Below are positions 1-64,000 of a DNA stretch of 64,000 nucleotides, piece after piece. The notes under the pieces were generated by a model. The model saw nothing but the letters and a program-made list of their open reading frames with translations. It ran no database searches and was not told where the DNA came from. The DNA comes from a candidate division FCPU426 bacterium. Its GTDB lineage: Bacteria > Oederibacteriota > Muellerivitia > Muellerivitales > Muellerivitaceae. How positions within the stretch are numbered: position 1 is the stretch's first letter; each line of letters begins with the position of its first letter. Location: positions 32,001 through 96,000 of the forward strand of contig CAWKAR010000049.1 of the NCBI GenBank assembly GCA_963847625.1, in the 5' to 3' direction. A program made the position numbers and the translations under genes.

Positions 1-241
1 CGTAACCGGCTAGGCGGCTGTAGATTGATTGCCGCAAAAGCGCCGTCATCGTATGTTGCGTATTCTTGCCGGTTCGCCGATCCCTCAGAAGGTTTTCCGT
101 TCTGTCAGTCAAACCAAAGGCTTCATCGAGTTCACGATAGGGAATCAACCCGCCATCGGAAGTGACCTTCGCGCCATGGAACTCCAGCTTGAGACCAGGA
201 TCAAAAACCACCCGAAGAGCGTCTTTTCCCCTTTCACCCAT
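1..241 (-). CDS. IS1380-family DDE transposase, N-terminal part (not in the ORF track because it runs off the window)
   Basis: Manual translation from ATG at 241: MGERGKDALRVVFDPGLKLEFHGAKVTSDGGLIPYRELDEAFGLT...RTGKNTQHTMTALLRQSIYSRLAGY. TSDGG and LLRQSIYSRLAGY are typical IS1380 motifs. Confidence 0.88.
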   Translation of the reverse strand, partial: MGERGKDALRVVFDPGLKLEFHGAKVTSDGGLIPYRELDEAFGLTDRTENLLRDRRTGKNTQHTMTALLRQSIYSRLAGY

Positions 242-347
242 TGCATTCCCCCCTCTCGTGGTCCCCAAAGTGAAGAAAAACCTTTGTTTGTATGGCCAAA
301 CGACGCCTTATTATACTCGAAAGGTAATTTCATCTGGGAAATCCGGG
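1..347 (-). mobile_element. IS1380-family insertion sequence, left end (truncated by window start)
   Basis: Transposase N-terminus on the minus strand. The element end reads CCCGGATTTCCCAGATG on minus from 347, next to AT-rich TTTAAA, where GC content drops sharply. Confidence 0.8.
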
Positions 348-502
348 TTTAAAGGCTTTTTAATAGGCCGATTAAAAGCAACGTTTTCGATACCTTTTAA
401 CAGTTTCCCCATATCACCTTGAGAAGGATGTTCTTTAGCAAAGCGATCTAGTTTCTTATGTTTACGGGCTTCTTGAAGCGAGAGATATTTACCGATAGAC
501 AT
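311..502 (-). pseudogene. Small basic hypothetical protein (MSIGKYLSLQEARK...), 3' end interrupted by the IS1380 insertion
   Basis: ATG at 502 lies 3 nt after the stop of the upstream ORF. The last 12 codons run into the IS end at 347. Confidence 0.5.
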
Positions 503-504
503 TT

Positions 505-1527
505 TTAATTCCTTTTTTGATGACTTATCCAGACTAAAACCCTTATTTCCTTGCATAAGTCAGTTTGTATATTGCATATGTCAAATGGACAGCCAGGATT
601 GTCGGAATTTCTTATAAATTGATCGTAGGTATCATTAAATTTATTAAAATCTCTCTCAAATACAGGATATTCAGAAAGAGCATCTTTTACCCTATTTTCC
701 CAATCAATTTTTAATTTAATTTTTTCTTCTGATGGAGGAATTTTTTTCCAATTGTCTTGATCTAGAGAACACTGTAATTCATCTTTTAAAGTAACCCCCT
801 CATCGGCCAAGTCACTTATTCTCGTTTCAAAATCTTTTTCTTTATGGGTTTTAATGGAATCAATATTTTTCATATCAGAATTACCAACATTTCCTTTATT
901 TTTTAAAAGTGAAACATCGTCTGGTATCGTAACTCCATTCATAGTTAAATTACCTATTCGGCCTTCGTTATATATCAAAGCTTTACCATCAGTTTCATTA
1001 GGTTTAGGTATATGTTTTGGTTTTCTATTTAATCTTGGTTGATAAGGCATTCGTTTCCTTGGTTTTGAATTTTGAGGGGTTGATGTTGGTTTTATATCTT
1101 GTAAAGTTGGAGTTATTTGAGGGATAGAATTCACAGAAGCAAGAGGTTTATTTTCAGATTTTAATTGAAACGCTCCCCAAATAATTATTCCAGCAACTAA
1201 TAAAAGGAAAGGACCAATCCTTTTTTTATATAAGGGGGAAGTATCTTCTCTTTCAGAAATTACAATAATTTTGCTTTGTTTTTCTTTTTTTGAAAATATT
1301 TTTTTGATTCCAATTATTAACCATAAAAAAATCGTAAAAGCACCAAGAAATATTATCAGTGAAATTCCGGGATTTATATTTTTTAAATAATCAAAATGGT
1401 GGACTAAAAATGCTGTTATCATAGCACCCGCCATAGCGGGAGTAACATTGAACCAAGTAAGAACGGAAGAAACGTTACAAATCCATTCAAAAACGCGGAG
1501 AGTTTTTTGGATAATCGTTTTAAACAT
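505..1527 (-). CDS. AT-rich hypothetical membrane protein (probable passenger gene)
   Basis: 340-aa ORF with about 3 N-terminal hydrophobic segments. Much more AT-rich than the flanking genes. Confidence 0.7.
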   Translation of the reverse strand: MFKTIIQKTLRVFEWICNVSSVLTWFNVTPAMAGAMITAFLVHHFDYLKNINPGISLIIFLGAFTIFLWLIIGIKKIFSKKEKQSKIIVISEREDTSPLYKKRIGPFLLLVAGIIIWGAFQLKSENKPLASVNSIPQITPTLQDIKPTSTPQNSKPRKRMPYQPRLNRKPKHIPKPNETDGKALIYNEGRIGNLTMNGVTIPDDVSLLKNKGNVGNSDMKNIDSIKTHKEKDFETRISDLADEGVTLKDELQCSLDQDNWKKIPPSEEKIKLKIDWENRVKDALSEYPVFERDFNKFNDTYDQFIRNSDNPGCPFDICNIQTDLCKEIRVLVWISHQKRN

Positions 1528-1695
1528 AAAAAGATTTTCTCAAATTCGTATCGGAAGTAGTAGAAAAGTTTCATGGCTTTTCCCCCTGAAAACAGGCCGG
1601 AAAAGCAGAGTGGAAATCCTTTGTACTTATGTCTAGGGGATATACGCCTAATTAAAACACCTTGCGGTGTATTTGGAACGTTTGGGAGCGAGTCA

Positions 1696-3789
1696 TTGTT
1701 TAAGATCCCCTCAAATTCAGGCGCCTTTAGCCTCTTTATCCTATATTTGCTCTTGCTGGCGACTTATGGAATTTGGCTTTCCAATGGTCTTCCCTTCCAC
1801 ATGGATATCTTCGTTTACGATTATCCCGAGCGGTTCCTGAACCTTCAAAGCCTTAAGGAAGGTTGGGTCCCCCTTTGGAACCCCATGATAGCCTGCGGCA
1901 TTCCCCACCTGGCCAACTGGCAATCCGCGGTGTTTTATCCCCCCTATTGGCTGTTAAACCTCATGGGAATTCAAAAGGGTTTGGTCTGGGTCGCCCTTCT
2001 TCACTGCGCCTGGGCTTATGCCGGTTTTTACCTCTGGGCCCGGTTCCAGAAGGTTTCACCCTGGGCCGGGGCCTTGGGCGCCCTATCCTTCGCCGGCTCC
2101 GCCCACCTCACCCTTTGCTGGGTCAACCTTCACTTTATCTCCACCGCCAGTTGGATACCCTGGGTCTTCTGGTCCATCCACCAGGTCCTTCGCGAGAAAC
2201 GCTTGCGGTGGATGTTGGCGGCGGTCGTAATCGTGAGTCTCCAATTATTGGCAGGTTATCCCATCTTTGTTTTCTATACCTGGCTCGCGCTGTCGGTTTG
2301 GCTGTTGTTCCAAAAAATTCATTTCGGGGATTGGGCCAGGATAAAACTGGTCTTCTTGATTTCATTGGCCCTTACCGCCTTCCAATGGCTCCCTTTCCTG
2401 GAATTGCTGACTTATGCCAAGAGGGGAGGCTGGAACCTTTATCCCTACTACACCCACGCCAAGGAATTCCTGACGCTCCTGCTGCCGCGCCTCCTGGGTT
2501 TCCCCGGTTCCAACTCCTACCAAGCCGACTCCGCCAACTCTTTATATGGAAACCTCTATTTCGGATTGATTCCCCTTCTGCTGTGGGTCCTCGGCCTTTT
2601 CTGGAAAAAAAGGGGATTTTCTCTTTGGAGTTGGGCCGCTCTCGCCGGGTTGGCATGGTTGGCCGGGCCTTTTTTCACGCCCCTGGGAATTTTTCCCTCA
2701 AAATTCCTGGAGCTTTTGGAACCCTCCAAAGCCGTATCGGTCTTTTTGTTCATCGCCTGCACCGCCGTTTGTCTTTCCGCGGAAGGTTTGGTTTCCGGTT
2801 TTAAGAAAAGCCCGGCCATCCGGGTGGGTTTGGCCTTGGCCGCCCTATTCTGGGTGGTGGATATAGGGCGGCTTCCCTTTAACCTGGTTTTTCCCGCGCC
2901 TGATTATTTCCAGGATTCGGCTACTGGACAGAACGCCCAAAAACTCCGGGATGTGGTTGCTGGAAAAAGAATGTTGTCAATCCAACCGCCAAACAGGCTG
3001 GAAGCCAGGGCCGAACAATTAAACGACGCATTGAAAACCGATATTTTGGGCGTCTGCGTTCAAAATTTCCTCCCGAACACCAACGCGGTCTGGGGTATCC
3101 GATCCACCAACGCTTATCTCTCGCTATACACGGACAATTCCCTGAATTTAGGTAAATACTCCAACAAAGGAATTCCTTACCTTGGGGACCTCTTGGATAT
3201 CGTGGGAGTTCGGTTGCTTCTTTTACCGCAGGCTTTGCCCCATTCGAAATTCAAGGGGCTGGGATTATTGGCCGGCAACACCCTGAACCTGAACCCCCGG
3301 GCATCCGAGGACATGAGGTGGGTCCCCTCGTCCCTGTCATTTCGCGGCCGGCCCGAAATCTTGAATACCCTTGCCAAGCCCCATAGCGGTTGGGAAAAGA
3401 GGGTTTACCTGGAGAAAAACCAGGATGACGGACTTGTTCAACTCGCGCCTTCAGGGCGCACAGCGGTATTCCCGCTGGTGACGGGTTACGACCGCTCCTG
3501 CGCATCCCGGGCCTCCATTAATTTGCCGGTATGCAAAGAAGGTTACGTGGTTTTTAACGAGAGTTATGCTCCGGGATGGCACGCTTGGTTGGATGGAAAA
3601 CCCTCTCCCATCTTGAGGGCATACGGTTTGTTCATGGCGGTTCAAGTGAGGGACAAGACCCACCAGGTGGATTTCCGTTACGAGCCTGTTTCCTTCCGCC
3701 TGGGGCTTTTTATCACCCTAGCTGCTTTTTTCGTTTTGTTGACCGCATTGGGTTATAAAAAAGCTTATGAAAACATAAACAAATCTTAA
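1696..3789 (+). CDS. YfhO-family (GT-C-like) polytopic membrane protein
   Basis: PLWNP..ACGIPHLANWQSAVFYP near the N-terminus; C-terminal ESYAPGWHAWLDG...FMAV...VDFRYEP. TTG at 1696 after GGGAG is preferred to the track start at 1573. Confidence 0.8.
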   Translation: MFKIPSNSGAFSLFILYLLLLATYGIWLSNGLPFHMDIFVYDYPERFLNLQSLKEGWVPLWNPMIACGIPHLANWQSAVFYPPYWLLNLMGIQKGLVWVALLHCAWAYAGFYLWARFQKVSPWAGALGALSFAGSAHLTLCWVNLHFISTASWIPWVFWSIHQVLREKRLRWMLAAVVIVSLQLLAGYPIFVFYTWLALSVWLLFQKIHFGDWARIKLVFLISLALTAFQWLPFLELLTYAKRGGWNLYPYYTHAKEFLTLLLPRLLGFPGSNSYQADSANSLYGNLYFGLIPLLLWVLGLFWKKRGFSLWSWAALAGLAWLAGPFFTPLGIFPSKFLELLEPSKAVSVFLFIACTAVCLSAEGLVSGFKKSPAIRVGLALAALFWVVDIGRLPFNLVFPAPDYFQDSATGQNAQKLRDVVAGKRMLSIQPPNRLEARAEQLNDALKTDILGVCVQNFLPNTNAVWGIRSTNAYLSLYTDNSLNLGKYSNKGIPYLGDLLDIVGVRLLLLPQALPHSKFKGLGLLAGNTLNLNPRASEDMRWVPSSLSFRGRPEILNTLAKPHSGWEKRVYLEKNQDDGLVQLAPSGRTAVFPLVTGYDRSCASRASINLPVCKEGYVVFNESYAPGWHAWLDGKPSPILRAYGLFMAVQVRDKTHQVDFRYEPVSFRLGLFITLAAFFVLLTALGYKKAYENINKS

Positions 3790-3804
3790 GCTAAGGCTTA
3801 TTTA

Positions 3805-3921
3805 AACTGGGGTTGTACGTTGGCCCTTTGGGCCAAGTATGGTTGGCCTGTATTTCAGGACAACTACTTCAAGCCTGTCATAACCACCCCGCTATTCGCG
3901 GGGCATTCCTCGCATGCCAGC
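3805..3921 (+). repeat. ~117-nt structured dispersed element, copy 1
   Basis: About 90% identical to the reverse complement of 24530-24645; three hairpins. Confidence 0.9.
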
Positions 3922-4012
3922 CTTCCATAAAACTAATATGGAGGCTGGTATCGTACCGATCTCCATTTAATTTTTATGGAGGGTCGGCACAATGACATCA
4001 ATAGATTTTATT

Positions 4013-5041
4013 TTAAGGTAATTGATCCGGGGCAAGGTCCACTTCTTTCAAGGCGGCTTTCAATCCTCCCACCACGTCCTTGGGAACGTCCAAGGCCCAG
4101 AAATCCAGGAAGAAAAGCCTCGGGTTCTCATGGACCAGCCGGTGGTGGATGGCCGTCACGGTGATCCGGTTCTGGGTGAGGGCTTCCACGACGGGTTCCA
4201 ACTCTTCCGAAGTCAGGACAAACTCCCCCGACGCCGCCAAGAGTTTCCCCTTGGGTTGGAACTGGATCGTGATGGCCGTGCCCATCCAGGGGGGAATTTC
4301 TTCCCCGTCCTCCAGGATTACCCCCGCCCTGGAAAAATGGTATTTCATCAATCCCCCGTCCTCTTGTCCCTCTCCCAGGGTGGCTTTCAGGGCGGCCCAA
4401 ACGCGTTTCGGGGAGATGCCCTCGGTCGGGGTGGGTGTGGAAAGGATTTTTCCCCCCAGGGAAAGAGATGGCCGCGTTGGAAGCGGCTTCGCTCCGGGGG
4501 AAACGGGGGTCCCGGTGTGATAGAGGGCTTCCCGCAGCGTCTCCGCCAGCCGGGATCTGGCTCCCTGGGCGGTGAAAGAGAGGCATTCCAGGGCCGGGGA
4601 CTCGTGCAATAGGGGATGGCTGAGTCCTGTCACCTGGAAACCGTGCCGGATCAGGGTCAGAATTACGTTCGGGACCTCCTGGTCCAGTAATACCAGGTTT
4701 CCCAGAAGGAGGGTGCCTTTGGCCGGTTTACGCGGGGCTTTTTCGGCGTTATTCCCTTCTTTCCCGGCCTTTTCCCCCGCCTGGTCGGTTGGCTTTTCCA
4801 GGGTTTGGATTCCCCGGATGGGTTTGAAGGCAAACCAGCTGGTGGTGGCCAACCCCGGGTCCATGGACACGCCTGAAACCAGCACGTTCAAGTCCACCCG
4901 GGGGATCGAGATCCTCAAGACATCCCCTTCCACCACCCCTGACTGGCCCAGGATCTTCTCAACCGACTGCCACTCGGAACAGGCCCCGGCCGGGGGAAAA
5001 AAAACCCAGGCGAGAAGGGTAAGCATGATCCAAATTTTCAT
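4013..5041 (-). CDS. Secreted DUF1259 (LppY/LpqO-like) two-repeat protein
   Basis: ATG at 5041 after GAGGA, signal peptide MKIWIMLTLLAWVFF. Repeats with PRVDLNV, GNLVLLDQEV / GEFVLTSEEL and TAIHHRLVHENPRLFFL. The track's start at 5359 is an over-extension. Confidence 0.8.
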   Translation of the reverse strand: MKIWIMLTLLAWVFFPPAGACSEWQSVEKILGQSGVVEGDVLRISIPRVDLNVLVSGVSMDPGLATTSWFAFKPIRGIQTLEKPTDQAGEKAGKEGNNAEKAPRKPAKGTLLLGNLVLLDQEVPNVILTLIRHGFQVTGLSHPLLHESPALECLSFTAQGARSRLAETLREALYHTGTPVSPGAKPLPTRPSLSLGGKILSTPTPTEGISPKRVWAALKATLGEGQEDGGLMKYHFSRAGVILEDGEEIPPWMGTAITIQFQPKGKLLAASGEFVLTSEELEPVVEALTQNRITVTAIHHRLVHENPRLFFLDFWALDVPKDVVGGLKAALKEVDLAPDQLP

Positions 5042-5249
5042 CCAGTCCTCCTGCCCGGGACAATCCCGTCCCCGGAATGTTAACTCCAGGTAAATGACCC
5101 GGGGTATTGATCTATTTTTCCCTTGAAGTATATCCTCTCGCGTGGCCGGCGCGCCTCCATTTAAAAAACTTTTTTCTTTTCCATCGGCCCGCGCGGACTT
5201 ATGATTTTCTAGAGTTTCTGATCCTTCAACTTCAATAAGGCGGATGCCG

Positions 5250-5325
5250 ACGTCCGGCGTCTTCCACCACTCAACCCGGAACCCCCGAAAGGGTTTCGCA
5301 GCTGGGCTCATCCTAATCCGGTGAA
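5250..5325 (+). promoter_or_regulatory. Structured 5' leader, candidate riboswitch upstream of the ABC permease
   Basis: CCGG(5254)...CCGG(5318) can close a structure containing hairpin CGGAACCC-CCGAAA-GGGTTTCG and a CTCA/TGGG pairing, ending 20 nt before the ATG. Confidence 0.35.
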
Positions 5326-5340
5326 AAAGGCTTCCGAGCC

Positions 5341-7128
5341 ATGGATCGAAAAAATACAAGCGGCAGAAAAGGGCCCTATTCCATCGGAAAAATCTGGGGC
5401 GAAGCCACTTCCTTCCTCACCCGCTACCATAAGATCTGGTGGATTGACCTCTCCCTCCTCCTGGGACTGATCGGTCTCATCTTCGGCATCATGGACGTGG
5501 CCGGCGAGTGGACCGGCATGCACCGGCCCACTGTGGAAATCGACCTGTCCCCTTGGGCCCTTCCCAAGTACACTTTCTTTTCCCTCTGCCGGGGCCTTTT
5601 GGCCTATCTCATCTCCCTGGGTTTCACCCTGGTTTACGGTTATTGGGCGGCGAAGGACCACGTGGCGGAAAAGGTGCTCATCCCCATGCTGGACATCCTG
5701 CAAAGCATCCCGGTCCTGGGTTTCATGCCGGGCCTGGTGCTGGCCCTCATGGCCATATTTCCCACGAGCAACATCGGGCTGGAATTGGCTGCGGTCATCA
5801 TGATCTTCACGGGCCAGGCCTGGAACATGACCTTCAGCTTCTACCAGTCCCTGAGGTCTATCCCCCAGTATCTCCAGGAGGCGGCGGCCGTCTACAAGTT
5901 CAACTGGCTTCAAAAATCCCTGAAATTGGAGCTTCCCTTTTCGGCCATCGGCCTGATCTGGAACAGCATGATGAGCATGGCGGGCGGCTGGTTCTTCCTG
6001 ACCGTCAGCGAGGCCTTCCAGCTGGGGGACAAGGATTTCCGCCTCCCGGGTCTGGGCTCCTACATGAGCGTGGCCAACGACCGTGGAGACGGCTGGGCCA
6101 AGGTTTGGGGCATTATCGCCATGGTGACCATGATCGTGTTCTTGGACCAGTTCCTCTGGCGGCCCCTGGTGGTTTGGGGCCAGAAGTTCCGGGTGGAGGA
6201 AGGCGGCGCCGAAGAGAGCATGCATTCCTGGTTCCTGGAATTCCTCGAGCGTTCCCATATCATCCATATTCTTGGCCGTCTTTTCCGGCGCAAACCCAAA
6301 CCTTACGCGGCATCCCCGTCCCCCGGCAACATTCGGGTCGAGCCCGCAATGCCCCCGTCCCCAGGCGCACCAAACAATCTGGTAAAAACCGTTTCCATCC
6401 TGGCTTTCACTTCCCTGGTGGCGGTCATGCTATATGGCGCCTGGAAAATCCTGCTTCTTTTCACCCAGGTCCACCTGGCCCAGTGGGGGCTGATCGTGGG
6501 GGAGGCCTCGGCGAGCCTGGGGCGCGTCTTGACGGCGGTGGGGCTTTCGGCCCTCTGGGCGATACCCGTGGGGCTTTGGATCGGGCTTTCACCCCGGCTT
6601 TCCCGCGTGGCCCAGCCTTTCGTCCAGGTGGCGGCGTCTTTCCCCGCCCCCATGCTCTTTTCCTATGTCATCATCATCCTGAAATTCATGGGGATCTCCT
6701 TGAACTGGGGCAGTATCGCGCTCATGATCCTGGGCGCCCAGTGGTATATTCTCTTCAACGTGGTGGCCGGGGCCATGGCCATCCCCTCGGACCTGCTGGA
6801 GGCGGCCCGCTTGTACCGCATGAAAGGATGGGACCTTTTTTGGAAAGTCAAAATGCCCGGCATTTTCCCTTACCTGGTCACAGGCATGGTGACCTCGGCG
6901 GGCGGCACCTGGAATGCCAGCATCGTGGCAGAATACGTGACGGACAAGGGACAGACCTTGACGGCCTACGGCCTGGGTTCCCAGATCAGCATCGCCGCCA
7001 GCAGATCCGATTTCCCCATGCTGGCGGCCAGCGTGGTGGTCATGTCGTTGATGGTGGTGACTTTCAATCGGCTGGTCTGGAAGAGGCTTTATCACCTGGC
7101 CGAGGAGAAGTACTCTTTAAGCAAATGA
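5341..7128 (+). CDS. NitT/TauT-family ABC transporter permease with two fused TM domains
   Basis: LDILQSIPVLGFMPG, IFTGQAWNMTFSFYQSL, and two EAA motifs (LQEAAAVY, LLEAARLY). Confidence 0.9.
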   Translation: MDRKNTSGRKGPYSIGKIWGEATSFLTRYHKIWWIDLSLLLGLIGLIFGIMDVAGEWTGMHRPTVEIDLSPWALPKYTFFSLCRGLLAYLISLGFTLVYGYWAAKDHVAEKVLIPMLDILQSIPVLGFMPGLVLALMAIFPTSNIGLELAAVIMIFTGQAWNMTFSFYQSLRSIPQYLQEAAAVYKFNWLQKSLKLELPFSAIGLIWNSMMSMAGGWFFLTVSEAFQLGDKDFRLPGLGSYMSVANDRGDGWAKVWGIIAMVTMIVFLDQFLWRPLVVWGQKFRVEEGGAEESMHSWFLEFLERSHIIHILGRLFRRKPKPYAASPSPGNIRVEPAMPPSPGAPNNLVKTVSILAFTSLVAVMLYGAWKILLLFTQVHLAQWGLIVGEASASLGRVLTAVGLSALWAIPVGLWIGLSPRLSRVAQPFVQVAASFPAPMLFSYVIIILKFMGISLNWGSIALMILGAQWYILFNVVAGAMAIPSDLLEAARLYRMKGWDLFWKVKMPGIFPYLVTGMVTSAGGTWNASIVAEYVTDKGQTLTAYGLGSQISIAASRSDFPMLAASVVVMSLMVVTFNRLVWKRLYHLAEEKYSLSK

Positions 7129-7130
7129 TT

Positions 7131-7208
7131 CCCAAGGCGGGTTCCGCCTTGGGAGTTAGAAGTTAGCAGTTGTTGAAGGAAATTCCTAACTTCTAACTAC
7201 TCACTGAT
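7131..7208. repeat. Intergenic hairpin plus heptad inverted repeat
   Basis: CCCAAGGCGG-gtt-CCGCCTTGGG (7131-7153); AGTTAGAAGTTAG (7154-7166) pairs with CTAACTTCTAACT (7186-7198). Confidence 0.8.
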
Positions 7209-7233
7209 AATCTATTTCGTTGTGGGGGTGGCT

Positions 7234-8748
7234 ATGGCGGTGAACCTAACGGAAGTCCAGGCCAAGCAGAAATTGATTGAGGTCAAAAACGTCAGCCAGG
7301 AATTCACGCTCCCCAACGGCAAATCCTTGAAGGTCCTGGAGGACATCAACTTTTGCGTGAATTCCAGGGAAGTCGTGGCGTTCCTGGGGCCGTCCGGTTG
7401 CGGGAAGTCCACGCTTCTTCGCATCCTGGCGGGATTGATCCCCCCCACCCACGGCCAGGTTTTCTACCATGACCGCCCCTTGAATGGCTTGAACACCGGG
7501 GTTTCCATCGTTTTCCAAAGTTTCGCCCTTTTTCCCTGGATGACGGTTATGGAAAATATCCAGACCGCTCTGAAATCCCGCGGTTTCCCCGCGGGCGAGA
7601 TCGATGACCGGGCCCAAAAGGCCGTCCAGATGGTGGGTCTGGCCGGATTCGAGGATACCTACCCCCGGGAGCTTTCCGGTGGCATGAAGCAGCGCGTCGG
7701 CATCGCCCGGGCCCTGTCGGTGGACCCGGAGATCCTCTTCATGGACGAGCCCTTCAGCCATGTGGACGCCTTGACCGCCGAGTCCCTGCGGGCGGAAGTC
7801 ATCGACATCTGGGCCGCCCAGGACCGCAACCCCTCCTCCATCCTCATGGTCAGCCACGACATCCCCGAAGTGGTTTACATGGCCGACCGCATCATCCTGC
7901 TTTCCGCTAACCCGGGGAAACTCGTGAAAATCGTCGAGAACCCCCTTCCCCGACCCCGGGACTACCGCTCGCCTGACTTCAACCGCCTGGTGGAGCAACT
8001 GCACGAAATCATCACGGGTCATGAGATCCCCGACGTGCCCCAACTGGAACTGATTCCCAACGAGATGCCGCCGGCCGAGTCCCTTCCCGACACCCTGCCG
8101 GGGGAGATCGTGGGCGTGCTGGAATACCTGGACGCCCGCGAGGGGCGCGAGGATGTGTTCCGGATCGCTGCGGAAACCGACAAGGAATTCGGCTCCGTCA
8201 TCAAGGCCGTCAAGGCCGCTGAGCTCCTGGATTTCGTGGACACTCCCAAGCGCATGGTAGTGCTGACGTCCGAAGGCCAGCGCTTCATGAAGGCCATGAG
8301 CCAGGAACGGCAGACCATCTGGAAGGAACAGCTCCTGAAGCTGAGGCTTTTCAAACAGGTGAACGACATGCTTTCCAAGCACCCCCGCATGAAACTGAAC
8401 GCGGAACTGGTGCAGGAAGTCATCATCTTCAACCTGCCCGCTGAGAATTACGAGAAAACCTTCGAGACTTTCGTGCAATGGGCCATGTACGGGAACCTCT
8501 TCGCCTATGACGAGGATTCCCAGAAACTTTTCTTCCCCCGTAAACGGCCTTCCAAGTCGAGGCCGAAGGGTGATGAGAAACAGGTTGCCAACGGAAAGGC
8601 GCCCGAAGCCAAAACCGATGTCCAGGCACCGACAGGACTCTCTTCCAATGGGGCGGAGGCCAAGACCGAGAAGTCCCTTCCTCTTCTTGAAACACCTGCT
8701 TCGTCCGAAACTCCTCCTGCAGGGGATTCCACCCTTCCCAAGACCTGA
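7234..8748 (+). CDS. NitT/TauT-family ABC ATP-binding protein with C-terminal AAA-associated domain
   Basis: Walker [10 protein letters not shown], signature LSGGMKQR, Walker B LFMDEPF, H-loop VSHD, followed by a ~170-aa extra domain and a low-complexity tail. Confidence 0.92.
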
Positions 8749-8848
8749 TCCGCCCAAGGACGATCCTTTCAGCCGGTGAAATTCGTTTTTTTTGCCGATG
8801 ACGGTGTTAAACTGTCGGCGTTTTCAACTTTCGTTTGAAAGGGCATCC

Positions 8849-9517
8849 ATGGAATACATCCATTACGCGGTTAATTTCTTCCTGCACCTGGATAAAAATC
8901 TAGCCGATATTGCGGCAGCTCATGCCCAGTCCATTTACGGTTTGTTGTTTTTGGTGATTTTCTGCGAAACGGGTCTGGTGGTGACTCCCTTCCTCCCGGG
9001 GGATTCCCTGCTGTTCGCGGTGGGAGCGCTGACGGCGGCTAGTAACAGTCCGTTGCCCCTGCCCATTTGGGCGGTCTATGGCCTGCTGACCCTAGCGGCC
9101 CTCCTGGGCGACAACAGCAACTACTGGATCGGCCGGTACTTCGGGCCCAATGTCTTCGGAAGACTCATGAACCAGAAGCACTTGAACCGCACGCACGAGT
9201 TCTACGAGAAGCATGGCGTTTTGACTCTGGTGATCGCCCAGTTCGTCCCCATCATCCGTACCTTCGCGCCCTTCGTGGCGGGCATCGGGGACATGACCTA
9301 CGGGAAGTTCCTCAGGTTTAATTTCATGGGGGTCTTCCTCTGGACAACGCTTTTCGTCTGGACGGGATACTTCTTTGGCAACCTGGATTTCGTGAAAGCC
9401 AACTTCCATTACGTCATCCTGGGCATCATCGTGGTTTCGGTGATTCCGATTATTATCGAGTTGGCCAAGCAATTCAGGGGCAAACCTGAGGCCCCCTCCC
9501 GCAGGAAAAGGGGTTAG
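8849..9517 (+). CDS. dedA: DedA-family membrane protein
   Basis: LFLVIFCETGLVVTPFLPGDSLLF, GDNSNYWIGR, FVPIIRTFAPFVAG. Confidence 0.92.
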   Translation: MEYIHYAVNFFLHLDKNLADIAAAHAQSIYGLLFLVIFCETGLVVTPFLPGDSLLFAVGALTAASNSPLPLPIWAVYGLLTLAALLGDNSNYWIGRYFGPNVFGRLMNQKHLNRTHEFYEKHGVLTLVIAQFVPIIRTFAPFVAGIGDMTYGKFLRFNFMGVFLWTTLFVWTGYFFGNLDFVKANFHYVILGIIVVSVIPIIIELAKQFRGKPEAPSRRKRG

Positions 9518-9583
9518 CCCAACGGCTCATGTGGGTGTCGCCTTCGCGGCCAGGGGTATTCCCGCTGGTAAAAAATAAAACAA

Positions 9584-11779
9584 ATGGCTCCTTTTTTTAA
9601 GAAAAAGGGGGGGATGATCTTGGGTTTTGACCTAAGGAAAATGAGTTTTTCCGGGAATACCTGGTATTATTTTTTATTATTTTTAATTTCAAATATAATC
9701 CTTTCCAGCCAAGGTTTTTCTATCCCTGTCAAGGCCGCTGTTTTATTTTTAGGGATTTTCTTGCCTCTCTTCTTGGCCGTCCGAAACCTTCCTGAAAACT
9801 CAAAGTCCCTTTCTCCGCTGGTCGGCGAGGAATTCCTCCCGCCAGTTCCATTTTGGCTGTGGGTCGTTCTCGGCTTGGCGGTGGTTTTCATTCGCCTTTA
9901 TAAACTCGAAACATTTTTCCTTTGGCCCACTTATGACGAGGGATTAATGGGAATTCATTCCATCGGGTTAAGCGAAAAATGGAATTGGACTTTTTTTTAC
10001 ACGATGGTTCAAATCCCGCCTACTTTGGTTTGGGCCCTGAGTTTTTTCCTCCGTTTTTTAAAATCCCCGTCCTTGGATTTAAGGTTATTACCGGCCCTGG
10101 TTTCCATAGCCGTGCTTCCATTGGGTTATTTGGTATTAAGGTCTTATTTTTCCAAATCATTCAGTTTTGTCGGAATATGTCTTATCACCTTTAGCCTGTG
10201 GTCTTTTGGTTGCGGCCGATGGTGTCATACCGGAATATTGATTACACCTTGGGAAATGATTTGCCTTTTTCTCATGGTGGCCTTTTTAAAAGAGAAAGAT
10301 TTGCCCAAAAAGCGGATTTGGGGAGCGATTTTGGGTTTCGTGACCGGTCTTGGCCCTTATACGTTTCACAGCTGGGTTTTCCCCGCTTTTCTGATAGTGA
10401 TCGGGGCTTTTGGCGGTTCTTTTCAACGTCCCTTCAAGAACCGGGATTATATCCCCTGGTTTCTCGCGTTTTTCCTCGCGGCCTTGACGCCATACTTCAT
10501 CGCCGCTTGGCGGGAAAATTTTAACGCTTTTTCCAGGGTTGTTTACGGTTTGAGCGGCGGGGTTCTCCTCAAAGACCGGTTTCAAGTGGCTTTCTCGTAT
10601 TTTTCCACCTTGTTCTGGGGGGCGTTAAGCGGCGTCAGGGTTTGGAATTCGGATAACTGGGAAAGATTCAATCCGCTTTGGGGCGCAGCTTTCTTCCTGG
10701 GAATGATTCAAATGGTTAAACACCGCGCCCAGCGGATGGTTCAGTGGCTGGGCCTGGCCCTGATTATTTGTTTTTTTCCGGGTTTGATTTCCCCCTATGT
10801 CGAAACATTCAGGATTCTTCCGATCCTTCCTTTCCTGCTGTTGGTCACGGCCTGGGGTTTAGGAAGCCTTTTAATGAAAGTGTCCAAGGATCGGCGAATC
10901 CTCTTATTATCGGTTTTTTTGGCCGTTTCCGCCGGAATCGATGGCAACCGGGTTATAAAAATCTACGGTTTGCCGATGGACTTCGCGGGAAATCCGGAAA
11001 CCAGCGCGCCGGTGGAAAACCTGCGGGCTTATCGGATTTTGAAGGAAATCCGCCGCCAGGCGGGGGACGGGCTGATTTTTACCGAATTCTTCCAAGACGC
11101 GCATGTAAGACCTTTTGTCATGACTTATGATATCAATGCCGCTGAAAATCCCCGGTTGGACGCGCGCGCCGCCAAGTGGGCGGCTGTTTTGCTGGATAGT
11201 CACTACAAACCTTTTTTGTCGAAAAAATTTCCCGAGGCTCATTGGTACCCGCTTGGGTGGGACCTGCCGGATGAAAGAAATATCACGTTGGGAGTCATCC
11301 CCGTCCAGGAAAGGAACAAAGAAACCTTGGGACGATGGATTCAAGCCCATCACTACTTCCGTCAATTAGACCTTCTTTTCGGTAATATCGGCGGGTCCCG
11401 AAGCTACGCATTGGCGGAAAAAACCCTCGATCAGCGGCCATCTTTCTTGAATGATGACCGGTTTTTGGAATCGTGTTATTGGGAGTTGCACGCCGAGTTT
11501 TATTATCGGTATAACTATCAAAACCATTATGAAGACATGCTTTTTGATTTGCGGCAAGCCATCGAAAAAGGCTATCCTTCCGCTCATTTGTATTACAAAT
11601 CGGGGAGTTTGCTTTTAAGAAAAAGCCGTTTCGTCCAATCCCGTGAGGCGTTTCAAGGGGCATTGCGCGAGGAACCTCATTACGCCCAGGCTTTGGACGC
11701 ATTGTCGATTTTGGACCGGCTGGAAAAACAAAAAAACGCAGGGAGTCCTGATCAAACCGCGAAAACCGGCTTGGAATAG
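9584..11779 (+). CDS. GT-C (ArnT/PMT-like) membrane glycosyltransferase with C-terminal TPR-like repeat, paralog 1
   Basis: Many TM segments, first-loop WPTYDEG motif, C-terminal AHLYYKSGSLLL...FQGALREEPHY. The start may be ATG 9614. Confidence 0.65.
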   Translation: MAPFFKKKGGMILGFDLRKMSFSGNTWYYFLLFLISNIILSSQGFSIPVKAAVLFLGIFLPLFLAVRNLPENSKSLSPLVGEEFLPPVPFWLWVVLGLAVVFIRLYKLETFFLWPTYDEGLMGIHSIGLSEKWNWTFFYTMVQIPPTLVWALSFFLRFLKSPSLDLRLLPALVSIAVLPLGYLVLRSYFSKSFSFVGICLITFSLWSFGCGRWCHTGILITPWEMICLFLMVAFLKEKDLPKKRIWGAILGFVTGLGPYTFHSWVFPAFLIVIGAFGGSFQRPFKNRDYIPWFLAFFLAALTPYFIAAWRENFNAFSRVVYGLSGGVLLKDRFQVAFSYFSTLFWGALSGVRVWNSDNWERFNPLWGAAFFLGMIQMVKHRAQRMVQWLGLALIICFFPGLISPYVETFRILPILPFLLLVTAWGLGSLLMKVSKDRRILLLSVFLAVSAGIDGNRVIKIYGLPMDFAGNPETSAPVENLRAYRILKEIRRQAGDGLIFTEFFQDAHVRPFVMTYDINAAENPRLDARAAKWAAVLLDSHYKPFLSKKFPEAHWYPLGWDLPDERNITLGVIPVQERNKETLGRWIQAHHYFRQLDLLFGNIGGSRSYALAEKTLDQRPSFLNDDRFLESCYWELHAEFYYRYNYQNHYEDMLFDLRQAIEKGYPSAHLYYKSGSLLLRKSRFVQSREAFQGALREEPHYAQALDALSILDRLEKQKNAGSPDQTAKTGLE

Positions 11780-11806
11780 GTTTGGCCGTTTTTCCCCACG
11801 CGTTTT

Positions 11807-14008
11807 TTGGTTGAAGCGTCAAACACGATTCGGCTAATGCTGTTCAACCGGTCGTATTTTTCAAAGAAGAGGGTTATTTTGAAGATGGAACTAAGGAAAA
11901 TGAGTTCCCGCTGGAGTCCTTGGAATTATTTTTTTCTCTTTTTATTTTCGAATATTATCCTTTCCAGCCAGAGCGTTTCTCTCACGATTAAAACCGCCGT
12001 TTTTATTTTTGGGATCGTTTTTCCGGTCCTATTATCCATCCGAAACTTTCCCGAAAGTTCAACGCCCCTTTCCCCGCTGACTGACGAGGAATTCCTCCCC
12101 CCCGTCCCTGCCTGGCTATGGGTCGTTCTCGGCTTAACGGCGGTTTTTATCCATTTTTACAAACTGGAAAGCCTTTACGCCTGGCCCAATGGCGACGAGG
12201 GTTCCGTCGGTTTGTATGCCATTGGATTAACCGAAAAGTGGAATTGGAAGTTTTTTTACATGCCCGACCAGATCCCCCCCTTTTTAATTTGGGTCACGAG
12301 TTTCTTTTTTCGATTTCTCAAACCTCCGTTATTGGGTCTGTGGCTTTTTCCCGCTTTGGTTTCAATCACCGTTATTCCCTTGAGCTACCTTGCGTTTCGG
12401 TCTTATTTCTCGAAATCGTTCAGTTTTTTGGGCGTTTGCCTCACGGCTTTTAGTTTATGGCTTTTTGACTGTGGCCGTTGGTGTCAACCGGGAATACTGT
12501 TACCGCCTTGGGAATTGATTTTATTTTTCCTGATGGCCAGGTTCTTGGGAGAAAAAGACCCGGCCCCCGGTAAAAAACTGGCGGCTCTTCTTGGCTTCGT
12601 CCTGGGGTTGGGGTATTTCACTTTTCCTTGTTGGCCCTTCGTGGTGCTGTTGATTGGCTTGACCTTTTTGGCCCGGGTCTATACCAAACCCGGGAAAAAA
12701 CTCGGCTTTCTTTTGCATTTCTCCATCTGTTTTTCCCTCGCTTTCATTCCTTTCTTGGCGGCGGTTTGGAAGGAAGGTTACGCCTCCACCAGGCTGGTGG
12801 TCGCTGCCTTCGGCGTTGGGGCTTCCCCTTTCCAGCGGGTCTTGGCCGCGCTGTCTTATTTTTCGTCCTTGTTTTGGGGGCCTCTGAAGGGTATCAGGTT
12901 TTATAGCCCTGGAAATTTCGAAAGATTAAACCCTGTCTTGGGGGCGGTTTTTTTTGTGGGGCTGGTCCAAATGATCAGGTACCGTTCACATAAAATCGTA
13001 AGATGGGTGTTTTGGGCCTCGATCATCGTGACCCTTCCCGCTTGGCTTTCCATGTATGTGGAAATGTTGAGGATTATTTCCGTTCTTCCTTTTTTACTGA
13101 TAGTGGCTTCTTGGGGATTTTTTGGCCTTTTAAAAAAGATCCCGGATAAAAGAAGATTGGTTGTTTTTCTGCTCTTATTGACGGCAGGCCTGGTCCTGGA
13201 TGGGTTTCGGGTCTTTAAGCTTCACCCGGGGTCCTCGGGTTCCTTGCTGGAATTATCCAATCCCAACTTTTCGCCTGTCAGCCGGACCATCTATGGGGTC
13301 TTAAAGGAAATCTCGGAAAAGATGGGAACGGGGTTGATCTTTACCGAGTTCAAGCCGGAAATGGGAGATCCGACGCCTTTTGTCACGACTTATTCCTTCA
13401 ATGCCGCTGAAAATCCCCGGTTGATTCCAGGGAACGCCCATTGGGCGGCGGTGGTCACCAATGTCCATTTTCAGCGGTTTCTTTCGGCCCGGTTCCCGGA
13501 AGCGCGATGGTATTGGCTGGGCCGCGGTTTGCCCCAGGACAACGAAACCCTGCTTGGGATTTTGCCGGTCAACGAGGACTCCCGGGAAACTTTCAAGCGG
13601 TGGATCCAAGCGCATCATTACTTCCGCAAATTGACCGAAGACCTTGATAACATCAATGGGCACCCGACTTACGTCGTAGCCCTGAATGACTTCATCCAAA
13701 AACCGATCTGGATCAGCGAGGATCGGTTCCTGGAATCCTGCTATTGGGAAAAAATAGGGGAATTTTATTATCAATTCGGTTTTCAATCCCATTACGGGGA
13801 TCTCACAAATGCTTTGGGGCAGGCTATCGAAAAAGGATATCCGGCCGCGCACTTATATTACAAACTTGGAAGTTTGCTTCTTCGGAAGAAAAATTTTTCC
13901 GGAGCTAAAAAAAACTACGAGGCTGCTTTGCGTTTGGAACCCCATTATCCCGCCGTGCTGAGCGCCCTGGAAGTCCTGAAGAATATGGAAAAACGGGGGA
14001 AAGAATGA
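11807..14008 (+). CDS. GT-C (ArnT/PMT-like) membrane glycosyltransferase with C-terminal TPR-like repeat, paralog 2
   Basis: Colinear with paralog 1 (EEFLPPVP, WPNGDEG, NAAENPRL, DRFLESCYWE). The start is probably ATG 11885. Confidence 0.65.
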   Translation: MVEASNTIRLMLFNRSYFSKKRVILKMELRKMSSRWSPWNYFFLFLFSNIILSSQSVSLTIKTAVFIFGIVFPVLLSIRNFPESSTPLSPLTDEEFLPPVPAWLWVVLGLTAVFIHFYKLESLYAWPNGDEGSVGLYAIGLTEKWNWKFFYMPDQIPPFLIWVTSFFFRFLKPPLLGLWLFPALVSITVIPLSYLAFRSYFSKSFSFLGVCLTAFSLWLFDCGRWCQPGILLPPWELILFFLMARFLGEKDPAPGKKLAALLGFVLGLGYFTFPCWPFVVLLIGLTFLARVYTKPGKKLGFLLHFSICFSLAFIPFLAAVWKEGYASTRLVVAAFGVGASPFQRVLAALSYFSSLFWGPLKGIRFYSPGNFERLNPVLGAVFFVGLVQMIRYRSHKIVRWVFWASIIVTLPAWLSMYVEMLRIISVLPFLLIVASWGFFGLLKKIPDKRRLVVFLLLLTAGLVLDGFRVFKLHPGSSGSLLELSNPNFSPVSRTIYGVLKEISEKMGTGLIFTEFKPEMGDPTPFVTTYSFNAAENPRLIPGNAHWAAVVTNVHFQRFLSARFPEARWYWLGRGLPQDNETLLGILPVNEDSRETFKRWIQAHHYFRKLTEDLDNINGHPTYVVALNDFIQKPIWISEDRFLESCYWEKIGEFYYQFGFQSHYGDLTNALGQAIEKGYPAAHLYYKLGSLLLRKKNFSGAKKNYEAALRLEPHYPAVLSALEVLKNMEKRGKE

Positions 14009-14081
14009 GAATAAAGACGTTTAGAATTTTGGGGCAAAACCGGGGCCCTTTCCTGCGGGAAAAGGGGTGAACCCGGCCGGT

Positions 14082-15191
14082 TCATCCCAGGGGCCGGTTT
14101 TTCAATCCGAACATCTTTCGGATTTTCATATTCACCGGCAACTCAAAAAAATGGTAGGAAGCCGCCGAGAAAGCGGTTGTCACGGCGGCGAACAATCCAA
14201 AAGCCGCCAGGACTTCCATGCGAGCCATCACGGGATAAAGGCAATAAAACATCACCGCTTGGAACAGGTAATTCCCATAACTGTACTTGCCCGGCCAGGA
14301 TAAAACCCTCAGGTATTTCGACTCGAAAAAAGGGACATGAAGGCCACCCAGCAGGAATAAGAAGGAACTCAGGGCGATGAAAGTCGGCCCGTAAATCAGG
14401 TTGACGCGGCTTTCATAACCCGCCGCGCCGTAGGTCACCAGCAAAATGAGCGCGCCCGAAAGGCAGAGGAAACCGCTGGCCCATTTCTGTTTCCCGAGCA
14501 GATCCCCGTATTTCCTCGCCGCCAGGTAAAGCAAGGCTCCAAACGCGATCTGGTCGAACGCCCCGAAGGATACTTTCATGGACCATGCCGCGCTTCCCAC
14601 TCCCGCGAAATAGACCCCAAGGCGCCATAAAATCCCGAAACCGATGACGCCCCCCGTGAACAGCGCCAATCGCGCTTCCTTTCCCAGCCGTTTCAACAGC
14701 GGGGGGTAAAAAAGGTAAAATTGCTCCTCCACCGACAGGGACCACAACACGCCCCAATGAAGGCCCGGGAAATTCGCGGGGAAAAAGGCCTGGAACCAAT
14801 TGTAGGAAAAGGTCAATATTGAAAGCCAAAAGAGGAAATCGAATTTCATGCCGGTCGTCTTGAAACAATAAAGGAACCTCTTGGAAGGCTCGGGCAAAAG
14901 GAAGGTAAAGAGAACGCCGAGGGCGATCGTCAAAAACAGCAGGGGGAAAATCCTCGCCACCCGGCGGACGTAAAACTCCTTGAACCGGGGCTTGAACAAC
15001 TCTTCCCTTTCTCCGTCAATCAACCGAGTGATCAGGAAACCTGAAATGACGAAAAAAACGCAGACTCCATAAGTGCCGTTTTTCAGGGCCGGCTGCCAGA
15101 GCCATTGAAATGCGGGGCCCGCCGCCCGCATTCCGGCCATGTGCGTGGCCATCACCGAAAGGATGGAAAAGGTCCTGGCCAAGTCGACCAC
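14082..15191 (-). CDS. Acyltransferase-3 (OafA-like) membrane O-acyltransferase
   Basis: GVCVFFVISGFLIT, FYVRRVARIFPL, LWSLSVEEQFY, SYHFFELP. Confidence 0.92.
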   Translation of the reverse strand: MVDLARTFSILSVMATHMAGMRAAGPAFQWLWQPALKNGTYGVCVFFVISGFLITRLIDGEREELFKPRFKEFYVRRVARIFPLLFLTIALGVLFTFLLPEPSKRFLYCFKTTGMKFDFLFWLSILTFSYNWFQAFFPANFPGLHWGVLWSLSVEEQFYLFYPPLLKRLGKEARLALFTGGVIGFGILWRLGVYFAGVGSAAWSMKVSFGAFDQIAFGALLYLAARKYGDLLGKQKWASGFLCLSGALILLVTYGAAGYESRVNLIYGPTFIALSSFLFLLGGLHVPFFESKYLRVLSWPGKYSYGNYLFQAVMFYCLYPVMARMEVLAAFGLFAAVTTAFSAASYHFFELPVNMKIRKMFGLKNRPLG

Positions 15192-15291
15192 TTGAATTTT
15201 TTTCGAGGAAAGTGAAATATTTTTGCCCTTTAGCCCGACTTTCCCGCTTGAAAAAGTTAGCGGACGTGGTTGGACCGGGATGGAGGGGATT

Positions 15292-17192
15292 TTATTTCAA
15301 GGGGGCGGGCTGCACCCTTTGGACCACCTTGTCGCTTTCCGAACCGTCGGCGGTCACGGAGGTGACTGCGAAATAATAGGTCTTGCCGTTTTTTAAATCT
15401 TTCAAAAGCGCCTGGGAGGCGGTCTGGGGGAACTTGGTCACGCGCTTGAAATTCGTGCCGTCGTCGGAAACGTACAGGTTATATCCCATCGCGCCGTCCA
15501 CCGCGTTCCAGGTCAGCCTCGCGAAGGTATCACCGCCCTCAATCTTGAATTCGGAAGGGATCTTGGGTTTATTGGGGGAAACCTGCGCCGGGGGAGGAGA
15601 CTCTGGTCTTGCCATATCGGAAAGCCTGAGGGCCAGGATCGCGCTCAAGGGGCTTTCCGCGCCCTCCGTAGTGACGGCCGTGACCGCGAATCGGTAGCTT
15701 TTGTCCGGATCGATTTTCATCAGGATCAATTTGGTATCCAAGATCGGGCGGGCCGTCAGCTTTTGCGCTGGTTTTCCCTGGTCATCCGCCAGGTAAAGGT
15801 TATAACCGGCGATATTTCCCGACAGCGCCTTGCCCCAATCCAGTTGGACCCCTTCCCCGACAGGGGTGGCCTTGAGGCCCGTCGGGGGTGATAGGGCCGG
15901 GCCGGCCGCGGCGGCACCGGGTACGACGGTCAATTTCGTCATGGAACTCTCGCGGCCCGCCGCGCTCACCGAAACCACCCCGAAGGCGTATTCCTGCCCG
16001 TTTTTGAGGTTCTTGAGTTTGAGGATCGTGTCGTTCAGGGGCCGGGCCGTAATGCGGGAATAGGACTGGGTTCCGGGTTTTTTCAAGTACAGTTGGTAAC
16101 CCAGCAGGTCCTTTTGGTGGACCGCGTTCCAGGAGAGGACCACCCCCCGGTCGAAAATCCTGGCCTGGAGGCCCGCCGGGGCGCGCAGGCCTTCCTCCCC
16201 TTCCGCCCCGAAGCGCAAGATCAGGGAGAACCGGTGGGTGTTGCCCAAGGTGTTGAGGGGCGTGAAGGCATAATCGAACTGCATGAACTTGAGGTTCACC
16301 CCGATCCCGGCGGTGGGGTACTGCTGGTCCGTGTCCCCCGTGAAACCCGCGCGCAAGGCCAGGGTCTTGTCGAACCAGTACTCCGCGCCGACAGCCCCGG
16401 AATAGCTTTGGGCCCCGATCTGGTAGGAATTGTCCAGGGCTAAAAGCAGGGTGTGTTTGGGGGTGTCCACGATCCGGCAGGCCAAGCCCAACCGGCCCGA
16501 GGTGGGCAGGGGATCCCCCGCCGATACGAACTCAACCTGCTGGCCGACGTTGAAGATTCCCGCGCCCACGCTGAAGCCGCCTCCGGGCGTGAGCAGTATC
16601 CCGAAATCCCCGCCCATGGCCTGGGCGTTGAAGCCCGCGATGTTCCTGAGGATGTATTTTCCGGTCACGCCGAAGGAAATCACGTTATGGATCCGGAAGG
16701 CGAGGGAGGCCGAGAGGGCGTTGTCCGCGGCCGAGACCGCGGGCGAAAGCCCGTTGGTGCTGTCGAAGGGGGGAACGCCCAGGTTGACGCAGCCCAGCCC
16801 TAAGCCAAAAGCATTCTCGCCCGCCGGGATGGGCAGGGCGATTCCGCCGAAGTTGTAGGCGATGTCGCTCAGGTAAAGCATGTGCAGGTAGCCGACTTCC
16901 ATATGCTCCATGACGGCCAGGCCCGCCGGGTTCCAGGTAAGCGCGTTCACGTCGTCGGCGACCGCCGTAAAGGCCCCCCCATTCCCTGGCTCCGGGCCCC
17001 GGCGTCGATGGACAGGAAGTCCGCGCCGGATGTCAGTTGTTGGGCCGGTGCCTCCCCTGGCCAGTTGAGCAAGAATGTAAAAGCCGCTAGGAGTGCCCAT
17101 AGGGTGATCGAGGGGTTGGCGGGAGGCGGTTGGCAGTTCGCAGTTTTTAACCGCGAACCGCGAACCGTGGACTGTGAACAATTGTTTATCAT
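15292..17192 (-). pseudogene. PorV/PorQ-family outer-membrane barrel with C-terminal FN3 domains, frameshifted at a G7 tract
   Basis: ORF 16947-17192 carries a signal peptide and GADFLSIDAGARSQGMG; another frame continues GAFTAVADDVNALTWNPAGL...DYAF...GNTHRFSL plus about 3 FN3 repeats. The frames join at C7 (16974-16980), which needs 8. Could be an assembly error. Confidence 0.8.
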
Positions 17193-20100
17193 TTCACCAC
17201 CGCTACTTTCAGGATCTGGTGGAACAAGCCTGACTTGATCTCGATGAGGTAGATGCCCGAGGCTACGACGTTGCCGTTTTTATCCTTCATGTCCCAAGAG
17301 GTTTTTTCCGCCGTGCCGGCCGTGGCGGGCGGGACTGAGAGAGAACGGATCAACCTCCCCGCGATGTTATAAATGTTGAGTTCCACGGACCCGCTGGAAG
17401 GAACCTCGTAGGATATGCCCAGGGTCTGCCCCAAGAGAGGCCGGACCAGGTTGGCGTCGAAGACCATCTGGCCGGATTTTACCGTCACCACCGTCGGGGG
17501 GGGCTTGAGGGTGGTCGCGTAGGCGTGGTTGGAATTGGAACTGGTCCCCACGGGGACGGAATAAACCGCCCGGGCCACGTAGAAATAAGTGACTCCGACA
17601 CTCAAACCGGTGTTGTTGAACACCGTGACGGGCGCGAAGGCGGTGTTGTAAAGGGTGGTCACGGGGGTGGTGAGGGTCGCGCCGAAGGAATTGGTCCGGT
17701 AGATGGCGTAACCCGTCACGATTCGGCCCAGGTCGTTGGCGGGGGTCCAGGTAAGCTGGATGGTATTGGTTCCCGTGCCCTTGGCGGCCAGGTTTGTGGG
17801 GGGATTGAGGTTGTTTTGGCTGCTGGCGGCCGTGACCGTCACGGCAACGCTCTCGTGCACGCCCGGAAGGGCCTGTCCCGTCTCGTCGATGGCAGTGACC
17901 GTGAAGGTGACGGAAACCCCGTTGGTGCTGGGGACCAGCCACCAGGTTTGGGCCGTCAGGACGGTCGTCGGGGTCCCGCCGGAGGAAATGACAACCTGGT
18001 ACTCGGAAACGGGCAGGCTTCCGCCCGAGGGCGGCGCGGCGGGGGCCCAATCGATGAGGATTTGTTCGTCACCCGGCAAGGGGGTCAAGCCCGTCGGGGC
18101 GGGGGGCGGATTGGAAGCCCCGTCCAGGATTTCCGTTGAGGGAGGACCCTCATGGCCCACGGCATCGAGGGCTTCCACCTCGTAGCCGTAAAGCTGGCCC
18201 AACGCCACGGTGCTGTCAATCAAAGATGAAACGCCCGAACCCACGACCGTCAGGGGCGAGGCCGGGTTATAGGTTCCCGAAGAGTTTCGGCGATATATCG
18301 CGTATCCGGTAACGGTGAAGGAACTGGTGGCCGGGGCGGACCAGGAGAGCGTGACTTCGGTGTTGCTGGAGGCGGAGGTGACCGCGGGAGGGCTTAAGGC
18401 AAATGGATAGCCCGTCACCGGGGCCGAGGGGCCCAGGCTGGTCACGCTGTTCGCGTTGACGGCGTAAACGAGGTACACGAAGGTGGAACCGTCGGCGGCG
18501 GGGCTGTCCACGTAGGTCACTGGTACGTTCGCCGCCGTCACGGAGCTGGAGACGGCCGTCAGGGGGCCCGCGTTGCGGGTGATGACATACTGGTTCACGT
18601 TCACGGTGTCCAACGGGCCGTTGGTGAGCCAATGCAGGGTGACCGCGTTGTCGCCGTCGGATTCCCTGAGGCCCGTGGGCGCGTTGGGCGGACGGGCGGC
18701 CGTGGTGAAGACCGTGGCGCTGGCGCTGTGGCAAAGGCCCCCCACGTTGTCGACAGAAACAAGGTAATAATAATATTTGGTTCCATTCGTCACCGGGGCG
18801 TCGGTGTAGGTGCCGCCGGTTGGAACCGTGGCGAGGAGAGTGTAACCGGTGAATTGGGACGTACTGCGGTACAGCTGGTAGCCGGTCACCGGGGCCCCGA
18901 CCACAGGGTCCAACCAGGTGACTGCCACCAGGGCGTTCTGGCCCTGGGCCGAGAGGCTGCTGGGCGGATTGATATTTCCCGTGCTCGGCATGCCCGTGAC
19001 CAAGGCGGAATTAGCGCTGATGTGGAGCCCGCTGACGATCCCGGAGGTGTCCTCGGACACCAGCCAATAGGTGTAAGTGGTGAGATCCGCCAGGCCCATG
19101 TCGACGAAACCCGTGATGGTGGAGTTGACCGTGGCGACCAGGATCGTCACCCCGCTGCCGACCGCGGTGCGGTAAATTTGGTACGCTCCGATGGGAAGGG
19201 TGCCCGGCGATCCAGGCAGCCAGGTGATCTGGACTTCCTGGTCCCCGGCATAGAGGGCCACGCTTACCGGCGCGCCAGGCTGGACCAGGGGCTGGGCGGA
19301 AACCGGGGCCGTCTGGGCGCTCAAGTTACCCTGCACGTCCACCGTCTGCAGGGCATAGGTGTAGGTCGTCCCGTTCGTGACCGCGTTATCGGTGTATGCC
19401 GCGGCCGTGTAAGGCAGGAAGGTGAGCGGCGCCCCGGTCAAGGTGACCGAGTTGGAACGGAAAACGTCGTAGCCGGACACCGGGTAGGTGGTGGCGGCGG
19501 GGGCGGTCCAGGACAGCGCCACCTGGTTGTTCCCGGCGGTGGCGGCCAGGAAAACCGGCGGGTTGGGTTGGCGGAAAGCCGTGACCGGCGCGGCCAGGGC
19601 CGTGTTGAGGGGGCTCATGAGGCCGCCCAGCTCGGCCTCCACCAGGTAATAGTAGGCCGTCCCGTCCGCCGCGGTCGTGTCCACAAAAGTGGTGCTGGTG
19701 GAGGGAACGCTGGTGATGGGGGTGTAGGCGGCGGTGGCCGGGCCGCTTCCCGTAATGGGCCCGTTCGCGCGGTAGATATTGTACCCGGTGATGGCCTGGA
19801 TGGCCGGGTTGGCGGCCCAGGTGAGGCTGACCGCGGCCTGGGTGGGGCTGACGCCGGACTGGGCCAAGAGGCTGGCCGGGGAGGATGGCCCGATGAGGAT
19901 GGTGATGGAATTGGAAGCGGGGCCTTCCCCGGTGGGGTTGGTGGCGGAAATCTGGAAGGAATAGGTCTGGCCGAATTGGACGGGCCATTGGAACGTGACG
20001 GGCATGGCGAAACCCGCCGTGACCGGCACGGCCTGGATCGAGACGGATTGGTTGTAATTCAGTTGGCGGTAGATGTTGTATTTCGCCACGTCGCCGGCGC

Positions 20101-23100
20101 CGACAGTGTTCCAATTCAACACCACCGACACGTTGTCGGGCAGGAGGTTGACCGAGTTGAGGACCGGCGCCGCGGGGTAGGTCAACTGGGTGACCGGCCC
20201 CTCTGGGGAACCCGAGCCGAAGAAGTTGTTGGTTTCAAGCCAGTAGTAATAGGTGGTGTCGGGGCTCTCCCCCGTGACCGACCCGGCGTACAGGCCTTGG
20301 TCGTAATAGGACACGCTGGAGGCGGGGACAAGGTTGGCCCCGGTGGCTCCCGCCAGCTGGTTGGTGTTGTTGACCAGCAGGGAAACGCTGGAGGCGTTGG
20401 GCGCGGCCCCCGTGACGTTGTTCCAGGTCACGGAAATATCGTTGGAAGCGCTGATGGAAGAAATACCCAGGCCCGTGGGCGCCGGGGGAGCCAGCCCGCT
20501 GGTGACCGCCGCAGATAAAAGGCTTTCCCCTCCCAGGATGGTGACTCCGCTTCCCGCGTTGGTCGCCGTCACGTTGTAATAATAGGTGACTCCCTGTGCG
20601 GGGGTACTGTCGGCGTAGGAAGTGCCCGGGGAGGGCACGTTTGCGAGGAGCTGGGTGATGGGCACGGAGGGCAACTGGCTCCGGTAAACGGAATAATCGA
20701 ACACGTTTTCTGAGGCCGGGTTCGGGGCCCAACTCACCGTGATGGCGGTGGAGCCGGGGGAAACGGTCACGGGCGCGGGCGGGTTGGGGGGAATCTGCAG
20801 GCCCTTCATGGCCGGGGCGCCGGCGCCTGCGGGATTTTGTTCCCCCAGGAAATAGAAATAAGTCGTGCCGGCGGAAAGGCCCGGGTCCGTCAGGGACGTC
20901 ACCGGAACGCCGGCCGCCGTGACAGGAATGCCGATGGACACCTCGGTGGAGCCGACGGTGGTGGGGGCCGTGTTGCGGTAAAGGTTATAGGAGGTCACGT
21001 TGGCCAGGGTGGCGGAAGACCAGGTCAGGTCCACATTGCTGCGGATCGCCGGGTCGGCCACCACCGAAAAGCCCGACGGTGCTGGCGGCAGGAGGGTGGA
21101 GAAAACCACTGAGGAAGGAAGGCTTTCCCCTCCGGCGATGGTCACCCCTTTTCCCGGGTTGGTGGCGGTCAACTCGTAATAATAATTGGTTCCGGCCACG
21201 GCGCCGCCGTCGGCGAAGGAAGTTCCGGGGCTCGTCACCGTCGCCAGAACCGAGGTAAAGGGTCCGGCCGGGTTGGTGCTCCGGTAAATGGTGTAAATCA
21301 ACACGTTTTCCGAGGCCGGGTTCGCGGTCCAACTCACCGTGATGGTGGCCGCGGTGGAAGAGGCCCCGACCCCCGTCGGGGCGTTGGGGGGGATCATGAC
21401 CCCCACCGCGGGGGAAACCGTGCTGGGACCGCCCAAGTTCTGGGCCTGGGCATAGTAATACAGGATGTTTCCCGCCGCCGAGGGGCCCAGGGTCGCGTCC
21501 GTAAAGCTGTAGCCCGGCGCACCGGATGCCATGAGCGTTGCGCCCGCCCCGAATGTGGCGCTGGGGCTGCGGTAAAGGTTGTAACCCGTGATGTTGGTTT
21601 CGGGAGCGGACGGCACGGACCAGGTGAGGGTGACGGTGTCGGAAGCCGTGGCGGTCACCGCCAGGCCGGTGGGTGTGTGGGGTAACAGCGGCATGGTGAC
21701 CGGCAGTGATAAGGGGCCTTCCCCGCCGGCGTTGGACGCCGAGACCTGGTAAATATAGTTCACGCCCACGATCAGGCCGGTGGAGTCCGGGTAAGTGGTG
21801 GCCGAGGCCGTGGTGCCGACGGAAATGCCGTTTCGGTAAAGGGTGTAACCGGTCACTCCCTGGTTGTTAACCGAGTTCCAATTCAAGGTGATGGCCGCCG
21901 CTCCCGAGGATGCCGTCAAACCCGTGGGCGCCGCCGGCAGGATATAGCCCGTCACAGGGCTGGAGGGGTTGGATAGGGCGCCGTTGCTGTCAAAGGCGCT
22001 GACCTGGTAGACGTAATAATGGCCGATGGCCACGGAGGAATCGTCGTAAGTGGCGGGGGAAACCCCCACGGTGACATCCCTGCCGAAAACCCCATCGGGG
22101 GAGATTTGGACCTGGTAGCCCGTGACCGGCCCGTTGAGCATCAGGGTCGGGTCGGGGGCCGTCCAAGAAAGCCCGATGGTGGCCGGACTGACGCTCACCA
22201 GGGTCGTGAAGGCGCCCGTGGGCGGGTAACCCGGCGGGAATCCTTGGGCCTGGGAGGAAACGGCGCTGATGTGGGCTCCCGCCGGCCCGGAGGGATACTG
22301 GCTGTCGAGTGAAACCAGCTCGTAATAATTGAGGGAGGCCGCCACCGGCGCCGGGTCGTTATAGGTGGTGGTGGAACCCGCTAAGGTGGCCACCGTGACG
22401 GCGCCCGACATGGAAGAGGAAGTGGAACGCAGGACCAGCAAGCCCGTCACCGCGTAAGACCCGGACACAGATGCTGGGGCGCCCCAGTTCAATTGGACCG
22501 TTGTGCCGCCCGTCAAGGCGGTGACGGGCCCGGGCGCCGCCGGGTTGGCGAAGGCCGTCACGGGACCGAGGGAGCTGGTGGTGGACTCGGCCACCGTGTT
22601 GTAGGCGAGAATCTGGTAGGAATAGCCGGTGAGGTTTGTGACGGAGTCATTATAGCTAGTCTGGCTGATGGGTAACGTCACCGCGTTGGATAAAACCGTC
22701 CCGCTGGGCAGGGTCACGGAGCCCGTAAAGTCTCCCCCGGCCGGGGTCCGGATCATGACGTACCCCAGGGGGCTTTCGTTGGTGACCTGGCCCCAGGAAA
22801 GTGCGACCGCCCCGCCGCCGCCGACATAATTGGCCGGGAGCGCCGTGAATGAGCCTGGCGGGCTGGGCGCCGCGATGGAATAAACAAAGGTTTTCGAGGA
22901 ATCCATCGGGGCCGAGTTGCCGTACACGTTGAGGGCACTCACCATGCTCAGGGGCCAGGATCCGTCCTGGCCCGAGGCCGTGCCGACCAGAGTGACAGGA
23001 TAAGATTGGTTCGTCACAATGGGATTGCTGGAGGCATTGACGGTGATCGTTCCGGGGGTGGAACCGGAGGGGTTGACGATGACATCGGAGCCCAAGGGAT

Positions 23101-24406
23101 CCTTGGCCGAGCTGAAGCTCCAATTCGACACGCCCGAGCTGTTGGCGGGAACCAGGAAGGCCATCTGGGTCAAGGGGCTGTTGAACTGGTTGAGGAAGGT
23201 GTCCACCAGGGTGACCGGGCCCCCGTCCAGAACCGTGACGGGATAGGCCACGGAACCGGGGAATGTGATGACGGAGCGCACGGGTTGCACGTTAGAGGAG
23301 GAATAGGGAATATTGACGTAAGAAAGGTTCCCGAGAGTGTATGAGGCCCAGACTAGGTAAATCGGACCGGTGATGGTCGTAGGCTGCCCGGCGACGGTGG
23401 TAGGCGCCCAAGCCCTCAGGATGATCTGGCCGTTGGTCATGAAAGGCTGTAAAGCAGCCCCTGAAACCGAGCTGATTTGATTGGCGTTGATGCCCGGGTA
23501 ATTTGTCGCGATGACGTTGTTGATGAAGCCCTGATAGACCCTGTCATAGGTCAAATCAGGGTTGTTATAGTCCGTCAGCGGGCCGCTGGGTGCGTTGCCG
23601 TAATCCAAAATCACCTCGTAGGATACCGGAGCCGTGAAGGAGTTGTCTTGTTTGAACATATATAAATTAAATGACACGCCGGCTCCGCCCGCCGCGTAAC
23701 CGCCATTCACGCCGGTCACAGCGAAGCAAAGGGAGTTGGTGACGGAGTCGGAGACGGCGATCGTAACGGCAGTATTCCCTATGAGCAAACTGGCCGACGA
23801 GTCCAGCAAAAGGTCGGTGGGGCCGGGCGTGGGCAAGGGGGCGTAAACGGCCGCGACGGACGTGCCGCTGCTGGTTTCGAGGTAATAGGGTTGGAAATAT
23901 CCGCGCACCAGGTATCCCGGCCCCGAGGTGTTGCCGATGGCGCCCGGATAGGTGTTTCCCGAGATGATATTGGGGCCGCTGACGCTCACTTGCATGGAAT
24001 TGGAGCCGGCTGTCAGCGTTACCGAGAAATTCAGCACCCCGCTGACGAAAGACATGGGCGCCGTGCCGCCGGTGACAGGCGAGCCGCTGGAGGGAACGAA
24101 AACAGCCGAGGGATCGGCGGGAAGGCCGGTGGCCGTGTCATAGAGACCGACGACGACCGCGTCGGTAACCGCGGAGTCATTGGTCCCCACAGGATTTTGG
24201 GCCTGGATTCTGAAAGTCAAAACGTTTCCCGCGCCGCTCGTACTATAAGTCACGCCCGCGTAGGCCGAAGTGGGAGCGATAAAAGTGACTGAATAGCTGG
24301 CGGAATAGGCAGGACCGGGGGAAAGGAACAACCCAAGACCTGCTAAAACAAACAAAGGTGTAAAACTTAAATTTTTCAGGGGGTTTTTCGTTTTGGATTT
24401 TTCCAT
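17189..24406 (-). CDS. 2405-aa secreted multi-FN3 protein with FlgD-Ig/T9SS-type-A-like C-terminal domain
   Basis: Signal peptide, many P..PTGL...L.W...GY.IYR...Y.Y.V.A repeats, C-terminus IYNIAGRLIR...WDMKDKNGNVVASGIYLIEIK...KVAVVK. Confidence 0.88.
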   Translation of the reverse strand: MEKSKTKNPLKNLSFTPLFVLAGLGLFLSPGPAYSASYSVTFIAPTSAYAGVTYSTSGAGNVLTFRIQAQNPVGTNDSAVTDAVVVGLYDTATGLPADPSAVFVPSSGSPVTGGTAPMSFVSGVLNFSVTLTAGSNSMQVSVSGPNIISGNTYPGAIGNTSGPGYLVRGYFQPYYLETSSGTSVAAVYAPLPTPGPTDLLLDSSASLLIGNTAVTIAVSDSVTNSLCFAVTGVNGGYAAGGAGVSFNLYMFKQDNSFTAPVSYEVILDYGNAPSGPLTDYNNPDLTYDRVYQGFINNVIATNYPGINANQISSVSGAALQPFMTNGQIILRAWAPTTVAGQPTTITGPIYLVWASYTLGNLSYVNIPYSSSNVQPVRSVITFPGSVAYPVTVLDGGPVTLVDTFLNQFNSPLTQMAFLVPANSSGVSNWSFSSAKDPLGSDVIVNPSGSTPGTITVNASSNPIVTNQSYPVTLVGTASGQDGSWPLSMVSALNVYGNSAPMDSSKTFVYSIAAPSPPGSFTALPANYVGGGGAVALSWGQVTNESPLGYVMIRTPAGGDFTGSVTLPSGTVLSNAVTLPISQTSYNDSVTNLTGYSYQILAYNTVAESTTSSLGPVTAFANPAAPGPVTALTGGTTVQLNWGAPASVSGSYAVTGLLVLRSTSSSMSGAVTVATLAGSTTTYNDPAPVAASLNYYELVSLDSQYPSGPAGAHISAVSSQAQGFPPGYPPTGAFTTLVSVSPATIGLSWTAPDPTLMLNGPVTGYQVQISPDGVFGRDVTVGVSPATYDDSSVAIGHYYVYQVSAFDSNGALSNPSSPVTGYILPAAPTGLTASSGAAAITLNWNSVNNQGVTGYTLYRNGISVGTTASATTYPDSTGLIVGVNYIYQVSASNAGGEGPLSLPVTMPLLPHTPTGLAVTATASDTVTLTWSVPSAPETNITGYNLYRSPSATFGAGATLMASGAPGYSFTDATLGPSAAGNILYYYAQAQNLGGPSTVSPAVGVMIPPNAPTGVGASSTAATITVSWTANPASENVLIYTIYRSTNPAGPFTSVLATVTSPGTSFADGGAVAGTNYYYELTATNPGKGVTIAGGESLPSSVVFSTLLPPAPSGFSVVADPAIRSNVDLTWSSATLANVTSYNLYRNTAPTTVGSTEVSIGIPVTAAGVPVTSLTDPGLSAGTTYFYFLGEQNPAGAGAPAMKGLQIPPNPPAPVTVSPGSTAITVSWAPNPASENVFDYSVYRSQLPSVPITQLLANVPSPGTSYADSTPAQGVTYYYNVTATNAGSGVTILGGESLLSAAVTSGLAPPAPTGLGISSISASNDISVTWNNVTGAAPNASSVSLLVNNTNQLAGATGANLVPASSVSYYDQGLYAGSVTGESPDTTYYYWLETNNFFGSGSPEGPVTQLTYPAAPVLNSVNLLPDNVSVVLNWNTVGAGDVAKYNIYRQLNYNQSVSIQAVPVTAGFAMPVTFQWPVQFGQTYSFQISATNPTGEGPASNSITILIGPSSPASLLAQSGVSPTQAAVSLTWAANPAIQAITGYNIYRANGPITGSGPATAAYTPITSVPSTSTTFVDTTAADGTAYYYLVEAELGGLMSPLNTALAAPVTAFRQPNPPVFLAATAGNNQVALSWTAPAATTYPVSGYDVFRSNSVTLTGAPLTFLPYTAAAYTDNAVTNGTTYTYALQTVDVQGNLSAQTAPVSAQPLVQPGAPVSVALYAGDQEVQITWLPGSPGTLPIGAYQIYRTAVGSGVTILVATVNSTITGFVDMGLADLTTYTYWLVSEDTSGIVSGLHISANSALVTGMPSTGNINPPSSLSAQGQNALVAVTWLDPVVGAPVTGYQLYRSTSQFTGYTLLATVPTGGTYTDAPVTNGTKYYYYLVSVDNVGGLCHSASATVFTTAARPPNAPTGLRESDGDNAVTLHWLTNGPLDTVNVNQYVITRNAGPLTAVSSSVTAANVPVTYVDSPAADGSTFVYLVYAVNANSVTSLGPSAPVTGYPFALSPPAVTSASSNTEVTLSWSAPATSSFTVTGYAIYRRNSSGTYNPASPLTVVGSGVSSLIDSTVALGQLYGYEVEALDAVGHEGPPSTEILDGASNPPPAPTGLTPLPGDEQILIDWAPAAPPSGGSLPVSEYQVVISSGGTPTTVLTAQTWWLVPSTNGVSVTFTVTAIDETGQALPGVHESVAVTVTAASSQNNLNPPTNLAAKGTGTNTIQLTWTPANDLGRIVTGYAIYRTNSFGATLTTPVTTLYNTAFAPVTVFNNTGLSVGVTYFYVARAVYSVPVGTSSNSNHAYATTLKPPPTVVTVKSGQMVFDANLVRPLLGQTLGISYEVPSSGSVELNIYNIAGRLIRSLSVPPATAGTAEKTSWDMKDKNGNVVASGIYLIEIKSGLFHQILKVAVVK

Positions 24407-24529
24407 GTTATCTTAAGAATAACCCGATTATTGAGGCTAATCAAGGAATGCGTTTTAACTTTAAACCTTAAAAACAATGACTCCTTCTGATTCTGCAAAT
24501 AGAAATTTTTTAAGCTGGAATTTTGTTTA

Positions 24530-24645
24530 GCTGTCATTGAGGAATGCCCCGCGAATAGCGGGGTGCTTATGACAGGCTTGAAGTAGTTGGCCTTTATTTC
24601 AGGCCAACCATACATGGCCCCAAGGGCCAACGTACAACCCCAGTT
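24530..24645 (-). repeat. ~117-nt structured dispersed element, copy 2
   Basis: Reverse complement aligns to 3805-3921. Confidence 0.9.
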
Positions 24646-24705
24646 ATAAAAAATTTTATGGATGATCGGCGTAATGACAAATCAAAAAAACGCCAAAACC
24701 AAACT

Positions 24706-25839
24706 TTACCAGGTATCCCGGACGCTATTCACGATGGTCTGGTCATTCCAGACGATCTGCGGGGTGGCGCCTTGGGCCACCAAAAGCGAGCGAAGCATCA
24801 CCTCCATCCCAGCGCTTGTCCCGGAGATGCCCACCTCAAATCCACCGGGGAAATTGCCGTTGGCTATGGCGAACTGCGGAACCGTGGCCGGGGCCCGGTT
24901 CCAGCCCGCGCTGTTGGGGCTGATGCCGTAAAAAAAACCGGTGCTGAGGATGCCTGAAGAAACGCGGGTCAACGCGGTCACCGGGCCCTCCGATAGGGTC
25001 GTCATGGGATTCACCAGTACGGCTCCATTGACAGTGCTTAAAGTGAAAAATGCCTGGTTCGGATCCTGCTGGGTGGGATCCCAGGCGAAGTTTATCGCGT
25101 AATTGGTGTCCTGCGGCGCGACATCCCCTTTCGTCGTCAGCCATTTAATGACATTTGTAAACAACGTAAAATCAACCAAGCTGAGATCATATAGCTCATT
25201 GTAATCGGCGTATTGGGTGCTTTGCCATTCCACCAGCCGGTAAGCGGGGGTGTTTCGCAGGGTTTTGGGGTTGGCAGGGGTCAGGTAATAGTAATAAATC
25301 CGGTAAAGGTCGATGTATTCATTTACTGACACGCCGTCTTTATTAAGGACGGTGACGTTGGCATTCGTTGCTACCGTGGCCGGCGCGGGATAGACATAGA
25401 TGCCGATGGTCTGGTTGGAATCGTAAACCCCCATCAGAACGCTGTTGCCGAAATTCGCCGCGACCGCGGTGACGGGCGAGAAAGAGCCGGTGCCCGTGAT
25501 GGGCTGCGTCAGGGCAAGTTGGGTCCCCTGCAGGATGGGATAGTTGCTCTTGGTGCTGGCCGACATGGCTTGGGTGACGGGGCCTAAAAAGGATATGCCC
25601 GAAGTATCGCTTTGGAACATATGGCGGCTGGCCACGCACCTCTCATGGAGGCGAAGCAATGTCTGTTCGTTCAGGGTTTGAAGCTGGAGGTGCATTTCAT
25701 CGGCGGCCATGCCCTGGGAGACCTTGAGAAAGAACATGGTCATGACGGGGGTGATGATGGCGATCAGGGCTACCACGAACATCAACTCCACGAGGGTCCA
25801 CCCTTTTTCATCCAGCGGGCGGGTGATCTTATTTTTCAT
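24706..25839 (-). CDS. Type IV pilin-like protein (PilW-like minor pilin)
   Basis: Class III signal KG/WTLVELMFVVALIAII with Glu at +5. Confidence 0.85.
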   Translation of the reverse strand: MKNKITRPLDEKGWTLVELMFVVALIAIITPVMTMFFLKVSQGMAADEMHLQLQTLNEQTLLRLHERCVASRHMFQSDTSGISFLGPVTQAMSASTKSNYPILQGTQLALTQPITGTGSFSPVTAVAANFGNSVLMGVYDSNQTIGIYVYPAPATVATNANVTVLNKDGVSVNEYIDLYRIYYYYLTPANPKTLRNTPAYRLVEWQSTQYADYNELYDLSLVDFTLFTNVIKWLTTKGDVAPQDTNYAINFAWDPTQQDPNQAFFTLSTVNGAVLVNPMTTLSEGPVTALTRVSSGILSTGFFYGISPNSAGWNRAPATVPQFAIANGNFPGGFEVGISGTSAGMEVMLRSLLVAQGATPQIVWNDQTIVNSVRDTW

Positions 25840-25845
25840 GGTGGC

Positions 25846-28800
25846 TTAACGACTGATGGAAAGATCGAGCTTGTGATAGCTGTAGTTCAGGGGGTAAGAA
25901 TGCCGGAAGGCTTCAACCATGACGGTATAATCCCCTTGAGGGAAGCCTGAAGAGGGGACAGCCCACGCGTAGCTATAAGGAAACGTATTGGTTTGGATCA
26001 AGTGGTTTGGGCTGGTGTCCAACACACCCATTACAGCCGATGAATTATCCTGTACAAAATACCAATCCATCTCCGAGTCATTGCTGTAAAGTAAATTAAT
26101 ATCCAGGGTGAGGGGGTTGCCATTGCTGTCCTTTTCCACATAGGTGCTGTTATTGAGGTTGGGATAACCCGGATATTCCTCCGTATAAAAATTGGCGTTG
26201 TTCCCGGTATTTCCGGGGTAACGGTACCAGATATTGTCGGTGGGCCCGTTGATAATCGTAACGCCACTTACAATTTTAGGGGTCGTCGTGGTGACGGCGC
26301 CGTCCACCACCAGGTTGATGGTGCTGGGCTGGGAATACTGCTCATTGGGGCTGTCGCAGTAAAGCGCCACCAAAGGCATCTGGGTGATATGGGCGGTGCC
26401 GGTATAGTTTCCACCGTCCAGGAAAGTCCTGAGCATGAAAACCAAGGCGGTTTTTCCCAGTTGGGCGGTTCCAACATCGGGGGAGATGGCCAGGCCGGAT
26501 TCCACAACATAGGCCACATTTCCGCTTTTATCGGTTATTTGAACCACCCCCGTTCCGTTGTAAGTGGCGGAACTGGTGTCATCGTAAAAATAGCGGGAGA
26601 GGCCGCCCACCTGTGGAACAGTAAGGGTGGTGCGCAACGTAGTACCATAAGGGGCGGTGCTCCACTCAGTGGTCGTCTGGGTGGTATTGATAGCCCAGGA
26701 CCTGGTGCAACTGACCGACTGGGCCAGGGGATATGCGAAAATGGAGTAGCAAGTGACACCCAAGCCCAGAAGGGTGGCGGAATCGGCGTTGCTTTGATGG
26801 TTGAAGGTGCTGTCGAAAAAGGAGGTACAGCCGTACTGCCACGCCCTGCTGGTTAAATTCCGCCCGAAACCGTTGCAGGAGGTCGTCGTCCCGGCCGTGT
26901 TGACCACGGGTACCGAACCGTAGAGCTTGCGGTAGAAGGTTGAGTTGGAGATGTTTGCCCCTGCCACCGGAAGGTTGCCGGTGCTGGACCAGGTGGAATA
27001 CATACTGTCGGGATAAAGCTCGCCCAGCCAGGACTTTTCATACCAGGTATCGTTGGTATTGGAAATCACGCGCATGTAACTGACGGGATCATTGTAGGGG
27101 ATAATTTCAGCCGCTCCGGTCAAATTGGTGGTGGAGGTTGTCAGGTAGGGTGTTTGATTCAAGGTGACTCCCCCCTGGAAAGGCTGTTGGTCGGCGCCGA
27201 ATTCCCCCCCAAACCCGTAATAGTAGTAACTGTACCCGTTCATCGTGGTCCAGATGGCAGTGCAGTTCAAAAGGCCCTGGCGGATCATTTGGTAAAAGCG
27301 GGGGGCATCGATGAAATTGGAGTCCGCTGGCGGGGTGCCTCCGGATGAGGCTGCCCCTTCCCATCCGATAAAATCACCCGCCGCTCCGAAACCCGTATAA
27401 CCATCATGGTTCATGCCGACATATGTGCCGGTGGCAGCGCCATCCTTGAACCACCAGTTATAGCCATTGGGGCCGATGACGGCACCCGCGGTGGCATCCG
27501 CGGCCCCCTGCCATCCCTCCTTGACATCCTCGTAAGGGCAGTGGCGGGGGTCCCCCAGGAACTGATACCTTTCGGTATAGGGCGGCGGGTAAGCGTCGCC
27601 GCACCAAACCCAGGTCCTGGAAAGGTTGGGGCTGTTGTTGACCGGAAATCCGGAGGTTGTACTGGTGCCGAAGCGAGTCTCCAGGGTATGCACACCGGGC
27701 GGAAGGTTGATCATGAGGAGCCAGCGCGTTGTGTTCTTAGGCCCGTTGCCCGTGGTGCCGCCTATATCGTCCCAAGGGTTCCCTCCCGTCTCTATAGGGC
27801 AAGGGATATACTCGGCGCCGTAAAGCCGGGCGGTGGATGCCAAGCCGGTAGTGGATGTGGTGTGCATGGGGCAGCGGTAAGGGGTATTGTAAAAAATAAT
27901 CTCGGTCCCGATTTGGGTCCCGGTTGAGGGAACTGGGACAACATTGTAATAAGAGGTAGCTGGATAAGGAGCCCCAAAGGAAAAGGGCGTGTTTAAGGCA
28001 ACAGCTTGGGAACTGTAAGCGGTGCTGCTGTTTCCGGTTCGGGCGTTCACACTGATGTTGGTGGCTTTAATCACCTCGGGGATGTATACATTCATGACAG
28101 GCACGAGCGCCCCCGCGCCGTCCGGATAGGTGGCGTCCAAATTGGCATTCATATTTTCCAGGCCGTCGATATAAGAATAAACCCGGAAATGGACCTGCGT
28201 GGTATTCGTCGCCCCGGAGAAGGGATAATAAAGGTTCTCCGGATGGGTCACCACACGGTAACACGGCTCGCCGGAGCCGCTGGTATTGGCCGGGTCCTTG
28301 GCGGCGTCCGAGTAGTTGCGCATGGGGGGGATGGGCAGCAACTCGCCGTGCAGGTTGACGATGAGGGCGTTCTCGAAGGACGCGGGAGTGGAAAGCATGC
28401 CCTCGATCAGCATGCGCTCGCTGATCTCGGTGATCGGATAGCCTGAATATAAGGGCATGGTCAAATTGTTTGCCGCCGCTGTGACGGCTTGGTACATGGT
28501 CAGCTCGTCCGGGTAGCGCATGGAATTGTTATCCTTATCCGCGACCGCGTAGTTGGGACAGCCGGTGAATATGGCGTTGGTATAGTGGACAGTTCCGTCC
28601 AAGTTGAAATTGCCGTCCGCTGGAGCGCCGAAAGTAACGTCTGAGGAGAAAAATTGCGTCACCCCGCCGCCATCCGCCGTGTCCATGGGCGTCGTTCCGG
28701 GGTAAAAATAAATATAGGGGAGGATGCCCCCCATGGTGGCCGAAGCCGTGCTTTGGTAGAAATTGAGGTAAGGGATATATTGTTGGTCCCGCCCGTAGGA

Positions 28801-29472
28801 GGAACGCGTGATGTAATGGGGCCGGATGAGAAGCCCCGGGTCCCTTGTTTGAATATCATCAATGATGCCGCGGAAAGTTGAAAAAAGGGCCGGTTCCTGG
28901 GTCCACCAGGCCGGGGTATTATTGATGGCCAGCACGTAGACATCCATCACCTGGGACGGGTATTGTTGATTGACGATCGTCCTTAATTGGCCGCCCACCT
29001 GCGCCAGCAGGTCCCCGGGCGCCCCGGGGTTCTGGTCCGACGCGTATTTCCAGATATTCACAAAGACCATGCGCGCGTTGGGGTCGTCGGCCACGTGGTT
29101 GACCTCGATCTGGCGCAGGTAGCGCCAGTTGCCGTTGGAGAGGCGGTTTCCGCTCAAGGGATTGCCGGGGTCGACGTTGGAAAGGCCCGTATCCACGTTT
29201 TTGTCGGTGGTCAGGACATTGTTGTAGAGGGACCCGTCGGTGTATCTGTCGAGTATATTGATATTTGTTTCCTTGCCGCTGACCAGGGACTTGAGTTCCT
29301 CGAACATCTGGATGGCTTTTTGCGTGGCGTAAGATCTGTCACTGGTCTTGACGGTCTGCTTGGCCATGTAGGAACGGGCCAAGATGACCGAGGAGGCCAC
29401 AGACCCCAAGATGGCCACGGCGATCAGAAGCTCGACCAGCGTGTAGCCTTTTTGATCCAGAGTTTTTTTCAT
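25846..29472 (-). CDS. Giant (1208-aa) type IV pilin-like protein
   Basis: Class III signal KG/YTLVELLIAVAILG followed by a very large extracellular-type region rich in T, G, N and Y. Confidence 0.85.
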   Translation of the reverse strand: MKKTLDQKGYTLVELLIAVAILGSVASSVILARSYMAKQTVKTSDRSYATQKAIQMFEELKSLVSGKETNINILDRYTDGSLYNNVLTTDKNVDTGLSNVDPGNPLSGNRLSNGNWRYLRQIEVNHVADDPNARMVFVNIWKYASDQNPGAPGDLLAQVGGQLRTIVNQQYPSQVMDVYVLAINNTPAWWTQEPALFSTFRGIIDDIQTRDPGLLIRPHYITRSSYGRDQQYIPYLNFYQSTASATMGGILPYIYFYPGTTPMDTADGGGVTQFFSSDVTFGAPADGNFNLDGTVHYTNAIFTGCPNYAVADKDNNSMRYPDELTMYQAVTAAANNLTMPLYSGYPITEISERMLIEGMLSTPASFENALIVNLHGELLPIPPMRNYSDAAKDPANTSGSGEPCYRVVTHPENLYYPFSGATNTTQVHFRVYSYIDGLENMNANLDATYPDGAGALVPVMNVYIPEVIKATNISVNARTGNSSTAYSSQAVALNTPFSFGAPYPATSYYNVVPVPSTGTQIGTEIIFYNTPYRCPMHTTSTTGLASTARLYGAEYIPCPIETGGNPWDDIGGTTGNGPKNTTRWLLMINLPPGVHTLETRFGTSTTSGFPVNNSPNLSRTWVWCGDAYPPPYTERYQFLGDPRHCPYEDVKEGWQGAADATAGAVIGPNGYNWWFKDGAATGTYVGMNHDGYTGFGAAGDFIGWEGAASSGGTPPADSNFIDAPRFYQMIRQGLLNCTAIWTTMNGYSYYYYGFGGEFGADQQPFQGGVTLNQTPYLTTSTTNLTGAAEIIPYNDPVSYMRVISNTNDTWYEKSWLGELYPDSMYSTWSSTGNLPVAGANISNSTFYRKLYGSVPVVNTAGTTTSCNGFGRNLTSRAWQYGCTSFFDSTFNHQSNADSATLLGLGVTCYSIFAYPLAQSVSCTRSWAINTTQTTTEWSTAPYGTTLRTTLTVPQVGGLSRYFYDDTSSATYNGTGVVQITDKSGNVAYVVESGLAISPDVGTAQLGKTALVFMLRTFLDGGNYTGTAHITQMPLVALYCDSPNEQYSQPSTINLVVDGAVTTTTPKIVSGVTIINGPTDNIWYRYPGNTGNNANFYTEEYPGYPNLNNSTYVEKDSNGNPLTLDINLLYSNDSEMDWYFVQDNSSAVMGVLDTSPNHLIQTNTFPYSYAWAVPSSGFPQGDYTVMVEAFRHSYPLNYSYHKLDLSISR

Positions 29473-29497
29473 CTGTTTTTCCCCAAGCCATCCCCGC

Positions 29498-30925
29498 CTA
29501 CAAATTGGGAATGGCCAGCAGCATCTTTCGCTGGCTAATGTCTTCCCGGTAATTCCCCACCAGCTTTTGGGCTTTCACCACCAAGTCCGGGTTGTAAAAA
29601 ATTTGGCCATAGTTTCCGGCGCTACCGTTGATCGTGATGGTCCCGGGGGTGGTACCATGGTAATAGGGCGATCCCATGATGACCGACCCTTCGATATCAC
29701 AACCGGCTCCCACGGTCAGGTTCCCCGTCACGAAAAGGATGCCGCCCCAATGGCTGGGCTGCAGGCTGCCGGTACTTTGGTTAAGCACCAGGTCCCCGTT
29801 GACGATCAACACCCCGTAAGCGCCGGTTGTCACTGATTGGTCGTTTCTTCCGAGTTCGTCATAAGGGGATGGATTCGCCGGCCCGTAAGTGACGCTTCCA
29901 TCAAAGAAGCAGAGTTTCCATTCGCTTGTAATATACATAGTGGTAGAGGCGTTTCCCTGGTAATCCGATATGTTTTTAAGGTCCCCCAGGGACATCCCGA
30001 AGACACTGCTGGCGTCAAGACAGGTGTAGTCGGTTGTTCCCCAGCAGGTGACCCCACCCTGGAGGTTCACTCCGGGAGTGGCCCCATTCGGAAGGTTGCA
30101 AGAGTTGGGCAAGGGTGTATTAGTAATGGTAGGGGTAGAGGTGATCGTGGGGGTATAGGAGATTGTGGGGGTGTATGTGTTGGTCCTAGTGTAGGTAAAC
30201 GTGAATGTAAAGGTATTGGTCGGCATCCCACCGACCGTTTGCGTCATGTTGGGAGTGTTCGTTTTGGTGGGGGTAAATGTTATTGTGGGAGTTTCCGTTT
30301 TGGTGGGTGTGCAGGTATGGCCGTTACTATCTTTACAGGGAACAGGGGTGTTCGTGCGGGTGGGAGTGCACGAAGGGGTGAACGTGGGTGTACAAGGCAC
30401 CTTAAAAGCAATCGAGGAGCTGACTGTACAATTGGAATCGTCGCAATAGGGCTCGCGATTACCGGTAGTAGTATCACAACGTGTTCTGGCAAGAAAAATA
30501 ATGGATACCGCGGCGTTGGGAATGGTGAGTGTTTGGGTCGTGGTAGTCATATTGTTATTATTATTGTTAGTTTGGGAAAAATAAGCTTGTAATTGGTTCG
30601 AAGCATTGCAGGTGGTGGTGGTTGTACCGCTATTCCCATACCAGATGATATTTCCCCCGCTGTCCTTAAAGCCTATGGCGTAATAAACGCTCGTGCAGGA
30701 AGTGCCGATGTTTGTTAAATAAGCGGACACATCTACCGTGTCATTTTGCGCGCCGCAGGTGTCGCTAAGGGTAATGCTGGAAACACTCATTCCAGTACAA
30801 GCGGCATATAAGCAGGAAATATAATTAAAATAGGCAAAAACCGCCATTATTCCCGCCAGGCCAAACAAGGGAAAAAGGCTTTTTTTAAAATTGATCCTAA
30901 AATAGTTTGTAAATTTTTTGTCCAT
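29498..30925 (-). CDS. Secreted Cys-rich, Thr/Pro-linker protein with a PilX-C-terminal-like beta-rich domain
   Basis: N-terminal hydrophobic segment, Cys-rich domain, TP linker, then GVLIVNGDL..GGILFVTGNLTV..IEGSVIMG..IFYNP. Confidence 0.65.
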   Translation of the reverse strand: MDKKFTNYFRINFKKSLFPLFGLAGIMAVFAYFNYISCLYAACTGMSVSSITLSDTCGAQNDTVDVSAYLTNIGTSCTSVYYAIGFKDSGGNIIWYGNSGTTTTTCNASNQLQAYFSQTNNNNNNMTTTTQTLTIPNAAVSIIFLARTRCDTTTGNREPYCDDSNCTVSSSIAFKVPCTPTFTPSCTPTRTNTPVPCKDSNGHTCTPTKTETPTITFTPTKTNTPNMTQTVGGMPTNTFTFTFTYTRTNTYTPTISYTPTITSTPTITNTPLPNSCNLPNGATPGVNLQGGVTCWGTTDYTCLDASSVFGMSLGDLKNISDYQGNASTTMYITSEWKLCFFDGSVTYGPANPSPYDELGRNDQSVTTGAYGVLIVNGDLVLNQSTGSLQPSHWGGILFVTGNLTVGAGCDIEGSVIMGSPYYHGTTPGTITINGSAGNYGQIFYNPDLVVKAQKLVGNYREDISQRKMLLAIPNL

Positions 30926-30993
30926 CTTTTTTCTTTTCCCGGCCTTTCCTTTTGAAAACTTTCAAGAATCCTTTCTTCCGCCCCAGGCCGTTT

Positions 30994-31947
30994 TTAAGGG
31001 CTATGCATGCCGACCACCCCGAAACAGTTCGGAGCATTGGCCGAAATGTAAGTTTGGGTGTTGCTCAGGGTTACCTGGTTTTTAATATTTTGCACGTAAA
31101 TGGCCCCCGCGACCCCGTTGACGTTGCCGGGGGTAGGGCACGGCATGACAAGGCTTAATTTTCGGAACTCGGTGCTGAATCTGGCGGTAGCCACCACCGA
31201 GTTGGGGGGCTGAGTCATGGATACGGCAAAATTGCCGGTCGTTGGATCGATTGATTTATCCATGCGTTTATAGACGTAACCGGTGCTGACAATGTTCCAA
31301 ACATACCCGGACCCGTCAGCGTATTTAAATATTCTCTCGCCGGTGACATCATGAACAGCGTTGGGATCGAAAGCCCCGGTGCCCTGCTGTTTCACCTCGT
31401 ATCTGGCCCAATAAAGGGCATTGGCGGTTACGGGACTGTCGAGGGGATATTCCTTCACGATGCCGATGGAAGCATCGATGGTATCGGAAAGCTGGGCGTT
31501 GGCCGTGTTGTTTTGAGGGCTAAAAGCCTGGTCAATGTTGGTGTAAGGATAAACGGGTGTAGGAGTCGAGCCGGGTATTACGGGGGTAACCACGGCGCCG
31601 GCTACGAGGCCTCCATTGGAGGTTCTTCGGGAAAACCAGCCGAGGGTGTCCACTAAACCGGCCCTGGCCACATTTTCCGCCTCGCCGACATAGAGCATCC
31701 GTTCCTTGGACTGGCGGGAGGAATTGGAAACCAGCCTGTACCCGACGGTCATGAGCATAGTGGCGACCAGCATGAAGATGGCGGCCATGACCAAGGCTGA
31801 GCCTTTGTGATCCTTGAGGTATAGGATAAACCGGTTGAAGGGTGAAAAAGTTTTCCGGTTCCCCCTGGAACGCGAAACCACGAAGAAATCCCAAAAAGCT
31901 TTACCGAAGTGGGAAAAAGAAGGGTTTTTGCGCCGGCGTGGACTCAT
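30994..31947 (-). CDS. PilX-like minor pilin, N-terminal part
   Basis: KG/SALVMAAIFMLVATML (no Glu+5, as in PilX), AENVARAGL, IVSTGYV; AGGAG RBS. Confidence 0.75.
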   Translation of the reverse strand: MSPRRRKNPSFSHFGKAFWDFFVVSRSRGNRKTFSPFNRFILYLKDHKGSALVMAAIFMLVATMLMTVGYRLVSNSSRQSKERMLYVGEAENVARAGLVDTLGWFSRRTSNGGLVAGAVVTPVIPGSTPTPVYPYTNIDQAFSPQNNTANAQLSDTIDASIGIVKEYPLDSPVTANALYWARYEVKQQGTGAFDPNAVHDVTGERIFKYADGSGYVWNIVSTGYVYKRMDKSIDPTTGNFAVSMTQPPNSVVATARFSTEFRKLSLVMPCPTPGNVNGVAGAIYVQNIKNQVTLSNTQTYISANAPNCFGVVGMHSP

Positions 31948-32170
31948 TAATGTCGCTCCTTATCACTGCTTGGGGGTACTACATTAACACTAAAATTGTG
32001 AACCGTGGGAGCGGCAACCCCGGGAATGGATCTTTTTTGTGAACTACTTTCATGGTTATTATCTCCCTAAAGATATTAAGTGTCAATTAACGTTAAACAT
32101 AAATTTGGTAAAACGTCTTTCATTTCCCCCCAGGAATGGTATTCCAGCCCCGTCCTGGTCATGGGGTGGA

Positions 32171-33016
32171 TCATGGGGCGAACTCCGCGGCCAGGAAAGT
32201 GTGATCCGATGGTTTTTCCAGGCCCCGGGGCTTGGTGTCGATCCAAATCTTTTTCAACCGCCCGGCCATGGGGGGGGTTCCCAGGATGAAGTCGATCCTC
32301 CATCCCAGGTTGCGCTTGAAGGTATCGGGCTGGCGGAAATCCCAAAAGGTGTAATGCCCCGGCCCCTTCTCCTTTTCCCGGAACAGGTCCGTCCACTTCC
32401 CTTCCATGGTTTCCCTCAGCGCGTTCCGGGCGTCGATATGGAAGCAGGGGTGGTCCCGGTTCCCTTCCGGGTTGTTCAGGTCGATTTCCTCGGGTGCCAC
32501 GTTCAGGTCCCCCATCCAGAGGGCCGGCTGGCTTAAGGGCACTTCCTTATTAAAAAACTTTTTCAGGTCAGCCAGGAACTTGAGCTTGTAGCGGTATTTT
32601 TCGGACTCGATATCGAAGCCCTGGGGCACGTAGGTGTTGATGAGTCTCACGCCCTCGTAATCTCCCATCAGGAACCGGGCCTGCTCCTCGGGGTCGCCGG
32701 GGTAAAGGCGGTTCACCACGTTTTGAAAGGGCTTTTTGGAAATGAATGCCACGCCGTTGTAGCTTTTTTGCCCGTGGAAAACCACGTTCCATCCCGCGGC
32801 TTCGATGACATCCCTTGGGAACTCATGGTCCTGCACCTTGGTTTCCTGAACGGCCAGGACATCGGGCCTCTCCTTTTTCAGCCAGTCCAAAACGATGCCC
32901 ATCCGGGCCCGCAGGGAATTGGCGTTGAAGGTTGCGATTTTGAGTGATCCTGAAACGGCACCATTGGATTTGGTCTTAGGCTTTGTTTTTTTCGGCATTA
33001 GAACCCTCTTCTTCAT
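32171..33016 (-). CDS. xth: Exodeoxyribonuclease III
   Basis: KIATFNANSLR, VQETK, YNGVA, YVPQG, GDLNVA, GWRIDFIL, SDH. Confidence 0.95.
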   Translation of the reverse strand: MKKRVLMPKKTKPKTKSNGAVSGSLKIATFNANSLRARMGIVLDWLKKERPDVLAVQETKVQDHEFPRDVIEAAGWNVVFHGQKSYNGVAFISKKPFQNVVNRLYPGDPEEQARFLMGDYEGVRLINTYVPQGFDIESEKYRYKLKFLADLKKFFNKEVPLSQPALWMGDLNVAPEEIDLNNPEGNRDHPCFHIDARNALRETMEGKWTDLFREKEKGPGHYTFWDFRQPDTFKRNLGWRIDFILGTPPMAGRLKKIWIDTKPRGLEKPSDHTFLAAEFAP

Positions 33017-33122
33017 GAGCCGCGGTCGTTATGAGAATTAAAAAACATAAAAATCTTTTCGCCACGGATTCAGGGGATACATGGGATGAACCCAAGACCC
33101 ATCAAACCCATTCGCGGGAAAA

Positions 33123-33608
33123 CTACTTTTTTAACCAATCTTCCCGCGCGGAAATGCGCCTGACTTGGAGTTCGGGTTTTCCGAAATTCAAAAGCAGGCA
33201 AACCTCGAAACCCGTTGCCTTGAGGTAGTTCAGACACTGCGCATAATGCACATTATCCAAAGCCTGGACAGCTTTCAATTCCACAAGAACTTTTTCTTCC
33301 ACCAGCAAATCGGCAACATATTCCCCGACCAACACATCACGATATTTGATTTCCACTGGTTTTTGTTGCGTCACTTTTACGCCGATATGACGCAATTCCA
33401 CAGCCAAAGCGTTCTCATAAACTTTTTCCAAAAAACCGCTTCCCAAGGTGTTCATGACCGTATACGCGCAACCGATGATTTTTTCGGTGATATCATTGAA
33501 TGCGAATGTTTGGGTTGAAATATTTTCTTGGTTTAAATCCACCCTTTTATCCCCATGTTTCTTGGCTACTACGCCGTTCTCTTCAATGTTTTTTTTCCTG
33601 TTGTACAA
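33123..33608 (-). CDS. GxxExxY protein (PD-(D/E)XK nuclease superfamily)
   Basis: GSGFLEKVYENAL, ADLLVE..VELKA, AQCLNYLKATG...LLLNFG. The true start may lie downstream of 33608. Confidence 0.92.
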   Translation of the reverse strand: MYNRKKNIEENGVVAKKHGDKRVDLNQENISTQTFAFNDITEKIIGCAYTVMNTLGSGFLEKVYENALAVELRHIGVKVTQQKPVEIKYRDVLVGEYVADLLVEEKVLVELKAVQALDNVHYAQCLNYLKATGFEVCLLLNFGKPELQVRRISAREDWLKK

Positions 33609-33797
33609 AAAATTGCGTTTTTTTCTTTGCCTTTATCCATCCCCTGCATGCCGTGGTTAAATGCCTTTTTGTTAGGTTGAAATTTATCCCATATTTCCCC
33701 TGCATCCGTGGCTAAAATTCCATTTCCTTTGGGTGGTTTTTCTTTGCTTAAACCTATCCCATGTATCCCCCTGAATCCGTGGCTAGCATTCTTTGTC

Positions 33798-34103
33798 TCA
33801 GCTTGTCTCGTAATCCACAGCCGCGCGGGTGTCGGCGATCTTCTGGACGAACCCGGCCGCCTTCTGGTGTTCGGGATGGTTCTGGTATTGTTCCAGGTCT
33901 TCCCGTGTGCGGAAAGCCGAAACCAATACCACGTCGTAACCCGTCCCGGATGGTTCCACCTGGAATCCCACTTCCAATTCCTCGATTTGCGGGATGAAAC
34001 CCCGCAAGGCTTCCAGCATATCCCGGAATTTCAAAGCGTTCTCATTTTTGGAGGCGCCTTCGGCCCGGTCTTTCAATTTCCACATCACGATATGCTTGAT
34101 CAC
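33798..34103 (-). CDS. Dabb-family (stress-responsive A/B barrel) protein
   Basis: MIKHIVMWKLK...IPQIEELEVG...YDVVLVSAF...YQNHPEH...VDYE. Confidence 0.9.
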   Translation of the reverse strand: MIKHIVMWKLKDRAEGASKNENALKFRDMLEALRGFIPQIEELEVGFQVEPSGTGYDVVLVSAFRTREDLEQYQNHPEHQKAAGFVQKIADTRAAVDYETS

Positions 34104-34665
34104 TTTAAACCCCTTCTATTCCTTATATGGGTGGGTTTCTTTGCCTCAAACCGTCCCATGAATCTCCCTGAATCCTTGGCCACTTCGCCTTCTGAAGAAG
34201 ACACATGTTAAAACACTTTGAGCACCGTTTGCCATAGTGGTTCTTTACACACCTGTCCAAAATAAACCTAGCCACGGATGCATGGGATTCATGGGATTTA
34301 AAAACACAAATATTTAAAGCTTTTTTTATGGTCTATCCGAGTGCATTCCCTGAATCCGTGGCAAAGGACTTGGTTTTGCTTAACGCCTTTTAGATTAAAA
34401 AATTCCTGATTTTATTTATCTTTGTTACCTGGATTTTGTTTAATTTGAACAGCTATGGGTTCCTTACTTTCCAAAGGAAACCGCCTGCTCCTTTTTGGGC
34501 TTTAAACCCGGCTGGAAAAGGCCTAATTTAGCGGGCTTTTCCAAAGGCTCTATCGAAACCAGGATAAAAAAAATTAACCCCGCTCCACCCTTTGCTTTAA
34601 GGGGCGGGGGTGATTTTATAAAGTCACTTCCTTATAGTTAAGGATCAAACGGGGAGAAAAATCAA

Positions 34666-35472
34666 ATGGGTTTGTTGAGCGGAAAGAAAGCTTTCATTTT
34701 CGGCGTGGCCAACGACCGGTCCATCGCCTGGGGCATCGCCCAGGCCTTCCACCGGGAAGGGGCCGAGCTGGGTTTCAACTTCCTGGGGGAGGCCTTGGAA
34801 AAAAGGGTCCGGCCACTGGCGGAATCGGTCGGGGCCAAGCTCATCCTTCCCTGCGACGTCTCCAAGGACGACCAGATCCAGGCCCTTTACCGCGAAGTGG
34901 AGAAAACCTGGGGAAAACTCGACATCCTGGTGCATTGCATCGCCTTCGCCAACAAGGACGAGCTCTCCGGCGCTTTTTCCGCCACCAGCCGCGCGGGTTT
35001 CCACCTCGCCCTGGACATCTCGGCTTACAGCCTGATCGCCATCACCCGCCCCGCCCTTCCCCTTTTCAACCCGGGCGGGAGCATCATCACCCTCACTTAC
35101 TACGGCTCCGAGAAGGTCATCCCCAACTACAACGTCATGGGAGTGGCCAAGGCCGCCCTGGAAAGCTCCGTAAGGTACCTGGCCAACGACTTGGGGCCCC
35201 GCGGCATCCGGGTCAACGCCATCTCCGCCGGGGCCATCAAGACCCTGGCCGCCTCCGGCGTGGAAGGCTTCAAGACCATGCTGAAAACCTCGGAAGGATT
35301 GACTCCCCTGAAGCGTAACGTCACCCAGGAGGAGGTGGGCAAGACCGCCCTGTACCTGGCCAGTGATTTGGCCTCCGGTGTAACGGGGGACGTGATCTAC
35401 GTGGATGCGGGCGCCAACATCATCGGAATGTATTTTAACGAGAAGAAAGAAGATGCTCCGCCGAAAGCTTAA
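34666..35472 (+). CDS. fabI: Enoyl-ACP reductase
   Basis: GVANDRSIAWGIA, TLTYYGSEKVIPNYNVMGVAKAALE, VNAISAGAIKTLAA. Confidence 0.95.
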   Translation: MGLLSGKKAFIFGVANDRSIAWGIAQAFHREGAELGFNFLGEALEKRVRPLAESVGAKLILPCDVSKDDQIQALYREVEKTWGKLDILVHCIAFANKDELSGAFSATSRAGFHLALDISAYSLIAITRPALPLFNPGGSIITLTYYGSEKVIPNYNVMGVAKAALESSVRYLANDLGPRGIRVNAISAGAIKTLAASGVEGFKTMLKTSEGLTPLKRNVTQEEVGKTALYLASDLASGVTGDVIYVDAGANIIGMYFNEKKEDAPPKA

Positions 35473-35718
35473 AACCCAGCCGTGAATGACCCTTTCTTTC
35501 TATAAAATCCCTAAAAAATCTCTAGCCACAGATGCATGGGATTCAAGGGATTTATTTAAATTCAAAATTGAGAATTTATAATGCATTCATGTGGTTTAGA
35601 TGAATTTTTTGGCCCATCTAAATGCATCCCCTGAATCCGTGGCCAAGCCATGTTTTTGCTTTACGCCTTTTAAACTTAACCCCCTGATCTTAATTATCTT
35701 TGTTCCATGTATTTTGTT

Positions 35719-36093
35719 TTATTTGAAACTCCCGGCAGGTTCCCAAATCGAACAATAACTTCTGGTTTCAACCTTTTCCGCCGGGAGCTTTCGCAAGGTG
35801 ATTTTCAGGGGTGTCTCGGAAAGAGCCATAGACTCTGCCGTGTGCGTTTTCAATGTTGCCCGTCCCCTGGGCGTGAATCCCAACCTGTTTGGCGCGAGCC
35901 CATAGTCCAGGTTCAATTCCTCGGAAGAAACCCTCTCAAAACGAAGCCGGTGGAAACCCGAGAAATCCAACGGCCGCCCCAGGTCCACGGCGAAGGCTTG
36001 AAGCTCAGCCGCCTGCTGGGGCCATTCCCTCTTCTCCAGGAAAAACATTTGGGTCAGCGCTAAAATTTCGGTCAATTCTTTTTTCCAACTCAT
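35719..36093 (-). CDS. Hypothetical protein downstream of radC
   Basis: 124-aa ORF with AAGGGGGG RBS-like sequence, co-oriented 30 nt after radC. No motif recognised. Confidence 0.55.
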   Translation of the reverse strand: MSWKKELTEILALTQMFFLEKREWPQQAAELQAFAVDLGRPLDFSGFHRLRFERVSSEELNLDYGLAPNRLGFTPRGRATLKTHTAESMALSETPLKITLRKLPAEKVETRSYCSIWEPAGSFK

Positions 36094-36122
36094 GGCCCCC
36101 CCTTATAGGCGCTATCAATGGA

Positions 36123-36938
36123 TCAAGCCAGCAATCCCGTTTGCCGGAAGGAGAAATGCCCCTCAGCGGTCAGGATGAGGTGGTCATGCACCGTGACTCC
36201 CATGGCCCGGGCGGCCGTGGCCACCTGGCGGGTCAACTGCTGGTCGCCCTCGGAGGGCTCCAGGCTTCCGCCGGGATGGTTGTGGGCCAGGATCAGGCCG
36301 GTGGCGTGCAGGTCCAGCGCCTTTTTCAGGATCTCCCTCGGGTAAACCGCGGTGTGGTCCACGGTTCCCTCCTGGAGCGTCTCGAAGGAAAGCAGGTGGT
36401 TGCGGTGGTCCAGGAAAACCGCCGCGAAAATCTCCCGGGGCCTGCCGCCGATCTGCTCGCGCAGGAAGGCCACCACGTCCTCGGGGCCTGCGATTACCCG
36501 GCCCCGCTTGAATTCCTCGGTCTGGGCCAGCCGGCCGACGTCTCCCACAGCCTTCAAGTGCAGGGCGCTTTGGGGGGGCAGTTCCCCCAGCGTTTTCAGG
36601 CTGTTCAGGTCCGCCTCCAAAACGCTTCGCGCGTTCTTGAAGACGGATAGCAGTTTTTTCGCGTAGGGCTTGGTGTCCCGGTGGGGGATGGAAAAGGAAA
36701 GTAAAAGTTCCAGCAGTTCGTAGTCCTTAAGGGCTTTCGCTCCCGAGGAGGCGTACTTCTCCTTCAACCGCCTGCGGTGCCCCAGATAGGTAGGCAGTTC
36801 CTCCTGGGGGATGTTCAAAACCGGGGGCGCGGGCTCCCTTTCATCCGTGCTTGTTTCAGCCTCGTTTTCGTACGACTTTGAGGCCGGTTTCACCGGGCCG
36901 ATTTGTAGGAAGGGCTGGTTCGCCGTTTGATTATTCAT
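36123..36938 (-). CDS. radC: RadC (JAB domain) protein
   Basis: GHRRRLKEK, DYELLELLL, EGTVDHTAVYPRE, AHNHPGG..PSEGD, HDHLI. Confidence 0.93.
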   Translation of the reverse strand: MNNQTANQPFLQIGPVKPASKSYENEAETSTDEREPAPPVLNIPQEELPTYLGHRRRLKEKYASSGAKALKDYELLELLLSFSIPHRDTKPYAKKLLSVFKNARSVLEADLNSLKTLGELPPQSALHLKAVGDVGRLAQTEEFKRGRVIAGPEDVVAFLREQIGGRPREIFAAVFLDHRNHLLSFETLQEGTVDHTAVYPREILKKALDLHATGLILAHNHPGGSLEPSEGDQQLTRQVATAARAMGVTVHDHLILTAEGHFSFRQTGLLA

Positions 36939-36957
36939 GTTTTCGCTCCTTTTTCGC

Positions 36958-36993
36958 TTGACGAAGGATACAGGAGTATACTAGCATACACTC
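36958..36993 (+). promoter_or_regulatory. Putative lexA promoter overlapped by an inverted repeat (candidate SOS box)
   Basis: TTGACG (36958) - 18 nt - TAGCAT (36982); GAGTATA-N6-TACACTC at 36974-36993. Confidence 0.5.
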
Positions 36994-37031
36994 GTATTCT
37001 TTTCCAGCCGAAATTCCAGGAGGCATAAAAC

Positions 37032-37649
37032 ATGGCGTCATCGGAGAAGGCCCTCACCGACATCCAGCGCAAAGTGCTCCAATACGTCCAAGGCTACATG
37101 ACGCAGTTCAACCGCCCACCCACGGTGCGGGAAGTCATGAGGCATTTCAAGTGGAACTCCCCCCAGAGCGCGCGCAAACACCTGTTGGCGCTGGAGGAAA
37201 AGGGTTATCTGGAGCGGGAGGACCGCATGGCCCGGGGCTTAAGCCTTCCGGGAAATTCCTCGCCCGGAATTTCCATTCCCATCCTGGGGAAGGTGGCGGC
37301 GGGATTGCCGATTCTCGCCGAGGAAAACCGCGAGGGAACTTTGGTGGTGGACCCCGCCATGGCGCGGGGAGGGCGGAGTCTTTTCGCCTTGACCGTCAAG
37401 GGGGATTCCATGCTGGACGCGCATATCCTGCCGGGCGACAAGGTCATCGTTCAGCAAACCAGCCACGCCTCCCCGGGCGATGTCGTGGTGGCGCTATTGG
37501 AAGGCGAGGCCACGGTGAAAACCTTCAGGAAAACCTCCTCCAAAATCTTCCTGGAACCGGCCAACCCCAAGTACGAGCCCATTATGGTTTCCGAGGGGGA
37601 GGATTTCAGGATCATCGGCAAGGTGGTCGGGGTCTTCAGCCCGCGTTGA
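37032..37649 (+). CDS. lexA: SOS repressor LexA
   Basis: PPTVRE..HL.ALEEKGYL winged HTH, VAAG cleavage site, catalytic GDSM and TVK; AGGAGG RBS. Confidence 0.95.
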   Translation: MASSEKALTDIQRKVLQYVQGYMTQFNRPPTVREVMRHFKWNSPQSARKHLLALEEKGYLEREDRMARGLSLPGNSSPGISIPILGKVAAGLPILAEENREGTLVVDPAMARGGRSLFALTVKGDSMLDAHILPGDKVIVQQTSHASPGDVVVALLEGEATVKTFRKTSSKIFLEPANPKYEPIMVSEGEDFRIIGKVVGVFSPR

Positions 37650-37761
37650 TTTAGCGGCGGGCCTTTTGCGGATTAGGTCTTTAACAGAAGTTATCTTTTA
37701 AAACCAATCCCTCTCTAACACCAACTCTTGTCCCATTAACTATTTATATAAGGAGGTCCTT

Positions 37762-38250
37762 ATGTCCTTTACGTCTTCATCCACCTTAGTCCGGGAGGCT
37801 CCGCTTCCCTACGGCTCCAACCCCCTCGCCAACCCGGTTTTCGAGGTTTCCCTCAAGACATCCGGAACCACGGGTCCCTTAAAAGACCTGCACAATGCCT
37901 ATCGGCTGGTTCAAGCCCTCCTTCAATGGGAAATCCAGGGAAATTGTGTCCTCTTGGACTTCGCCCTATGGCCGCAAGGGGTTTTTGCGCGGGTCTCCCT
38001 CAAAAAGGGCTCTTCTCTTTCAGAATTCCTGGGGTTCCTCCGGGAAAAATCAACGCCCCCGGGCCGGCCGCCTTTGGATTATTGGGAGGATGAATTGACC
38101 TGGATTCGCCTTGTGCCGACGGAAAACCTGGAGGATTCGACCAACCGGTTTCTGCAAACCGCGGACCGGATCAGGGGGGAAATGGAACGTTCCCGCGGTT
38201 TTTCCCCCAGCCTCTTTTTTTTCTACCGGAATCCCCAATTGGGGAAATAA
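37762..38250 (+). CDS. Hypothetical protein, possibly an inactive Y1/HUH (RAYT/IS200-like) transposase fold
   Basis: Strong AAGGAGG RBS; LLDFALWPQGVF...SLSEFLGFLREKST...YWEDE spacing resembles Y1 transposases. Confidence 0.6.
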   Translation: MSFTSSSTLVREAPLPYGSNPLANPVFEVSLKTSGTTGPLKDLHNAYRLVQALLQWEIQGNCVLLDFALWPQGVFARVSLKKGSSLSEFLGFLREKSTPPGRPPLDYWEDELTWIRLVPTENLEDSTNRFLQTADRIRGEMERSRGFSPSLFFFYRNPQLGK

Positions 38251-38277
38251 AGCTTTGACCCGGCTTTTTGACGGTCT

Positions 38278-38709
38278 TTAAACAATCTCCGGGAAAACCT
38301 GTGGAATCCCTGTCATTTCCTTCAACTTGATAATAATTGATTTCGGCATTCCTAAAACCACCCCGGGGGCTTTTTGAAAATTCACGAGAACCCTCTTATA
38401 AAAGGGGCCCTCCACTTCCCGGGCCGAAATGTCCTTCCAGGGAATGTATAGGGGGGCATGCCCCGTCTTGATGAAGTTGACGGCCTTGAGGGATAGGCCT
38501 TCACTGTCGGCCCCCAACTGGAGGGAAAAACCGTAGTTGACGATTCCCATCCGTCCCGAACCCAATAGGATCTTTCCTTTAAACGGGCCTGGCGCCGGGT
38601 AAACCTTCGCCAGGGTGGACCATACCCCCAGACGGGCGACCATGGGGCCGGTGCCGATGAGGATAACCACGACGGTGATAAGCAGAACCGGGATGAAATA
38701 GGGGGGCAT
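38278..38709 (-). CDS. Hypothetical membrane-anchored protein
   Basis: N-terminal TM segment, W..LA..Y and PLYIPW.DI motifs; GGAG upstream. Confidence 0.7.
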   Translation of the reverse strand: MPPYFIPVLLITVVVILIGTGPMVARLGVWSTLAKVYPAPGPFKGKILLGSGRMGIVNYGFSLQLGADSEGLSLKAVNFIKTGHAPLYIPWKDISAREVEGPFYKRVLVNFQKAPGVVLGMPKSIIIKLKEMTGIPQVFPEIV

Positions 38710-38820
38710 GGGTTTATGATTATCCCATCTCCATTTAGAGTCAAATCTCTTTTGGCAGTCAAGGGACGGTCCATCTCACCGCAGAGATGGGCAGGGCTAC
38801 CGGTGGACTGCGCCCCTGTC

Positions 38821-38947
38821 ATTGGGTTGCGACTTTTTATACTGGGTTGCTGGCCTTTTATACTGGGTTGCGGTCATCTTATACTGGGTTGCTGGCTTCC
38901 AATACTGGGTTCGCGGCTCAGGGCAGGCCGCCTTGTATACCGGGTTC
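38821..38947. repeat. Tandem 21-bp degenerate repeats with core ATACTGGGTTGC
   Basis: Five regularly spaced cores plus one more distant copy, with variable 8-9-nt spacers. Confidence 0.85.
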
Positions 38948-39006
38948 GAGAAAGCTCCCTGGGGTGGACTGGGTTTTGTGAATGGGTTTAGGTTTTATGG
39001 CAGGAT

Positions 39007-41784
39007 TCAGGTAAGAGGCTTGTCCTTGACGAGTTTGGGCTCCTTCACGGCCCGGACCTCGTCCAGCCTGGATACAGGCGTGTTGTGCGGGGCGGTCTTG
39101 AAAATTTCCGGGTTGGTTTCCATCTCCTTGCGGATCTTCAAAAGGGCCTCCACGAACTCGTCCAGGGTCTTCTTGGGCTCGGTCTCGGTGGGCTCCACCA
39201 TGATGGCCTCGTGCACCACCAGCGGGAAATAAATGGTGGGGGGATGGTAGTTGAAGTCGATGAGGCGCTTGGCGATGTCCAGCGCCGAGACGCCGAATCG
39301 CTTCTTCAAGGGCTCGGCTGTCAGCACGAACTCATGCTTGCAGATGCGGTCGTAGGCCGGCGGGTACTGGGCCTTCAGGCGGGCCAGCAGGTAATTGGCG
39401 TTCAGGGTGGCCACCCGGCCCACCCGTTCCAGCCCTTCCTTGCCTAGCCGCTTGCAGTAGGCCAGGGCCCTCAACAGCACGCCGAAGTTCCCGGTGTTCC
39501 CCTTCATGCGGCCAATGGACAGGGGCGACCCCGATTTCATGAAATAGCGGTTCCCTTCCTTGAAAATCCTCGGCTCGGGCAGGAAGGGTTCCAGGGCCTT
39601 GGTGCAGCCCACCGGGCCCGCGCCGGGCCCGCCGCCCCCGTGCGGGGTGGAAAAGGTCTTGTGCAGGTTCAAGTGCACCAGGTCGAAGCCCATGTCCGCG
39701 GGCCTGCAGATCCCCACGATGGCGTTCATGTTGGCCCCGTCGTAGTAAAGGAGGCCCCCGGCCTCGTGGACCAACCGGGCCACCTCCAGGATGTTTTCCT
39801 CGAACAACCCCAGGGTGCTGGGATTCGTGAGCATGAGGACCGCGGTGTCGCGGCCCAGTTTCATTTTCAAGGCCGCCACGTCCAAGTTGCCGCGGGCGTC
39901 GGTGGGGATAGAGACCGCCTTCCAGCCCGCCATGGTGGCCGAGGCCGGATTGGTTCCGTGGGCCGAGTCCGGCACGATCACGTTGACCCTCTGGTGGTCT
40001 CCCCGGTCGGCGAAATACCGCTTGGCCATCAAGAGCGAGGTGAGTTCCCCCTGGGCCCCGGCCGCGGGCTGAAGCGTCAGCGCGTGGCATCCGGTAATCT
40101 CCTTGAGCCACTGCTCCAGCTCATAGAGGACTTGGAGGGCGCCCTGGACCTCGCCCTCCCGCTGTGCGGGATGCAGTTCCGTCCAGGACGGTTGGGAGGC
40201 GATCTCCTCGTTCACCTTCGGGTTGTACTTCATGGTGCAGGAGCCCAGGGGGTAGAAACCCGTGTCGATGCAGAAATTCATGCGGGCCAACTCGGTAAAA
40301 TAACGCACCAATTCCACTTCCGAGTGTCCTGGGATGAGCAGATCGTCGCGGGTCTTCAGCCAGGGCGGCAGGGAGGCCGGCTTGGGGTCTTGGAAGGGGC
40401 TTTTCCGGGTTTGTTCCAGCTCTTCAAGCATGGTTCCTGTCAGGGGGTTCCCCCCGAAGGCCTGGCAGGCGGAAAGGAAGGCTTCCAGGTCCGCCGGACT
40501 CGTCAGTTCGGTGCAGGCCGCCAGGACGCAATCCTTGAATTCGGGATAATCCTTGGCCAGGTCGTAAGGCGCCACCAGGCCCCATTCGCTGAGAAATTCG
40601 GCGAACCCGGGCGAGGGTGGACGCACCACGAATTCATTGGCGAACCGGACCGTTTCAATCTTGAAGCCGGGAACCTTGGTGATTTCAATCGCCAGGGCGT
40701 GGGCAGCCGCGGCCCCTTCCCGGGCGGCATCCCTGGCCCCGGCCCCTCCCTTCATATATAACCAGGCGGAGGCGAAATTCGCCATGAGGGATTGGGTCGT
40801 GCAGACGTTCGAGGCGGCCCTTTCCCGGCGGATATGCTGTTCCCGGGCTTGGAAAGTCAGGACGCACCCCTTCTTGCCGTTCCGGTCGAGGGTTTCCCCC
40901 ACGATCCGGCCCGGCACCTGCCGGATATCCTCGAACCGGGCGGTCAGGAATCCCGAGTGGGGCCCTCCGAACATGAGGGGGTTCCCGAAGGATTGGGCGC
41001 TTCCGGCGCAAACGCCGGCCCCGAGGGACCCGGGGGAAGGAAGCAAGGCCAGGTTCATGGCCTCCGCCACGGCCGCCACCAGGAAGCAGTTCTTTTCCTT
41101 GCAGACCCTGGAGAGGGCTTCCAGGTCCTCGACGGTGCCGAAAAAGTTGGGGTACTGGACCACCACGACCGAGTTGGGCCAAAGGTCGGACTTCAGGGAT
41201 TCGAGGTCGGTTTCAGTTCCCTTCAGGGGAATTTCGCGGATCTTGTGTCCTTGGGGATTCAGGTAGGTTTGGATGACCTGCCGGTACTCAGGGTGGACGG
41301 CCCGGGAAACGTATACGAAAGACTCGGCTTTCTTCACCCGAAGGGCCAGAAGGGCGGCCTCGGCCACGGCGGAAGCGCCGTCATAGAGTGAGGCGTTGGA
41401 AACCTCCAGGCCCGTGAGTTCAGCCATGTAGGTCTGGAAATCGAACAGGGCCCTCAGGGTTCCCTGCGCGATCTCGGGCTGGTAGGGCGTGTAGGAGGTC
41501 AGGAATTCGGGCCGGGTCATTACCGCCTTCACGGCGGAGGGCACGTCGTGGTAATAAACCCCCGCGCCGAGGAAGCAGGGCCGGCTGAAGAGGGGATCGT
41601 TGCCGGAAGCCAGGCGGGCGAAATACCGCTTCAAGTCATGCTCGGAAAGGCCCCGGGGGAGGTTCAGCCCGTTTTTCAAGAGCACCCCGGGAGGGACATC
41701 GGCGAAAAGGTCGTCCAATTTCTTGACGCCGATGGTTTTCAGCATTTCTTTTTCATCTTCGGGTGTTATGGGGATATAGGCCAC
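39007..41784 (-). CDS. gcvP: Glycine dehydrogenase P protein, GcvPA-GcvPB fusion
   Basis: N-half [47 protein letters not shown]-half [43 protein letters not shown] at 41784 after GGAG. Confidence 0.93.
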
Positions 41785-41846
41785 TCTAACTCCAGTCCAT
41801 GGTTCACCGCGTAATCTTATGGCTGCCAACAGCGAACTGACAGCTG

Positions 41847-42212
41847 TCAGCTACCGAGCGAAGCGAGATATTGTTCTTCCGTCATGTAGGCGTCCAACGC
41901 CCTGGGGTTGTCCATTTGAACCACCGCGATCCAACCCGCTCCCTCGGCGTCCTGGTTGATGAGCCCCGCCTGGTCTTTCAGCTTCCCGTTCACTTCCAGC
42001 ACCGTGCCAGACGGGCTATAGACGTCAGCCACCGCCTTGACCGACTCCAGGATGCAAAGGCTCTGCTGGGCCGCCAGTTTTTTCCCGACCTCGGGCAATT
42101 CGGCGAAAACGATATCGGAAAGCTGTTGGGCCGCGTGTTTGCTGATGCCGATCCGGATCTTGCCCGAGCCCAGGTCTTCGTACCACTCGTGGGTTTTGGC
42201 GAACTTGCGCAT
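41847..42212 (-). CDS. gcvH: Glycine cleavage system H protein
   Basis: THEW, IGIS.HA...L.DIVF.ELP, lipoyl-lysine motif [12 protein letters not shown]. Confidence 0.93.
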
Positions 42213-42355
42213 GAATACTCCTCAAGACGGCAGTTGGCGGATAGCGGATGGGTCACCGCCAAGAACTAACCGTTATTTGCTGATTTTTACCGGAAGGTGT
42301 TGGAGGGCGTGGGAAATGTTCACGACTATATCAAAAACCCGCTGGTTTTCCAAAC

Positions 42356-42910
42356 TTATCGGCGGGATTTTCGGTGGAAACCTGATGTTCTTTTTTTGCC
42401 CCTCTTTGAAATTTCACGGTACGAATTTTCCAGTAAATTCTTCCGCGGCACTTCGAATATTTCGAGGAGTTTCCTCGCCTTGGATTCCTCAATCGCCCGT
42501 TTCCGGGAAGTGTCCCCCTGGTAAACCGCCTCGAGTTCTAGGAAATTGCCAAGGCCCTTGACCTGGTCGAGATGGACTCGGACGTTCCCCACCAGGTAAA
42601 TATCCCTTTGTTTTTCCACCACCTCATCCGTTCCCAAAAGAGCCTTGAGAAGTTTCTTCACTTTTGGGGCGTCTTGCACGGGTATCACGGCGTAATCGCA
42701 TTTCTTGGGCCCCCGGCGGTCCGGCCGGAGGTAGGGGATGAGTTCCGCCCCGCCCAGGGTGGATTCGCGCAGTTTAAACCGGCCTTTTCGCGTCACGAAG
42801 TAGGTATCGACCTGGCGGTCCCGGCCCTTGAACCAGGCGTTCAATCCCTTGGCGATGCGCCGGGCCTTGGCCAAATCGGGATACAGGGCTTTTATCTCAA
42901 TGTTCGGCAT
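42356..42910 (-). CDS. CYTH-domain protein (class IV adenylate cyclase-like)
   Basis: NIEIKA (ExExK-like), QVDTYF, KLRE, VEKQR, VHLDQVKGLGNFLELE; ATG 42910 after AGGAGGG. Confidence 0.9.
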   Translation of the reverse strand: MPNIEIKALYPDLAKARRIAKGLNAWFKGRDRQVDTYFVTRKGRFKLRESTLGGAELIPYLRPDRRGPKKCDYAVIPVQDAPKVKKLLKALLGTDEVVEKQRDIYLVGNVRVHLDQVKGLGNFLELEAVYQGDTSRKRAIEESKARKLLEIFEVPRKNLLENSYREISKRGKKRTSGFHRKSRR

Positions 42911-43077
42911 GGGTTTTCCCTCCTGACTCCATGAAGTTCCGGATGGGTTCCGGTTTTTTTTAATCAGCTCAATCCACATCTATCAGAATTTACCAGTGTA
43001 AATGGGTGTTTCCCTTTATTTTGCCGTTCATTGTCAATTATTCATTTTTCATTGTCATCCCGCAACTGTGGGATGAC

Positions 43078-44865
43078 CTAATCCCCAAGGCCGTACTTCC
43101 GGGGGGAAATCTTTAAATTCCTGCCGAAGAATTGGACCAGGGAACTGGCCGAGCTGAATCCGCATTCCTGGGCTATCCGTTCCAGGGTCAAATTCCCCTC
43201 CCGCAGGAGATCCTTGGCTTTCTCAAGCCTTGCTTTCCTGATATAAGTCCCGAAGGACATGCCCGTGATCTTCTTAAACCATTTCAGAAAAGTCGACCTA
43301 GATAAACCCGCGCGCTTGCTCAGGGCCGTGAGGCGCCAAGGCTGGCTCGGATCCCTGTTGATTCCCGAGAGGATCGAATTCAACCGGGCAGCCACGGACG
43401 CTTCCCGGGGCTTGTCCTGGTAACGCACTAGGGCATCTACCGATTCCCGGAAAACCGTCACTAAATCCGGAAAGGTATAGGCTGAATCCAAGCGCTTGAT
43501 CAAATCCTTCCCTAGGGTCCTGGCCACCGCCGGTTCCAATGCGGAACGGCGCTCAATCTGTTCCAATAGAATATGTAGGACGGACAACATGTAGGCTCGG
43601 GAAATCTCGGGGCCATACCCAGTGTAAAGCAATTGGCGGATGAAGCGTTCACGGGCTAGGGCCAGTTGGGTCGTGGAGGAACGCGCCAGGGATTCCGATA
43701 GGTTCCGGATGAGGTCGCGCATTTCGGAGGTGGACATGATTTCGGGTTGGAGATCCATTGCCTCGGAAAAAACCAGGGTCTTTCCCATCTGGACAGCCGA
43801 GTGAAGAGAGGTCACGGCTTCGCGGTAAGACTTGGTCAGGTTCTCGCCCCCCGGAATGATTGAACCGATACCCGCCAGGACTTTCGTGTGAAGCTTTTTT
43901 TCAAGGTTTCTACAAAGAACTTGGATTTTTTCCCGGACTTCCAAACGGGCCTGGACCTTGGACAGCCCGGGTTTCGCGGAGGTCAATACGATGGCGCCGT
44001 AATCTCCCAGGGGGCGGGAGGTGGTCTCGGAAATTTTACGGGCCGCCAGGTAGCATTCGTGCTGGAAGTTCCGAGCCAGGCAGAGGATATCCAGAGTCCC
44101 GGCCTTCATTTCGGGCTTTTGCGGCATCAGGGCGGCCACGACGGTGGGCATCCGGCTGATGCCCATTTCCTCACGAGTCCAGCTTGGAAGAACGTACCCT
44201 TTTTCAGGTTTGGCGAAGAATTTGTCGATACCAATAGCCCAGTCCACCCAGTAAGGGTGCGGCAGGCGGCAGGCGAAAACATCCACCCGAAGGTGGTTGA
44301 GTTCCCGGATGATCCCGGGGGTTTCCTCACCAGCCATCCATTGCGAGAAAAGCTCTAGAAGGCGGCTGCAACCCTCAAGACCTTCCTGATCCAGGATGGG
44401 GGTGTTGAGCGCCACCTGGACGTAATGCAGGAAATCGGGGTTCAGGTCGGAGCCTTCTACCCCGGTCAGGTTCTTCCAGTGCCTACGGAGGGTTTCCGGT
44501 GTGGGGCACTTGTCGAGCACCGGGCCGGATACGAAAAATCCGTCGCAACGTCCTTCCACCAGGAATGGCGTGAAAAAATCCACATAGTCACCGAAACGCG
44601 AGATGACGGGGCGCTTTTCTCGTAAAAGTCGATCGAAATTCTGCTGGAGGTAGGCATCCCGTTTGCTGATCTTGCCGAAATATTCCTCAAAATGGGAGGG
44701 TTGGAGGTATTGCTTGGTGGGGAAAACAAGCGTCCAGCTGTTCCTGTTATTAGCGGAAACAAAAAGGCAAAGTCGTCCAAGATTCAGGTTAAAAAGAACT
44801 TGAATGATGCTGAAGGCTTCCAAACGCCTGGGCACAGGCTGGTGAAAAGTGGGTTGCTGAAGCAT
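43078..44865 (-). CDS. AraC-family transcriptional regulator with large N-terminal sensory region
   Basis: C-terminal LSKRAGLSRSTF...FKK.TG..F..YI...RLEKAKDLL...IAQECGFSSASS; N-terminal region is PocR-like (inferred). Confidence 0.88.
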   Translation of the reverse strand: MLQQPTFHQPVPRRLEAFSIIQVLFNLNLGRLCLFVSANNRNSWTLVFPTKQYLQPSHFEEYFGKISKRDAYLQQNFDRLLREKRPVISRFGDYVDFFTPFLVEGRCDGFFVSGPVLDKCPTPETLRRHWKNLTGVEGSDLNPDFLHYVQVALNTPILDQEGLEGCSRLLELFSQWMAGEETPGIIRELNHLRVDVFACRLPHPYWVDWAIGIDKFFAKPEKGYVLPSWTREEMGISRMPTVVAALMPQKPEMKAGTLDILCLARNFQHECYLAARKISETTSRPLGDYGAIVLTSAKPGLSKVQARLEVREKIQVLCRNLEKKLHTKVLAGIGSIIPGGENLTKSYREAVTSLHSAVQMGKTLVFSEAMDLQPEIMSTSEMRDLIRNLSESLARSSTTQLALARERFIRQLLYTGYGPEISRAYMLSVLHILLEQIERRSALEPAVARTLGKDLIKRLDSAYTFPDLVTVFRESVDALVRYQDKPREASVAARLNSILSGINRDPSQPWRLTALSKRAGLSRSTFLKWFKKITGMSFGTYIRKARLEKAKDLLREGNLTLERIAQECGFSSASSLVQFFGRNLKISPRKYGLGD

Positions 44866-45056
44866 TTTCCCCCCCCAAAAAATTCCAATTAAATCGCTGG
44901 AATGAATTGTTTTTCAGTGAATTTCAAGTGATTCTCTGTCGACGAAGCATTATACTAATTATAAATTATATTTATACTTATTATAAATCTATTTCTTTGA
45001 CTTTTGGTATCCTTCCATTCAGAAACTATCCTTGTGCTGACACATAAAGCGATGAC

Positions 45057-48000
45057 ATGGTGTTGGAAATTTTATTAAAAAGAAACCGTTTTCAGTCTTT
45101 CCGCGCTTTCCACTTCCGTGGGTTGGTTTTCATTCTTTTATTCGCCCTATTTTCCCGGCCGTCTTCCTTATTATCCCAAACCTACACTTGGAGCAACGTT
45201 ACGGTGCCCGCCGGGGGTTTTGTGGCCGGCATTGATTACAGTCCCGTGTCCCAGGGGCTTCTTTACGCCCGCACCGACATGGGCGGTTTCTACCGCTGGG
45301 ATAACACTAACAACGTTTGGGTCCCCTTGACCGACATGTACGGTACCAGCCAATACACTTATTTCGGCGGGGAAAGCATCGCCCCCGATCCCAAAAACGG
45401 CAATGTGGTTTACGCAGCGGCGGGAATGTACGAGACCAACGGCGACGGCGTGATCCTCAGTTCCACCAACCAGGGCAACAGTTGGACCGTCAACACCATC
45501 GCCGTTTCCATGGGCGGGAACAATGACGGACGCGAAGCCGGGGAACGCCTGGCGGTCGATCCCAACCTGACCTCCACCCTATATTTCGCCTCACGTAGCC
45601 AGGGTCTTTGGAAAAGCACCAATACCGCCGCCAGTTGGAGCCAGGTCACCAGTTTCCCGGTAAACGGCGACGCCGGTTACGGCTTGAGTTACGTCATTTT
45701 CGACACTCACGGCACTTCAGGCACCGCTTCGGCGACCATTTATGTCGGGGTAGAGGCCATGAACTCGGGAAACAGCAACCTCTACCGGTCCACGAACGCC
45801 GGTGCCAACTGGACTCTCGTCGCGGGCGGCCCCACCAACATGATCACTCCCCACGCCTCCCTCGGAACCGACGGAACTTTGTGGGTCGTTTATGACAGTG
45901 GCGGTTACGGTCCGAACAACATCACCACCGGGCAGATTTGGAAACTGAACACCGGCACCCTGGCCTGGACGAATGTCACCCCGCCGGGGCCGGCCAGCGG
46001 AAACGGCGGCTATGGCGGTATTTGTGTGGATTCGGAAAGCGTCAGCCATGTGGTAGTTTCCACCCTGGATTGGTGGGGCGGGCCGGATAAAATCTTCAAT
46101 ACCGCGAACGCCGGGAGCGCTTGGACGACCATCGGAAACGAGAACGTCGGTTGGAACGCGTCTCCTTTCGCCACCTACAACCTCAACAGCGCGGAATGGA
46201 CCCTTTTCTGCGGAACCAACGCTGGAGGCACGGGCTGGCAAGGGGACGTGAAGATCGACCCCTTCAATTCCAACAACGCCATTTACACGACTGGCGGCGG
46301 GGTTTGGAGCAGTACGGATATCCTCAACGCCACGACGGCCGCCATCACTTGGACCTTCACCGACTACGGCCTGGAAGAAACCGCGGCGACCGACATGATC
46401 ACCTCGGCGCCCGGCGGGATTTTTTTCAGCGCTTTCGGCGATATCGGCGGAATGCGGCATCCCAACCTGACACAATCCCCCCCGCTGGGAATGTACTGTA
46501 CCCCCGAATTCACCAATACGAACGGAATCGACTTCGCCGAATCCGCCCTCAATACGCTGGTGCGAGTGGGAAACTCGGGCGCCATCACGACGGACGGAGC
46601 CTATTCGACGAATAACGGTCAGACATGGACCCCCATGGCGGCCCTTCCTGAAACGACGGACGACGAAATGCAATCTGTCGCCATTTCCGCGAACGGTCTT
46701 ACGATATTGGCGGTTCCCTACAACGGTTACGGAAATCCCAGTTATTCCAGCAATTTCGGCTCCAGTTGGACGGCCAGTTCGGGCCTTCCGGCGGGGGCCC
46801 AAATCGCCTCGGACAGGGTTGATTCGAATATTTTCTACGGCCTTTCCGGCACCACCCTTTATGTCAGCACCAACGGCGGGTCCAGTTTCTCCAGCGCGGG
46901 GACCTACGCGGGAACCATCTCTTGGGACAACCGGCCCCGGCCCGTTTTTGGGATTGCCGGCGAAGTCTGGGTGCCGACCAGCAGCGGCCTTTACCGTTTC
47001 ACCAACGTAGGACTTGGCACGGTCACCACCACCCAAATCGCCAACGTTTCCAGCGCCATCAACGTGGGTTTCGGAAAGGCCGCGACCGGCTACACTCACC
47101 CAGCGGTATACCTGGTTGGGACAGTGAGCGGAACTTACGGTTTCTTCCGTTGCGACGATGGAGTCGGGACCACTTGGACCCGCATCAATGACGCCAACCA
47201 CCAGTTCGGCGCCGCTGAGTTCGCCGCGGGGGACGAAACGGTTTACGGACGCATGTATATAGGAACCAATGGGCGCGGAATTCTCTATGGCGATATATCG
47301 GGAACTGTCGCTACCAATACCCCGACCCGGACTTTTTCTCCAACATTAACTGGTACATCCACGAATACACCAACGCGGACTTCCACCTCCACAGCGACCC
47401 CGACTAGCACCCCAACCAGGACTTCCACTCCGACATCCACCATCACGAATACCCAAACCAACACTTCAACCTATACCCGGACGAATACGCCGACGAACAC
47501 CTCCACCCCAACGTCGACCCCGACTTCCACCAACACCCGGACCAATACGCCGACTTATTCGGCAACCAACACTTCCACGAATTCGGCGACCAGCACCCTG
47601 ACCCCCACCCGGACAAACTCACCGACTAACACAGTTACGACCACATCCACAAATACAATCGCCAACACGGCCACGAGTACGGCAACATCCACCTCCACCC
47701 CAACAAGAACGAACTCTTCGACCAATACAGTCACGACCACACCCACCAAAACTCCGACTAGCACTGCTACAAATACAGCGACTTCCACTCCAACTCCAAC
47801 CAGGACGATCTCACCAACCAATACAGTTACGACTACAGCCACGAATACCCCGACCAGCACGGCTACGAGTACGGCAACACCCACTTCCACCGCGACCCGG
47901 ACGAACTCGCCGACCATTACCGTCACGACCACACCCACAAATACACCGACCAGCACTGCTACAAATACAGCGACTTCCACTCCAACTCCAACCAGGACGA

Positions 48001-51000
48001 TCTCACCAACCAATACAGTTACGACTACAGCCACGAATACCCCGACCAGCACGGCTACGAGTACGGCAACACCCACTTCCACCGCGACCCGGACGAACTC
48101 GCCGACCATTACCGTCACGACCACACCCACAAATACACCGACCAGCACAGCTACGAATACAGTGACTTCCACTCCAACTCCAACCAGGACGAACTCACCA
48201 ACCAATACGATTACAACTACTCCGACGAATACACCCACGAATACCCAGACGAATACGTCAACAACCACAGTAACCCCCACCCCAACCGAAACAAGAACGA
48301 ACACCCAGGCCAATACACCGACTTCCACGTCGACCAATACTTCAACGAGTACTTCTACGTCCACGCTGACGAACACTTCTACCTACACGAAGACAAACAC
48401 CCCGACTTCTACTTCCACCTCAACAGCAACCTATACATCGACGGTGACGTCTACGGTAACCAACACCAACACAGGTACCACATCACCCACAAACACACCG
48501 ACTAACACATCCACTCTCACCAACACGCTGACGCGTACACAGACACCCACATCCACAAATATAGCAACCTATACCCCGACGCCAACCGTGACGAGCACCT
48601 CCACCAGCACGTCTACGGCGACGTTGACTAAGACAACGGCCCCTACCTCCACGAACACCCCATCGAGCACGGCCACATCCACGCCGACCAATACGCTCAC
48701 AAATACGGTAACTACCACGTCCACCCCAACCCGGACATATACACCCACGAATACGCTGACATCCACGTTGACCAATACTTCGACGAATACCTCTACGCCT
48801 ACCTCGACGAACACTTTAACCAGCACGAGAACGAATACACCCCCCTCTACTTCCACCGCAACGGCCACTAGTACATCGACAATGACGCCTACGGTCACCA
48901 ATACCAACACGGGAACCACATCACCCACACCGACTTACACCAACACCCCAACCCGTACGCAAACCCCAACCCCGACGAATACGGCAACTTCTACCTCGAC
49001 TTTGACCATGACCAATACCTCCACCAACACGCCTACGGCGACACCGTCTCGGACACCCCCTCCAACCTCCACAAATACCCCATCAAATACCTCCACGCCC
49101 ACATTGACGAACACTTTAACCAGCACGAGAACGAATACGCCCACCTCTACCCTCAACGCAACGGCCACCCATACTCCGACCGTGACACCTACGCTCACCA
49201 ATACCAGCACGGGAACCACATCACCCACACCGACTTACACCAACACCCCAACCCGTACGCAAACCCCAACCCCGACGAATACGGCAACTTCTACCTCGAC
49301 TTTGACCATGACCAATACCTCCACCAACACGCCTACGGCGACACCGTCTCGAACACCCACTCCAACCTCCACAAATACCCCATCAAATACCTATACACCT
49401 ACCTCGACGAACACTTTAACCAGCACGAGAACGAATACGCCCACCTCTACCCTCACCGCAACGGCCACCCATACTCCGACCGTGACACCTACGCTCACCA
49501 ATACCAGCACGGGAACCACATCACCCACACCGACTTACACGATCACCTTAACCCATACGCAGACACCAACATCCACGAATACAGCAACTTCTACCCCGAC
49601 CCCGACGGTGACGAACACCTCCACCAACACGCCCACGGTAACGCCGACTTGGACATTGACTCCTACCTCTACGAATACCCCGTCGAATACGGCGACATCC
49701 ACGCCGACCAATCCTTTGACGGGAACCTCTACGCCTACCCTGACGAACACTTTAACTAGCACGAGGACGAATACGCCGACCTCTACTCCCACCGCAACGG
49801 CCACCCATACTCTGACCGTTACACCTTCGGTAACCAGCACCTCTACCGGGACTCAGTCGCCTACACCCACTGCGACTAACACGTCCACCATCACTGAAAC
49901 ACCGACCCGTACGTTCACCGGGACATCAACCAGCACGCCGACAAACACCCCAAGCGCGACAGCCTCCCAGACTCCAACGACTTCTTTGACATTAACTGGG
50001 ACACTAACGCCTACGAACACCTCTACCCCGACTCATACGATGACAAATACGCCGACATCAACCTCCACCAATAGTGCTACGAACACGCCCACGCCCACCT
50101 TTACCAGCACTTCGACAAGTACAATGACCAATACTCCTTCGAGCACTGCTACCAGCACATCCACGAATACGTTGTCTGATACGCCCACACACACGCCGAC
50201 AAATACTCCCACGAATACACCGATTAACACATTAACTCCAACGGTAACACCTACAGTCACCAACACCAAAACTGGAACTCAATCACCTACGCCTACGGCG
50301 ACAAACACGCCTACGCTTACCAACAGCGCGACATCCTCCCAGACTCCTACGGCTTCTTTAACATCAACTGGGACACCGACCTATACACTGACGGGGACCT
50401 CGACGGATTCGATGACGCCTTCGGCTTCGCCAACACCGACACCAACGCCAACAAACACGTCCACCCCGACTCGGACCATGACCAACACTCCGACGCCAAC
50501 TCCCACCAACAGCGCGACGAACACGCCCACTCCCACCTTTACCAGTACTTCGACAAGTACCAGGACCAGTACTTCCACAAGTACGGCCACACTCACGCCG
50601 ACGATGACCGATACCCCAACGAATACGTTTACGACCACGTCCACCTATACGGTAATGCCTTCACTTACGGGGACTTTCACTGTTACCCCGACCTCTACCC
50701 CAACGAGTACTTCGACGAATACGCCCACAGTTACTTCGAAGGAAACCGCGACTCCGGTTGGAAAAAATGGAGTGCTTGTTTATCCAAACCCGGTGAAGGG
50801 CCAAGGCCCGGTGACGGTCCACATCACTTTGACCCAAAAGGAATCGCTTGTTCGGGTCGAGATATTCACGTTGGCCTTCCGGAAGGTAAATGAGATTGAT
50901 CTCACCCAAGTACCGGCGGGGACTACCAGTGTTTCCATCCCCCTGACGGATAAGGGAGGAATACCCCTGGCCAACGGCCTCTATTACGTGGTTGTCCAAA

Positions 51001-51044
51001 CACCCCAGGGACGTTTCGTAGCAAAACTCCTCGTTTTGAGTTAA
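45057..51044 (+). CDS. Secreted GH74 (xyloglucanase-like) enzyme + ~1150-aa Thr-rich linker + T9SS-type-A-like CTD
   Basis: [13 protein letters not shown] and SAFGDIGG (both GH74 catalytic Asp positions), [28 protein letters not shown]-terminus YPNP...[10 protein letters not shown]...KLLVLS. Confidence 0.9.
47761..49540 (+). repeat. Internal tandem duplications in the GH74 linker (192-bp and 300-bp units)
   Basis: Near-identical blocks start at 47761/47953/48145 and at 48901/49201/49501. Confidence 0.9.
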
Positions 51045-51182
51045 GCTACTTGCATAAATATATCGACAATTATGTCGGGTGCCTCTGCAAGCTAAAGATT
51101 CGGGAAGCGGATCTGGAAAGTTTTTAATTTCCCTTAATCAAATCTCCAATACTTTCATCGCCGCCGAGACTTAGGAGAGCTG

Positions 51183-54100
51183 ATGTTTCGCTTTATTTTT
51201 GAAACCGGTTTAAAACGCCTCCTTCGCCGCTTCGCAACACTTCTCGCCTGGATATTCCCGGTGGTTTTCCTCGGTACGGTTGGGGTTTCCCATCTTCATG
51301 CCCAAACCGACACGGTGGGCACTTCAAATTATTGTCCCACGGACCCTCCCACCCAATACACCGGCATTGCCACTTGGTACAGCAGTCTAAACTCTTCCCC
51401 GGGTACTGGAAATTGCGCCTATCCAGCGGGTTCTTACGATCCCAATTATTATGTCGCCCTCAATTGGTCGGATTATGATAACGGGTCGGGCTGCGGGGCT
51501 TGTATCGCGGCGCATTACAACGCCAATTCAGTCACGGTCATGGTGGTGGACCAGTGCCCCTCGCCCTGCAATGTCCACCAACTCGATCTCGCCCCCCAGG
51601 CTTTCAACCAACTGGCCGCCACGGCCCTTGGTCAAATCGACATCACGTGGAACTATACTCAATGTCCCTCGAACCTCTTGATCGACAACAACTCCACCGG
51701 CAACATTACTTACGAATTCAAGTCGGGATGCAACCAATGGTACGCCCCCATTCAATTCATGGATTACTTGTTCCCGATCATCTCCGTACAGGTCAGCAAC
51801 AACGGCGGCGCCTATACCAGCCTATCCTTAATAACTTCTGACGCGGGGAACACAGAATATTGGGGAGCCAAGTCAAACAACTACAACATGGGAACGGGTC
51901 CCTATTCCTTTATCCTCACCGACGCGCGGAATGATATCGTCACGATCGGCCCCGTTACAGAATGCAGTTACGTCGCTCCCACCAGCGCCGGCATAACCGG
52001 GGTTTTCGGCACGACCGGTGTGCAGTTCCCCGCTTGCGTAGCCGGTCCCACGAAAACGCCCGTTCCCACCAATACGATCACCCGTACCCCCACGCCCTCT
52101 TTTACTATAACGCCGTCTTCCCCGACGGCGACTTACTCTCCCTCACTCACCCCCACGGTGGGTTCCCCCACAGCGACGTTTACGATCACGCAGACACCCA
52201 TCAGTTCAGGATGCACAGTCACCTCCGCCACCTTGACTTTTTTGGACGACGACCGCGCCGTTTTTTACATCAATGGAAACCTGATTACCAGTTGCGTCTC
52301 CAACGCTGGGTCTGGCGGGTCCGTCACCTGCTGGGGTGTCCCACAGACCTATGCTATTCCGCCGGCGACCCTGACTAGTTATTTATATAAAGGTCAAAAC
52401 GTGATTGCCGTTGATACAAACGATATTTATTACAACAATTCCGGGGTCGCTTGGGACCTTCTGATCAACTATTCTTGCTGTCCAAGCCAGGAAATCATCA
52501 GCGATGGAACCAACACCCGGTTCTTATGGGTCGGGTCAACTTCCAGCCCGACGTATCCCGCGGGATGGGCCAATTTAGGTTACAACGACAGCTCATGGCC
52601 GACGACTTTTTGGATGTCCTCGACAAACCTTCCAATGGGCTATGGTACCGTTTTCACCTCGAACTTGGTCAGGGTCCCCTGGCTGTCTGGCACTCCTAAC
52701 TTCGTCGGTTCCTATCAGGAGTATCTCTTCCGTCAAACCTTTAATATCGCAGGCCCCGGTTCTTCCTGTGCTTCGCCCACCCCCGTCCCGAACTTGACCA
52801 TTCACAAGTCGATTTTGGGCCCGTCTACGGGCGTTACGTCCGGGCAAAATGTGACTTATGTGGTGAGCACTTGCAACGACGGGGGGCCGTTATCGGGACC
52901 GTTGACCGTGTCGGATAATCTTTATTACACATCCAGCGGCGGCAGTTTCGGTGAGAACGGACTCTATTATTATAATTGGAATACTGGATCGGACGGTTCG
53001 GGACTTTATACGAACCCATTGTCCGGGCCCAATTTCTACGGGGATTACACCTCTTTCTATTGGGTTTACCCCCTCGGTTTTCCGGGATACGGTATTTGTG
53101 ATTCAGTCACGATTTTATGTTTGTCCTACTATATTTCCCCATCAGGGCCTTGCAGCGTCTTAAACAACGCTATCATGACCCGGTCCGGGGCCGCTGCCGT
53201 GACTTCCAACACGGTGGTATTTACGACCAATGCCGTATGCGGTTCAGTGACCCCTACCCTCTCGCCGACACCTACTCCCACTCCTACCCCCACGCCAACT
53301 CCGACACCCACACCCACCAGGACACCGACTCCGACGCCTACTATCACTCCCACTCCAACCCCAACACCGACGCCAACTAGGACCCCGACTCCTACACCCA
53401 CCCCAACTCCGACACCCACTCCTACACCCACGCCGACTCCCACTCCGACGCCAACACCTACACCAACGCCAACACCTACTCCGACACCGACCAGGACTCC
53501 GACTCCTACTCCTACGCCGACTCCGACACCTACACCCACTCCAACCCCAACTCCGACGCCAACTAGGACCCCGACTCCTACTCCCACCCCAACACCGACA
53601 CCCACGCCAACACCTACACCGACCAGAACTCCGACTCCTACTCCTACGCCGACTCCGACACCTACACCCACTCCAACCCCGACGCCAACACCTACTCCAA
53701 CGCCAACTCCCACTCCGACACCGACAAGAACCCCGACACCTACACCCACACCCACTCCTACTCCCACACCTACACCCACTCCAACCCCGACGCCAACACC
53801 CACACCAACTCCAACGCCAACACCGACACCCACGCCAACACCTACTCCGACACCGACCAGAACCCCGACACCTACACCCACTCCTACTCCCACACCTACA
53901 CCCACTCCAACCCCGACGCCAACACCTACTCCAACCCCAACACCTACACCGACACCAACCAGGACTCCAACTCCTACCCCCACACCCACGCCAACACCAA
54001 CACCTACTCCCACGCCGACTCCTACGCCTACCACGACCCCTACCCCTACGCCAACGAACACTCCTACGAGAACGCCTACTCCCACCCCCACGCCGACTCC

Positions 54101-57100
54101 TACAACAACCCCAACACCCACACCTACCAATACCCCCACACCCACGCCGACTCCTACCCCGACTCCAACCCCGACGACAACCCCGACGACAACCCCGACC
54201 CCGACTCCCACGAATACGCCAACTAGGACGCCTACACCCACTCCAACCCCTACGCCCACTACGACCCCTACCCCTACGCCAACGAACACCCCGACAAGAA
54301 CGCCCACTCCAACCCCTACGCCCACCATCACTCCTACTCCGACCCCGACAAACACTCCAACGATCACCCCCACACCGACCCCAAGCCCGACCGGGACAAC
54401 ATCTCCCACTGCAACCCCGACTAACACCCCCACAAGAACACCTACCCCCACCCCCACACCCACTCCCACCATTACACCCACACCCACGCCGACCAATACC
54501 CCTACGAACACGCCCACCAATACGCCAACCCCGACCCCCACGATAACCCCTACGCCAACTCCCACACCCACGCCCACGAGAACACCTACCCCCACACCCA
54601 CGCCTACGCCCACCACTACACCCACCCCTACGCCCACCAATACCCCGACGCCCACGCCTACTCCCACGCCGACTCCAACCCCCACGACAACGCCGACCCC
54701 GACTCCCACGAATACGCCCACGAAAACACCTACCCCCACACCCACTCCCACCACTACACCCACCCCTACACCAACCAATACCCCGACGCCCACGCCTACT
54801 CCCACGCCGACTCCGACCCCCACAACAACACCCACCCCCACACCCACCAATACACCCACAAGGACGCCCACTCCCACTCCGACCCCAAGCCCGACCGGGA
54901 CGACATCTCCCACTGCAACCCCGACTAACACCCCCACAAGAACACCTACCCCCACTCCCACGCCCACCATTACACCCACCCCCACGCCGACCAATACCCC
55001 GACCAACACGCCCACCAATACGCCAACCCCGACTCCAACGACAACACCCACCCCCACACCCACCAATACACCCACAAGGACTCCCACACCCACTCCGACA
55101 CCCACACCCACAACTACACCCACTCCTACGCCGACCAATACACCGACGCCCACGTCTACTCCCACGCCGACTCCGACCCCCACAACAACACCCACCCCCA
55201 CACCCACCAATACACCCACCAGAACGCCTACTCCCACTCCGACCCCTACGCCCACCATCACCCCCACACCTACTCCTACCAACACGCCGACGAATACTCC
55301 CACACCGACCCCAAGTCCGACCGGGACGACATCCCCCACTGCAACCCCGACTAACACCCCCACGCCTACACCCACTCCTACTCCCACCACTACACCCACG
55401 CCGACCCCTACCGATACCCCGACGCCTTCCCCCACAAATACACCGACGCCGATCCCGGCGACATCCACTCCTAGCTTCACGAACACACTCACATCGACTC
55501 CGACAAACACAGCGACCCCTACGCCTACCATCACTCCCACGCCTACGCCTACCAACACACCGACGAACACTCTCACGCCAACCCCAAGCCCGACCGGAAC
55601 GACATCTCCCACAGTAACCTCGACTAACACGCCCACAACTACACCCACTTCCACAGCAACACCCACGCCCACGATCACCTCAACATCCACGCCGACTCAT
55701 ACGCCAACCTTGACGCCAACACCAACAGTCACAAGCACGCTTACCAACACTCCGACGGCGACTTCTACAAGAACTTCCACCCTGACGCCAACCCCAACCA
55801 ACACCCCCCCATTCACTGCGACACCCACCTTCACCCCGACAGAAACTGACACCCCTACTAATACCAACACGTTGACGGAAACTTACACTGCCACAAGCAC
55901 CTACACGGCAACCGACACGAGGACAAACACCGATACGCCAACATCGACAGACACTCCCACGAATACTTTCACCCCAACGCCGACATCCTCGCCCACGGAC
56001 ACCTGCACGGCCACCAGCACGAGAACTTGCACCAACACCCCTACCTTGACGTACACTCCCACGAACACCAATACCCCAACACCGACCTCCTCATCCACGA
56101 ACACCTGCACGGCCACCAACACGAGAACCAACACCAACACGCCTACGCCGACGAATACGCCCACAAATACCAATACCCCGACGCCGACCTTCACATTGAC
56201 CAACACCTCCACGGCGACCAACACGAGAACAAGCACCAGCACTCTCACATCGACGAATACACCGACCCCCACTTCCACCCCTACGCTGACTTACACGCCC
56301 ACAAATACGCCTACATTGACTCCTACCTTCACACCGACTCCTGCGGCGGTGGTGACGCTGCAAAAGCAGGAATCGGAGTCGGCTGGCACGTCAGGGGACC
56401 AGGTGACCTACACGCTGATGCTAAACGTGAGTAATAACACTGCGACTGGGCTGGTGGTGCAGGATGTCCTCCCTGCCAACTGCAGTTTCGTGACGTTCGG
56501 GGCCTCCCCGGCCAACACGTCGACTTCGCTGAATGTGACAGGAGGCGTGACGGTGATGAATTGGGCTCTGCCCACCCTGGCACCGGGGAACTACCTTCTG
56601 ACCTACATAGTTTCGATCAACAACTTCACGCAGGCGGGGCCGATCACGAACTGCGCGGTGATGAGCGTTCCTGGGGTGCTTCCGCAGACGGCCTGTGCGA
56701 TACTGCAGGTGACGGGGAGCTACACGGTGAAAGTGGGGGTGTACAACGAGGCGGGGGAACTGGTGAAGGAACTGCTGGTGACGCAGTATTCCCAGCCTTT
56801 GGTGGACCTGCAATTGAAGAACGGGAACCTGATCAGCGGGCTGAACACGCCGGTGGCGATCTACGACCTGAACACGCAAATCACGGTGTGGAACGGGACG
56901 GACCAGAACGGGAACCCGGTGCCCAACGGGGATTACTACGTGAAAGTGGACAATATCGACTCCTTCGGGGCGGACAAGAGCGTGGTATTGAACGTGGTGG
57001 TGAGCCGTTCGCTGGAGAAAGTGACGATCGACATCTACAACGAGGCTGGGGAGATCGTGCAGGCGCTGTACAGCGTGGTGGAGGACCCGCAGGGGACGGT

Positions 57101-57605
57101 GATCACGGGGGTGAAGCTGTCAAGTACGGTGTTGGAGCCCGGGTCGCCGACGGACGGGACGCTGGTAATCGCGACGAACAACGGGGTGACGACGGTGTGG
57201 GACGGGCACGGGTCGGGGGGGACGGTGGTACCCAACGGGAAATACTTCATCGAGGTTCATTCCACGAGCGGGACGGGCGGGGAAACTGTGATCGTCACGT
57301 CGGTGGTGGTGGTGAACAATGGGAAACTGGCCGTGCCGAAGGTCTGGGCTTACCCGAACCCGGTGACGGGCGGAACGAGGCTGGTGACATTCAAGGGATC
57401 GTCGGCAGGGGTGAAGCTGACGGTAAAGATCTACGACGTGGCGGGTGAGCTGGTGACGGAGCTTCAAGGGGCGGGCGGGACAAGCCAGGTGACTTGGAAC
57501 ACGGCGGGAATCGCCAGCGGGCTGTACATCGCCAAAACCGAGCTGAGGGACACCAACGGGTACCTGGTCGCCAGGCAGACCCTCAAGGTTTCCATATTGC
57601 AATAA
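51183..57605 (+). CDS. Secreted expansin-like protein + accessory beta-sandwich + ~1030-aa (Thr-Pro)n stalk + DUF11-like, FlgD-Ig and T9SS-type-A-like CTD
   Basis: [40 protein letters not shown] (DPBB/expansin D1), then a CBM63-like region; C-terminus [27 protein letters not shown]. Confidence 0.88.
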
Positions 57606-57990
57606 ACCTGCGATTTGAAAATGAATTCCTGCTGTTACCGCCCATTTATCAAAAAATTGGTAATAATCTTTTTAATTCGCTGATTTTTTATCTATTTGCT
57701 TGAAATATGGTCGTTTACCTGCCCCATAAACACATTGAATTAAAACGCTATTCCCCATGCAACAAAACAGCTTATTTCGGAGTGTCCGCCTTGATAAAAG
57801 CGATTTTGGCCGGGAAAATCTTAATAAGGAACTCTTTAATTCAATACATCTACTTAATGAGCATTTTTATTGCACGTTACACCAATATTTAAGGTGGTAA
57901 ATTTTTTTCATATGAAATGAAACCGTTTTCAGCCGGTTAAATCCCTTTCGCAATAGAGTCGGTTAGTGTGTTTGAAAGCTGGTGCAGTCC

Positions 57991-60900
57991 ATGAATCACA
58001 AATGGGAAAAAAGGCCCCTGGGGGTTTTCGTTTTAATCCTCTCCATGGTCAAGATCAAATCCGTTCCCAAACCGCCACGCCATCCCCGGTTTGTGAAGCT
58101 TCTTGCCTGGTTGTACCCGGTGATTCTCCTCGGCATGGTTGGGATTTCCCCTCTTCACGCCCAAACCATAGGCAGTTCAAAATATTGCCCGGACGATCCT
58201 CCCACCCAATTCACCGGCATCGCCACCTGGTACAGCAGCCTAAATTCTTCTCCAGGCACCGGAAACTGCGCCTATCCAGCAGGCTCTTATGATCCCAATT
58301 ATTACGTCGCACTCAATTGGTCGGATTATGAAAACGGGTTGGGCTGTGGGGCCTGTATCGCGGCACATTACAACGCCAATTCGGTCACGGTCATGGTGGT
58401 GGACCAGTGTCCCGCGCCTTGCAATGTCCACCAACTCGACCTCGCGCCCCAGGCTTTCAACCAACTGGCTGCCACGGCGCTCGGCCAAATCAACATCACG
58501 TGGAACTATGTCCAATGTCCCTCGAGTCTCTTGATCGACAACAACCCCACCGGGAACATTACCTACGAATTTAAATCAGGATGCAACCAGTGGTATGCCC
58601 CCATCCAATTCATGGATTACTTGTTCCCGATCGCCTCCGTGCAGGTCAGCGATAACGGCGGGGCTTATTCCAGCCTGTCCTTGATCACGTCCGACGCGGG
58701 GAACACAGAATATTGGGGAGCCAAGTCAAACAATTACAACATGGGAGCGGGTCCCTATGAGTTTATCCTCACCGACGTTCGGGGCGATTCCGTCACGATC
58801 GGCCCTGTTACGGAATGCAGTTATGTTGCTCCCACCAGCGCCGGCATAACCGGGGTTTTCGGCACGACCGGGGCGCAATTCGCAGCCTGCGTGTTAGGCC
58901 CCACATATACGCCCACTTTAAGCCCGACCATTACCCGTTCCCGCACGCCCACCCTCACCAACACTCCCGGTTCCCCCACTGCGACACCCACGTCCACGCG
59001 CACACCCACCCCAGGTTCGCCCACAGCGACTTTTACCATCACGCCCACCAGCAACCTCTCGGGATGCGGTGTTGCTTCCTCGGGCATCTGCGTGGGGGTT
59101 GACGACGAGGCTTATGTGTGGATCAACGGGCACCCCTTGAACGGCGGAAACCCCATGAGCGTTCAAATCCCCTATGGAAATCCAGTCTCCTGCTTCACCA
59201 TCCCCCTCAGCGACCTTGTTCCCGGGGCCAATCTCATCGCCATCCAAGCCTTTAATATGGCCACCTTCTACAACTGGGCCACTTGGGCCTTGAACATCAC
59301 GATGAACAATGGTTCCTCGGCCTACGTCAGCAGCAATAGCGGCGGCATTTTCATGTACAACCAGCCCGTGGCAAACGGGCCACCCCCGCCCAGTGACGGC
59401 AACGGCGTAACCTGGTACGATCCGGCTTATACGGGGGGCACCTCCGGCAACGGTTGGGGCGCCGCCTTTCCCGTTACTTACGTGCCCGCCTTTTGGCTGC
59501 AAAACGGGATTGATCCCGTGACGGGCGCGCCACTCCCCCCCCTCGGGGCGGATATGGACGGAGGGAATGGGACCAGCACTCCCGCCACCCTTCAAGGTCA
59601 GGCAGCCAATGCGTCCCTTTACTTCCGGCAGACCTTTAACATCCCCAATGTTTGTCCCACCTCCACTCCAGTCCCGCATATCACCATCACCAAGTCAATC
59701 CTGGGATCCCCGGTGGGGGTCGGTGCCAACCAGCCAGTGACCTACGTAGTGAAAACCTGCAATACCGGCGGACCGGTTTCGGGGCCAGTCACCGTGGGGG
59801 ACACCCTTTTCTTTACCTCCAGTGCCGGAAATCCTTTCTACTTGACCAACATTTGTTACAAGACCTGGTTTAACGGGACCACCAATTGCGGCTATGGATT
59901 CACAAATCCCCCCGACGGGCCCAACGCTTTTGGGTCCAGCTCGGCGATATCCTGGGCTTACCCCATCGGGTTCCCGGGATACGGGTTTTGCGACTCGGTC
60001 ACCCTGACCATCGAGAGTTATTCAACAGGAGGGCCCTGCAGCGTCCTCAACAACGCCGTGCTCACCGCCACTAGTATCGGCCCCATCACCTCCAATACGG
60101 TGAGTTTCAGCACAAATAACACCGTTTGTTCCCCCGTCCCGACGCCTACTCCCACACCCACACCTACTCCCACACCTACACCCACGCCTACTCCCACGCC
60201 GACTCCCACACCAACTCCGACACCTACTCCCACTCCTACCCCCACGCCGACTCCGACACCCACACCCACCAGGACACCGACTCCGACGCCTACTATCACT
60301 CCCACTCCGACGCCAACACCGACGCCAACTAGGACCCCGACTCCTACTCCCACCCCAACTCCGACACCCACTCCTACACCCACGCCGACTCCCACTCCCA
60401 CTCCGACGCCAACTAGGACCCCGACTCCTACTCCCACCCCAACTCCGACACCCACTCCTACACCCACGCCGACTCCCACTCCGACGCCAACACCGACGCC
60501 AACTAGGACCCCGACTCCTACTCCCACCCCAACTCCGACACCCACTCCTACACCCACGCCGACTCCCACTCCCACTCCGACGCCAACACCTACTCCGACA
60601 CCGACCAGAACCCCGACTCCTACTCCTACGCCGACTCCGACACCTACACCCACTCCAACCCCAACTCCAACCCCAACACCGACACCCACGCCAACACCTA
60701 CACCGACCAGAACTCCGACTCCTACTCCTACGCCGACTCCGACACCTACACCCACTCCAACCCCAACTCCAACCCCAACACCTACTCCAACCTCAACACC
60801 TACACCGACACCGACAAGAACCCCGACACCTACACCCACACCCACTCCTACTCCCACACCTACACCCACTCCAACCCCGACGCCAACACCCACACCAACT

Positions 60901-63900
60901 CCAACGCCAACTCCAACGCCAACACCGACACCAACCAGGACTCCAACTCCTACCCCCACACCCACGCCAACACCAACACCTACTCCCACTCCTACGCCAA
61001 CACCTACTCCAACCTCAACACCTACACCGACACCGACAAGAACCCCGACACCTACACCCACACCCACTCCTACTCCCACACCTACACCCACTCCAACCCC
61101 GACGCCAACACCTACTCCAACCCCAACACCTACACCGACACCAACCAGGACTCCAACTCCTACCCCCACACCCACGCCAACACCAACACCTACTCCCACG
61201 CCGACTCCTACGCCTACCACGACCCCTACCCCTACGCCAACGAACACTCCTACGAGAACGCCTACTCCCACCCCCACGCCGACTCCTACCCCGACTCCAA
61301 CCCCGACGACAACGCCGACCCCGACTCCCACGAATACGCCAACTAGGACGCCTACACCCACTCCAACCCCTACGCCCACTACGACCCCTACCCCTACGCC
61401 AACGAACACCCCGACAAGAACGCCCACTCCCACTCCAACCTCTACACCCACCATCACTCCTACTCCGACCCCGACAAACACTCCAACGATCACCCCCACA
61501 CCGACACCAAGCCCGACCGGGACAACATCTCCCACTGCAACCCCGACTAACACCCCCACAAGAACACCTACCCCCACCCCCACACCCACTCCCACCATTA
61601 CACCCACACCCACGCCGACCAATACCCCTACGAACACGCCCACCAATACGCCAACCCCGACCCCCACGATAACCCCTACGCCAACTCCCACACCCACGCC
61701 CACGAGAACACCTACCCCCACACCCACGCCTACGCCCACCAATACCCCGACGCCCACGCCTACTCCCACGCCGACTCCAACCCCCACGACAACGCCGACC
61801 CCGACTCCCACGAATACGCCCACGAAAACACCTACCCCCACACCCACACCCACTCCCACCACTACACCCACCCCTACGCCAACCAATACCCCGACGCCCA
61901 CGTCTACTCCCACGCCGACTCCGACCCCCACGACAACACCCACCCCCACACCCACCAATACACCCACAAGGACGCCCACTCCCACTCCGACCCCTACGCC
62001 CACCATCACCCCCACGCCTACTCCTACCAACACGCCGACGAATACTCCCACACCGACCCCAAGTCCGACCGGGACGACATCTCCCACTGCAACCCCGACT
62101 AACACCCCCACAAGAACACCTACCCCCACCCCCACTCCCACGCCCACCATTACACCCACCCCCACTCCGACCAATACCCCGACCAACACGCCCACAAACA
62201 CGCCGACTCCAACCCCAACGACAACGCCAACCCCGACTCCGACTAACACGCCCACGAGAACACCTACCCCCACACCCACACCCACTCCCATCACTACACC
62301 CACCCCTACGCCAACCAATACCCCGACGCCCACGTCTACTCCCACGCCGACTCCGACCCCCACAACAACACCCACCCCCACACCCACCAATACACCCACC
62401 AGAACGCCTACTCCCACTCCGACCCCTACGCCCACCATCACCCCCACACCTACTCCTACCAACACGCCGACGAATACTCCCACACCGACCCCAAGTCCGA
62501 CCGGGACGACATCCCCCACTGCAACCCCGACTAACACCCCCACGCCTACACCCACTCCCACGGCAACACCCACGCCCACGATCACCCCAACACCTACACC
62601 AACCAATACCCCGACGCCCACGCCCACGAGAACACCTACTCCCACACCCACTCCTACTCCCACCACTACACCCACGCCGACCCCTACCGATACCCCGACG
62701 CCTTCCCCCACAAATACACCGACGCCGATCCCGGCGACATCCACTCCTAGCTTCACGAACACACTCACATCGACTCCGACAAACACAGCGACCCCTACGC
62801 CTACCATCACTCCCACGCCTACGCCTACCAACACACCGACGAACACTCTCACGCCAACCCCAAGCCCGACCGGAACGACATCTCCCACAGTAACCTCGAC
62901 TAACACGCCCACAACTACACCCACTTCCACAGCAACACCCACGCCCACGATCACCTCAACATCCACGCCGACTCATACGCCAACCTTGACGCCAACACCA
63001 ACAGTCACAAGCACGCTTACCAACACTCCGACGGCGACTTCTACAAGAACTTCCACCCTGACGCCAACCCCAACCAACACCCCCCCATTCACTGCGACAC
63101 CCACCTTCACCCCGACAGAAACTGACACCCCTACTAATACCAACACGTTGACGGAAACTTACACTGCCACAAGCACCTACACGGCAACCGACACGAGGAC
63201 AAACACCGATACGCCAACATCGACAGACACTCCCACGAATACTTTCACCCCAACGCCGACATCCTCGCCCACGGACACCTGCACGGCCACCAGCACGAGA
63301 ACTTGCACCAACACCCCTACCTTGACGTACACTCCCACGAACACCAATACCCCAACACCGACCCCCTCATCCACGAACACCTGCACGGCCACCAACACGA
63401 GAACCAACACCAACACGCCTACGCCGACGAATACGCCCACAAATACCAATACCCCGACGCCGACCTTCACATTGACCAACACCTCCACGGCGACCAACAC
63501 GAGAACAAGCACCAGCACTCTCACATCGACGAATACACCGACCCCCACTTCCACCCCTACGCTGACTTACACGCCCACAAATACGCCTACATTGACTCCT
63601 ACCTTCACACCGACTCCTGCGGCGGTGGTGACGCTGCAAAAGCAGGAATCGGAGTCGGCTGGCACGTCAGGGGACCAGGTGACCTACACGCTGATGCTAA
63701 ACGTGAGTAATAACACTGCGACTGGGCTGGTGGTGCAGGATGTCCTCCCTGCCAACTGCAGTTTCGTGACGTTCGGGACCTCCCCGGCCAACACGTCGAC
63801 TTCGCTGAATGTGACAGGAGGCGTGACGGTGATGAATTGGGCTCTGCCCACCCTGGCACCGGGGAACTACCTTCTGACCTACATAGTTTCGATCAACAAC

Positions 63901-64000
63901 TTCACGCAGGCGGGGCCGATCACGAACTGCGCGGTAATGAGCGTTCCTGGGGCGCTTCCGCAGACGGCCTGTGCGATACTGCAGGTGACGGGGAGCTACA
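57991..64000 (+). CDS. Second expansin-like (Thr-Pro)n stalk protein, truncated by window end (absent from the ORF track)
   Basis: Manual frame from ATG 57991 (or 58045): ...[27 protein letters not shown]..., colinear with 51183-57605 and open to 64000. Confidence 0.88.

Follow-up and report, generated by a model that had tools for sequence, protein, structure and literature searches.

A GxxExxY nuclease gene embedded in its own population of phased inverted repeats: a candidate two-part selfish system

A GxxExxY nuclease gene lies between the host genes xth and Dabb in the 64-kb stretch of DNA analyzed here (the window), where it is bracketed by inverted repeat arms, and fabI and radC are the next genes along from the xth/GxxExxY/Dabb block (Table 1). 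An initial annotation, made from the sequence alone, had described a near-perfect inverted pair around the gene, three reverse copies at its 5′ end, further copies in the next intergenic gaps and none elsewhere in the 64 kb, in an AT-rich cassette placed between xth and a Dabb gene, and these descriptions proved accurate. The outer arms at 33061 and 33756-33783 differ by one extra G, the latter lying directly after the Dabb stop codon; the reverse copies at 33537, 33635 and 33686 are all present, the first two in degenerate form. The following gaps hold a single arm at 34153 and convergent pairs at 34271/34362 and 35525/35643. No match with up to three mismatches was found in the 64 kb beyond these ten arms, and the four isolated 4-mismatch matches elsewhere in it resemble chance. 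The GC content of the cassette is 43%, compared with 56% for the window, and a profile search confirmed its position between xth and Dabb. Given the start positions of homologs, the real start of the gene is probably the GTG at 33542, inside the last degenerate arm, and residue numbers below follow the resulting 139-aa protein. The outer conserved sequence of the gene-less element at 34248 terminates in a second, shorter inverted motif. Contigs from sequencing runs covered the stretch only in pieces, with two joints between the elements at 34.3 kb and 35.6 kb, which most likely stem from other copies of the repeat; these runs contained no near-identical strain.

Table 1. Genes, arms and gene-less elements of the locus (window coordinates) and key residues of the encoded protein
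Feature	Position	Strand	Basis
xth, host gene flanking the cassette, outside the element	32171..33016	-	profile match
Right-hand (downstream) arm flanking the gene, with three phased units	33061..33087	+	sequence, repeat finder
GxxExxY/PF13366 nuclease gene, 139 aa from the probable GTG start	33123..33542	-	profile matches, homolog starts
Longest ORF of the GxxExxY gene (start 33608)	33123..33608	-	
Degenerate upstream arm overlapping the probable start codon	33537..33566	-	sequence, homolog-start comparison
Degenerate upstream arm	33635..33656	-	
Upstream arm	33686..33712	-	
Left-hand arm, farthest upstream; pairs in inverted orientation with 33061 and has one extra G	33756..33783	-	
Dabb, host gene on the other side of the cassette	33798..34103	-	
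Single degenerate arm upstream of Dabb	34153..34180	-	
Gene-less element, ~210 bp: arms 34271-34297 (+) and 34335-34362 (-), conserved outer sequence	34248..34457		
Gene-less element that follows fabI, with arms 35525-35551 (+) and 35616-35643 (-) and a conserved tail	35525..35727		
Protein residues	helix-1 N16, T19; G36-x-x-E39-x-x-Y42; D78; E88-x-K90; Q102-x3-Y106		

The gene matches TIGR04256 with 146.3 bits (cut-off 35) and PF13366 with 143.8 bits (cut-off 22), and these were its only hits in Pfam and NCBIfam, with no match to a transposase family. The structure model (pLDDT 93) displays a long N-terminal helix and a fold that matches the lambda-exonuclease/Cas4-type nucleases: the top Foldseek matches were lambda exonuclease (E 6.6e-4) and Cas4 (1.7e-3), with LHK-Exo and AddAB also first-ranked, while the best VIA-align match was R.SwaI (Z 8.9, rmsd 3.0, 116 aligned), accompanied by other PD-(D/E)XK folds. 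G36, E39, D78, E88, Q102 and N119 are invariant in 147/147 sequences, and the K of ExK and the Y of GxxExxY are kept in at least 90% of them; the protein also carries Q-x3-Y, which we take to be a RecB/Cas4-family motif. The fold search together with the invariant D and E agrees with the membership of the PD-(D/E)XK superfamily and the intact D and ExK residues (D78, E88-x-K90) that had been noted before. Judged from these alignments and from a dN/dS of 0.04-0.09 in the unsaturated pairs (7 of 21), the PD-(D/E)XK active site is intact and under purifying selection. A sequence search of the PDB returned one spurious match only, and a protein atlas search nothing beyond the GxxExxY family itself.

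To characterize the repeats beyond the window, we analyzed its source genome, G000, in which a genome-wide search found one GxxExxY gene. The 14-nt core of the arm has 125 matches genome-wide, compared with 7 in one dinucleotide Markov control, and a stricter filter retained 121 arms in 74 clusters; the repeat family is thus dispersed over the genome instead of being local to the gene. Clusters lie outside crude ORF calls in 72/74 cases, and adjacent arm pairs are convergent in 39/47, mostly 92-175 bp long, with 23 of the 39 spanning 92-98 bp. The gene sits at the densest cluster, with 9 arms in 2.7 kb against 6 in the next-best window of that size, a comparison that used one looser pattern genome-wide (241 matches, without control). 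The initial annotation had set an even genome-wide spread lacking enrichment at the gene against its view of a REP/RAYT-like system; the copies are indeed spread genome-wide but peak at the gene, and since a REPIN-RAYT-type system predicts such a spread, it does not refute that view. Single arms form no hairpins, their folding energy being no better than that of shuffles (median -1.0 kcal/mol, z 0.17, n=232). Many copies share sequence beyond the arms that runs to a second, short inverted motif; the spreading unit in G000 would thus often be ~210-250 bp, with truncated forms as well.

We asked if such arms accompany the gene family at large. The first set comprised 181 loci from the phylum of the genome and 80 named genomes, of which the 154 distinct, full-length loci with flanks of at least 100 nt were kept, and an arm pair was scored as an inverted match of at least 30 between the 250 nt upstream and the 250 nt downstream. 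Such a pair was found in 133/154 loci, compared with 19/600 long ORFs sampled from the 2230 of G000, 32/154 in direct orientation and 10% for non-cognate pairs. A second set of 166 loci contained 144 new full-length ones, and 100 of the 136 with usable flanks displayed the pair; IMG/VR yielded 2 GxxExxY loci. Homologs therefore generally carry cognate flanking repeats. The arms, which the initial annotation had read as ~28-bp inverted repeats, are inverted around the gene, but each consists of 2-4 tandem 7-nt units of the form C-R-C-N-R-A-K and is no 28-bp palindrome. Spacings of 8, 9 and 10 nt account for 82, 68 and 195 of the 426 intervals between units (6-25 nt counted). Arm similarity increases with protein identity (Spearman 0.45, 0/300 permutations), and the type of unit follows the protein tree: over 104 labelled loci, base 7 requires 2 changes versus 34 in shuffles and base 5 requires 5 versus 31. 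The remaining 50 loci were unlabelled, including that of the window, where the second unit does not follow the pattern. Repeat and protein thus show the co-phylogeny that had been proposed as a check; given that gene and arms are physically linked, this co-phylogeny in cis is partly trivial and alone no proof of recognition.

Repeat type was also compared with gene content in trans. In none of 55 genomes from outside the family of G000 does the window's repeat pattern match more than 3 times; within that family the counts range from 0 to 117. Within the family, median repeat counts in genomes with and without a matching intact gene were 115 and 15 for the first repeat type (n 9 and 18), 29 and 6 for the second (n 10 and 16) and 68.5 and 4 for the third (n 8 and 11), with p values of 0.001-0.003 for all three, while the six non-matching combinations of gene and repeat showed no significant association (all p>0.12); 2-4 ambiguous genomes were excluded per type, gene types were assigned by eye and kin genomes are non-independent. 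There are exceptions. The window's repeat type is abundant without a matching gene in G011 (45) and G022 (38); G066 has 152 repeats and no GxxExxY gene found in an assembly 89% complete, G022 likewise has 123 repeats without a matching gene, and G001, a relative in the same genus as G000, has 94 matches while its gene is frameshifted in the assembly.

A column scan of the protein against the unit linked helix-1 residue 16 to unit base 4 and residue 19 to base 5, separately within each of two deep clades, and the signal persisted when the scan was restricted to the arm past the stop codon. Predictions were fixed before the new loci were analyzed, and 65 labelled held-out loci were available. 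There, Asn went with A in 18/19 loci and other residues with A in 12/33, a contrast chosen after the fact, while Thr went with G in 40/41 and other residues with G in 10/22; Asn-A and Thr-G each marked the top-ranked column in their own scan. Disjoint close pairs gave 20 same, 2 opposite and 16 tied for the one, and 10, 0 and 13 for the other, counts that pool training and held-out loci and for which branch independence is not guaranteed; the treekit independent-pairs test was not significant, with only 2-3 well-supported pairs. A pairing of Asp with C, seen in 26/31 loci of the first set, failed in the held-out loci (1/9 under stricter labelling; 3/8 in the metagenome subset under looser labelling), and the Ala/Gly-A prediction met one test case there. 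What stands of the base-4 code, as far as these loci indicate, is that Asn goes with A and other residues mostly do not. Base 7 follows deep clade markers (Leu-G 19/20, Phe-T 29/41) and is inseparable from ancestry. The protein of G000 has Asn16 and Thr19: its arms carry G at base 5 in 120/121, as predicted and partly forced by the search pattern, and G at base 4 in 92/121 with A in 24, contrary to the expectation for Asn16. Asn and Thr side chains often read bases in the major groove.

Sites of both forms of the element were compared between relatives. G001 carries the gene at the same Dabb-xth site as G000, while Dabb adjoins xth without a nuclease gene in 4/4 relatives examined from other genera; empty sites, which the initial annotation had proposed to look for, were thus found in G002, G016 and G065, the G063 junction lacking the gene and holding a gene-less pair of another type. 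G013 and G021 have a closely related gene placed after the homolog of the ORF at 35719-36093, at the fabI 3′ junction, with fabI on the other side of the cassette in G013 (this arrangement is seen on both sides for G013 and on the upstream side only for G021). The window has the gene-less pair 35525/35643 at that junction, so both forms occur at one junction, and since the gene is found there in G013/G021 and at Dabb-xth in G000/G001, the sequences indicate that it has changed place; three other close homologs have a third site in common. Among cassettes of the family whose neighbors both have homologs in G000, the neighbors are adjacent in G000 for 49/57. These 49 cassettes represent 26 G000 sites, the window's included, some of which hold arm remnants, indicating losses as well as gains. 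At 25 orthologous junctions chosen from the copies of G001 among the matches listed, and hence mostly filled in G001 by construction, G001 alone had the element at 16, G000 alone at 1 and both at 6, with 2 ambiguous, indicating that the gene-less elements differ between the sister species. The G001/G000 comparison, whose intergenic DNA has diverged to ~80-87% identity, revealed no target-site duplication and no sharp boundary at the arm ends. Close homologs are spread over many phyla and multiple types per genome are common, with up to 8 matches per genome in the phylum; homologs were found in 7/72,556 plasmid records and in 0/50,697 records of a phage collection.

Based on these data, we somewhat favor, as the most parsimonious option, a two-part selfish system made of one GxxExxY nuclease gene and ~70 gene-less arm clusters, in which the protein would bind and cut and repair would copy. 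The protein likely reads its arms and probably cuts at them, and on balance it may itself be the mobilizer. According to this model, it would bind the units, 7 bases long, that make up its own type of arm, with several copies of the protein aligned on units phased at 8-10 bp, the substrate presumably being duplex DNA or a paired stem such as a cruciform or a paired single strand, and residues 16 and 19 of helix 1 would read unit bases 4 and 5. A cut at or near the arms would start the copying, and host repair would copy pairs of arms, and in rare cases the complete cassette with its gene, into new intergenic sites. The REP/RAYT-like character proposed at the outset thus gains from the densest cluster being at the gene, the cognate arms across the family, the type-specific association in trans and the polymorphic gene-less elements; the arms themselves are not REP-like palindromes.

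The main rival, which we consider unlikely, accepts that the protein binds and cuts the arms, as SsnA does with NTS, for recombination, DNA uptake or control of its own expression, and assigns the movement of gene-less copies to something else: a transposase of the IS or RAYT type that uses the outer inverted motif, or gene conversion. Many copies do end sharply at this outer motif, located ~24 bp and 95 bp outward from the arms, repeats persist in the genomes lacking a matching gene, repeats of other families are nested within and next to the arms, and SsnA is presented, in the available part of its description, as a cutter with no mobilization shown (PMC11893778). The outer motif, however, in the copies inspected by eye lay beside arms or arm remnants and flanked no other gene, the match between aligned flanks in other lineages is mostly the arms alone, and repeat abundance follows the matching GxxExxY gene and not the non-matching ones.

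Two further explanations dispense with a DNA-cutting role. The arms could pair around the ORF in the transcript, in the manner of an rRNA intervening sequence, with gene-less pairs as RNA stems and a protein that is RNA-acting or incidental. An rRNA intervening sequence proper was ruled out at the window locus, which lies between protein genes. Arm pairs can fold, at -14 to -21 kcal/mol with DNA parameters, cassettes are co-directional with both neighbors in 54/70 cases in the genome's family over a crude baseline of 57%, and arm mismatches favor sense-strand G-U (132 vs 89). Counted per locus, though, the wobble bias is non-significant (42 vs 30, p=0.19), co-direction falls to 34/61 in a broad sample, gene-less elements have no orientation bias relative to host genes (19 vs 25), no Rfam match was obtained at E<=1, and pairing alone leaves the residue-base covariation unexplained; an RNA-level role is weakly supported at best, and we give it little credence. 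Alternatively, the arms might be passengers inherited with the gene, such as promoter, start or terminator signals or simple repeats, which the protein does not recognize. Physical linkage would account for the co-phylogeny in cis, and in 48/122 loci an in-frame ATG comes from the left arm; yet the right arm, past the stop codon, matches the left one and tracks the helix-1 residues, the association in trans is type-specific and ~120 copies are dispersed in G000, which makes this the most improbable of the explanations, by our estimate a highly remote one.

Going beyond this locus, we tentatively propose that a minimal Cas4/RecB-type nuclease could read phased 7-base units by a helix-1 code and mobilize arm pairs without HUH, DDE or recombinase chemistry, as a very widespread class of selfish elements that replicate repeats. 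A literature search, mainly of open-access main texts, retrieved no description of a GxxExxY-repeat system. PF13366 is listed as of unknown function with multiple transfers (PMC3424549), and the available portions of that paper and of 10.1101/2021.01.26.428298 give the family neither a function nor a link to repeats; PMC12085832 and PMC9756366 also mention it. This common family now gains a candidate cognate DNA substrate that can be read from the flanks of each gene, as well as a candidate code for its specificity and a direct way to assay it. If the model holds, it would account for the intergenic repeats that abound in many understudied phyla and offer a natural library of small nucleases with predictable specificity. 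It would also mean that the design known from RAYT and Ssn, a single nuclease gene accompanied by a population of its own repeats, arose on a third nuclease fold as well, with repeats that are not palindromic, and that REPIN-like systems were reached by a third independent route.

Several known systems share parts of this design. Like REPIN-RAYT systems (10.1101/2021.07.10.451892, in the part available), the one described here has a single chromosomal gene in G000 and ~100-bp extragenic inverted doublets genome-wide, appears to reside long at one site across genera, and is rare on plasmids and absent from the phages searched. Unlike them, it has a PD-(D/E)XK fold without an HUH/tyrosine transposase, its arms are phased direct units whereas REPs are short palindromes, its genomes often hold several types, its gene has changed site and its homologs occur in many phyla. 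As to vertical inheritance of a single copy at one site, G000 has one copy and shares its location with G001, whereas other genera carry the gene elsewhere and a genome may hold several types. The Ssn (NTS/SRM) system likewise combines a small single-domain nuclease gene with its own repeat on both sides, dispersed copies and homolog-specific variants, but Ssn is a GIY-YIG enzyme, SRMs are hairpins where single GxxExxY arms fold none, and cutting specific to ssDNA has been demonstrated for Ssn (PMC11893778, available part). TIRtrons also have a gene bracketed by REP-unrelated terminal inverted repeats, which occur as dimers and clusters too, yet TIRYTs keep an HUH motif and a catalytic tyrosine, placing GxxExxY outside that group (PMC3733652, available part). 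Insertion sequences and their MITEs resemble it in having terminal inverted repeats around one gene and gene-less derivatives, and differ from it in that a DDE transposase and multiple identical copies of the gene are absent here and, in the diverged G001/G000 DNA, no target duplication is visible. The ShiLan element, an HNH insertion in a phage methylase, is unrelated (PMC11855218, available part). PD-(D/E)XK proteins do occur in mobile elements, TnsA and the YhgA/Rpn-like proteins providing a precedent for this fold in transposition (PMC3424549, available part). On this comparison, the GxxExxY system would work like REPIN-RAYT, Ssn-SRM and TIRtrons and yet belong to none of them by enzyme, because it lacks the defining enzyme of each and, for the first two, the palindromes or hairpins as well.

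The start codon of the GxxExxY gene lies within the left arm, the arm upstream of the gene, at 48 of 122 loci of the family, and the same arrangement is inferred in the window. The left arm thus often serves also as the translation start. GxxExxY matches were also located within long open frames at four loci (L340, L399, L145 and L378), which possibly represent in-frame insertions or fusions.

At some junctions where relatives hold complete cassettes, the source genome retains leftover arms of other GxxExxY types, suggesting that its lineage lost such cassettes in the past. At locus L204 of the same-genus relative G001 (C4:117600-120800), an arm pair is adjoined by an ORF for an IS-like transposase, roughly 900 bp long; the matching junction in the source genome comprises 24 bp. 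The same element with the same flanks is found on two contigs of the source genome (C4:12509 and C12:2211), possibly reflecting a duplicated assembly segment, so that repeat counts for this genome may be one pair too high.

Three ORFs of the window, 35719-36093(-), 37762-38250(+) and 38278-38709(-), had no match in Pfam or NCBIfam; the first is conserved 3′ of radC in the relatives G013 and G021.

Features of arms and GxxExxY loci (G000, source genome; C, contig; L, locus)
Feature	Location	Detail
Left arm	window 33537-33566	carries inferred start codon
GxxExxY match in open frame	L340, G113:C7	1062 aa
GxxExxY match in open frame	L399, G204:C36	594 aa
GxxExxY match in open frame	L145, G017:C29	526 aa
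GxxExxY match in open frame	L378, G175:C11	432 aa
Double hairpin in arms	G000 C27:196174, C39:167898, C59:1825	examples, among others
Double hairpin in arms	G001 L198, L210, L213, L214	
Double hairpin in arms	L020	in each of two arms
Heptamer tandem/hairpin repeats at arms	G000 C3:31198-39122, C21:27618, C34:103457	
Remnant arms of other GxxExxY types	G000 C16:34011-34101, C34:15898-15943, C25:177364-177702	

Many arms are interrupted by an element that consists of a double hairpin and is about 75 nt long; its insertion points are fixed, with 2-3 bases apparently duplicated there. Within and beside arms of the source genome, heptamers repeated in tandem, of which the whole genome has 62 double units, were found together with further hairpin repeats, so that several repeat families combine there into mosaics, in a BIME-like manner. 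Hairpin repeats of the type present on C24 of this genome near 49.3-49.5 kb (37 matches genome-wide) resemble Ssn-type SRM motifs.
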